Of a stretch of DNA of 64,000 nt, positions 1-64,000 are shown piece by piece. Every line of letters begins with the position of its first letter. Position 1 is the stretch's first letter. Origin of the DNA: Eledone cirrhosa. Its lineage: Eukaryota. Below the pieces are notes generated by a model. It was not told the DNA's origin. It did no database searches and was given only the letters and a program-made list of their open reading frames with translations. A program made the position numbers and the translations under genes. Location of the stretch: assembly GCA_964016885.1 (NCBI GenBank), contig OZ024759.1, positions 29,822,001 through 29,886,000 of the forward strand, read 5' to 3'.

Positions 1-49
1 GGCCTTGTGCCAAAAGTAGAAACAATTATTATTATTATTATTATTATTT

Positions 50-364
50 TTGTTGAAAGATGGGTAAGAGAGGCAAGTATGGCCCGAGTGAATGGGCCTA
101 CTCTGAGTATGTGTCTGTAAATTAAAGGTGGAAAACTGGGAGAGGGCACTTGCCCTGGTGGTCAGGGTCACTGTGGCCTTTTAATGGGCTTTCTCCGCAA
201 ATGTCCCTCGGAAGTCTCCCCCCTATTGGGGAATTTTTCATTGTTATTTTTTATTACATCCTCTGTTTTTTTTACACGCAGAAATGCCCATTTGTACCGT
301 CCTGTATTGTCCTGTACTGTCCTTAATGTCTACTTTATGTAAACCCTTGTGGTTAATAAAGAAA

Positions 365-410
<46 letters not shown>
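50..410 (+). mobile_element. 3' end of a Tx1/L1-like LINE (ORF2 C-terminus, 3' UTR, AATAAA, (ATT)n tail)
   Basis: Encodes FVERWVREASMARVNGPTLSMCL*, highly similar to 13439-13804, and ends aataaagaaatcattattatt. Confidence 0.6.
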
Positions 411-414
<4 letters not shown>

Positions 415-479
415 GTATGAATCACTACCTCGCTACGGACAACTGATGCTGTACACCTAAGTACACACACATCATCATC

Positions 480-790
480 TTCATTGTTTAATGTCCATTT
501 ATCCGGTAAACAATGGTTGGATGTGTTGTCACAGACTGGCCATATTCAAGAGGAGGAACTGATCCTCATGTGGGTGGAGCTTCTGGCATACAATTGTGGC
601 AGCAAAACTGGGGAAGTTGTCATGTCTTGGACAAAGCTGAAGAATCCTCCCAACCCTTTGTTTGGCAGGTTTTTGATGACTCGATGTTCTTCCTATCACT
701 AACCCCTTTACAGAGTGTACTGGGTGCATTTTTCATGTAGTTTACCAAGACTAGGGAGGTTGTCATGTCTATGGCAAGATTGAAGAGTCG
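480..790 (-). mobile_element. Degenerate RTE-tailed SINE fragment
   Basis: Decayed version of the gatgcccttcctaacaccaac...cagtgagtgctgggtgcttttt motif and the tttaacgtcc/catcat tail seen in younger copies. Confidence 0.45.
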
Positions 791-1024
791 TTCTAACCAT
801 TTATTTGGCAAGTTTTCATCTCACAGACCCACACACACACACATGCACACATACATAAACACACATACACACATATGCACTCACACACACACACACATGC
901 ACACACATACATATATATATCATCATCATCACCAAACTTCACATTTTCTTTATTCTCTCTCTCTCTATATATATGTGTGTGTATTTGTGGGTGCTTACAC
1001 AGGGGTGTGCGTGTGTTTGTGGGA

Positions 1025-1058
<34 letters not shown>

Positions 1059-1720
1059 TTGTGGGTGTTTACACAGGTGTGTGTGTGTATGTGTGTGTGT
1101 ATGTGTGCGTGTTTGTCGGTGTTTACGTGGGTGTGTGTGTGTGTTTGTGGGCGTGTACATGAGTGTGTATGTGTGTGCGTTTGTCTGTGTTTACGTAGGT
1201 GTGTGTGTGTGTTTGTGGGCGTGTACATGAGTGTGTATGTGTGTACATGAGTGTGTATGTTTACGTGGGTGGGTGTGTGCGTTTGTAGGCGTGTACATGT
1301 GTGTGTATAAACTATGTAATTATGTAATAGTGTGAAGCTAACCCTGCTATAATGTGGCATACATGAAAACTAAGATACAGCGAGGAGATTGCTGGCTGAC
1401 TTGAAGCTTTTCTGAACATTTTCTTTTGAATGTAATAATGGAGAACAAATAAACAAAAAAGGATTTCTTTTATGTTTTCTGACAGATTGTCATTTGCTAG
1501 CCAGACAAATAGGAATATTATTTCCTTCTCTGCATGGCATTTCATAATTTTCTTTCTCAAATTAAACATATGGTATACATTTGTTGTTATTACCATCATA
1601 ATAGTAATCACCATCATTGTTTCATGTCAATTTTCCAAGCTAGCATGGGTTAGACAAGTTGTCCCATATTTTTCCTTCTCAAATTAAACATATGGTATAC
1701 ATTTGTTGTTATTACCAAAA

Positions 1721-2788
1721 TAATTGTTTCTACTTTTTGGCACAAGGCCAGCAATTATCCCAGTGTATTACTGGTACTTTATTTTATCGAACCCCGTAAA
1801 GATGAAAGGCAAAGTTAACCTCGGCGGGATTTGAACTCAGTCCATAAAGGGACGTAACTATGCTGGAAAGCATGGCGTCCGACCCTCTACCGATACTGTC
1901 AATCCAATAATAATGATTTCTACTATAGGCACAAGGTCAGCAATTTTGGAGGAGGGGAAAGTCGCTTAAATTGATCTCAGTACGTTACTGGTACTTTATT
2001 TTATCGAGCCCGTAAGAATGAAAGGCAAAGTTAACCTCAGTGGGATTTAAACTCAGACAGTAGAGGGTCGTAACTCTATGCTGCAAAGCATGGTGTCTGA
2101 TGCGCTACCGATACTGCCAATCCACTGCCTTGTTATTACCATAATAATTGTTTCTACTTTAGGCACAAGGCCAGCAATTACCCAGTGCATTACTGGTACT
2201 TTATTTTATCGACCCCGTAAGGATGAAAGGCAAAGTCAACCTCGGCGGGATTTGAACTCATTGTTTAAAGTCCATTTTCCAAGCTAGCATGGGTTAGACG
2301 TGTTGTCCCATATTTTTCCTTCTCAAATTAACCCTTTAGCATTCAAACTGGCCATATCCGGCCAGAATTCTCTCAACTCTTTCTGTTCAAACTGGCTGTA
2401 ACTGGCTGCTCATACTAATGTTAAGGTATTGTTCTCAAAATAAATAATATCAAAATCTCATAGATTCAATATTATGTGAGATAATTATGTGAGGTAAAGC
2501 CTTTACTGTGAAAATACAATAGTATATATAGAATAATTGTTTATACTTTAGGCACAAGGCCAGCAATTACCCAGTACATTACTGGTACTTTATTTTATCG
2601 ACCCCGTAAGGATGAAAGGCAAAGTCAACCTCGGCGGGATTTGAACTCAGATCGTAAAGGGACGTAACTATGCTGGAAAGCATGGCATCCGACCCTCTAC
2701 CGATACTGCCAAGAATAATGTAAATGCTAAAGTACCAGTAATGCACTGGGGTAATTGATGGCCTTGTGACAAAAGTAGCAACAATTAT
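1721..2788 (-). mobile_element. Cluster of about 5 copies or fragments of tRNA-derived SINE family A
   Basis: Repeated unit with A-box-like tggcagtatcgg, B box gagttcaaatccc, central gcctttcatccttacggggtcgataaaataaagtaccag (Meta-domain-like) and tail gccttgtgccaaaagtagaaacaattatt. The last fragment (2730-2788) is on +. Confidence 0.85.
2332..2530. mobile_element. Truncated copy of a TTAA/CCCT (piggyBac-type) MITE
   Basis: Begins TTAA|CCCTTTAGCATT; inverted homologue of 3922-4129 and homologous to 55943-56062. Confidence 0.6.
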
Positions 2789-3037
2789 TTTATAAATTTT
2801 CATGTATGCAAAAAGAAGAAGATGAAAATGGAAAAAAAAAGAAAAAGCAGAAGAAAAAAAAAAGAAAAAGCAGAAGAAAAAATAAAAGAAAAAGCAGAAA
2901 AAGAAAAAAAGAAAAAGAATAATACTAACAATAACAACAACAATAGAATAAAGTGGCAGGTAAAAATATGATGAAAATGTGGTTGGAATAAATTATGTAG
3001 ATATAAGTGGAATAAATTATGTAAATATAAAACTTAC

Positions 3038-3184
3038 TTTTAAAATACTTTAAAGATCCTTTTGGATTGTAAGGCATATGGTCGATATAGATAACAATGT
3101 AGTTCCCTCCATCTAGTACTCCCATGTCGTAAAGATTGCACAAAAAGTCCACAATACCATTGTGATCACCCAGGAAGACATAAA
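3038..3184 (-). CDS. Internal exon (147 nt, phase 1/1) of a receptor guanylyl cyclase, extracellular ANF-receptor ligand-binding domain
   Basis: Acceptor ...ttcaacag ends at 3185 and donor gtaagt starts at 3037. Translation (I)YVFLGDHNGIVDFLCNLYDMGVLDGGNYIVIYIDHMPYNPKGSLKYFK joins the 11904-12207 exon in frame (A+TT = Ile, giving HTRIYVFLGD), as in invertebrate Gyc32E/Gyc76C-like receptor cyclases. Confidence 0.9.
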
Positions 3185-3224
3185 CTGTTGAAGAATAGAA
3201 GTGAGAATGTTAGTATATTAGTAT

Positions 3225-3848
3225 GTATGGACCCAACGGTTTTTCTGATGGACCAAACACCTCTGCAGAATGGAAGATGATCGAATCCCAAAACAACTCT
3301 TTTATGGTGAGCTTTGTGAGGATAAGAGAACACCTCACAAGCCAAGGCTGTGATTCAAGGATTGTGTAAAGGACTGTTTGAAAAAAAACTGGTTTGATGG
3401 TGGCTGATTGGAGATAGAAGCTCTTGAAAGAGAAACTTGGCGTGGAATGGTGAATGATGGGGTCCAACATTTTGAGGATAGATGCATAGAGCACGAGAAG
3501 ATCAGACGGGATGTGTGTATGCAATGCCCTGGTGTATCTCTCGAAACAATCGGTGTCTCCATTAAATTGAAGTGCCTTGAGTGTAGAAAAATTTGCTTGA
3601 GCAAATCTGGTCTCAGGAGCCACAGTCGTAGTCATGTTCAAAGAGAACCAGTAAACTATGATCTCCACAGTATTGTGAAGGTTCACAGGCAACCTGATGC
3701 AAGACCTGAGGCCAGGGAGATCCATAGTTGTTGTCAGTGTGTGAAGGAGTGCAAGTCTCTAGCAGGCTTGAAAAGCCATATCTGAGCATCACACATCTGA
3801 ATCTGACAAGCGATTGCAATACTCTTAGCAGAGTTTGCAGCCATCATG
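3225..3848 (+). mobile_element. 3' fragment of an RTE/BovB-type LINE with two C-terminal C2H2-type fingers (pseudogenised)
   Basis: HLCRMEDDRIPKQLFYGELCEDKR..KPRL*FKDCVKDCLK, then a frameshift, then ALERETWRGMV..CLECRKICLSKSGLRSHSRSH..CCQCVKECKSLAGLKSHI*. Confidence 0.85.
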
Positions 3849-3921
3849 TATCGACCCATAACTCCTGAGGGAGTTGTTGAGGCATCTTATTGACTTATGG
3901 TATTTCTAGGGCATTTTTTAA

Positions 3922-4129
3922 CCCTTTATTATTCACATTACTCTATATATACTACTGTATTTTCACAGTAAAGGCTTTATCTCACATAATATCGAATCTA
4001 TGAGATTTTGATGTTATTCATTTTGAAAACAATACCTTAACAGTAGTATGAGTGGCCAGTTATGGCTGGTTTGACCTTAAAAAGGTAAGAGAATTCTGGC
4101 CAGATAGGGCCGGGTTAAATGCTAAAAGG
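3922..4129. mobile_element. Complete ~208-bp piggyBac-type MITE with TTAA target duplication
   Basis: TTAA (3918-3921) CCCTTTA...TAAAAGG TTAA (4130-4133). The host repeat is uninterrupted at 48550-48595 (gggcattttaaacctgg). Confidence 0.75.
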
Positions 4130-4191
4130 TTAAACCTGGTGGAGCCCATCCCCTCTCCAGGTTTGAATACAGCAGATTTCTTCCAGAGAAG

Positions 4192-4253
<62 letters not shown>

Positions 4254-4424
4254 GAAGTGACAAAGAGATGTAGTAGAAATATCAAGCCCATACGGTGATG
4301 ATGATGATAATGATGATGATGGTGGTGACGATGATGATGGTGATGATGGTGGTGACGATGGTGATGGTGATGATGATGATGATTGTGACGACGATGATGA
4401 TGATGATGATGCCCATGCTTCAAA

Positions 4425-4646
4425 GCATGGTGTCCGACCCTCTACCGATACTGCCAATCCACCGCCCTAGCATGGTGTCCGACCCTCTACCGATACTGCC
4501 AATCCACCGCCCTAGCATGGTGTCCGACCCTCTACCGATACTGCCAATCCACCGCCCTAGCATGGTGTCCGACCCTCTACCGATACTGCCAATCCACCAC
4601 CCTAGCATGGTGTCCGACCCTCTACCGATACTGCCAATCCACCGCC
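4425..4646 (-). repeat. 45-bp tandem array (5 copies) of the SINE A 5' end
   Basis: Unit agcatggtgtccgaccctctaccgatactgccaatccaccgccct, period 45. Confidence 0.9.
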
Positions 4647-5036
4647 AAACAAACAATAATGATGATGAGTATGATTGAACCTTGGAGACACCAGATGATT
4701 ATGAAGCAAAATCTTGCTACCCAGTTGGCCATGACATGTCCACACATTATATATTATAGTAGTAACAAAGTTATGAAACATTGTGAAAAGATTTGGAAGT
4801 CGTTAACAGACAGATATATGAAAAATCAATATATTTTCACTGTTCTATGCATCTTTTTCGACATATGTCGTTTATTATGTTTTTGTAAATCTATTTCTTT
4901 CTTCTAGTTTTTGTGTTTGTTACTTGCCAACATGTCATATGTATATGAGCGGAAAAAGAACTTTTTAAGATGTCTATGTGTAGAAAGATCTTTCATAATC
5001 TTGCATGCTTCCATGATTGTGAGTAGCTAGGCTTAG

Positions 5037-5860
5037 ATATTGGTGTGATAGTGTACTGGTATGTTGGTGTGGTAGTGTGATAGTGTACTGGTATGTTGGT
5101 GTACTGGTATGTTAGTGCGGTAGTGTGATAGTGTACTGGTATGTTGGTGTGATAGTGTGGTTGTGTACTGGTATGTTGGTGTGATAGTGTGGTTGTGTAC
5201 TGGTATGTTGGTGTACTGGTATGTTAGTGCGGTAGTGTGGTTGTGTACTGGTGTCTTAGTGTGGTAGTGCAGTGGTTTGTTAGTGTGGTAGTGTAGTGGT
5301 ATGTTAGTGTGGTAGTGTACTGGTGTGGTAGTGTAGTGGTGTGGTAGTGTAGTGGTGTGGTAGTGTACTAGTGTGGTTGTGTACTGGTGTGGTTATGTGG
5401 TAGTGTAGTGGTATGTTAGTGTGGTTGTGTACTGGTATGTTAGTGTGGTAGTGTAATGGTATGTTAGTGTGGTTGAGTACTGGTGTGTTAGTGTGGTAGT
5501 GCAGTGGTTTGTTAGTGTGGTAGTGTAGTGGTATGTTAGTGTGGTAGTGTACTGGTGTAGTAGTGTAGTGGTGTGGTAGTGTAGTGGTGTGGTAGTGTAG
5601 TGGTGTGGTAGTGTACTAGTGTGGTTGTGTACTGGTGTGGTTATGTGGTAGTGTAGTGGTATGTTAGTGTGGTTGTGTACTGGTATGTTAGTGTGGTAGT
5701 GTAATGGTATGTTAGTGTGGTTGTGTACTGGTGTGTTAGTGTGGTAGTGTGGTGGTGTGTTAGTATAGTGGTATGCTAGTGTGTCTGTGTACTGGTATGT
5801 TAGTCTGTGTGTGTACTAGTATAGTAGTGTGTCTGTGTACTAGTATGTTAATGTGTTAGT
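5037..5860. repeat. Complex GT-rich minisatellite built from 8-mers such as gtgtagtg/gtgtactg/gtatgtta
   Basis: Directly visible tandem variants. Confidence 0.85.
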
Positions 5861-6137
5861 GTTTATATTCATGGGTGTGTGTTTATGTGCTAATATGATT
5901 CTGTACTTGTATGTGTGTGTTTATGATTGTGTGTGCTTGTGTGTGTGTGTGTGTGTGTGTGGATGCTTGTGTGTTTATGTGTTATTATGATGGTGTGTGT
6001 GCTTATGGTCTTGTATGCCTAGGTTAAAATGTTCTGGAGCAATTGTTGTGTAAGAGTCTGTATGTGTGTGTCTTTTTATATGTTTTGTCATGTATTATGT
6101 TGTATATATATATATATGTATATATATATATGTATAT

Positions 6138-6171
<34 letters not shown>

Positions 6172-6307
6172 ACGTTTAACGTCCGTGTTCCACGCTTGCA
6201 TGGGTTTGGACGGGGGTAGTCCCACTTGAGGCAAGAGTGATTGTCTTGCTCGCATATGTATATATATATGTATATATATGTATATATGTACATATACATA
6301 TATATGT

Positions 6308-6388
<81 letters not shown>

Positions 6389-6391
6389 TGC

Positions 6392-6422
<31 letters not shown>

Positions 6423-6740
6423 TATAAATATATATATACATATATATATATATTTACACATATATATATATGTACATATATATATATATGTACATATATA
6501 TAAATATATATGTACATATATATATATATGTACATATATATAAATATATATGTACATATATATATAAATATATATGTACATAAATATATATATACATATA
6601 CATATATATACATATATGTGTATATATATATATGTACATATATATATATATGTACATATATATTTATATATATGTACATATATATATATATATATATATG
6701 TTTAAATATATATATGTATATATATATATATATATATCAC

Positions 6741-6776
<36 letters not shown>

Positions 6777-6808
6777 CTCCCATTATATTATATTATATTA
6801 TCTTATAT

Positions 6809-6936
<128 letters not shown>

Positions 6937-7098
6937 CTCCCACTCTCAAATGTGAAACTAATAAGAACATTTGTACTGCCTCCTCACTTCCATGTCTTTT
7001 TGTTTTCTGTTTACTGTCTCAACTATATATACAAGAAAGTACATCCATAGAATCATATGTAAATCTATATATTTTATATACACATATATATATATATA

Positions 7099-7137
<39 letters not shown>

Positions 7138-7152
7138 ATATATATATATATA

Positions 7153-7281
<129 letters not shown>

Positions 7282-7844
7282 ATAGAAGGTGAGTAATATT
7301 GTAGAACAATAAAACTATGCATAAATCAGATAAGTAGCAGTCAACAGTTGGTAGAACTGGTGTATATATAATAACCATCTTTATTTCATCTTTATATATA
7401 TATATATATACATGCATGCATACATATGCATGAAGTGTATATATATATATACATATATACATATATACACACATATATATATATATATATACACACACAT
7501 ATATATATGCATGTATGTATATATATATACATATATATATATATGTACATGTATGTATATATATATATATATATGTGTTTGTCTGTCCGTATACTCAATC
7601 AACTCTGCAGTATATAGAAGCCAAAGATCTGGAGATATATTGCTTCTGCTTTTCAGATAAAATGAAGCATTACAAGCGATGACCATGTTGATTGTTATAC
7701 AATATTTTGCTTTTGCCATTCACGATTCTTATCAGTAGAGCTATCACCATCATTATTGTGGGAGCCATGTTGCAATGGGAAGGATGGTTATGCTAAAGAT
7801 GATGATATACCCACATATATATATCCTTACCATGTATATACAAA

Positions 7845-7874
<30 letters not shown>

Positions 7875-7875
<1 letters not shown>

Positions 7876-8209
7876 TCATTTTCATTTTATTTTACGTCCG
7901 CTTTTTCCCTGCTTGCAAGGGTGGGACAGGAACTGATTCTGGCTTGATTTCTACAGCTGGATGCCCTTCCTAATACCAACCTCATTTACAGTGAGTGCTG
8001 GGTGCTTTTTTGCCATGGCACCTCCACGACCACTTTACAGTGGAATGATAGGAACCCCTATCATCTCATTTCTACAGCTGAGTAAACTGGAGCAATGTGA
8101 AATAAAGTGTCTTGCTCAAGGAAACAACACATCGCCTGGTCTGAGAATTGAACTCACAACCTTTCGATTGCAAGGCCAATGCTCTAACCACTAAGCCGTG
8201 TACCTCCAT
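7875..8209 (-). mobile_element. tRNA-derived SINE family B (CORE-like centre, RTE-type tail)
   Basis: Reverse complement reads ggaggtacacggcttagtggttagagc (A box), gagttcaattc (B box), tccttgagcaagacactttatttcacattgctccag, then taggaagggcatccagc and gcaagcagggaaaaagcggacgtaaaa. Confidence 0.85.
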
Positions 8210-8435
8210 GATATATATATATATCCAAAATTAAGTTAAATTAAGGGCGTCATGTCAGATAGACATGCGCCATATCACCCGTAAAATATGCTCCAAGATT
8301 CCAATGAATAGATCCGAGCATTTTATATCAACTAGAAATTGATTGACATATATGACCCATCTAACCTATGCAAGCATGGAAGAATTGACGCTAAACGGAA
8401 ATGAGGATGATGATGATAATGATGATGATGTATAT

Positions 8436-8687
8436 ATCATCATCATCATCATCATTTTACGTCCGCTTTTCCCTGCTTGCAAGGGTTGGATGGGTCCTAT
8501 TCAGCACAGCATCTCTCCACTTGTCATGGTCCTTTGTCATCTCCTCTGAGAGCTTCAGCAATCTGAGGTCTGCTCTCACCACCTCCGCCCATGTTTTTCA
8601 TGGTCTTCCTCTACTGTGTCTTCCTTCTACTGGCATTTCTTGTCACTTCTTTACCCAGCGGTCATCCTATACCATCGCAGTCTTCTG
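8436..8687 (-). mobile_element. 3' end of the RTE LINE that shares its tail with SINE B
   Basis: [35 protein letters not shown] followed by the cggacgtaaaatgatgatg tail. Confidence 0.8.
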
Positions 8688-9680
8688 TTATATATATATA
8701 TATATATAACAAATAGCTGACAAATGCAAGTACTTTTGTGGAACCCAGTAAAGGTTTTAAATTAATTTTCAATTGCATTTGGCTTTGGTTTGATATTTAG
8801 GCATATTAATTAATCCTGTGTTGAAACAGCCAAGCTTTAATTGCGTGCCAATTGCTGGAAGCTTGTAGTAAAAAAAATATATATAAAGACTTCAAATTGA
8901 CAGTTTGAATGGCCTGAAAGTTGTAGTTACTACACATGCACCCTCTTTCTAGAACTAACTATATATATATATGTAGTGTAGTGCAGTGTAGTGAGGTAGT
9001 GTGATGTGGTGTGGTGAGTTGTGGTGGGAGATGAGAGGGGAAATGTGTGTTAATCAATTCACACAAGTAATTAATAAACTAGAAAGCTAGTTAGGAAATT
9101 ATTTCCTTCTTCAAAAATACTTCACGCTCTTTCCTATCTATCCTCTCCTCTTCTCTCACCAAGTTCTACTCTATTCCATTGCATGTTTCTCATTGTAACA
9201 CTCTAGTTCACTAACATAAGCTGAACAACAGCGTTTGTCAGATAACTCTACATTCAGAATTGTATAGAGAAGATTTTGCTTTTGGTTTAGCTGTGAATCT
9301 ATTTAAATTACGCACACTGTTTAATCTTTGTTTTTGTGTTGAAAATATTCTCACATCAATTAGATAATGGTGTTTGATGTAGGCACAAGGCCAGCAATTT
9401 TAGTTTATGACAGAAGTAGACAAAAGATGTGTTTTAAATTGTGTAGATAATTTAATTGAAGACAGAAGATGTGACTGGGCTAATTATGTTTTTAATGGGG
9501 GATAGATAAATTGGGTTAGGACAAAAGATGTGGTTGGCTAATTATGTTTTTAATGGGGGGGATAGATAAATTGGGTTAGGACAAAAGATGTGGTTGGCTA
9601 ATTATGTTTTTAATGGAGTAGATAATCTAGTTTATGAGAGACGATTTGGGTGGGTCAAATAAGTTTTTAATGGTGTAGAC

Positions 9681-11768
9681 CATGCATATAAAACATGGGG
9701 CCTGCGGACCGCATGCACCCTTTACAAGCACACCTGTGGCGTGCACAAAGGTTTTTACAGCGCGAGCATGTTTTATCTTCGTAATATAAAATTAAAAATA
9801 ATTTGTTGTAATGTGTGCAATTAGTTGTCGTGTGTGGCCTTCAGACAACACATCTGTGACCCATGTGGCCCTCAGACAACACATATGTGACCCATGTGGC
9901 CCTCAGACAACACATATGTGACCCATGTGGCCTCAGACAACACATCTGTGACCCATGTGGCCTCAGACAACACATATGTGACCCATGTGGCCCTCAGACA
10001 ACACATCTGTGACCCATGTGGCCCTCAGACAAAACAAGTGTGACCCATGTGGCCCTCAGACAACACATATGTGACCCATGTGGCCTCAGACAACACATCT
10101 GTGACCCATGTGGCCTCAGACAACACATCTGTGACCCTTGTGGCCCTCAGACAACACAAGTGTGACCCATGTGGCCCTCAGACAACACATATGTGACCCA
10201 TGCAGCCCTCAGACAACACATATGTGACCCATGCAGCCTTCAGATAACACATATGTGACCCATGCGGTCCTCAGACAACACATCTGTGACCCATGTGGCC
10301 TCAGACAACACATCTGTGACCCATGTGGCCCTCAGACAACACATATGTGACCCATGTGGCCTCAGACAACACATCTGTGACCCATGTGGCCTCAGACAAC
10401 ACATCTGTGACCCATGTGGCCCTCAGACAAAACAAGTGTGACCCATGTGGCCCTCAGACAACACATATGTGACCCATGTGGCCTCAGACAACACATCTGT
10501 GACCCATGTGGCCCTCAGACAACACAAGTGTGACCCATGTGGCCCTCAGACAACACATATGTGACCCATGCAGCCCTCAGACAACACATATGTGACCCAT
10601 GCAGCCTTCAGACAACACATCTGTGACCCATGTGGCCCTCAGACAACACATATGTGACCCATGCAGCCCTCAGACAACAAATATGTGACCCATGCAGCCC
10701 TCAGACAACACATATGTGACCCATGTGGCCCTCAGACAACACATATGTGACATGTGGCCCTCAGACAACACATATGACTCATGTGGCCCTCAGACAACAC
10801 ATATGTGACCCATGCGGTCCTCAGGCAACACATATGTGACCCATGCAGCCCTCAGACAACACATATGTGACCCATGTGACCCTCAGACAACACATATGTG
10901 ACACATCTGGCTCTCAGACAACATATATGTGACATGTGGCCCTCAGACAACACATATGTGACCCATTAGGTCCTCAGACAACACATATGTGACATGTGAC
11001 CCTCAGACAACACATATGTGACCCATGTGGCCCTCAGACAACACATATGTGACCCATGCGGTCCTCAGGCATCACATATGTGACTCATGTGGCCCTCAAA
11101 CAACACATATGTGACACATGTGACCCTCAGACAACACATATGTGACACATCTGGCTCTCAGACAACACATATGTGACATGTGGCCCTCAGACAACACATA
11201 TGTGACCCATGCGGTCCTCAGACAACACATATGTGACATGTGACCCTCAGACAACACATATGTGACCCATGTGGCCCTCAGACAACACATGTGACCCATG
11301 CGGTCCTCAGGCATCACATATGTAACTCATGTGGCCCTCAGACAACACATATGTGACACATGTGGCCCTCAGACAACACATATGTGACCCATGCGGTCCT
11401 CAGGCATCACATATGTGACACATCTGGCCCTCAGGCATCACATATGTGACACATCTGGCCCTCAGACAACACATATGTGACTCATGTGGCCCTCAGACAA
11501 CACATATGTGACCCATGTGGCCCTCAGACAACACATATGTGACCCATGTAGCCCTCAGACAACACATATGTGATCCATGTGGCCCTCAGACAACACATAT
11601 GTGACCCATGTGGCCCTCAGACAACACATATGTGACACATGTGGCCCTCAGACAACACATATGTGACCCATGTGGCCCTCAGACAACACATATGTGACCC
11701 ATGCAGCCCTCAGACAACACATATGTGACCCATGTGGCCCTCGGGAGACCATCACTTTGACATACCTG
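9681..11768. mobile_element. hAT (Charlie-like) MITE inflated by an internal satellite
   Basis: Degenerate TIRs catgcatataaaac / ctttgacatacctg, near-identical 8-bp flanks gtgtagac (9673-9680) and ttgtagac (11769-11776), and subterminal ggcctgcggaccgcatg and gtggccctcg motifs. Confidence 0.7.
9833..11742. repeat. 30-31-bp minisatellite, about 60 copies
   Basis: Unit ctcagacaacacatatgtgacccatgtggcc. Confidence 0.95.
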
Positions 11769-11903
11769 TTGTAGACAATCTCAGGAACAGAAGACCTGGG
11801 TAAGCTAAAGATGTTTTTAATGGTGAAGATAATTTAGTTTAGGAAAGAATATTTGGGTGGGTCGAATATGTTTTTTTAGTATTTGATTGAAAGATCAACT
11901 TAC

Positions 11904-12207
11904 TTCTTGTATGAGGGTAGGTATTATTAACGATGCCCGGTATTTCACTGTTACCCACAATCGGGATATACGGTTCCTTGTATTTAGTAATGTTAGTGAT
12001 GGTCAGTTGATACTCCGAGCTTAGTTGGACTAACTTTGATTTTATATCCATCATCCGGTTACTGGAGCCGACAACTAGAGAGTACTGCGTCCAGTTATGG
12101 TGTAACAATAAAGAAACTATGAATTTGGTCACTTGATTGGCTGGCGGGAATGTCCGAGCAAAGGTCGGATAGATTGTCTTATTGGATACTTCATGGTTGG
12201 CACATTT
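11904..12207 (-). CDS. Internal exon (304 nt, phase 0/1) of the same receptor guanylyl cyclase
   Basis: Polypyrimidine tract plus cag ends at 12208, donor gtaagt at 11903. Translation KCANHEVSNKTIYPTFARTFPPANQVTKFIVSLLLHHNWTQYSLVV...GIVNNTYPHTR carries the S-NK-xYPTFART motif and the L-x-H-x-NW motif of ANF-receptor family domains. Confidence 0.92.
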
Positions 12208-13242
12208 CTGAAAAATAAGAAAAAAAATTTAATAATAAGTATAGGTAATATATTGGCCACACAAAATATAGGTCTTATATAGGCCTAAATCAGTTCTGCA
12301 TGAGCTGTCCTCCAACCTGACTTGTCTCACAGCAGGACAGCTCACCCAACCCTTGTTAGTGTGGAAAATGAATGTTAAACAGTGTTGATGTCGTTGATGA
12401 TGATGATGATGTTGATAAGGATGATGATGGCGATGATGATGATGATGATGATGATTATAATGATGATAATGATCATGACAATGATGATGGTGATGATTAT
12501 TGTCTTTGAACAATTGCAGTTGTTATCTTGGGCAAGTTTCCATATAAACTTTCATTTGTAATATGTTGACACCAGTTTATGCACTATCTAGTTTCTTCTA
12601 AAGTGCTTGTGTCAGGATCTTTGTACTTGATCCATACAAAAACACTGACTCAACAGATGTTATGTTCTGAAGAATAAATATTTAGATTTTTCTGGGTAGA
12701 TTAGACTTCAATATACTTTCCAGCCCAGACTTTCAGTCTAAAGGAACAAAATATTTGAGATTCTATGTTGAAGAACTTCCAACAAAAAAAACCTTCACTC
12801 ACAATCACACTCACACTGACACCTTCACTCACACTCACACCTTCACTCACACTTACACCCCGTCCACAAAAACACAAATATCATCTTACAAATCTCATTA
12901 GTGTTGCAGACAATCATTGTTTTTGTCAATATTTGAGAATGTATGTGGAAGAAATTCCAACAAAAAAATACCTTCACTCACAGTTACACTCACCCTCACA
13001 CCTTCACTCACAGTCACACTCACAGTCACACCTTGACTCACACTCTGTCCACAAAAACACAAGTATCATCTTACAAATCTCGTTAGTGCAGCAGAGAATC
13101 ATTTCGATTACTAGAAGTGACTGTTTTGTTAATATTACTTTGCAAGATTTTATTTTTTATTTTCCTTTTATTTTATTTTGTATCATTTTGTTATTTTGTT
13201 ATTTTAGTTATTATCATTATTATTATTATCATTTCATTTGAG

Positions 13243-14437
13243 GGTGGGGGATTGGCAGTATCAGTAGCGAGTCGGATGCCATGCTTTGTAGCATAGAGTT
13301 ACAGCCCTTTGCAGTCTGAGTTCAAATCCTACCGAGGATAACTTTACCTTTTATCCTTACGGGGTCGATAAAATAAAGTACCAGTAATTCACTGGAATAA
13401 TTGCTGGCCTTGTGCCAAAAGTAGAAACGATTATTTTATTTGAAAAGGAAAATCAGGGTGGAGAGGGAAGTGCTCTCTTCCCAGCAATTTGTTGAAAGAT
13501 GTGTGAGAGAGGTAAGCATGGCCCGAGAGAATGGGCCTACTCTGAGTATGCACCTGTAAATTGAAGGTGGAAAACTGGGGGAGGGCCTTGGTGGTCAGGG
13601 TCACCGTGGCTTTTTTAATGGGCTTTCTCCACGAATGTCCCTCGGAAGTCTCCCCCCTATTGGGAAATTTTCCTTTGTTTCTCTTTTGTCATTTTCTTTG
13701 TTTTCTTTTTCTTTACACGCAGAAATGCCCATCTGTACCATCCTGTACTGTCCTTAATGTTATACTTTATGTCAACCCTTGTGGTTAATAAAGAAAACAT
13801 TATTAGTGGCGAGTCTGGTCCGAGTGAACGGGCTCGCTCTGAGACTGAGGAATGAGAAAACAGAGAGGGCGCGTTGCCCTGGTGGTCAGGGTGGTCGTGG
13901 TCTTTTGTGTGGTTTTCGCCACGAGTGACCCTCGGAGGTTTCCCCCCTTTTGTGGGAATTTTTGTTGTTTGAATTTTTTTATTTCTATCTTGTTATAACC
14001 TTTTTTACACTGCCAAAACCCACTTTGTATCGTCCTGTACCGTTCTGTGTCGTCTGTAATGTTTTTCTTCATGTTAGCCCTTGTGGCCAATAAAGAAACC
14101 ATTATTATTATTATTATTATTATTTTTGTTCAAATCCCGCCAAGGTTAACTTTACCTTTTCTCCTTACGAGGTCGATAAAATAAAGTACCAGTAATACAT
14201 TGGGGTTATTGCTTGCCTTGTGCCAAAAGTAGAAACAATTATTATTATTTTTGTTACATCCTCTGTTTTTGTTTTTTTTACATGCAAGAAATGCCCATTT
14301 GTACCGTCCTGCATTGTCCTGTACTGTCCTTAATGTCTACTTTATGTAAACCCTTGCGGTTAATAAAGAAAGCATTATTATTATTATTATTATGTGATGT
14401 TTTTCTTGGATCTCAGCCCTTGTGGCCAATAAAGAAA

Positions 14438-14490
<53 letters not shown>
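13243..14490 (+). mobile_element. Alternating SINE A copies and Tx1-like LINE 3' ends
   Basis: SINE 13243-13436; LINE end 13439-13804 (LKRKIRVEREVLSSQQFVERCV...HL*); diverged LINE end 13805-14125; SINE 3' part 14128-14247; LINE tails 14248-14490. Confidence 0.7.
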
Positions 14491-14729
14491 TCTATTTGTT
14501 TTATTCTGTTTAGTTTCCAGGCTACTAAAATGATATATTTGGTTGTCTTGTTATTGAATTAGTCTTTCTTGGAACTGGTAATGGAATTCTTACCTCTAGC
14601 TTAGCAGTTCTCACAGTTCTTGCTATCTTAGATGTTCATGTTTTTACTAATGTTTGGTTCAAGGAAGTTAATACCTAATACACAGGTTACACAGTCAGGA
14701 TACATGTGGCTGAGTATTACATGTATGTA

Positions 14730-15646
14730 TGTACATATATATGTGTGTGTGAATGTGCGTCTCTGTGTATAAATGTATACACTCACAGAACATACACACA
14801 CATATATATATACACTCACACACACACATACACATACATATGCACACACACACACACACACACATATATGTGTGTGTGAATGTGCGTGTGTGTATAAATG
14901 TATACACTCACAGAACACACACACACATATATATATATACACTCACACACTCACACACACACACATATATATATATATATGTGTGTGAATGTGCATGTCT
15001 GTGTATAAATGTATACACTCACAGAACATACACACACATATATATACACACTCACACACTCACACACACACATATATATATATATGTGTGTGTGAATGTG
15101 CGTGTGTGTATAAATGTATACACTCACAGAACACACACACACATATATATATATACACTCACACACACACACACACATATATATGTGTGTGTGAATGTGC
15201 ATGTCTGTGTATAAATGTATACTCACAGAACACACACACACATATATATGCACACACACACATATGTGTGTGTGAATGTGCGTGTCTGTGTATAAATGTA
15301 TACACTCACAGAACATACACACACACATATATATATACACTCACACACTCACACACACACACATATATATATATGTGTGTGTGAATATGCATGTCTGTGT
15401 ATAAATGTATATACTCACGGAACATACACACACATATATACATACACTCACACACACACACACGTCTGTGTATAAATGTATACATTCACAATACACACAC
15501 ACACATATATACATACACTCACACACACACACACGTCTGTGTATAAATGTATACACTCACAATACACACACACACATATATACATACACTCACACACACA
15601 CACACGTCTGTGTATAAATGTATACACTCACAAAACACACACACAC

Positions 15647-15694
<48 letters not shown>

Positions 15695-16023
15695 GTGTGT
15701 GTGAATGTGCGTCTCTGTGTATAAATGTATACACTCACAGAACACAAACACACATATATACATACACTCACACACACACACACACATATGTGTGTGTGAA
15801 TGTGCGTCTCTGTGTATAAATGTATACACTCACACACACACACACATATATACATATACACACACACACACACACATATATATGTGTGTGTGAATGTGCA
15901 TCTCTGTGTATAAATGTATACACTCACAGAACACACACACACATATATACATACGCTCTCTCACACACACACACACATATATGTGTGTGTGAATGTGCAT
16001 GTCTGTGTATAAATGTATGCACT

Positions 16024-16056
<33 letters not shown>

Positions 16057-16188
16057 GTGTGTGAATGTGCATGTCTGTGTATAAATGTATACACTCACAG
16101 AACACAAACACACATATATACATACACTCACACACACACACACACACATGTGTGTGTGAATGTGCGTCTCTGTGTATAAATGTATACA

Positions 16189-16249
<61 letters not shown>

Positions 16250-16700
16250 GTGTGTGTGAATGTGCATGTCTGTGTATAAATGTATATACTCACAGAACAC
16301 ACACACACATATATACACTCACACACACACACATATATATGTGTGTGTGAATGTGCGTGTGTGTGTATAAATGTATACACTCACAGAAAACACACACACA
16401 TATATATATATACACTCAGACACACACACACATATATATATATATATATGGTGCATGTGTGGTGAATGTATGTGTGTGTGTGTGAATGTGTGTGTCTGTG
16501 TATGTATGTATATACACACAGGACACACACATATATATATATGGTGCATGTGTGGTGAATGTGTGTGTGTGTGTGAATGTGTGTGTCTGTGTATATATGT
16601 ATATACACACAGGACACACACACACATATATATATATATATATGGTGCATGTGTATAATTGCATATATTTATATGAAGTATGTGTGTGTGTATATATATA
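14730..16700. repeat. Compound minisatellite: fixed core gtgaatgtgcgtctctgtgtataaatgtatacactcacagaac separated by variable (CA)n/(TA)n
   Basis: Core recurs many times with elastic microsatellite linkers. Confidence 0.85.
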
Positions 16701-17305
16701 GATATGTGCGCATGTGTGTGTGTGTATGAATAGAAATATATAATAACATATATATACGCACACAAACATACACAACACCATATATACACACACACACACT
16801 CACATATATATATATATACATGGGGGAGAGGGAGAGAGAGAAGGGGAGAGAGAGAAGGGGCGAGATGGAAAGTGAGGGAGAGGAGAGAGAGGAGTGAGAG
16901 AAAGAGAGTGAGAGAGAGGGAAGAAAGAGAGAGTTAGGGGAGAGAGATGGGAGGAGAGAAAGAGAGAGGGAGGGGTGAGGGGGAGAGGAAGAGAGAGAGA
17001 GAAAGAGGGAGGTTGGGAGAGATGATCTCAGTTCTTAGTGAGGGAGAGAGAGGGGTGAGAGGAGGAGAGAGAGGAGGAGAGAGAGAGGAGGAGAGAGAGG
17101 AGGAGAGAGAGAGGAGGAGAGAGGGGGGGGGGGTGGGGGTAGATAACCTCAGTTCTCATATACTTATTCTCCCATTCATAGCATCAATACAGATGTGAGA
17201 GAGTACTTTTCTGAGAATTCTTACAACGAAAGCACGTATGAATTTTTTGGTCTATAATAGTTACAAACTTATTGTAGTATATCTACATTATTATCGATAT
17301 ATCAG

Positions 17306-17388
<83 letters not shown>

Positions 17389-17569
17389 GTGTGTATATAT
17401 ATGTATATATATATATATATGTCTATATATATGTCTATATATATACACACACACATATATATACATATATATATATGTATATACTGATATATATATGAAT
17501 GTATATATATGTATATATATGAATGTATATATATGTATATATATATATATGTGTGTGTGTATATATGTC

Positions 17570-17651
<82 letters not shown>

Positions 17652-17707
17652 CTGATATATATATGAATGTATATATATATGTATATATATATATGTGTGT
17701 ATATATG

Positions 17708-17755
<48 letters not shown>

Positions 17756-17836
17756 TATATATATATATATACACTGCTATACAGATGATAATAAAATCAA
17801 CCAACGCCTTCTCGATTAACAGACAATTCAGAATAT

Positions 17837-17899
<63 letters not shown>

Positions 17900-17920
17900 C
17901 ACATATATACACACACACAC

Positions 17921-17951
<31 letters not shown>

Positions 17952-17957
17952 TATATC

Positions 17958-18005
<48 letters not shown>

Positions 18006-18032
18006 CATACGCATATATATACACACACACAC

Positions 18033-18069
<37 letters not shown>

Positions 18070-18587
18070 TGCTACAACAATTCTATATTGTCTTTGACAT
18101 GATCATAATGTGGTGACAGGAAGAAAAGAAAACTTTGTCTTCAAAGTATTTCTTGATAAAGTGTGTCATGTATTTATTAGAGATTCTCTCATTCTATAGA
18201 AATTATAAATATTAGCCCCCATATATATATGTCTATATCTATATCTATATATATATATATATAAATATATTTACATATATATGATATATATACATATATA
18301 TATATAATATATATGATATATATACAGTATGTTGAAGAGGTAACGCACTAGAGAGAGATAGTGTGCTATCAATAAAACATTATTGACAGGGAATAACAAT
18401 TGTCTATGGCTCCGTTAATTTATAATGTTATTATATATATATATATATAATATATATGATATATATAATATATATGAATATATGATGTATATACATATAT
18501 TATATATATATATTATATATATATATTATATATATATTATATATATATATATTATATTATATATATATATATTATATATATATTATA

Positions 18588-18690
<103 letters not shown>

Positions 18691-18696
18691 ATTATA

Positions 18697-18784
<88 letters not shown>

Positions 18785-18862
18785 AATATATATATATTAT
18801 ATATATATATAAATATATATTATATATATATATTATATATATATATAAATATATATTATATA

Positions 18863-18895
<33 letters not shown>

Positions 18896-19337
18896 AATAT
18901 TTTTTTATAGATAACATAATGTTATGTTTCATATATAACACCTATTTTGATGTACTGAACACTCCCCTCCATTTTTTCACCCCCAAAAGACCAAAAACAA
19001 CAAATAACAAACTAACTCAACAATAAGACAATAAAACCGTGCACCAAATCATACTGGTAGAAATATTGAATAATAGAAAGGTAGAGAGACAAAAGACTTG
19101 CCAAAGATATAGATCGGGAGAAATGCGACAGAAGCTGAATCAAATTGTACATTCAACATCAAAGAATGTGTGAATTTATATACAATAAAAACCCAGGGAA
19201 AATCAGAAACCAGTGGAATTCGTTTAGTTTTTTCCTAATCTACCTTTGTATTTCATTGAATAAAAAGTTAGCAGAGTTTCGACAAACTTCCGACGAAGTT
19301 GATAAAAGATGTATCAGGTTTTTATAGCAATAATAAT

Positions 19338-19932
19338 AATTGTTTCTACTTTTGGCACAAGGCCAGCAATTAGCCAGTACATTAGCGGTGCTTTATTTTA
19401 TCGACCCCGTAAGGATGAAAGGCAAAGTTAACCTCGGCAGGATTTGAATCCAGAATGGCAAGGGCCGTAACTCTATGCGTCAAAGCATGGCGTCCGACCC
19501 TCTACCCATACAGCCAACTCAATAATGGTTTCTTATATAGGCACAAGGCGAGCAATTTTGGGAGAGGGTACAGTCAATTAAATCGAGCCCAGTGCGTAAC
19601 TGGTACTTTATTTTATCAACCCTGTAAGGACGAAAGTCAAAGCTAATCTTGGCGGGATTTGAAATGACTCTATGCCACGAAGCATATTGTCTGATGCTAT
19701 ACTGATACTGATAATGTTCTTAGCTAACCTACCTGAGATCCAACTACATCTCTTGTGTACCTATAGCTTGCATTGGGGACAGAGGATGGAATTTCTACCT
19801 ACTCCTTTCCTACACACTGAGCAGGGCCATTTCCCAGAAGGAGCATGGCGGAATTTGAACTCAGATCATAAAGAGCTATAACTCTATGCTGCAAAGCATG
19901 GCATCCGACCCTCTACCGATACTGCCAATCCA
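19338..19932 (-). mobile_element. SINE A copies with an intervening RTE internal fragment
   Basis: SINE A pieces at 19338-19710 and 19845-19932. The minus strand of 19715-19845 encodes PSGKWPCSVCRKGVGRNSILCPQCKL*VHKRCSWISGRL, the cysteine-rich insert of some RTE elements. Confidence 0.75.
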
Positions 19933-19986
19933 AATAATAATGGCTTCGTTTATAGACCTTGAGAGGCACAGGGCACTATACATACA

Positions 19987-20461
19987 TATATTTCTTTAGG
20001 TCGTTTTGGAAACCTCAACAATGCAGATGGGTAAATCTCCGGGTAACAAGATCCGGTGGTGGAGAGAGAGAGATGTAAGTGAATGTAGGTTGAGATGTGT
20101 AGCGTGTAGAAGAGTGTAGGAAAGAGCGTAAAGGATAAAAATAATAACACGAGATAGAGTTACCTTGGGAGAGATTTAATTCACATCCATCAACTGGGGG
20201 GGGGGGGGGGTTCCGGGAACCCCCCCCCCCCTCCCAGTTGACGGATGTGAATCCGAAATATATAGGGACAATTAAATCTCTCCCAAGGTAACTCTATCTC
20301 GTGTTATTATTTTTATCCTTTACGCTCTTTCCTACACTCTTCTACACGCTACACATCTCAACCTACATTCACTTACATCTCTCTCTCCACCACCGGATCT
20401 TGTTACCCGGAGATTTACCCATCTGCTTGTTGAGGTTTCCAAAACGACCTAAAGAAATATA
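19987..20461. repeat. ~475-bp near-perfect palindrome (fold-back element) with a hammerhead-like motif near its centre
   Basis: Arms tatttctttaggtcg...gttcc / ggaac...cgacctaaagaaata centred on 20215; about 18 nt are missing from the left arm. Homologous to 48655-48745. Confidence 0.9.
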
Positions 20462-20502
20462 CCTTATTATTCCACAATGCTTCAAGCAAACTTCAATACT
20501 CT

Positions 20503-20697
<195 letters not shown>

Positions 20698-20715
20698 AAT
20701 ATGTATGTATATATA

Positions 20716-20753
<38 letters not shown>

Positions 20754-20859
20754 ACATATATATATATAATATGTATATGTATATATATGTACAAATATGT
20801 ATATATATATAATGTATATATATATATATAATATGCATATATAATATGCATATATATGT

Positions 20860-20891
<32 letters not shown>

Positions 20892-21472
20892 TCTTATATC
20901 TTTATTACTTCTGATGAAAAAGCCTGGATGGCGAGATGCATGTGAGTTGTTGGGGGAAATGTTCGCGTATGTCTGCAATTCTCGATGGAATGGTTGCAGG
21001 TATTCTCTTGCATTCTGTTGCATTCTCTTATTCTTAATCCGCTCTAACATTATAGATAGATAGATAGATAGATTTGTGTCTTGTTACATAATCAATACAT
21101 TGATCTATGCTTTTCTATGCCTTTTTATTTTATGTTACTCAGAATAAATATCAGCAATTTTTCTGTTTGTTTTTCATAGGTTGTAAGTATTGTAAGATAA
21201 TATTAGTAAAGCCATCACGGTGCTGGAGTAGTAAAAAATAATACCTAGTGGTATTTGTTTTGGTTCACTACTCTCTCAGTTCAAATGTTGCCGAGGTAAA
21301 CTGTGTCATTCATAATTTTGAGTTGACATTGTACCAGTCTGATACTGGATTTCATTTTTCCTCCCTTTCTCATTTTCCTTTTCGAGTGTGTGTGTGTTTG
21401 GGCATGTGTGAGTATATAAACATGTGTGGTGTATATGTATGTGTGAATACATACACACACACACACATATAT

Positions 21473-21529
<57 letters not shown>

Positions 21530-21614
21530 TACATATATATATATCCATATATATATATATATATATACATATATACATATATATATATACATATATACAT
21601 ATACATATATATAT

Positions 21615-21658
<44 letters not shown>

Positions 21659-22138
21659 ATATATACATATATGTATATCCATATATACATATATATATCC
21701 ATATATACATATATATATCCATATATACATATATATATATCCATATATACATATATATATATCCATATATACATATATATATATCCATATATACATATAT
21801 ATATATCCATATATACATATATATATCCATATATACATATATATATCCATATATACATATATATATATCCATATATATATATCCATATATACATATATAT
21901 ATATCCATATATACATATATATATATCCATATATACATATATATATATCCATATATCCATATATATATCCATATATACATATATATATATCCATATATAC
22001 ATATATATATATATATATATCCATATATATATCCATATATACATATATATATACATATATACATATATATCCATATATCCATATATATCCATATATACAT
22101 ATACAAATACATATATATATATATCCATATATATATCC

Positions 22139-22184
<46 letters not shown>

Positions 22185-22449
22185 ATAAATATATATATAA
22201 ATATATATATACATATATATAAATATATATATACATATATATAAATATATATATGCACACACACATATATATATATATGTGTGTGTGTATGTTTATATAA
22301 ACCTATATCTATATATTACATATATGGATTGTAGCCAAATATAAAGTGGGAAGCTTTCACAAGCTGCTGTTGTATTTGGTGGCAAGCCAGTAGCTTTGAC
22401 ACTAACTAAGGTTACACCACACCTTTCAATTTGTCTTTCAATGATTACT

Positions 22450-23830
22450 GGTTGTAGTGTTGGTGGTGTTGGTGTTCGTGGTGGTGGTGGTGGTGGTGGT
22501 TGTACTGTTGGTGTTCGTGGTGGTGGTGGTGTTGGTGGTGTTGGTGTTGGTGTTGGTGGTGTTGGTGTTGGTGTTGGTGGTGTTAGTGGTGGTGGTGGTA
22601 GTTGTACTGTTGGTGTTGGTGGTGGTGGTGTTGGTGTTGGTGGTGTTGGTGTTGGTGGTGTTAGTGGTGGTGGTGGTAGTTGTACTGTTGGTGTTGGTGG
22701 TGGTGGTGGTAGTTGTACTGTTGGTGTTGGTGGTGGTGGTGGTGGTGTTGGTGTTGGTGGTGTTGGTGTTGGTGGTGTTGGTGTTGGTGGTGTTAGTGGT
22801 GGTGGTGGTAGTTGTACTGTTGGTGTTGGTGGTGGTGGTGTTGGTGTTGGTGGTGTTGGTGTTGGTGGTGTTAGTGGTGGTGGTGGTAGTTGTACTGTTG
22901 GTGTTGGTGGTGGTGGTGGTGGTGGTGGTGGTGGTGTTAGTGGTGGTGATAGTTGTACTGTTGGTGTTAGTGGTGGTGGTGGTGGTGGTGGTGGTGGTGG
23001 TGTTGGTGTTAGTGGTGGTGGTGTTAGTGGTGGTGATAGTTGTACTGTTGGTGTTAGTGGTGGTGGTGTTGGTGTTAGTGGTGGTGGTGTTAGTGGTGGT
23101 GATAGTTGTACTGTTGGTGTTAGTGGTGGTGGTGGTGGTGGTGGTGGTGTTGGTGTTGGTGGTGTTGGTGTTGGTGGTGTTAGTGGTGGTGGTGGTGGTG
23201 GTGGTAGTTGTACTGTTGGTGTTGGTGGTGGTGGTGTTGGTGTTAGTGGTGGTGGTGTTAGTGGTGGTGATAGTTGTACTGTTGGTATTAGTGGTGGTGG
23301 TGGTGGTGGTGGTGGTGGTGTTGGTGGTGTTAGTGGTGGTGGTGGTGGTGTTAGTGGTGGTGTTGGTGGTGGTGGTGTTGGTGGTAGTGGTGTTGGTGGT
23401 GGTGGTGGTGTTGGTGGTTGTTGTCATGGTAGTAGTGGGGTGTTGGTGGTGGTAGTTGTGGTGTTGGTGGTAGTGGTGTTGGTGTTGGTGGTGTGGTGGT
23501 GGTGTTGGAGGTAGTAGTTGCGGTAGTAGTGGCGTGGTGGTGGTGGTAGTTGTGGTGGTGGTGGTGGTGGTGGGGTGGTAAAAGTTGTGGTAGTAGTGGT
23601 GGTGGTGGCAGTGGTGGTGGTAGTGGTGGCAGTGGTAGTTGTTGTGGTAGTGGTGGTGTGGTGGTTGTTGTGGTTGCTGTGGTGGTCGTGGTGGTCGTGG
23701 TGGTGTTGGTGCTAGTAGAGGTAGTGATGGTGTAGGTGGTAGTAGTAATGGTGGTGGTAATGGTTGTGCTTGTGAATGGTGATGCTGATAGTGGTGGTGG
23801 TAGTGGTGGTGGTAGTGGTGGTGGTCGTAG
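22450..23830. repeat. (GGT)n microsatellite with higher-order agttgtactgttggtgtt punctuation
   Basis: Directly visible; source of the spurious Gly/Val/Thr ORFs. Confidence 0.9.
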
Positions 23831-23964
23831 TAGTGTTTGTTCTGCCAAGGTTAACTCTACCTTACATCCTTATGTGGTTGATAAAATAAAGTACCAGTAA
23901 TACACTGGGGTAATTTAATCGACTTTCCTCTCCCTTATGCCTATATTAGAAACCATTGTTATTA

Positions 23965-24588
23965 TTAGTAGTAGTATTTGTAGTGGTGGGAGTTGTAGTA
24001 GTTGTAGTGGTTGTGTTAATAGTGATAGTAATAGTAATAGTATGGTAGTAGTAGTAGTAGTAGTTGCAGTAGCAGTATTAGTAGCAGTAGTGATAGTAGT
24101 TGCAGTAGTAGTATTAGTAGCAGTAGTAGTAGTAGTAGTGGTAATAGTTGCAGTAGTAGTATTAGTAACAGTAGTGATAGTAGTTGCAGTAGTAGTAGTA
24201 TTAGTAGCAGTAGTGGTAGTAGTTGCAGTAGTAGTAGTGGTAGTAGTAGTAGTAGTGGTAGTAGTTGCAGTAGTAGTATTAGTAGCAGTAGTGATAGTAG
24301 TTGCAGTAGCAGTAGTTGTAGTAGTAGTATTAGTAGTGGTAGTAGTTGCAGTAGTAGTATTAGTAGCAGTAGTGATAGTAGTTGCAGTAGTAGTAGTATT
24401 AGTAGCAGTAGTGGTAGTAGTTGCAGTAGTAGTATTAGTAGCAGCAGTAGTAGTAGTAGTAGTGGTAGTAGTAGTAGTGGTAGTAGAAGTAGCAATAATA
24501 GTAGTAGTTGCAGTAGTAGTAGTAGTAGTAGTAGTAGTAGCAGCAGTACTAGTAGTAGTGGTAGTGGCAGTAGTTGCAGTAGCAGTAT

Positions 24589-24621
<33 letters not shown>

Positions 24622-24796
24622 CAGTAGAAGTAGTAGCAGTAGTGGTAGTAGTAGTAGAAGTAGCAGTAATAGTAGTAGTAGTTGTAGTAGTAGTAATATT
24701 ATTAGTAGAAGCAGCAGTAGTAGTAATAGTAGCAGCAGTAGTGGTAGTAGCAGTAGTAATAGTAGTAGTAGTATTAATAGTACTATTACTAGTAGT

Positions 24797-24878
<82 letters not shown>

Positions 24879-24892
24879 ATAGTAGTAATATT
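23965..24892. repeat. (AGT)n-based microsatellite following a SINE A tail (23845-23967)
   Basis: Directly visible. Confidence 0.9.
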
Positions 24893-25141
24893 TTCTAGTT
24901 TTTCTTTTCACTTACCTACCTAATACTGGGTCGATTACACAGTACAAGATGATGATGATGATGAGAGGGGGGACGGGGAGGGGGAGGGGGGGGGGGTGAA
25001 CACAACCATAGAATTTGATAATTCTTTCGTAATAGAAACCGATTTATAAAAGCTATCATTTTTCAACATCAATATATAGATTATCTTTTTTTTAAAAAGT
25101 CGTTGAGGATTGCTGAAATATAGACCCAGCCGAAGACAGCC

Positions 25142-25174
<33 letters not shown>

Positions 25175-25224
25175 TAAATATATATGTATATATATATATA
25201 TATATACACATATATATATATATG

Positions 25225-25258
<34 letters not shown>

Positions 25259-25469
25259 TATACACATATATATGTATACATATATATGTAAATATATATA
25301 TATATATATACATAAACATATACATATATATATATGGAATAAAGTGTAGTTTGCTTGAAGCATTATATATAATATATAATGTGGAAAGTGATATATATAT
25401 ATAAGAAGGCTAAACAATGCAAAATGGACAGTAAGATGAAGGTAACAAAAAAACAGAAATAATCAACTG

Positions 25470-26035
25470 CAACCAGAGATTGTTAGAAACCTCTAGAGAC
25501 ACCCAGAGACTACCAGAGACAGCCAGAGACTTATAGAGACATCATGGGACTACCAGAGACAATCAGAGGTTGTCAGAAACCTCTAGAGACACCCAGAGAC
25601 TACCAGAGACAGCCAGAGACAGCCAGAAACTTCTAGAGACATTATGGGACTACCAGAGACAATCAGAGGTTGTCAGAAACCTCTAGAGACACCCAGAGAC
25701 TACCAGAGACAGCCAGAAACTTCTGGAGACATCATGGGACTACCAGAGACAATCAGAGGTTGTCAGAAACCTCTAGAGACACCCAGAAACAACCAGAGAC
25801 AGCCAGAAACTTCTAGAGACATCCAGGGACGACCAGAGACAACCAGAGATTGTCAGATACTTCTAGAGACATTCTGGGACAACCAGAGATTGTCAGACAC
25901 TTCTAGAGACATTCTGGGACAACCAGAGACAGCCAGATATAACCAGAGATAGCCAGATATAACCAGAGATAGCCAGAGATTGTCAGAAACTTCTAGAGAC
26001 ATCCAGGGACTACCAGAGACAACCAGAGACAGTGA
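25470..26035. repeat. Higher-order minisatellite of ~11-bp accagagacag-like monomers
   Basis: Blocks gggactaccagagacaatcagaggttgtcagaaacctctagagac recur at about 77-88-bp spacing. Confidence 0.8.
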
Positions 26036-27214
26036 CATAGAACCAGACACAACAACAATAACAACATCACCAACAACATTAACAGCAACAACAACTCCAA
26101 CAACAATAACTCCTACTACAGCAACATCAACGACAAGAATACCAACAACAACAACATTAACAACATCATCGAGTGAAGCAACTGTGACAAGTTCAGTAAT
26201 GAAGACAAGAGCAACAACAACAGTAACACCAACACCAACGGCAACAATGCCAACAACAATAACAACACCAACAACAACACCCAGTATTAACATGTCTATA
26301 CATAAGACTGTGCACAGTGAAGAGCTGTCATATTTGTACTTGTAGTAACAAGTCAATTATACTTTGTGTTCAAAAGTAAGGGGTTAACATTCATAGAACT
26401 ACTCTAGCTAGGTATGGGCTTGGCAACATATGACATAATTGACAACATATTTCATAAGTTTGAACATAGATGGACAGAATAAAAGACAAAAAAAGAAAAA
26501 AATGAAAAAAAAAAAAAAAAAAGATAAAAGTAAAGATAAAAAAAGAAAAAGAAAGGAAAAAGGGGAAAAAATAAAATAAAAATAAAGAAATCTACTATAT
26601 ATTTCATAAGCATAAATATAGATGGATGGGGGGAAAAAAAAAGAAACTAAAAAAGAAAGAAAATAAGAAAAAAAAGTGAAAAAGAAAAGAAAAAGAAAGA
26701 AAAAAAGTAAAAGAGAAAAAGGAAAGAAAAAAGAAAAAAGTAAAAAAGAAAAAAGAAGAAAAAGAAATAAAAAAAGAAAAAAAGAAGAAAAGGAAATAAA
26801 AAAAGAAAACCAGAATTTGATTTAAAACATCCATTAAATCAAAATGTGAGCAATGAAGAAATTTTTGAATCTGTCAGAAAAGAGCAATAATAAATGTATT
26901 GTAATATTGTTAGAAATAAGCTGGCCCCGGTAAACAAGAAAGAGAAACAAGAATAGGAAAGGAATATAAATAAAATATAATTGAGCATGCAGCAGCAACA
27001 ATTAAACACTAGTCATGTTATTGTCCAGTTTAAATTTGTAAATTAACTAATGGTTCCAATTAACTATGGCAAATTTATTTTCATGAGGAAACAGTTTTAC
27101 AAGCTTTCATTATAAGGTAGGTGTTACAGATCTCTCTCTCTATATATATATATTGGCTGGAACAGGTGAAATAATAAAAGAGTAATATATATATATATAT
27201 ATATTTGGTATGGA

Positions 27215-27810
27215 CACGTGATGCGCATGAAAGTCGATAGCTGTATAACAAAGTGCAGGGCAATAAAGATAGACGGTAGTCACGGAATAGGCAGACCTAG
27301 AAAAACCTGGGACGAGCTGATAAACTCCGACATCACACACTTACACCTCTCCAAGACAATGTCACTGGACCGAGACCTTTGGCGGTACTCAGTAACAGAG
27401 AAGACCCGCCTTACCTAAATATATAGTAAAACCTACTCCAGCCAGTAGGCATCTCTAACAAAATACACCCCGTCCCACCACCCCCACCCCATCCACACCA
27501 CCCCGTTCTATGTAAAGTTATGTTGGTGCCGCGCCATCCAGGCCAAAACAAATGAGATCGTGTAGGTGTCACGACAAAAAAACACACAGTCCACGCTGTA
27601 ATGTGGCCATGTAGGCAACACGGTAAAAACCTCCCAGACCCACACTGTAAATGTGGTTGGTGTTAGGAAGGGCATCCAACTGTAGAAAACCTGCCAGACA
27701 GTCCTATGCGAGCAAGACAATCACTCTTGCCTCAAGTGGGACTACCCCCGTCCAAACCCATGCAAGCGTGGAACACGGACGTTAAACGTTGATGATGATG
27801 ATGATGATGA

Positions 27811-27812
<2 letters not shown>
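27215..27812 (+). mobile_element. Composite RTE-derived element (ORF C-terminus + taggaagggcatcc segment + RTE tail)
   Basis: HVMRMKVDSCITKCRAIKIDGSHGIGRPRKTWDELINSDI...* then a tail ending gcaagcgtggaacacggacgttaaacg(ttg)atgatg. Inverted copies at 51793-52290, 49763-50043 and 6139-6254. Confidence 0.75.
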
Positions 27813-27851
<39 letters not shown>

Positions 27852-28041
27852 TGTAATAAACAATATAAGGCAATTATTTCATTTACTTTTCCGACGGAAT
27901 TACTTCATTTATATATATATATATATATAAGCAGAAGGGATATTCAATTTGTTGGTAATTCAACAAATATAAATGTTTATAACTGATTCAGAGCACTCGA
28001 CATGTTCCTTGGCTATGTCAAAAATTATAAAACACACTTTG

Positions 28042-28103
28042 TATTTTATCTGATGAAAGCGTACCAAAGTTTTTGGTACCCTTGAAATATATATAATAGA
28101 ATA
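28042..28103 (+). ncRNA. Type-I minimal hammerhead ribozyme, family H1 copy 1
   Basis: Stem I UAUUUUAU/AUAGAAUA; CUGAUGA; stem II AAGcGUACCAAA/UUUGGUACcCUU; GAAA; palindromic UAUAUA; AUA cleavage triplet ending at 28095. Confidence 0.8.
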
Positions 28104-28226
28104 AATATGGTTTTATAAATATAGTTTCCATTTATTTAATATCATTATATATATATCTGTGTTTATCGCGGGTTCAATCAGGGGTAACCACAGTAAGTAA
28201 GGTACTCAATACATAGCAGAGTATAA

Positions 28227-28357
28227 ATATTTAATATAGAAATGGCTTCTATAGGATTAGAACTGTTTAATTCGGGAGAAATCATCAGGGCTTTCCTGAT
28301 GATTTCTCCCGAATGAAACAATTCTAGTCCTGTAGAAGCCATTTCTATATTAAATAT
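28227..28357. repeat. ~130-bp palindrome containing a hammerhead 3' half
   Basis: Arms of about 63 bp around the spacer gcttt. The right arm has CUGAUGA (28296-28302), GAAAC and GUC (28327-28329). Confidence 0.75.
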
Positions 28358-28591
28358 ATATATATATATAGCAATAATAATAAATATTATATTGGCTGGA
28401 ACAGGTAAAAGAGTAAGAGAATAATTTATATATGTATATATATATATATAAATAAGCAAAAGGGATATTTAATTTGTTGGTAATTCAACAAATATATATG
28501 TTTATAACTGATTCGAAGCACTCAACAAGTTTTCTGGAGTATAATATCAATGATATTAAATAAATGGAAACTATATTTATAAAACCATATT

Positions 28592-28652
28592 TATTCTATT
28601 ATATATATTTCAAGGGTACCAACATTTTTGTACGCTCTCATCAAATAAAATA
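28592..28652 (-). ncRNA. Hammerhead family H1 copy 2 (core UUGAUGA)
   Basis: Reverse complement tattttat-ttgatga-gagcgtacaaaaatgttggtaccctt-gaaa-tatata-ta-atagaata. Confidence 0.65.
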
Positions 28653-28740
28653 CAAAAGTTTGTTTTATAAATATTGACATATCCAGGAACTGATAAAGTC
28701 TGGTTTCTTGGGTATATCAACATTTATAAAACAAATTTTG

Positions 28741-28784
28741 TATTTTATCTGATGAGAGCGTACAAAAATTTTGGTATCCTTGAA

Positions 28785-28793
<9 letters not shown>
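28741..28793 (+). ncRNA. Hammerhead family H1 copy 3, truncated at about the cleavage site
   Basis: tattttat-ctgatga-gagcgtacaaaaattttggtatcctt-gaaa-tatata-ta, then (TA)n. Confidence 0.65.
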
Positions 28794-28839
<46 letters not shown>

Positions 28840-28924
28840 GAAAAATTGAACAGGGACAGAACAGAGAGGCAGTACGATAAATGTTTATTAAATTCACGCT
28901 CAGGAGAGTGGGGGGTAGGTGGGG

Positions 28925-28955
28925 GACGACGTTTCGGGCATAAGCCCTTCTTCAG
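28925..28955 (-). ncRNA. Penelope-type hammerhead core in a pLTR-like segment (about 28840-29125)
   Basis: CUGAAGA-A-GGGC(UUAU)GCCC-GAAAC-GUC-GUC with a downstream AATAAA. Stem I pairing is not evident. Confidence 0.55.
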
Positions 28956-29144
28956 GTGAGAGTACAAAAGGTGTGTAGGGGAGTGGTGGAGAGACATATA
29001 GCGAAAGGAAACGGTGCGAATGAAAAATTAACAAATAAAGACAAAAATATAATAAATAATAAATAAAAATAAAGCATGATCAAAATACAAGGAATGAGAA
29101 AATTTAAAAATAAAGGCATGATCAATATATATATATATGAAAAA

Positions 29145-29535
29145 TGGAGGCACATGGCTTAGTGGTTAGCGCATTGGCCTTGCAATCGAAAAGTTGTGAG
29201 TTCAATTCTCAGACCGGGTGATCATTCTACTGCAAAGTGGTCGTGGAGGTGCCACGGCAAAAAAGCACCCAGCCCACACTGTAAAGTGGTCGTGGAGGTG
29301 CCACGGCAAAAAAGCATCCAGCCCACACTGTAAAGTGGTCGTGGAGGTGCCACGGCAAAAAAGCACCCAGCCCACACTGTAAAGTGGTCGTGGAGGTGCC
29401 ACGGCAAAAAAGCACCCAGCCCACACTGTAAAGTGGTCGTGGAGGTGCCACGGCAAAAAAGCACCCAGCACTCACTGTAAATGAGGTTGGTGTTAGGAAG
29501 GGCATCCAGCTGTAGAAATCAAGCCAGAATCAGGT
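29145..29535 (+). mobile_element. SINE B copy lacking the CORE-like centre, with a 49-bp x5 internal tandem amplification
   Basis: Head ggaggcacatggcttagtgg; unit aaagtggtcgtggaggtgccacggcaaaaaagcacccagcccacactgt, period 49. Confidence 0.85.
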
Positions 29536-29671
29536 AAAAGAGTATATATATATAATTCTTTTACGTGTTCCAGCCATCCGGTTGAGGCTGCGCTGGGTAA
29601 CCACCCTATATATATATATATATATATATATACGATATTAATAAATGGAAACTATATTATAAAACCATATT

Positions 29672-29736
29672 TATTTCATTATACATATTTCAGGGATACC
29701 ACATTAAATTATGGTATGCCTTCATCAGACAAAATA
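29672..29736 (-). ncRNA. Hammerhead family H1 copy 4 (diverged, with compensatory changes)
   Basis: UAUUUUGU-CUGAUGA-AGGcAUACCAUA..UGUGGUAUcCCU-GAAA-UAUGUA-UA-AUGAAAUA. Confidence 0.8.
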
Positions 29737-29998
29737 CAATATATAACAGTTTTACAAAAATTTGTCGCGTGCTTTATGTCGGTTATAAATATATTTACTT
29801 GTTGTATCCCAACAACTTTAAATAGAACTTTTGCATATATATATATATATATATATAACTTTGCTTCTCTTCTTGTTCTTGCTCATGATCCCAAAGCATT
29901 GTCGTGCGTGGAGCCAGGAAAAGCGGATGTAAAATGATGATGATATATATATATATATATGAGCCTTCTGGCTTAAGACAGACTTTAGACTTAGATAT

Positions 29999-30092
29999 AT
30001 ATTTATTAAAATAACAGATTAAAGTTTAAGCAAAGAATCTGATAAGGTCTGGTTTCTTTGCTTAAACTTTAATCTGTTATTTTAATAAATAT
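29999..30092. repeat. Perfect 39-bp inverted repeat with a 16-nt spacer
   Basis: atatttattaaaataacagattaaagtttaagcaaagaa and its reverse complement. Confidence 0.9.
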
Positions 30093-30178
30093 TTGCTCTA
30101 CGGTTCTTATATATTTGATATATATTTATCCTTATCGAGCCCTCTTTGGATTTTAGTCTTCAAATTTATTATTATTAC

Positions 30179-30209
<31 letters not shown>

Positions 30210-30999
30210 CCGATATAAAAGACACAGAAGCGAAAACCAACCAAACAGTGAGTGTGTTCTGTTATTAATTCTGGCAATATTACACAAATATGACCCTCAC
30301 CAAGTATAACAATATATATATATATATATGGATCAACTTATATGTTACAGATCCATCCATATATATATATATAATGTACGTATTTGTAACAGGAAAATGT
30401 ACACAGTCCATGGTAAAATTCACTTTAAAAAAAGAGGTCAGTGGATATATGTAAATTTCTGAGATTCTATCACCACACATAAAGAGAGAGGAGTAGTGTG
30501 ATTACCTCATAGTAGTCCTCTCTCTTTGCATGAATGTATGTCTGTGAGTGTGTCTGTGTTTGCATGTTTGCATGTTTACATTTATATACTCATACATATA
30601 AATGTATGTATATGCATATATGCACATATATACACATATGCGTCAGCGTATGGAAAACATTTCTAGTCTGTAATAAAACTACAGGTTCAGGATGTATATT
30701 ATCTGGTCAATAATTGTTTCTACTTTTGGCACAAGGCCAGCAATTACCCCAGTGTATTACTGCTACTTTATTTTATCGACCCCGTAAGGATGAAAGGCAA
30801 AGTTAACCTCAACGGAATATGAATTCAGAATTGTCTGGTCAATAATACTGTGACAACATGGCTATCAATAATTTTTTGTTGAATAAAAGTGGCAGACATT
30901 GTTTTAGATGAATTGAAATGTAAGGTCTTCTTTACCTGTTGTATATTTAAAATTTAAAATAATATCTTTGTTGAATGCAAATGACTACTTAGTCTCTGA

Positions 31000-31890
31000 G
31001 GAAGGTCAGGGGTGACATCGAAATGTCTGAAGAGATGAAGTAGATCGGAGGAGATAAGGAAAGTGAGAGGTGGTGCTGAATCTTGGAGGTGATGAGGAAG
31101 ATCGGAGCTGATGAGGATGGTCGGAGGTGATGAGGAAGGTCAGAGGTGATGAGGAAGGTCAGAGGTGATGAGGAAGGTCGGAGGTGATGAGGAAGGTCGG
31201 AGGTGAGGAGGATGGTCGGAGGTGATGAGGAAGGTCAGAGGTGATGAGGAAGGTCGGAGGTGATGAGGAAGGTCGGAGGTGAGGAGGAAGGTCAGAGGTG
31301 ATGAGGAAGGTCGGAGGTGATGAGGAAGGTCGGAGGTGAGGAGGAAGGTCGGAGCTGATGAGGATGGTCGGAGGTGATGAGGAAGGTCAGAGGTGAGGAG
31401 GAAGGTCAGAGGTGAGGAGGAAGGTCAGAGGTGAGGAGGAAGGTCAGAGGTGATGAGGAAGGTAAAAAATGATGCTGAATCTCGGAGGTGATGAAGAAGA
31501 TTGAAGGTGATGAGGAAGGAAGGAGGTGATGCTGAATTTTGGAGGTGATGCGGAAGGTTGAAAGTGATGCTGAACCTCGGAGGAGATGAGGAAGGGCGGA
31601 GGTGATAAGGAAGGTCGGAGGTGATGAGGAAGGTCGGAGGTGATGAGGAAGGTCAGAGGTGATGAGGAAGGTCGGAGGTGATGAGGAAGGTCAGAGGTGA
31701 TGAGGAAGGTCAGAGGTGATGAGGAAGGTCAGAGGTGATGAGGAAGGTCGGAGGTGATGAGGAAGATCGGAGGTGATGAGGAAGATCGGAGGTGACGCTG
31801 AATCTCAAAGGTGATGCTGAATCTTGGAGGACATGAGGGAGGTTGCAGGTGATGTTGAATGTCGGAGGTGATATGGAAGGTCAGAGGAGA
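31000..31890. repeat. 19-bp purine-rich minisatellite ggaggtgatgaggaaggtc
   Basis: Directly visible, with degenerate flanking units. Confidence 0.9.
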
Positions 31891-32235
31891 CGCTGCATCT
31901 CGAAGGAGACGAGAAAATAGAGACCAAATAAACCCCAAAAATCAAAACAAAACCCAAACCTGTGGTGTAACCACTTTGCTTCTATTTCACAATGAGGCTA
32001 AAACTAGAGTATTTATCAGGAAAAAAGTCTTCTTTTATAGGTTTCAGTCATTAAACAGCGACAATGCTGGAGCGCTACCTTGGAAGTTTTTAGTTGAACA
32101 TATCTTATTTTTTATATCAAGACAGCATGTGTGGGTGCATGTACAATATATGTGTGTGTGTGTGTCTGTGTATGTATATATATATATAAAGTGGTACCAA
32201 ATCAATTAGTGGAATGAAAAGAGATATGAAGAAAG

Positions 32236-32332
<97 letters not shown>

Positions 32333-32984
32333 TAAGATAGAAAGATAGATAAAGAGGGGTGGAATAAGAAAGTTTATATCATGAAATAATGGATGAAAAA
32401 TAAAACAAGGAGTGAAGAGTGGAGAACATAGACATGGAGACAAGAAAAATAAAACAAACGAAACGAGAAATAAAAAAATGAAATAGTTTAAATAAATGAA
32501 TAAATAAATAAATAAAGGAAAATGTTAAAGAAAAGGAGAGAGGAAAAAGTAGAGAAAAGGAGAAAAGGTAGGAAAATTCGAGAGAGAAAACTAAGGTGAT
32601 GTAAGTGAAGTTAGTGAAATGTTATACAGAATCAATGCTTTTGGTAAAAAAAAAAAAATAAAAATAAAATAAAAAAAGGAAACAAAGAAAAAAAAATGTT
32701 AAAAAATATGTAGATATATATAAATATACATATATATAAAAATAAAATAATTTAAATTGAATTCCATTCGTTTTGGTGGAGTGCTTTAAATGTGCTTGAA
32801 GCTTTACTCTAAAATTCTTCATCAACGACAATTGTTACCATCTACAAAAGATAGAACCCTGTAGAGAGATAGCTAAAGATATAGATGTAGCATGGATGAC
32901 AACAGAATGGAATGGATTGGATTGGACCTCAGTTGCTTGCGACGATGACTATTTTATTTTTGTTTTCAATCAACATAAAACAGA

Positions 32985-33388
32985 AAGCAATCGCTGGACA
33001 GATTTTATGGGCAAGAGCCGCTAATTCTCAAAATTGAGAGATCACAGATCTGATATTATAGACATGTAGTTTAGAATGTATCTGGAAAAGAATTGCTGGA
33101 CAGAATTGAGAGATTACAGATCTGATATTATAGACATGTAGTTTAGAATGTATCTGGAAAAGAATTGCTGGACAGAATTGAGAGATTACAGATCTGATAT
33201 TATAGACATGTAGTTTAGAATGTATCTGGAAAAGAATTGCTGGACAGAATTGAGAGATTACAGATCTGATATTATAGACATGTAGTTAGAATGTCTCAGA
33301 AAGAATCACCGGAAAGATTTTACGCGCAAAACCAACAGGTAGGAGACGCAGGGGTAGACCCTGAGCAAGATGGTTGGATAACATCCAT
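32985..33388 (+). mobile_element. RTE LINE 3' fragment with a 72-bp x~4 tandem amplification
   Basis: gacatgtagt recurs at 33061, 33133, 33205 and 33277. Same family as 53280-55835 and 45372-45600. Confidence 0.8.
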
Positions 33389-33788
33389 ATATATATATAT
33401 ATACAAACAGACACATACACACACATATATATATACACACACATATATATATATTTCGTTTTTAAAAACCAAGTTATTATTGAAAACAATGTATTTATCA
33501 GTAAAGATAACAAACCAATAAAACCAATAGATAGATAAGTTCAATATTGTCAGAATATATGGGTTGGATAGGTAAACTATGGCCATATGAGAAGAAACTG
33601 TATTAAATAATCTTTATTGACTGTATGGCCCTACACCACACCCACATACATACATACTACCAAAATTAGGTTAAAGATGCCATGTCTGAGAATATCAGAA
33701 TCAAAAGCATATGCCATATCACCTGTGTGTTTACACTCTTTACAAATTATTCCATGTAATTGTTTGATGTGTTTATTTTATATATATA

Positions 33789-34180
33789 TGGAGGCACATG
33801 GCTTAGTGGTTAGAGCATTGGCGTTGCAATCGAAAGGTTGTGAGTTCAATTCTCAGACCGGGTGATGTGTTATTTCCTTGAGCAAGACACTTTATGTCAT
33901 ATTGCTCCAGTTTACTCACCTGAAGAAATGAGATGATAGGGACTGGGGTCCATATCATTCCACTGCAAAGTGGTCGTTGGGGTGCCACGGCAAAAAAGCA
34001 CCCAGTACTCACTGTAAAGTGGACGTGTAGGCGCCAGGGAAAAAAAGCACCCAGCACTCACTGTAAATGAGGTTGGTGTTAGGAAGGGCATCCAGCTGTA
34101 GAAATCAAGCCAGAATCAGTTCCCATCCCACCCTTGCAAGCAGGGAAAAGTGGACGTAAAAAGATGATGATGATGATGAT
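33789..34180 (+). mobile_element. Full-length SINE B (other copies at 40740-41081 -, 47305-47650 +; related subfamily at 45028-45286 -)
   Basis: A and B boxes, CORE-like centre, RTE tail ending ggacgtaaaaagatgatgatg. Confidence 0.85.
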
Positions 34181-34214
34181 GTCATTCCACTTTTAATTTA
34201 ATATACATACATAT

Positions 34215-34590
34215 ATCTATGTAGGGCGGGTAAAATTCCCGAGATCCATAGACGAGTTCTCTCCAGCAGTCTCTGTCCCTCATTATTGCTGCCATGTCCT
34301 GCGTCTCCAATAGACCAGTGTCTGTCCTTAGGGCATCAACATATGTTAACCTCGGTCTGCCTCTTCCAGTGTGTCCATGCAGGGGCTCCCACAGGACCAC
34401 TGAGTGCAGTATCAACTTTGGATGTTGGTGAGCATGTCCAGCTAACCTCAGTCTCCTCTGTGTCACTTTTGAGCTGACTTTTGGGAGGCTCCCGTACAGC
34501 TCTGAGTTTTTCATCCTCAGTGTATACTGATTAATGTTCAGAGCCATCCTCAGCATTCTCGTGTAGCACCCATCCACCATCTGAGCCACA
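34215..34590 (-). mobile_element. RTE-clade LINE 3' fragment (second short copy at 56360-56512 +)
   Basis: VDGCYTRMLRMALNI...RRLRLAGH...LWEP..GRGRPRLTYVD...DRDCWRELV. Confidence 0.85.
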
Positions 34591-35594
34591 TACATATAAA
34601 TATATATACATATATATATATATATAGTGTACTCCCAGCATTTTTGGTCAACCATTGTTTGTGGAAACCACTGCATATTTGCGGAAATGTAAATATCTTC
34701 TGTGATTTTTTTAGGGCTTTTTTCTTGGCAATATATATTTTTTCACGTTTTTTAACGCTTAATTATCAATAACAATATAGACATACATACACATATAGAC
34801 ATACATACACACACACAGATACATACAGACACACACTTTCGTCTAAATACATTGCCTAACAAAATATCGAACAAGCAGACATGAAATTATCAAAACTAAA
34901 ACAAAGCAGAGAGGTACATGAAGTACAAATTAGTACAACAACAACAGTAACAACAACTGCAACAGTAACAACAACAACAGTAACAACTGCAACAACAACA
35001 ATAACAGTAACAGCAACTGTAACAACAGCAACAAATATATAACCAAGAAAGAAAAAATAACAACAAAAAGAAAAGCAAAGCAAAGCGAATAGCACGCCCC
35101 ACCCCAACCCCCCCTAAAATTAGCAAACAAACAAATTCCCCAAAATTGCCAATAATAATAATAATAAAATAATTTAGAAATCAATAAAAAAGTTCCCCAT
35201 CACAACCATCTCTTCTATCACCATCATCATCACCACCACCACCACCTCCACCATGATCACCCCCACCATCATCATCATCATCATCACCATTTAAAACAAC
35301 ACATAGTAACTGTGTTAATAATATAAAGGAAAGAAAAAAAGAAAAACAAAATCAGAAAAGAAATAAAAATAAAAATAAAAATCAATCGCTTTGGTAATGA
35401 ATTAGGGAAATAATCGATTTTGTTATTTTACTATTGTATTATTAAATTAATGAACATTCTCAGATAATAAAATTATATATTTTTACATCTTATATTCTAT
35501 ATATATATATATATATGAACTTTGTTGGTTTCTTTTGTTAGGTTTGTTTGTTTCTTAGTTTGTTTTCTTAGTTTGTTTCCCCAACAACTAGATA

Positions 35595-35646
<52 letters not shown>

Positions 35647-35705
35647 TGCATATGTATATATTGCTATATACGCGTGTGTGTCTGTACACACACACATATA
35701 TATAT

Positions 35706-35772
<67 letters not shown>

Positions 35773-36336
35773 CATATATATATATATGTATATACATATA
35801 TAAATATATATATATATACATATATAAATATATATGTATATGTATATAAAAGCCGACCTTACCCAATTACACCTCTCAAAGACAATGACACACGACCGTG
35901 ACTTCTGGCGTCACGCAGTAATACAGAGTACCCGACCTCCCATGGGTACATGCTGAAGCATATAAACAATATGCCCCCACACCCCCCACCGCAAGGTGGT
36001 CGTGGAGGTGCCACAGCAAAAAAGCACCCAGCCCACACTGTAAAGTGGACGTGTAGGCGCCACGAAAAAGCACCCAGCACTCACTGTAAATGAGGTTGGT
36101 GTTAGGAAGGGCATCCAGCTGTAGAAATCAAGCCAGATCAGTTCCTGTATGAGCAAGGCATGGTCAGCCGACCAGACACTGCACACAACAGGACAACCCG
36201 TCTAACCCATGCTAGCGTGGAAGAACGGACGTAAAACGGTGATGATGATGATATATATATATACATATATATATATATACATATATACATATACATATAT
36301 ACATATATATAAATATATATACATATATACATATAC

Positions 36337-36400
<64 letters not shown>

Positions 36401-36434
36401 GCATATATATATATATATGCATATATATATATGC

Positions 36435-36506
<72 letters not shown>

Positions 36507-36720
36507 TTGCGAGGATTTTGATATGCAATCATGTGTCGAAACAAATATTGTTATACTTGGGGAGGGTCATATTTGTGTAATAATATTGCCAGAATTAATA
36601 ACAGAACTCACTCATATATATACACACATATATATATATATATACACACATATATGACCCATGCTAGCGTGTAAAACGGACGTTAAACGAAGATGATGAT
36701 GGTGGTATATACATATATAT

Positions 36721-36752
<32 letters not shown>

Positions 36753-36774
36753 CATCATCATCATCATCATCACC

Positions 36775-36864
<90 letters not shown>

Positions 36865-36897
36865 CACACACATATATATATATATATACACACACAC

Positions 36898-36960
<63 letters not shown>

Positions 36961-37224
36961 TATATATATACACACACATATATATATATATATAATATAA
37001 ATTTCTGCATTTTTAAACTATAATCCTACAGAGTAATAAAAATTAATTATTGAAAGTACAAAGCTTTATTGCAATATTGTGTAAGTTGCATATTAAGAAA
37101 TGATTGAGATACTTAGCATGTAAAACACTAAGTAAATTATTGGTTTCTTTCAAAATACTGATTGTGCTTGACTAGACACAAACGAAGCATTTTTAGAGCA
37201 ATGCTACTTATGTCGAGTCTATTA

Positions 37225-38030
37225 TGAGGATAGATTGAGAAGTTCCTTGTATGACTAAGTAAGAATGATGCTAGAACTGTGAAATCTTGCATGCAAGAAT
37301 TTCAACACTTCATCGTCATCATCATTTTACGTCCGCTTTTCCCTGCTTGCAAGGGTCGGACGGGTCTTATTGTCACGGTCCTTTGTCATCTCCTCCATGA
37401 GCTTCAGCGATCTGAGGTCTGCTCTCGCCACCTCTGCCCATGTTTTTCGTGGTCTTCCTCGGCTGCGTCTTCCTTCTACTGGGATTTCTTGGCACTTCTT
37501 TACCCAGCGGTCATCCTCCATGCGCCTCACATGTCCATACCATCGCAGTCTTCTCTCCTGCACATTACAGCCTATCCCTCTTATACACAGTTTCATCTCA
37601 ATAATAACTGCATTGTTTCTTTCATGAAACTGTGTTGGAAAATATACCTCATTTGGTCATTCCATGAGAGTATCTTGGTCATAGGCTGATTATGAAAGAA
37701 TGATGTTAGAGCTGTGATAACTTGCATGCATTAAATTCAACTGTTCTTAATAATTGTTTCTACTTTAGGCACAAGGCCAGCAATTACCCAGTGCATTACT
37801 GGTACTTTATTTTATCGACCCCGTAAGGATGAAAGGCAAAGTCAACCTCGGCAGGATTTGAACTCAGATCGTAAAGGGACGTAACTATGCTGGAAAGCAT
37901 GGCATCCGACCCTCTACCGATACTGCCAAACTGCATTGTTTCTTTCCAGGGACTATGTTGAAAAATAAACCTCATTTGGTCATTCCATGAGAGTCTCTTG
38001 GTCAGCCCTTGAACTTTCAGCAGACCCTTG
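37225..38030. mobile_element. Old TA-flanked mariner-type MITE with nested RTE 3' end (37310-37590 -) and SINE A (37750-37930 -)
   Basis: Degenerate TIRs ta|tgaggatagattgagaagttcc and gaactttcagcagacccttg|ta; related 5' fragment at 56085-56160. The nested RTE encodes RRLRWYGHVRRMEDDRWVKKC..GRPRKTW. Confidence 0.55.
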
Positions 38031-38194
38031 TATATTACAGTTAAGGCAGTGAATTGTCATTAGAACATCAGATAGAATGCTTTGCAGTAATTATTTGGGT
38101 TGTCTGCTTTATGAGTTCCAATCCCGCTGAAGTCAACTTTGTCTTTCATCCTTTTGAGGTCAATAAAAAAGTAGCAGTCTAGTACTGGCGTGGA

Positions 38195-38910
38195 TTCTTT
38201 CTCTATATCTCATTCTCACCTCCTTCCTCTCTCACTTTCTATCCTTCTCTGGAAGAAATCTGTTGTATTGAGGCCAGGGAGAGGAAACGGCCTCTGCAAG
38301 GTTAAAAAAGGTCAAAGAAACGCCATATATCAATATGGCACCCCCTACAACACTATCAAGAGTTATAGAACCAAACCATACCATTGTATATCTTTCTCAC
38401 TTTCATTCCCTCACTCTCTCTCTATCCTTCTCTGGAAGAAATCTGCTATGTTCAGATCTGGAGAGAGATGGGTTCTGTCAGCCTTTAAAAAAAATGCCCA
38501 AAATATGCTGTATGACAATATGGCACCACTACGACTCCCTCAGGAGTTACGGGACCATACCATACCATAGATATCTTTCTCATTTCTATTCTCTCACTCC
38601 CTCTATCCTTCTCTGGAAGAAATCTGCTGTATTCAGACCTGGAGAGGAGATTGTCTCTGCCAGGCATAAAAAAAAAATGCCCAAAATATGCCATATGCCA
38701 CTATGGCACCCCTACAACTCCATCAGAAGTTACGGGAGCAAACGATACAATAGATATCTTTCTCCCTTTCATTCTCTCACTCTCTCTATCTTTCTCTGGA
38801 AGAAATCTGCTGTTTTCAGGCCTGAAGAGGAGATGGGGTTTGCTAGGTTTAAAAAAATGCCCTAGAAACACTGCAAGTCGATCCAGCACTCCTACAACTT
38901 CTGAGGAGCA
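38195..38910 (+). repeat. Four diverged ~182-bp tandem units of an interspersed repeat
   Basis: ggaagaaatc at 38251, 38434, 38615 and 38798. Monomers in the opposite orientation at 3846-4200 and 48525-48595. Confidence 0.8.
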
Positions 38911-40359
38911 TTCATACATATTAAGGTTACATGTGTTGTTGAATTATCATAATTTCTGACGACCAGTGCTCAATTTTATTCAATCAACAGATTAAATCAA
39001 TCTACTGCTGGTAATTGAACTCATGGTGTTACAATCATGAGCTGAATTCCCTAACCACAAAGCCACAAGTATTCACACAAACAACAAATATAAATGAAAG
39101 GAAAGAAAAGAAAAAGAAAATGCTTCTGCTTTTGTCAGGTTAAGTGAAAAGATATCGACTTGAAGGAGAGCAAATCAGTGTGATGTTAAGACTTAAGGGA
39201 TAGTGAGTTATTTATAAAGGGGTGGTGGGGTTGGGGTGGAGTATGGTAGGGTTGGGGTGGAGTGTGGTGGGGTGGGGTGGGGTGGGGGTGGAGGTAAATA
39301 CAAGGAACAGTCACGTGGCAGTGCCTTTTCTTTTCTTATCTAAACCAATCCTTTAACAATCATGAAGAATTGGAGTTGATAAGAAGAAAAACCAAAGACA
39401 TTGGATTGATGAGGAACTTAGTTTAAGTGACTAGTGTGAGTATGGTGATTGTAGTGGTCGGGGTGAGTGTTGTGGCTGTAGTGGCTGTGGTGAGTGTTGT
39501 GGTTGTAGTGGCTGTGGGGAGTGTTGTGGCTGTAGTGGCTGTGGTGAGTGTTGTGGTTGTAGTGGCTGTGGGGAGTGTTGTGGTTGTAGTGGCTGTGGTG
39601 AGTGTTGTGGTTGTAGTGGCTGTGGGGAGTGTTGTTGTGGTTTTGGGAGAGGGGGAGTGAGCGGGGGGGGAAGAGGAGGAGAGGGGGAGAGAAAGAAAAA
39701 AGAAAGTGAGAGAAAGAGAAAGAAAGAGGGAAAGAGAGAAAGAAATATATATATATATATATATATATGAAAGAGTGAGCAGGAGAGAGAGAGAGAGAGG
39801 GGGGTGTTGAGAGAGAGGAGAGAGAAAGAAAAAAGAAAGAGAGATAAAGAGAAAGAAAGAGGGTGGGAAAGATATATATATATATATATTAGGGAGAGAG
39901 CGAGAGAAAGACAGAGAGAAAACATGAGAGAACGGAAGATAGATAGAGAGCGAGAGAGAGAGAGAGAGAGAAGGAGAGGGAGAGAGAGAAGACAATATAT
40001 AGACCAGGTAAAACAAATCAATAGCAATGTATCATGCTAGAGATGATAATCTTGTTTGACAGAATATTTTGATTCTGCCTAAGCTGGTGGAATTGCTAGG
40101 ACATAATTGCAAAGTACTTATATGGGATATTTCTTGTCAATTATATATACAAACAACAACAGCAACAGCAGCAGCAGCAGCAGCACTACTACAATGTATG
40201 ATGATGATCATTTTGAAGGGAAGGTGAAAGTGGATTAAATCGACCCGAGTGCATTACTGGTATCTTATTTTATCAACCCCCATAAGGATGAAAGGCAAAG
40301 CTAATCTCAATGGGATTTGAACTCAGGCCACATATATATATACATACAAATATTGATGA

Positions 40360-40390
<31 letters not shown>

Positions 40391-40467
40391 ACAAAGGAAA
40401 TGTGGTAAGGAAACAGATGGACCATAACGCACCAAAGTACTCAATACTTAGGGTAGTAGAGTGGGTA

Positions 40468-40722
40468 ATAGGAACAAGTATGACCCCGATGGCAGAGCTC
40501 AAGCCATTTCGACGGCTAATTCTGGACTAAATAAGAATTTTTAGCCTGGTAAATAAATAGCCGAACTTCTCAGGGGGTAATTCCTTATACTATCTTCCCA
40601 TATAAGGAATTACCCCCTGAGAAGTTCGGCTATTTATTTACCAGGCTAAAAATTCTTATTTAGTCCAGAATTAGCCGTCGAAACGGCTTGAGCTCTGCCG
40701 TCGGGGTCATACTTGTTCCTAT
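40468..40722. repeat. 122-bp-arm inverted repeat in (TA)n carrying a hammerhead motif in each arm
   Basis: Spacer 40590-40600. Plus arm 40612-40707 reads ACCCC-CUGAGAA-long stem II (CGGCUA/UAGCCG)-GAAA-CGGC/GCCG-UC-GGGGU. Confidence 0.85.
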
Positions 40723-41882
40723 ATATATATATATATAGCATTTCATTTCATTTCATTTTTACGTCCGCTTTTTCCCTGCTTGCAAGGGTGGGACGGGAAC
40801 TGATTCTGGCTTGATTTCTACAGCTGGATGCCCTTCCTAACACCAACCTCATTTACAGTGAGTGGTGGGTGCTTTTTTGCCGTGGCACCTCTACGACCAC
40901 ACTGCAGTGGAATGATAGTGACCCCAGTCCCTATCATCTCATTTCTACAGCTGAGTAAACTGGAGCAATGTGAAATAAAGTGTCTTGCTCAAGGAAACAA
41001 CACATGACCCGGTCTGAGAATTGAACTCACAACCTTTCGATTGCAAGGCCAATGCTTTAACCACTAAGCCATGTGCCTCCATATGTATATATATATGGAG
41101 AATAGAAATGGCTGATATATATACTGTATATATATATATATAGATATGCATATATAATCATCATCATCATCATCATCTTCGTTTAACATCCATCTTCCAT
41201 GCTAGCATGGGTTAGACTCATATATATATATATGCATATCTATCTATCTATCTATCTATCTCTATATATATATCACAGAAATCCAATAAGCTTTTGATTC
41301 CAGAGTCAGGTCAGATCAATACAGTTCAAGCCCGATAGATTTGAACTCAGAACTTAATAAACCATAACTAACCACTGCGACACTACACTACTCTGAATTG
41401 TTACTACACTTTTTTTAATCTTTACTCATTTATGCAATGAAATTTTAGACGGAATTCCTGATCCCAAAATAGAATATATTTTAAAGGACACATCTAAAAT
41501 TCAATAAATGTGTTGAGAAAAACTATCAGAATGCGGTGAAAATGAATTCTTTCCTCAAGAGTTTAGATAGAGTTAATTTATATTGTTTCTTAATTCAATA
41601 TTATTTCTCAACAAATTTCTCAAAGGGATCAACATAGAAATTCTCTTATCTAATAGATCTTCTAACTATTTTTGGAACCATTCCATATTCTATTAGTATT
41701 TCATAACATATTTTAAACACAGGAATCAATATATCAAGTTTGTACTTTATTTGATTTCCATCCTATAAACCGACAGTTTGAATGACAAAACATGTAAGAT
41801 AATAAAATCAAACTAAATAGAAAAGTGTAAACTAATTTAATGTTATTTCAAATATGTCAAACGAATATTGATTTATAAGTTA

Positions 41883-42090
41883 AAAATGGTTGCTCTCTGA
41901 CAGGTTTGCAGTTGATGTCCTAGCAGTGGAAACTTCTGGTGTACTTGGCTTTAGTGCTACCTCCCTACTCACAGCCATAGGCACTGAGCTGGTGAGCTGC
42001 AGGTGTGAGCCTTGCAAGATAGAATGACTCTTCCAGCAGACTTCCCTCACCATCCTCCAGAGAAATGCCTTCTCTATTTTGTCTGCCGGG
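41883..42090 (+). mobile_element. Degenerate C-terminal restriction-like endonuclease region of a CRE-type non-LTR retrotransposon
   Basis: RFAVDVLAVETSGVLGFSATSLLTAIG...IE*LFQQTSLTILQRNAFSILS resembles the AVETxGxxG...LxQRxSxxxQRGNAxSIL pattern. Confidence 0.6.
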
Positions 42091-42222
42091 GCCATGGGTT
42101 TGCTAGCACATTGGACCCCATTTGCTCATAATAGTGAGAGATGTGGAAGGCAATGACAGTGGGAGTTTGGCTCCTCTGTTTTCAGAAATGGTGTACATGT
42201 GTCTGTATGTTTACTTCTATTC

Positions 42223-43450
42223 TTTGGCAGTATCGGTAGAGTGTCGGACGCTATGCTTTGCAGTATAGAGTTACGGCCCTTTATGATATGAGTTCAAATC
42301 CTGCTGAGGTTAACTTTGCTTTTCATCCTTACGGGGTCGACAAAATAAAGTATCAGTAATGTACTGGGATAATTGCTGGCCTTGTGCCAAAAGTAGAAAC
42401 AATTATATACTTGGTAGTATTGGTAGATGGTCGGACGCCATGCTTTGACGCATAGAGCTACGGTCCTTTCCATTCTGAGTTCAAATCCCGCCGAGATCAA
42501 CTTTGCCCTTCATCCTTATGGGGGGTCGATAAAATAAAGTACCAGTAATACACTGGGATATTTGCTGGCCTTGTGCCAAAATTAGAAAAAATTATATATT
42601 TGGCTACAATAAAGTACCAGTAATGTACTGGGTGATTGCTGGCCTTGTGCTAAAGTAGAAACAATTATATACTTGGCTACAATAAAGTACCAGTAATACA
42701 CTGGAGTAATTACTGGCCTTGTGCTAAAAGTAGAAACAATTATATACTTGGCTACAATAAAGTACCAGTAATACACTGGGATAATTACTGGCCTTGTGCC
42801 AAAAGTAGAAATAATTATATACTTGGCTACAATAAAGTACCAGTAATACACTGGGGTAATTACTGGCCTTGTGCTAAAAGTAGAAATAAATATATATTTG
42901 GCTAATTGTGCCATCTAATTCCTTCTCTCTTACCAACTACTACAGAAACAGCAGTTTGACAACATCAACTACAGATATAACTTATACTTAAAAACAACAA
43001 CAACAAATTTATAGAGTATTATGCATGTATGTATGGTCACATAACTCCTGTCTAATACTGTTATATGGTCATAATTGTTTATACTTTTGGCACAAGGCCA
43101 GCAATTACCCAGTACATTACTGGTACTTTATTTTATCGACCCCGTAAGGATGAAAGGCAAAGTTAACCTCGACGGGATTTGAACTCAGACCGTAAAGGGA
43201 CGTAACTATGCTAGAAAGCATGGCGTCCAACCCTCTACCGATACTGCCAATCCACCGCCTTATATTTGTTTCTAGTTTCGGAACAAGGCCAGCAATTACC
43301 CAGTGCATTACTGGTACTTTATTTTATCGACCCCGTAAGGATGAAAGGCAAAGTTAACCTCGGTGGGATTTGAACTCAGACCATAAAGGGACGTAACTAT
43401 GCTAGAAAGCATGGCGTCCGACCCTCTACCAATACTGCCAATCCACCACC
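42223..43450. mobile_element. SINE A cluster including a 75-bp x5 array of the SINE 3' end (42530-42905)
   Basis: Two + copies, a tandem tail array (aaagtaccag at 42536, 42611, 42684, 42759, 42834) and two - copies at 43072-43450. Confidence 0.85.
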
Positions 43451-43806
43451 CTTGTTATATGGTCATAATATAAATATACTCCTCTACCTTTTTTCATGGA
43501 ACCCCAGATACTCCTTTGCAGAACCCTTGGGTACCGTAGAAACCATTGGGAACCATTGGTTCAGGGTGTATTCTGAATTTGGATGCAATAGTATCTGTAT
43601 GTCTGGTTTTCACTACCTCATCAGCCAGCGTTTCCTGCTGTATCCTGAAGGCCACGCTAGGTATGCTAAGTTTGAGAGTTTTCTTAATTATATTGCAAGG
43701 AAATATTATATCTGATGGCCATATCACTATCTGCCACCTGCGACCCATTCTCTAGCAGAACTCCTATGCTGAAAATATATATCCTATAAATGTGTGTGTG
43801 TGTATG

Positions 43807-43908
<102 letters not shown>

Positions 43909-43911
43909 GTT

Positions 43912-43943
<32 letters not shown>

Positions 43944-44041
43944 TATATATATATATATGTTTATATATATATATATTTATATATGTATATATATATGTAT
44001 ATATATGTTTATATATATATATATATTTATATATATATGTT

Positions 44042-44074
<33 letters not shown>

Positions 44075-44224
44075 GTTTATATATATACATATATATATAT
44101 ATGTTTATATGTTTATATATATTTATATATATATGTTTATATGTTTATATATATATATATATATATGTTTATATATATGTTTACATATATATATATATGT
44201 TTATATATATATTTATATATATAT

Positions 44225-44314
<90 letters not shown>

Positions 44315-44797
44315 GCCCATACAACCATATGTACACACACACACATGTATATATATATGCATGAGTGTGCATCTGTGTATGTGTATATGTGTGTCTCTAA
44401 TATATTCTATTACAGTTTATAAAAAATATTTTATGATGTGTCTGCTATGAAAATTAAAACTAATTAATTCCACTACTTATTTAATAGCAATCTAGTTTTA
44501 ATTGCACTTCACTAGCTACTCATCTTGTTGATAAAGATTGCAGCCTCTAGCAGACACCAATAATTAATGTGGCTGTATAGAAGGTATCTTTTCTGATGTC
44601 GACATATATATTATACATCGGTACATTTATGGCCCAATTACACTTCTTGTTTTGGGGCTTTATATTTTTAAAAATCACGATTGATGGCCACTATAAGTCA
44701 TTTCCTTCCACACATTGTATATCACTGCATGTGAGGGTGAAACAACTCTAAAGAAGATACACACATTACACACATATATACACATACATTATTCTAC

Positions 44798-44972
44798 AGT
44801 ATCGGTAGAGGGTCGGACGCCATGCTTTCCAGCATAGTTACGTCCCTTTACGATCTGAGTTCAAATCCCGCCGAGGTTGACTTTGCCTTTCATCCTTACG
44901 GGGTCGATAAAATAAAGTACCAGTAATGCACTGGGTAATTGCTGGCCTTGTGCCTAAAGTAGAAACAATTAT
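44798..44972 (+). mobile_element. SINE A copy (young; very similar to the inverted copies at 37750-37930 and 2535-2712)
   Basis: cagtatcggtagagggtcgg...gagttcaaatccc...gtagaaacaattatt. Confidence 0.9.
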
Positions 44973-45977
44973 TCTATGTACTATACAAGCACCTTTGATG
45001 AGTTATATTGCACCTGCGCACTGTACACAAGCCTGGGTAAGGTTTGTTTTATGGAAGACCAGCAGTCTCCCCTCTCCATGCAACCAATGTTGTCCAAGGG
45101 AAAGGCAATGGTCGATACAGCTTGGCACCAGTAACGTTGCAACTCATTTCTACACCTGGGTAAACTGGAGCAACAGGAAATAAAGTGTCTTGCTCAAGGA
45201 TACAATGCATCACCTGGTCTGAGAATCGAACTCATAACCTCTCAGTTGCAAGCCCAATGCTCTAACCACTAAGCCATGTGCCTTCATATACATACATACA
45301 TATTACATATACACACATACATACATGCACACATACATACATGCACACATACATACATGCACACATATATACATGTCTCAGGAAAGAATCGCTGGAGAGA
45401 TTTTACGAGCAAAACCAAATGGCAGGAGACCTGGGAGTAGAACCCGAGAAAGATGATTGGATAACATCCACGAGCTTGGCTGGTCTCGCTTGGAGATACA
45501 ACCGGATCAGTTGGAGATGGCTGCTCCTGACAGGACCAGCTGGAGGGAGTGTTTGAGGACTCTGCCCCCCATGACCCTCTCAGGAAAAAGTGGGCAAAGA
45601 AAAAAGAGAAGAAAAGGAAGAAGAAAAGGAAAAAGAAAAAGAAAAAGAAAAAGAAAAAGAAAAAGAAAAAGAAAAAGAAAAAGAAAAAGAAAAAGAAGAA
45701 GTAGAATACGAAGAAGAAAAAGAAGATATATATATATATATATCATCACCGTTTAACGTCCATCTTCCATGCTAGCATGGGTTAGACGAGAGTTGTCCCA
45801 ATTTGAGGCAATGTTGGTTGGATGACCATGTCTCGCTCGTATAAGACTATCTGGCAGGTTATGGTTAGGAGATATATATATATGTATATATATGCTGGCT
45901 TAGTTCGGATCCAGCTGTCAAACGGCCGGAGCTCAGCTGTCGGGGTCCTGACTATTTTCCTATATATATATATATAT

Positions 45978-46325
45978 AAAATATTAAAAAAATAATGAAT
46001 AAAACAATGAAACAGTTCCTTATATTAAACAAAAAAAGTTCATTATTTAACGATCGTTTCTAGGACATATATGTGTTAGAATTAGCATGCATATTCAAAA
46101 GATCTATGTACAAAATTATACAAAATTATACAAACTATCAAATAGAATATACATACCAACACATACATATGCCGTCTTCAGAAATAATTTTGTACATAGA
46201 TCTTTTGAATATGCATGCTAATTCTAACACATATATGTCCTAGAAACGATCGTTAAATAATGAACTTTTTTTGTTTAATATAAGGAACTGTTTCATTGTT
46301 TTATTCATTATTTTTTTAATATTTT
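45978..46325. repeat. ~140-bp-arm inverted repeat beside (TA)n
   Basis: aaaatattaaaaaaataatg...gtacaaaattat / ataattttgtac...cattatttttttaatatttt. Confidence 0.9.
46042..46188 (-). ncRNA. Type-I hammerhead with a greatly extended stem II
   Basis: AUUAUUU-CUGAAGA-[~110-nt hairpin including the 15-bp UUGGUAUGUAUAUUC/GAAUAUGCAUGCUAA]-GAAA-CGAUCG-UU-AAAUAAU. Confidence 0.65.
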
Positions 46326-46458
46326 ATCTTGACTTTGTATTCCGTTTATCTTTCACCGAAAGTGATTTTTGAATGCATCTCTTCTTTCCATGATATCCGG
46401 ATTACATTGAGTTCTTCATACGGATTGGACACTACCGTAAACTTTTGGTAGATTTATC

Positions 46459-46527
<69 letters not shown>

Positions 46528-47112
46528 AACATTATTCTTTTTATGACACTAATTCCAACGATCAAAAGCTTCAACACGTTATTACCATTGTTCAGAATAG
46601 AGAGCTTTTGCTGTTACTCTTTTTATTTATTCATTTATTATTATAATTTTTTTTCTTTTTGCTGAGACAAGCAATTGTATTGAAGGAAGGAAATAATGGA
46701 TGAACGAACAAACGAAGGAAGAAAATGAATGAATGAATGAACAAACGAACGGAGGAGGAATGAGTCGAACATGAGTTTGATCAGAAAAATAAAAAATAAA
46801 TATGTCAGCCAGATAATTTTCTCATTTCTACAGAACTTCATAATTCTCTTGATAATGTCAAATGGTTTTAGTTAGTGCCAGATTGGAGTTATTATTCAAC
46901 TTAATGTCATTGGTTTTGTCACTTTTACCCTGGGAATCTCTATATGGATGTATACTTGTGTATATATGTATGTTGTATGTATGTATAATGTACGTATGTA
47001 TATATGTGACTCTCTCTCTCTATATAGATATATACATATATATATCTATATATAGAGAGAGAGTCACATATATACATACATACATTATACATACATACAA
47101 CATACATATATA

Positions 47113-47150
47113 CGAGCTGAGGATCCGCTAAGGTGAAACAATTGTTCTCG
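47113..47150 (+). ncRNA. 38-nt minimal type-I hammerhead
   Basis: CGAG-CUGAGGA-UCCGCUAAGGU-GAAA-CAAUUG-UU-CUCG, with palindromic stem III and a very weak stem II. Confidence 0.65.
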
Positions 47151-47178
47151 GTATAGTGAACTAACTGTTGTGTAACTA

Positions 47179-47222
<44 letters not shown>

Positions 47223-47250
47223 TAGTTACACAACAGTTAGTTCACTATAC

Positions 47251-47306
<56 letters not shown>

Positions 47307-47867
47307 AGGCACATGGCTTAGTGGTTAGAGCATTGGCCTTGCAATCGAAAGGTTGTGACTTCAATTCTCAGACCAGGTGATGTGTTGTTTCCTTGAGCAA
47401 GACACTTTATTTCACATTGCTCCAGTTTACTCAGCTGTAGAAATGAGATGATAGGGACTGGGGTCCATATCATTCCACTACAAAGTGGTCGTGGAGGTGC
47501 CACGGCAAAAAAGCACCCAGTACTCACTGTAAAATGAGGTTGGTGTTAGGAAGGGCATCCAGCTGTAGAAATCAAGCCAGAATCAGTTCCCGTCCCACCC
47601 TTGCAAGCAGGGAAAAAGTGGACGTAAAATGAAATGATGATGAATGATGATATATATATATATATATACTTATGTATGTAAGTGTTTGTGTGTATATATC
47701 TATCTACCTACATGCACACACACACTCATACATATCTATATCTACATATATACACACAGAAACACACAGCATGTCATTTGCATGTGTGTATGTTTATATA
47801 TTAATATATACACACACATACACACACATATATATATATATTTGAAATGCTGGAGAGAACAACAAAA

Positions 47868-47904
<37 letters not shown>

Positions 47905-47907
47905 TTC

Positions 47908-47938
<31 letters not shown>

Positions 47939-48038
47939 TATATAGTCACATGTGTGTGTGTATATGCCTACATAAATGTGTACTTGTCTGTCTATTTGTT
48001 TGTATGAGTTGTGTGACTACATATATGTGTTTCTAGTG

Positions 48039-48069
<31 letters not shown>

Positions 48070-48828
48070 GTATGCACATATAGATGTATGTATTTATATA
48101 TGTTAAACCTAGCACAATCTATACTATATACACATACACAGTTAATCTGCCACATACATATACACCCATGTCATGTATTAGCAACATATTATTTATGGAA
48201 GGTTTCGTTTAGCTATCATATTTCTTACACAAAGTTTCAGCCAACAATTTTCTTTATTTATCTCAGAAAGACATATCTATTTGCAGTAACTTTTCTTGTT
48301 TCTACACAAGAAAACGTCTGAAAGATTTTTCACCCTTAATGGTTCACTCACAAAAATATTAAAGTCAAACATATTGATGAGAAAAGAGAGAAGTGTTACA
48401 TCTCTTGGTAGAAATCAGATATATAATACTGAAACATGTTGGGGTTGTGATATGTTGAAATTATACTTGATAGTCATAGTTGTAGTTGTATAGACATGAA
48501 ATGGTATGGTCATCATCATCATCAACTCCTGATAGTGTCATACAGTGTTTCTAGGGCATTTTAAACCTGGCAGAACCCATCCCTCTCCAGGTCTGTGGTA
48601 ACCAGCGAAGGCCATGTGTTGTCTTACTCCGATACAACTTCTTTCCCCGCAGAAAACCCCCAGTTGATGGATGTGAAATTCGAAATATAGGGACTATCAA
48701 ATCACTTCAAAGGTAAATCTATCTTGTGTTATTATTTTTTACACTTTTGGTAGGTGGATTGACAGTATCGGTAGAGGGTCGGATGCCATGCTTTGACGGC
48801 CCTTGCCATTCTGAGTTCAAATCCCGCA

Positions 48829-49172
48829 AAAACTGCCTCAATACAAATCTCGAGAAGCTGCGATTCACAGGAACAGAAAGAACACAACTAGTTGGGAAAT
48901 TACAAGTACAATCCATTAATGGAACAGTAAAAATATGTAAAACATTCCAAAAATTTTGCATCTAATAACTGCATATACACATGCACAGATACAAAGCATA
49001 TACACATGCACACATACAATAACACCCATATCTATACACACATGCATGCATGCATACATAATCTATCTAGTTGATGTTGTGTGAATTCCAAGGAGAGAGT
49101 CTTGTGTCTATGTTAGAAACCGACTCTCTCTCGATTGGGAAAACATTTGTGAAATTATAAAACCAGAAGAAC
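48829..49172 (+). mobile_element. 3' end of an RLE-type (R4/NeSL-like) LINE; second 3'-UTR copy at 57619-57883
   Basis: NCLNTNLEKLRFTGTERTQLVGKLQVQSINGTVKICKTFQKFCI* resembles the LQ..xxxGTxKIxRxxL C-terminus of R4-group ORFs. Both copies end aaaaccagaagaa before TA/TACA repeats. Confidence 0.55.
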
Positions 49173-49192
49173 ATACATATATATATACACAC

Positions 49193-49224
<32 letters not shown>

Positions 49225-49311
49225 ATACATACATATATATATACATACATATATACACATACATATATATATATATACATACATATATATATACATACAT
49301 ATATACACATA

Positions 49312-49442
<131 letters not shown>

Positions 49443-51149
49443 ACAAATATATATATATATATATATGTGTATATATATATACATATATATATATATACAA
49501 ACACACACATATATATATATATACATACATATATATACATATATTGACCTCCCTTGACCTGCTGCAAAATCAAAACAAGCTATTTTTGAGAGCAATGAAC
49601 CTTGACGTGGATTTAACCCCAAAACTCTTTCCAAGCAATGTAAGGAACACTTTTGATTATTTATGCCCTTGAGAAGCCCAACTGGGCGAAACGTATGTAG
49701 GTGCTGTTTTAAATAAACATGTTTTAACGGTCTATTCTCTGATTTCTTACTTTCCCACGTACATATCATCATCATCATCATCATCATCAACGTTTAACGT
49801 CCGTGTTCCACGCTTGCATGGGTTTGGACGGGGGTAGTCCCACTTGAGGCAAGAGTGATTGTCTTGCTCGCATAGGAATGTCTGGCAGGTTTTCTACAGT
49901 TGGATGCCCTTCCTAACACCAACCACATTTACAGTGTGGGTCTGGGAGGTTTTTACCGTGTTGCCTACACGGCCACATTACAGCGTGGACTGTGTGTTTT
50001 TTTGTTGTGACACCTACACGATCTCATTTGTTTCGGCCTGGATGTATGTATATAAATATATACATATATGTATATAAATATATACATACATACACACACA
50101 CACACATACATATATATACTATTTCCATTAATACAAGTATTTAAGCCTCTCTAGCCATATTACTAAACATTGTTAGTTGGTAATTATAAACGCGTGAGAA
50201 TTGGAATCTGTATGAAGACATCAATTTCAACCAAGAATTACATCTAACAACAGTAACGTGTCATCTCATTGAAATCTTGAAGATAAATTAGCTGACTAGT
50301 TAGGCTTCTTTATAATATGGTTGCCAACTAGAAGTATTAGAGATTAACAAATGAAAACAGTTTCTCTCTCTTAGCTTTCTCCGATTATTTATTTATATAT
50401 TTACTCTTGGTGCAACAGATATGTACTTTCCCGATATAAGGTATGACTCTCTTTGTTTATTTTTTTATATAAATATTGATTGTTTGTTCTTGTATCTCAT
50501 TCTGTTATTTTGCCCGAGAAAATATCTATGTGTGTCATCAAGCGATGCACACACATGGGTATTTTTTTCAAATCCAATGGAGTTCTAGCACGTGGCTTGA
50601 ATTCTTTTCAGAATTCATTGATTTTTGGCGGTAATCTCCTTCTACCGATTTTCGAGACAGTGAGAGATTTTCTTTAGAACTGCTGGACTAACAACTTAGC
50701 AGCTCCCTCAAGCACTGATGGTGATTATCGCTAAATATTGATGTTGATTTGGTTATCAATATTAATATTATTGGGCACCCACTGAAGAATTATAAGAGCC
50801 CACTTGAATAAGTATCTGTTGATCTTATACAAGCTTCTACATAAATTGGTATAATTTCACCCAACTTGTAGAAATCTTATAGTGAAACGAGACGTCTGGG
50901 AAATGATATATTTAATATATCTTATATGAAATCATACAGCCAATTTTCCACACAATACAATTAGTTAACACCCCGAACGTTTAATTAGGAATATACTCAC
51001 TTATTTCCTAATGTTTGTTGAATGAGTTGGAATTTGGCCGGAGTATCGCTATTAGCTTTCTTCGATTATATATATATATATATATATATGCATATATATA
51101 TATATATATATGCTTATGCATATATATATATATATATATATATGCATAA

Positions 51150-51286
<137 letters not shown>

Positions 51287-51601
51287 TATATATATATATA
51301 TATATATATATCTATGCATATGCATATATATATATACATATATATATATATAGATAGGTAAATATACACTGGTGTGTATGATTGTGTATAGAAGATTATA
51401 TTAATAAGAGGAATTCCAACTTTGACGGCCCTTGCCATTCTGAGTTCAAATCCCTCCGAGGTTAACTTTGCCTTTTATCCTTACGGGGTCGATAAAATAA
51501 AGTACCAGTAATGCACTGGGTATTTGCTGGCCTTGTGCCAAAAGTAGAAACAATTATATATATATATATATCTGTGTGTCTATAATGTATGTATATGTGC
51601 A

Positions 51602-51717
<116 letters not shown>

Positions 51718-53195
51718 CAATGTCAGTTCTACCTGACTTGTCGCCTGTATATCTACTTCCCACATGTTGCTTCTACCAGTGTTGTGGCCTATATCATCAT
51801 CATCATTATTGTTTAACGTCCGTGTTCCACGCTTGCATGGGTTTGGACGGGAGTTTTCCCACTTGAGGCAAGAGTGGTTGTCTTGCTCGCATAGGACTGT
51901 CTGGCGGGTTTTCTACAGCTGGATGCCCTTCCTAACACCAACCACATTTACAGTGTGGGACTGGGAGGTTTTTACCGTGTTGCCTACATGGCCACATTAC
52001 AGCGTGGACTGTGTGTGTTTTTGTCGTGACACCTACACGATCTCATTTGTTTCGGCCTGGATGTTGTGGCACCAACATAACTTTACATTGAAAGGGGCGG
52101 TGTGGATGGGACGGGGGTGGTGGGACGGAGGTGTATTTTGTTAGAGATGCCTACTGACTTAAGTAGGTTTTACTTTGTATTTAGGTAAGGCGGGTCTTCT
52201 CTATTACTGAGTACCGCCAAAGATCTCGGTCCAGTGACATTGTCTTGGAGAGGTGTGTGTGAGGTCGGAATTTATCAGGTCGTCCCAGGTTTTTATATAT
52301 TTATATTTCGCACATATCCATTCTACCAGACTCATTGTCCTATATATATATGTCCCACATGTCTGTTCTACCAGAGTTGTGGCTTGTATATCTACCTCCC
52401 ACATGTTGCTTCTACCAGTTGTAATATTCAATATTTCCATGACAACTCAGTTCTACCAATGTTACAGACAAACAACAAACAAACAATACAACAAACAAAC
52501 AACAACAACGACAACAACAATAAATCTAAAACATCACCAGTGAAAGACTTGCATTATTCAATACTCATTTCCGCCGACGGAAATACTAAATCGATAAGAA
52601 AGGAAAAGAAAAGAAAAGAAAAGAAAAGAAAAAGAAAGGAAAACAAAAAAATAAATAAAGAACGAAAAGAAGAAAAGAACAAAAAGAAGAAAAGATAAAA
52701 AGAAAAGAAAAATGAAAATAAAAAAATAGACAAAAAAGAGAAAAAAAGAGAAAGAAAAGTAAAAGAAAAAGAAAAAGAAAAAAAGACAAAAATGAGAAAA
52801 AGAAAAAAAAGAAAAAAGAGAAAGAAAAAGAAAAAAAAGAAAAGGAAAAAGAAAGAAAAAGAAAAGAAACAAATAAAAAAATAGGAAAAAAAATGAAAGA
52901 AAAAAAAAATAGAAAGCAAAGATGTATAACAAGAAAAAAAATAGAAAGCAAAGATGTATAATAAGAAAAAAAAAAGATAAAATAGACATAAGAAAAATAA
53001 TAAGAAAAATATTTAAATAAAAGAACAACGAAAGAAAGAGACGAAACCATTATATATGGTAATATTGATAGACTGGAATATGTGGTGGCCTTGAAGCACA
53101 AAATAGCATCGCATCGAAATATCGGAAATATAAAAATATGGTAAGTACTGGAAGCGTTAAGAATCTTGAGATTATCAAGAGAAGGCAGAAACTAG

Positions 53196-53230
<35 letters not shown>

Positions 53231-53279
53231 TTGTTTTCGTTCTTAACGTGGTTTTATACCTAAATATATTCGTGGGTGA

Positions 53280-55835
53280 ATGACATCATTTTTTGTAATG
53301 ACTGAAAGAATACGATCGCAAATATAAGCGGCCGGATTGAGATTCCTCCGAAGGGTCTTTGGAGTAACGTTAAACGTTATTCGATAAAGTGCATATCTTG
53401 GAGATCAGAGAGTCACTCCAGGAAGAGCTGCTAATTCTCTGAATTGAAAGATCCCAGCTCTGGTACTATGGGTATGTGGTTAGAATGTCTCTAGGAAGGA
53501 ATTGCTGGAGAGTTGCTCCAGGTAGAGCCACTACTTCTCCGAATTGAGAGATCACAGCTCTGATACTGTGGGCATGTGGTTAGGATGTCTCAGGAAAGAG
53601 TTGCTCCAGGTAGAGCCACTACTTCTCCGAAATGAGAGATCACAGCTCTGATACTGTGAGCATGTGGTCAGAATGTCTCAGGAAAGAGTTGCTCCAGGTA
53701 GAGCCACTACTTCTCTGAATTGAGAGATCACAGCTCTGATACTGTGGGCATGTGGTCAGAATGTCTCAGGAAAGAGTTGCTCCAGGTAGAGCCACTACTT
53801 CTCTGAATTGAGAGATCACAGCTCTGATACTGTGGGCATGTGGTCAGAATGTCTCAGGAAAGAGTTGCTCCAGGTAGAGCCACTACTTCTCTGAATTGAG
53901 AGATCACAGCTCTGATACTGTGAGCATGTGGTCAGAATGTCTCAGGAAAGAGTTGCTCCAGGTAGAGCCACTACTTCTCTGAATTGAGAGATCACAGCTC
54001 TGATACTGTGGGCATGTGGTTAGGATGTCTCAGGAAAGAGTTGCTCCAGGTAGAGCCACTACTTCTCCGAAATGAGAGATCACAGCTCTGATACTGTGGG
54101 CATGTGGTCAGAATGTCTCAGGAAAGAGTCACTCCAGGTAGAGCCACTACTTCTCCGAAATGAGAGATCACAGCTCTGATACTGTGAGCATGTGGTCAGA
54201 ATGTCTCAGGAAAGAGTTGCTCCAGGTAGAGCCACTACTTCTCTGAATTGAGAGATCACAGCTCTGATACTGTGGGCATGTGGTCAGAATGTCTCAGGAA
54301 AGAGTTGCTCCAGGTAGAGCCGCTACTTCTCTGAATTGAGAGATCACAGCTCTGATACTGTGAGCATGTGGTCAGAATGTCTCAGGAAAGAGTTGCTCCA
54401 GGTAGAGCCGCTACTTCTCTGAATTGAGAGATCACAGCTCTGATACTGTGGGCATGTGGTTAGGATGTCTCAGGAAAGAGTTGCTCCAGGTAGAGCCACT
54501 ACTTCTCCGAAATGAGAGATCACAGCTCTGATACTGTGGGCATGTGGTCAGAATGTCTCAGGAAAGAGTCACTCCAGGTAGAGCCACTACTTCTCTGAAT
54601 TGAGAGATCACAGCTCTGATACTGTGGGCATGTGGTCAGAATGTCTCAGGAAAGAGTTGCTCCAGGTAGAGCCACTACTTCTCTGAATTGAGAGATCACA
54701 GCTCTGATACTGTGAGCATGTGGTCAGAATGTCTCAGGAAAGAGTTGCTCCAGGTAGAGCCGCTACTTCTCTGAATTGAGAGATCACAGCTCTGATACTG
54801 TGGGCATGTGGTCAGAATGTCTCAGGAAAGAGTTGCTCCAGGTAGAGCCACTACTTCTCTGAATTGAGAGATCACAGCTCTGATACTGTGAGCATGTGGT
54901 CAGAATGTCTCAGGAAAGAGTCACTCCAGGTAGAGCCACTACTTCTCTGAATTGAGAGATCACAGCTCTGATACTGTGGGCATGTGGTCAGAATGTCTCA
55001 GGAAAGAGTTGCTCCAGGTAGAGCCACTACTTCTCTGAATTGAGAGATCACAGCTCTGATACTGTGAGCATGTGGTCAGAATGTCTCAGGAAAGAGTCAC
55101 TCCAGGTAGAGCCACTACTTCTCTGAATTGAGAGATCACAGCTCTGATACTGTGGGCATGTGGTCAGAATGTCTCAGGAAAGAGTTGCTCCAGGTAGAGC
55201 CACTACTTCTCTGAATTGAGAGATCACAGCTCTGATACTGTGAGCATGTGGTCAGAATGTCTCAGGAAAGAGTTGCTCCAGGTAGAGCCACTACTTCTCT
55301 GAATTGAGAGATCACAGCTCTGATACTGTGAGCATGTGGTCAGAATGTCTCAGGAAAGAGTTGCTCCAGGTAGAGCCGCTACTTCTCTGAATTGAGAGAT
55401 CACAGCTCTGATACTGTGGGCATGTGGTCAGAATGTCTCAGGAAAGAGTTGCTCCAGGTAGAGCCACTACTTCTCTGAATTGAGAGATCACAACTCTGAT
55501 ACTGTGGGCATGTGGTCAGAATGTCTCAGGAAAGAGTTGCTCCAGGTAGAGCCACTACTTCTCCGAATTGAGAGATCACAGCTCTGATACTGTGGGCATG
55601 TGGTTAGGATGTCTCAGGAAAGAATCGCTGGACAGACTTTACTGGCAAAACCAACTGGCAAGAGACCCAGGGGTAGACTCCGAGCAAGATGGTTGGATAA
55701 CATCCAAGAACTTGCCTGGTGTCGCTTGGGGATCCAGCAGGATAAGTTGGAGATGGTTGCTTCTGACAGGACCGACTGGAAGGAGTGTTTGAGGACTCTG
55801 TCCCCTCAACCCTGTCAGGAATAAGTGGGCGAAGA
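53280..55835 (+). mobile_element. RTE LINE 3' fragment containing an 88-bp x24 tandem array (about 53513-55620)
   Basis: Flanks encode RFLRRVFGVT..EIRESLQ and GHVVRMSQERIAGQTLLAKPTGKRPRGRLRARWLDNI..DRTDW. ggtagagcc recurs every 88 nt from 53521 to 55545. Confidence 0.9.
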
Positions 55836-56168
55836 ATAAGATGTATCAGAGTATGTGTTTATTTTGTATAGGAAAGAAAAGGGAAGAGTGAACAATAATT
55901 TGCAGACAGCAATGAGGAAATGGAAATTTATCCAACATTTAACCCTTTAGCATTTAAACCGGCTGTATCCGGCCAGAATTTTCTCACCACTTTCTGTTCA
56001 AACTGGCTATAACCGGCCGCTCATACTAACGTTAAGGTATTGTTCTCAAAATAAATAGATATCCATGGTGGATATCTATCTATCTACGAGAGTGTGCTGA
56101 ATAGTTCATAGGCAGACTATGAAGGAGTTGCTAGAGCTGTGAAATCATGCATGCATTAATTTTCTTTT

Positions 56169-56228
<60 letters not shown>

Positions 56229-56258
56229 GTTATGTAATAAACAACATAAGATAATTAT

Positions 56259-56319
56259 TTCATTTACCAGTGGTTTCTTGAAGGCAGATGTTATGTCTGT
56301 CTTCAGTCATCAGAATGAA
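56259..56319 (-). ncRNA. Type-I hammerhead with an intact canonical core
   Basis: UUCAUU-CUGAUGA-cUGAAGaCAGA(cauaaca)UCUGcCUUCAa-GAAA-CC(acu)GG-UA-AAUGAA, flanked by (TA)n on both sides. Confidence 0.8.
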
Positions 56320-56604
56320 TAAATATATATATATACACTTACGTACATATATACATGGGACACACTAGAAGAGGAAGACCAAGGTTAACGTATGTTGATG
56401 CCCTAAGGACAGACACTGGTCTGTTGGAGACGCAGGACATGGCAGCGATAATGAGGGACAGAGACCGCTGGAGAGAACTCGTCCATGGATCTCGTGAATT
56501 TTACCCGCCTTAGATAGATAGATAGATATATGTATACATACATGCATACATAAATACATATATATATATATATACATACATACATAAATATATATATACA
56601 CATA

Positions 56605-57478
56605 TAAGGTGTGACAGAAAAGTTCCAGGACTGATGTCACAAAAGATTTATTTCAAACCCAAACTTCACACTAAGAGTTTTCTCTCCTTCAAAGTAATCC
56701 CCCTGGAGTATGTAACTGTAATCTTAGCTCTCTGCAGCGATCAAACTTTTTTCTTCATAATTTTATATACATGTCCTCTGATTCAGGTCGTCAAGCAATG
56801 AGCACAGAGCAACGAACAAACTTGAAAAATCCGTCAGAAGCAGTAGGATTGCTGCAGCAAGTGTATGGAGATGAGACGATGTCACGCTCACATGTTTTTG
56901 AGTGGTGCAAGAGGTTTAAAGAAGGACGCGAGGACGTGGAAGATGACTCCAGGAGCGGAAGGCCCTCAACAACCAGGACTGAGGTCAACGTTGAGCGCGT
57001 CAGGCAGATGGTGCGTAGCGATCGTCGGCTGACTGTTCGACTGATGGCAAATGAGCTGGGCATGAATCGGGACAGTGTCTGGAAGATTCTCCCTGAAGAT
57101 TTGGACATGCGGAAAGTCTGCTCGAAGACGGTGCCAAAACTGCTGAACGATGACCAGAAGGATCGACTCATGCAAGTGTGCCAGGACATCCTCGAGTGTC
57201 TTGAAACCGAACCAGACTTGCTAGGGACAGTCATCACCGGTGATGAGTCATGGATCATCGAGTACGACCCAGAGGGGACCCGTTTTGAAGACGTGGACGA
57301 CATCAAAAAGGCCGTGACGATTGAACTGCGGAGGATCCCGGAAGAATCCTTCTAGGAGTGCATGCAAGCATGGCAGAAAAGGATGAAAAAGTGTATTAGA
57401 CTCCAGGGAGATTACTTTGAGGGAGAAAACTCTTAGTGTGAAGTTTGGGCAGTCCTGGAACTTTTCTGACCCACCTCA
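56605..57478 (+). mobile_element. Internally deleted mariner (Tc1/mariner) transposon
   Basis: TA target duplication; ~29-bp TIRs t(a/g)aggtg(t/g)g(a/t)cagaaaagttccaggactg. ORF has the HTH region (VFEWCKRFKEGREDVEDDSRSGRP), VPKLL and ITGDESW, joined directly to GTRFEDVDDIK..GDYFEG. Confidence 0.92.
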
Positions 57479-58671
57479 TACATACATACACACACACACA
57501 CATATATACACACATACATATACACACCCATACATACATACATACACACACACACACATATACACACATACACACATACATATATATACATACATACATA
57601 CATACACACAAACATATATTTTGCATCTAATAACTGCATATAATAACATTTGTATGTAATAACTGCATATACACATGTAAAGATACAAAGCATATACACA
57701 TGCACACATACAACTCAAAACATACACATCCACACATACAATAACATCCATATCTACACATGCATACATACATATCTACCTAGTTGATGTTGTGTAAATT
57801 CCAATGAGAGAGTCTTGTGTCTATGTTAGAAACCGACTCTCTCTCTATTGGGAAAAAATTTGTGAAATTATAAAACCAGAAGAATATACATACGTACGTA
57901 CCTACACGCATACATACATACACACATACATATATACATACGCCTACTACATACATACACCTAAAGAACAACTTCACAACCAAAACCAACAAATATATTG
58001 TCGTTATCATGCCACAAATGATGAATATTAAATTCCGTGAAAATACAAAATTATATTTCCCGCTAATTAAAATTAATGAAGATATTTTAATGAAGAGATT
58101 TAATTTAAATGACATCACAATGTAGGCTATTTTAATTTTACTTTGTAATTTAAAAACAAATTAAATGACCATTTCATTTTAATTATGTTTTAGATTTATT
58201 TATTTTCGTTTTTTTTGTGGGGTGGGGGAGGGAAGGAGAGGGGGGGGGGATTTTCAAAGATAGATTTAATGGAGTACAAATTAAGCAAGAGATTTTTAAT
58301 TATTTAAACATTTTATATGGTGTGTCATTTTGTGAGACTGTATGAGTTTGTATGTATGTGTGTGGTGTCATTGTGCGACTGTATGTATGTGTGTAGTGTC
58401 ATTGTGTGACTGTTTGTGTGTGTATGTATGTGTGTGGTGTCATTGTGTGACTGTTTGTGTGTGTATGTATGTGTGTGGTGTCATTGTGTGACTGTATGTG
58501 TGTGTATGTTTGTGTGTGGTGTGTCATTGTGTGAGTGTATGGGTGATGTGTATGTGTATGTCTGTGTGTGGTGTGTCATCGTGTAACAACAACAACAACA
58601 GCAACAATGGCAACAACAGCAATGACAACAAAAAGATTGGAATATATTTTGATGCACATTTGATAACGCAC

Positions 58672-59840
58672 ATTTTGTTCTAACGACCCTGCCAGTTCAC
58701 CACTTCTAATACAGTACACCATGGTGGGATTTGAACTCAAACAGCCAAGAGTCGAAGCTAATAACACAAAGTATTCTATCTGATGTTCTAACGACCCTGC
58801 CAGTTCACCACTTCTAATACAGTACACCATGGTGGGATTTGAACTCAAACAGCCAAGAGTCGAAGCTAATAACACGAAGTATTCTATCTGATGTTCTAAC
58901 GACCCTGCCAGTTCACCACTTCTAATACAGTACACCATGGTGCGATTTGAACTCAAACAGCCAAGAGTCGAAGCTAATAACACAAAGTATTCTATCTGAT
59001 GTTCTAACGACCCTGCCAATTCACCACTTCTAATACAGTACACCATGGTGCGATTTGAACTCAAACAGCCAAGAGTCGAAGCTAATAACACAAAGTATTC
59101 TATCTGATGTTCTAACGACCCTGCCAGTTCACCACTTCTAATACAGTACACCACGGTGGGATTTGAACTCAAACAGCCAAGAGTCGAAGCTAAAACCACG
59201 AAGTATTCTATCTGATGTTCTAACGACCCTGCCAGTTCACCACTGCTAATACAGTACACCATGGTGGGATTTGAACTCAAACAGCCAAGAGTCGAAGTAT
59301 TCTATCTGATGTTCTAACGACCCTGCCAGTTCACCACTTCTAATACAGTACACCATGGTGGGATTTGAACTCAACAGCCAAGAGTCGAAGTATTCTATCT
59401 GATGTTCTAACGACCTTGCCAGTTCACCTCTTCTATTACAGTACACCATGGTGGGATTTGAACTCAAACAGCCAAGAGTCGAAGCTAATAACACAAAGTA
59501 TTCTATCTGATGTTCTAACGACCCTGCCAGTTCACCACTTCTAATACAGTACACCATGGTGGGATTTGAACTCAAACAGCCAAGAGTCGAAGCTAATAAC
59601 ACAAAGTATTCTATCTGATGTTCTAACGACCCTGCCAGTTCACCACTTCTAATACAGTACACCATGGTGGGATTTGAACTCAAACAGCCAAGAGTCGAAG
59701 CTAATAACACGAAGTATTCTATCTGATGTTCTAACGACCCTGCAGTTCACCACTTCTAATACAGTACACCACGGTGGGATTTGAACTCAGACAGCCAAGA
59801 GTCGAAGCTAATACCACAAACCATTCTATATGACCTTTTA
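58672..59840 (-). repeat. 108-bp x~11 tandem array of a SINE tRNA-like head
   Basis: Reverse-complement unit gtggtgaactggcagggtcgttagaacatcagatagaatac...gagttcaaatcccacc. Related monomer at 38043-38190. Confidence 0.9.
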
Positions 59841-60314
59841 ACAATTCCCCGCATATGTGATAGAAATATATAAGGTAATAACGTAAAGTAAACCCCCCCA
59901 AAAAAAACACCCCAAACAAACAGACAGATGTTATGGGTTGATATTTCAGTCAGGGATTGAAATGTCAAAATATATAAATATGTATAATTATATCACTGAA
60001 ATTTGATTATTATAATGATTGCTTCACTATTATTATGATTGGTTTGTTAATTTGCTAATATCATAAAAAGAGAGGGAAGGAGAGAGAGAGAGAGAAATAG
60101 AGAGAGAGAGGGGGAGGGAGGGAGAGAAAGAGAGAGAAAGAGAGGGAGAGAGAGGGAGAGAAAGAGAGAGGAGAAACAAACAAAAACCAACAACAACAGC
60201 AACTGTAACTGCAACAATGACAACAGCAACACCAAGAACAACAATAGTAACAACAACAACAGCAGCAGCAGCCACCACCACCACCACCACCACCACCACC
60301 AAGAACAACAACAA

Positions 60315-60346
<32 letters not shown>

Positions 60347-60899
60347 GCAATGGCAACAACAACAACAGAAGCAATGGCATGAAAGCAACAGAAGTGACAA
60401 CAACAACAACAGTAGCGGCAATGACAACAGTAACAGTAATAACAACAGCAGCAACAATGACAACGAAAGCAACTGCAACAACAACAACAGTAATGACAAC
60501 AACAAAATGACAACTCAGCAACAAACTCGGGCTTGAAGTCTTCAGAGCAATGTTTAATGTTTGTACATATAATTGACTTCCCAGTCAACGCAAGAGACAT
60601 ACATATAATATATATATATATATACAGGGGGTGTAACTTGGAGTTACTGCAGGTTCACTCGGGAGAGCACTCAATGTTTAGGTTCACTTCTGTGATGAGG
60701 TGTAGAGCTATACAGAGTGTAATATATTGAAAGGATAACAAGGACAAAGGGTCCGTCGAGCCGCCGATTATTGAGTCGGGTAGGATCGATACAGATCGAA
60801 CCTTGAGCTGATCAGTGGTGAAACACGTGTCACCTATCAATAAATGCAATGAAGGAGTAACCAATCGTTTTTGATATCCTTTCAATATATATATAATAT

Positions 60900-61765
60900 A
60901 TCATCATCATCATCATCATCATTTTACGTCCGCTTTTCCCTGCTTGCAAGGGTGGGACGGGTCTTATTCAGCACAGCATCTCTCACTCGTCACGGTCCCT
61001 CGTCATCTCACCGTGAGCTTCAATGATCTGAGGTCTGTTCTCACCACCTCCGCCCATGTTTTTCGTGGTCTACCTCTACCATATAATATATATATATATA
61101 TAAATACATATAAATATATATATATATATAAATACATATAAATATATATATATATATAAATACATATAAATATATATATATATATATATAAATACATATA
61201 AAATATATATATATATATATATAAATACATATAAATATATATATATATATATATAAATACATATAAATATATATATATATATATATAAATACATATAAAT
61301 ATATATATATATAAATACATATAAATATATATATATATAAATACATATAATATATATATATATAAATACATATAAATATATATATATATATAAAACATAT
61401 AAATATATATATATAAAAACAAATAACGAAACGAAATTAAATTTGTTTGTAACTCACTTTTGTATGACTGACGCTTTAACTTAATTATATATATATAAAT
61501 ACATATAATATATATATATATAAATACATATAAATATATATATATATATAAATTACATATAAATATATATATATAAATACATATAAATATATATATATAT
61601 TTATTCATATGTATTTATATATATATTATATATATTTTATATATCATCATCATCATTCATCATCATCATCATCATCATTTTACGTCCGCTCTTCCCTGCT
61701 TGCAAGGGTGGGACGGGTCTTATTCAGCACAGCATCTCTCCACTCGTCACGGTCCCTCGTCATCA
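60900..61765 (-). mobile_element. Two short RTE 3' tails (60900-61082, 61660-61765) separated by AT microsatellite
   Basis: [22 protein letters not shown] plus the cggacgtaaaatgatg tail. Confidence 0.75.
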
Positions 61766-62224
61766 TATTTATATATATGCTATCGCAGTTCCTAGTTGAA
61801 ACATCATCCCTTTTCTGGGGATACGAGGTGGAATTTGGAATTAGAACTCACAGACTTGAAAAAGACATCTTAAAGAACACCACGCCCACCACCACCACCA
61901 CCCCTACCCCCCGACTTGTCCGCCATTCCAACACCTGTGATTACGAATGCAATAATAAAATTGAAATAATTAATAGTTGCAGTAAATTTCATTAGAGATA
62001 CAACATTGGAGGGTTAATGGCTGCTATCCTCCAACTCCACAGGGTTAATGGCTGCTATCCTCCAACTCCACTTTCATCTCTCTACAGCTGAAGCATCATT
62101 TGTCTTATAAACAAATTGAAATCACCACAACTAAGGGAGATGCTTGTTGTGTTCAGCATCCTTACTATGTTGTGATTAATTGACAATCATTGGCTACAGC
62201 ATTAACATCAGTGCAGCCAGCACA

Positions 62225-62975
62225 AAACAACAACAACAACAACAACAACAACAATAACCATCAATAGCACTACCACCATCACCACCACCACCACCACCAC
62301 AAAGATCATGCCAACTACTGCCGCCACCACCACCACCACCACCACAATCATGCCAACTACCACCACCATTACCACCACCACTACAACAATCATGACAACT
62401 ACCACCACCATTACCACCACCACTACAACAATCATGACAACTATCACTACCATCACCACCACCACCACCACCACCACAACTACAAAGATCATGACAACTA
62501 CCACCACCATTACCACCACCACTACAACAATCACGACAACTACCACCACCATTACCACCACCACCACCACCACCACTACAACAATCATGACAACTACCAC
62601 CACCACCACTACAATCATCGTCACCACCAGAACCACCACAGTCTTTACAATCACCACTACCATTACCACCACCACCACCACCACCACCACTACAATCATC
62701 GTCACTACCAGAACCACCACAGTCTTTACAACCACCACTACCATTATCACCACCACCACCACTTTCATCATCAGCATCACCGACACCACCACCACAATCA
62801 CCACCACCACTACCATCATCATCACCCCCACCACCACCACCACCACCACAATCACTATCAACACAGACGTCATTACTACCCCTCCCCTCCCCCCCCACCC
62901 TCCATTTTGAACTTCAAGAATTATTCCTGTCAGCAGAAGCAGTCTCTCTCTCTCTCCATTTGAAATTAAAATTGG

Positions 62976-63006
<31 letters not shown>

Positions 63007-63332
63007 TGAAGAGAGAGAGAGAGAGATAGAGAGATAGGCAGAAAGATGGAGAGAGTGAGAGAGATAGACAGACAGAGAAATGGCAAGAGAGAGAGAGATA
63101 GAGAGAGAGGCAGAAAGATGGAGAGAGTGAGAGAGAGAGAGAGATAGACAGACAGAGAAATGGCAAGAAAGAGAAAGAGGGAGAGAGTGAGAGAGAGAGA
63201 GAGAGATAGACAGACAGAGAAATGGCAAGAGAGAGAGAGAGAGAGAAAGATGGAGAGAGTGAGAGAGAGAGAGAGAGATAGACAGACAGAGAAATGGCAA
63301 GAGAGAGAGAGAGATAGACAGACAGAGAAATG

Positions 63333-63398
<66 letters not shown>

Positions 63399-64000
63399 GG
63401 GAGAGAGAGAGAGAGTATAAAGCACTGTTGGCAGGTTATGAACTGGTGAACCTAAGTTTCACAATTTCACATCACATTTATTCCACATGAAGAAATTATT
63501 TTGTGATGACAACAAGGGTGATGATGATGGTGGTGATGGTGATGGTGGTGATGGTGATGGTGATGGTGATGGTGATGGTGATGATGATGGTGATGGTGAT
63601 GGTGTTGATGGTGATGGTGTTGATGGCGATGATGGTGATGGTGATGATGGTGATGACAATGGTGATGGTGATGATGATGGTGATGATGATGATGATGGTG
63701 ATGATGGTGATGATGGTGATGGTGATGGTGATGGTGTTGATGGCGATGATGGTGATGGTGATGGTGATGGTGTTGATGGCGATGATGGTGATGGTGATGG
63801 TGTTGATGGCGATGATGGTGATGGTGATGGTGATGGTGTTGATGGCGATGATGGTGATGGTGATGACGATGGTGATGGTGATGGTGATGATGGTGGTGAT
63901 GGTGATGACGATGGTGATGATGGTGATGATGGTGGTGATATGATGGTGATGGTATGATGCTGATGGTGATGGTGATGATGGTGATGACGACTAATCACCA
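62225..64000. repeat. (ACC)n-, (GA)n- and (GAT/GGT)n-based low-complexity arrays
   Basis: Directly visible; source of spurious Gly/Asp/Thr/Ser-Leu ORFs. Confidence 0.9.

Follow-up and report, generated by a model that had tools for sequence, protein, structure and literature searches.

In the parts of Craig et al. 2021 considered here (PMC8557442), PLEs typically have a 5'-truncated copy in inverted orientation, together with a tail of 30-40 bp that is present at one end. The same sections describe a Hydra clade that targets (TA)n, carries canonical hammerheads and includes one Octopus family, Hydra-1_Obim, and they present Penelope-13_HM as an element whose inverted truncated copy goes with a hammerhead on each strand. 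Arkhipova et al. 2013, as far as covered, reported 200-bp pLTRs with inverted copies, tails and microhomology deletions and read the palindromes at the junctions as self-priming (PMC3846280), while the portions used of Cervera and De la Pena 2014 place dimer-type hammerheads in pLTRs, with pairs on opposite strands 100-700 bp apart (PMC4209133). For PAc, in the sections consulted of Frangieh et al. 2024, a PLE protein acts on AT-rich DNA by cutting each strand and extending both, two internal RT start sites bound the tail, and hammerhead cleavage is unneeded in vitro (PMC11167929). Retrozymes, in the parts of the sources considered, are tandem and make circles (PMC7229834; bioRxiv 10.64898/2026.07.22.740005), and the portion used of an Octopus vulgaris annotation counts 190 PLE families covering 6.8% of the genome (PMC13282606).

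The repeat family analysed here, H1, is a high-copy repeat with a 140-nt hammerhead body (B) and a 96-nt tail. We think it probable that H1 derives from an endonuclease-bearing PLE, whose clade is probably Hydra, and that two-strand copying left its 3' end (pLTR and tail) in (TA)n tracts as short stubs. On this reading H1 is a new family of PLE 3'-end stubs; as a ribozyme or as an element class it is not new. Like H1, the Hydra-clade PLEs in the sections considered have (TA)n targets and a sense hammerhead near the 3' end with a 4-bp palindromic stem III, often with TGAA before it; stem II is long in some, and consensus sequences end about 40 nt or more than 100 nt past the cut site (PMC8557442). 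H1 differs from them in being without an ORF, in having no sequence match to the published consensus ends covered, and in its stem II of 8-9 bp with a C-C mismatch, its A10.1-U11.1 pair and its tail of 96 nt; by eye, its end and the Hydra-1_Obim end as given there seem unrelated. It shares with the PLE inverted-pLTR insertions of the sources consulted a pLTR of about 200 bp, an inverted copy, a one-sided tail, a palindromic junction, microhomology deletions, AT-rich targets and two 3' ends (PMC3846280, PMC11167929), but its tail is about three times longer, no frame starts in the hammerhead as it does in the PAc described there, and its target duplication, unlike theirs, is unreadable within (TA)n. 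With the PLE minimal hammerheads of the literature covered it has in common a long helix II, a palindromic helix III, a dimer design and opposite-strand pairs (PMC4209133), whereas it lacks their bulged base after A9 and, in the window copies, their G10.1-C11.1 pair, and its helix I, with 8 bp and a further distal stem, is longer.

The window (the whole stretch of DNA analysed, 64,000 nt) comes from an animal and is rich in repeats, among them an 88-bp satellite of about 24 copies (53509-55656), a 31-bp minisatellite of 62 copies (9833-11742), a mariner transposase fragment (56675-57352(+), Pfam) and SINE-like repeats which presumably resemble those of octopus. It also holds an ANF_receptor exon-like frame (11842-12228(-), Pfam E 6.7e-08), and the repeat cluster may lie in or near an ANF_receptor gene. 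None of 137 frames in the window (at least 55 aa, chosen by sequence complexity) was recognised by Pfam as RT or GIY-YIG, so the assignment of the H1 family and its clade rests on non-coding features. Short H1 motifs were absent from the parts searched of the supplements of PMC8557442 and PMC13282606, and no autonomous partner was found there or in the window; H1 may already be catalogued among the Octopus vulgaris PLE families.

Pieces, boundaries and the natural unit

The five pieces of H1 reported by a first-pass annotation of this DNA were recovered in the window by blastn and alignment (Table 1), with the common boundaries it had described at three sites each: GCA(G/A)AAG adjoining (TA)n at 27931, 28456 and 29834(-), and TAATATC at 28143, 28552(-) and 29634(-). 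The unit of about 215 bp with fixed ends that it had drawn between these boundaries did not hold up, as the joins between the distal tail piece (A) and B lie about 21 nt apart in copies 1 and 5, at short microhomologies, and in other copies A is attached to B in reverse complement. The two boundaries do not delimit a single linear element from 5' to 3'; both are 3' ends set in (TA)n, alternatives to each other that are read on opposite strands 48 and 144 nt beyond the cut site.

Table 1. Positions of H1 and of the neighbouring family H2 in the window
Feature	Position	Strand	Remark
Copy 1, piece A, distal 76 nt of the tail, antisense	27931..28006	-	91% vs positions 162-237 of 28456-28692(-) sense
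Copy 1, body B, intact type I hammerhead with extended stem I	28004..28143	+	proximal 3' end TAATATC, then (TA)n
Copy 1, stem I	28042-28049/28096-28103	+	
Copy 1, hammerhead core	28050-28056	+	
Copy 1, GAAA	28084-28087	+	
Copy 1, palindromic stem III	28087-28094	+	
Family H2, unrelated, same layout (tail, inverted arm, arm)	28157..28353	.	hairpin 28202-28222(-), hammerhead-like core 28296
Full 96-nt tail after B	28456..28551	-	distal 3' end 28456 in (TA)n; public runs of organisms A and B join B to the tail likewise
Bulged tail hairpin	28518..28540	-	4-bp stem, 2-nt bulge, 3-bp stem with G-U, 5-nt loop
Left (tail-bearing) arm, body B, hammerhead core C3U	28552..28692	-	from alignment
Palindrome centre, 18-nt motif	28690..28707	.	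also at 30039-30056, centre of another palindrome
Right arm, body B	28705..28793	+	90% identity to left arm; ends at stem III in (TA)n
Copy 5, diverged body B, intact hammerhead	29634..29757	-	core 29728, N17 29680
Copy 5, distal tail piece A, sense on +	29757..29834	+	76% vs tail positions 160-237; (TA)n end

The fullest arrangement is found at 28456-28793, where tail, inverted arm, centre and arm follow one another within (TA)n. The head-to-head inverted 5'-truncated copy characteristic of PLEs is present here as the two arms, and H1 has two further PLE traits, the one-sided tail and the sense hammerhead in a terminal repeat, as well as the Hydra-clade trait of (TA)n insertion with a canonical 3' hammerhead. 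The (TA)n setting is not exclusive to the Hydra clade, since the parts covered of PMC8557442 report a microsatellite bias for Neptune too. The start of B agrees in position within 3 nt in copies 1, 3 and 4, and the body of copy 5 is about 70% identical to the other bodies across the 5' part and the hammerhead. Piece A of copy 1 has its (TA)n end at 27930 and is truncated within the tail hairpin; copies 1 and 5 both lack the 5' arm of that hairpin, and because it is broken in both we regard them as derived forms.

The availability of public sequencing data allowed us to assess which join is the usual one. Four runs (of 15 listed; three organisms) were placed on 27860-28215, leaving out 27860-27939. 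A total of 10,832 contigs of run X1 and 30,191 reads of run X13 were placed, showing that H1 is abundant, although these counts include the neighbouring family and depth does not equal copy number. Depth collapsed at 28004-28027, the A-B join, falling in X1 to 32,260 against 212,577 (A) and 410,059 (B), in X5 to 0, and in X13 to 255 at 28013 against 955 at 27989 (A) and 1,343 at 28035 (B). The dip may in part be divergence, and up to about a quarter of the X13 depth over A may run directly into B. Towards the 3' end of B, depth climbed in all four runs. Eleven of the 15 joints listed (15 more exist) connect opposite strands, from 27998-28006 to 28126-28152, and 369 reads of X13 carry such opposite-strand A-B joints. 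The same join was seen among the 24 loose ends listed (398 more exist) in X1 (33 contigs), in X5, which is from another organism, and in X13, there with 13,045 RAD reads of a copy-5-like subfamily that possibly represent few loci. Other loose ends among those listed run from B straight into (TA)n, so that the 3' end of B continues into either the tail or (TA)n, and no piece crossing from A into B was present among the 24 listed (10,941 more exist). The depth dip and the opposite-strand joints therefore indicate that the natural sequence is B (140 nt) followed by the reverse complement of A, as in 28456-28692(-). Partial direct arrangements were seen in the public runs as a few go-back joints of 2-6 reads, and none occurred in the window. 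Searches for related loci gave 0 matches in metagenome_contigs (two patterns) and 0 in viral_contigs (one pattern).

Besides H1, masked self-comparison of the window uncovered five further insertions with a tail plus a palindrome, at 19987-20505, 28157-28353, 29961-30178, 40391-40719 and 45979-46462. At least four of the five sit in (TA)n, their arms are up to 134/134 identical, and in three of them hammerhead-like cores lie near the centre and read outward. The second of the five, H2, has high depth and microsatellite loose ends in the public runs. The loci 19987-20505 and 48659-48745 belong to a palindromic family with a hammerhead-like motif that has a well-formed, GNRA-capped stem II, GAAA, a palindromic UAUA stem III and a CCC/GGG stem I, but in which each of the three arms has CAGUUGA as its core; this would be either a core variant of the whole family or the mark of an old lineage now dead. 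The insertion at 40391-40719 is young (arms 115/117 identical) and has the tail hairpin, and its hammerhead-like motif has a very long stem II insert, a 5-bp stem III and G8A in both arms. At 45979-46462, arms identical at 134/134 positions flank a 70-nt centre and are accompanied by a tail of about 135 nt with a hairpin of 61-nt loop; no hammerhead was seen in this insertion.

Several other repeats in the window touch on the same subject. A (TA)n-flanked insertion at 60625-60897 has an antisense tail with hairpin, an inverted arm of less than 20 nt and a long direct part, which contains a degenerate hammerhead (8-nt palindromic stem III) and whose end is faintly like the stem II region of H1. 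At 28840-29130(-) lies a separate solo pLTR-like repeat with AATAAA ahead of (TA)n; its core, at 28955, is a classic PLE minimal hammerhead with a bulged A, G10.1-C11.1 and an ACGU palindrome. The type I hammerhead-like motif at 47115-47250 has an 8-nt palindromic stem III, and the 3' end of the motif and an inverted copy stand tail to tail about a (TA)n run. Finally, a short segment bounded by (TA)n runs occurs twice (86%), at 27141-27204 and 28381-28443, and may be a further fragment of a tail.

The hammerhead motif and the tail hairpin

A strict type I descriptor matched twice in the window, with cores at 28050(+) and 29728(-), and in none of 100 block shuffles; it predicts the cut site of copy 1 after 28095, where UA is found, in agreement with the position given in the first-pass annotation. 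The elements of a type I hammerhead (CUGANGA, GAAA, UH and stems I-III) are all present in copies 1 and 5, which have an 8-bp stem I, CUGAUGA, an 8-9-bp stem II with a C-C mismatch, GAAA and an 8-nt palindromic stem III. Neither arm of the palindrome has the full set: the left arm reads UUGAUGA in place of CUGAUGA, and the right arm enters (TA)n ahead of the 3' strand of stem I, which is thereby cut off. The supposed invariance of CUGAUGA is thus true of copies 1 and 5 and fails in the left arm. No hammerhead was reported by Rfam at gathering score, nor at E<=10 across 27800-30300.

Between copies 1 and 5, stem II changes from AAG/CUU to AGG/CCU and from GUACC/GGUAC to AUACC/GGUAU, and stem I retains its pairing through G-U, as had been noted for copy 1 and the fifth piece (29633-29836, there called copy 4). 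Across four copies, pairing is found in 73 of 76 cells and a change on both sides in 2 of 19 pairs, a figure reached in 59 of 500 shuffles, and both compensatory changes come from copy 5 alone; significant covariation, which the same annotation had looked to, was thus not obtained from these four copies. The hammerhead fold was probably selected in the source element, as had been proposed, although statistics on four copies do not prove it. Stem III has a predicted free energy of +4.7 kcal/mol as a monomer hairpin and of -3.2 and -2.2 kcal/mol between two molecules, and in the body of copy 1 an open core is predicted to cost 0.4 kcal/mol in folding, with a second helix extending stem I. Fold stability of the hammerhead region did not differ significantly from that of shuffles (z -1.0 to +0.9; -0.3 to -1.9). 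In a transcript across the palindrome both arms are predicted to pair, at -127 kcal/mol, which places selection on the hammerhead most likely in the source element: there it would act as a dimer in the RNA, while in a palindromic stub it would be locked in the long hairpin.

More stem II variants occur in run X13 at about 28062-28083, as short, unphased and RAD-biased loose ends, which differ in sequence and loop length yet seem to retain pairing. Inspection by eye for a coding role of body or tail found stop codons in the frames after the in-core ATG. The palindrome arms showed no G-U bias (6 vs 5) that would point to strand selection or to editing.

The tail contains a second structured feature, a bulged hairpin common to H1 and four unrelated insertions in the window. 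With a descriptor (4-bp stem, 2-nt bulge, 3-4-bp stem) we obtained 3 matches against a shuffle mean of 0.13 and maximum of 1, namely H1, 28202-28222 and 40437-40462, each at the start of the tail and on the strand of the hammerhead; with loops allowed to 70 nt there were 6 rows (5 sites) against a mean of 0.8 and maximum of 3, the descriptor having been written when the first three matches and the site at 46332 were known and that at 60667 being unforeseen. RNAalifold on the three tail hairpins returned the outer stem only, with no compensatory pair. Among the new Hydra consensus sequences in the parts covered of PMC8557442, the only clade with which published tails were compared, the hairpin is clear by eye in two of six: in the tails of Hydra-2_Amil and Hydra-2_Ajap a like hairpin has G-C replacing the first A-U pair. 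It is looser in Hydra-1_Crog and partial in Hydra-1_Amil, and the remaining two of the six end about 40 nt beyond the cut site and are tailless. A tail hairpin shared across families was not described in the literature searched, a body of work lying mostly outside subscription papers and Repbase.

How the stubs may have formed

We suggest that the GIY-YIG/RT protein of the element would nick both strands of a (TA)n tract and that its RNA would be copied from two start sites, the tail end and TAATATC. Two such copies, or one folding back, would then meet head to head and leave the order tail, inverted arm, arm. The A-B form of 215 bp might arise from a tail-side copy halting inside the tail, or from a later deletion of the inverted arm at microhomology. 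One template per insertion fits this scheme, because the arms at 28552-28793 share alleles that are in the minority in X13 (A28057G, about 30%; G28069A, about 21%; a 1-nt gap, about 16%) and arms elsewhere are near identical. Against the two-start model, random truncation leaves the fixed start of B in copies 1, 3 and 4 and the shared centre motif unexplained; a fixed RNA 5' end, a natural hairpin or copying of the whole palindrome could account for both.

The last of these would make H1 a PLE-derived non-autonomous element analogous to a MITE, in which PLE machinery acting in trans duplicates a master copy as one palindromic unit (tail, arm, fixed centre, arm). We consider this possible but unlikely. 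Besides the identical place at which B starts in the three copies, it would accommodate the very high copy number without coding sequence and the 18-nt centre motif, which has 2 matches in the window where 100 shuffles give an expectation of 0. The second match lies in the short palindrome at 29961-30178, flipped relative to that insertion's tail and between arms that are unrelated to those of H1 (homology score 25, shuffle mean 26.9). The shared minority alleles and near-identical arms, however, look as if they came from one template at each insertion, copy 5 and 60625-60897 have other joins, and no centre-spanning joint was found among the 15 listed. As for the palindrome at 29961-30178 itself, it is without a hammerhead, and its right extension has by eye a GCUC/GAGC hairpin which the descriptor did not score.

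The first-pass annotation had left open a solo pLTR or a small retrozyme-like unit. What stands of this is a mobile repeat with a hammerhead tied to PLE pLTRs; a non-LTR retrozyme, that is, a monomer of about 215 nt from tandem arrays, self-cleaved and circularised, is very improbable. In size range, low GC, type I hammerhead, weak palindromic stem III and extended stem I, H1 fits the metazoan non-LTR retrozymes of the parts considered (PMC7229834), and a derivation of retrozymes themselves from pLTRs has been proposed in the section consulted of bioRxiv 10.64898/2026.07.22.740005. In contrast to them, H1 is arranged head-to-head and not head-to-tail. The tandem head-to-tail arrays for which the annotation had suggested looking were absent from the window, and the joints listed, a partial test with 27860-27939 left out, included none that is head-to-tail; moreover, A-B is not the usual join, and its fold shows no exceptional stability (z -1.9 and -0.3). 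Least credible of all is a foldback or MITE-like DNA transposon that acquired hammerhead-like sequence, which would suit the long inverted repeats, the TA flanks and the missing coding sequence, but the one-sided 96-nt tail keeps the inverted repeats from being terminal at both ends, the arms are often unequal, and hammerhead and tail hairpin recur on one strand and in fixed order in several unrelated families.

Returning to the proposed PLE 3'-end stubs and their formation by two-strand copying, what is new here is modest: the tail hairpin as a lead and the shared centre as an oddity. A bolder reading, which we rate as rather improbable, is that the hairpin would be a cis signal kept from corals and sea cucumbers to this genome and would tell the Hydra-clade RT where to bind and start. 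Through this signal, palindromic stubs would also be able to multiply whole, as a separate non-autonomous class of PLE whose centre is fixed but flip-flops and which has, within one genome, many families unrelated to one another. The shared tail hairpin is in any event a concrete candidate for an RNA signal read by the RT. The parts covered of PMC8557442 and PMC11167929 state that the way in which inverted repeats and tails arise in PLEs is open, and a genome with many short families that keep the two start sites and the junction offers a large natural record bearing on two-strand priming versus fold-back. Furthermore, the stubs add many long inverted repeats to this genome, which would be a likely source of double-stranded RNA if transcribed.
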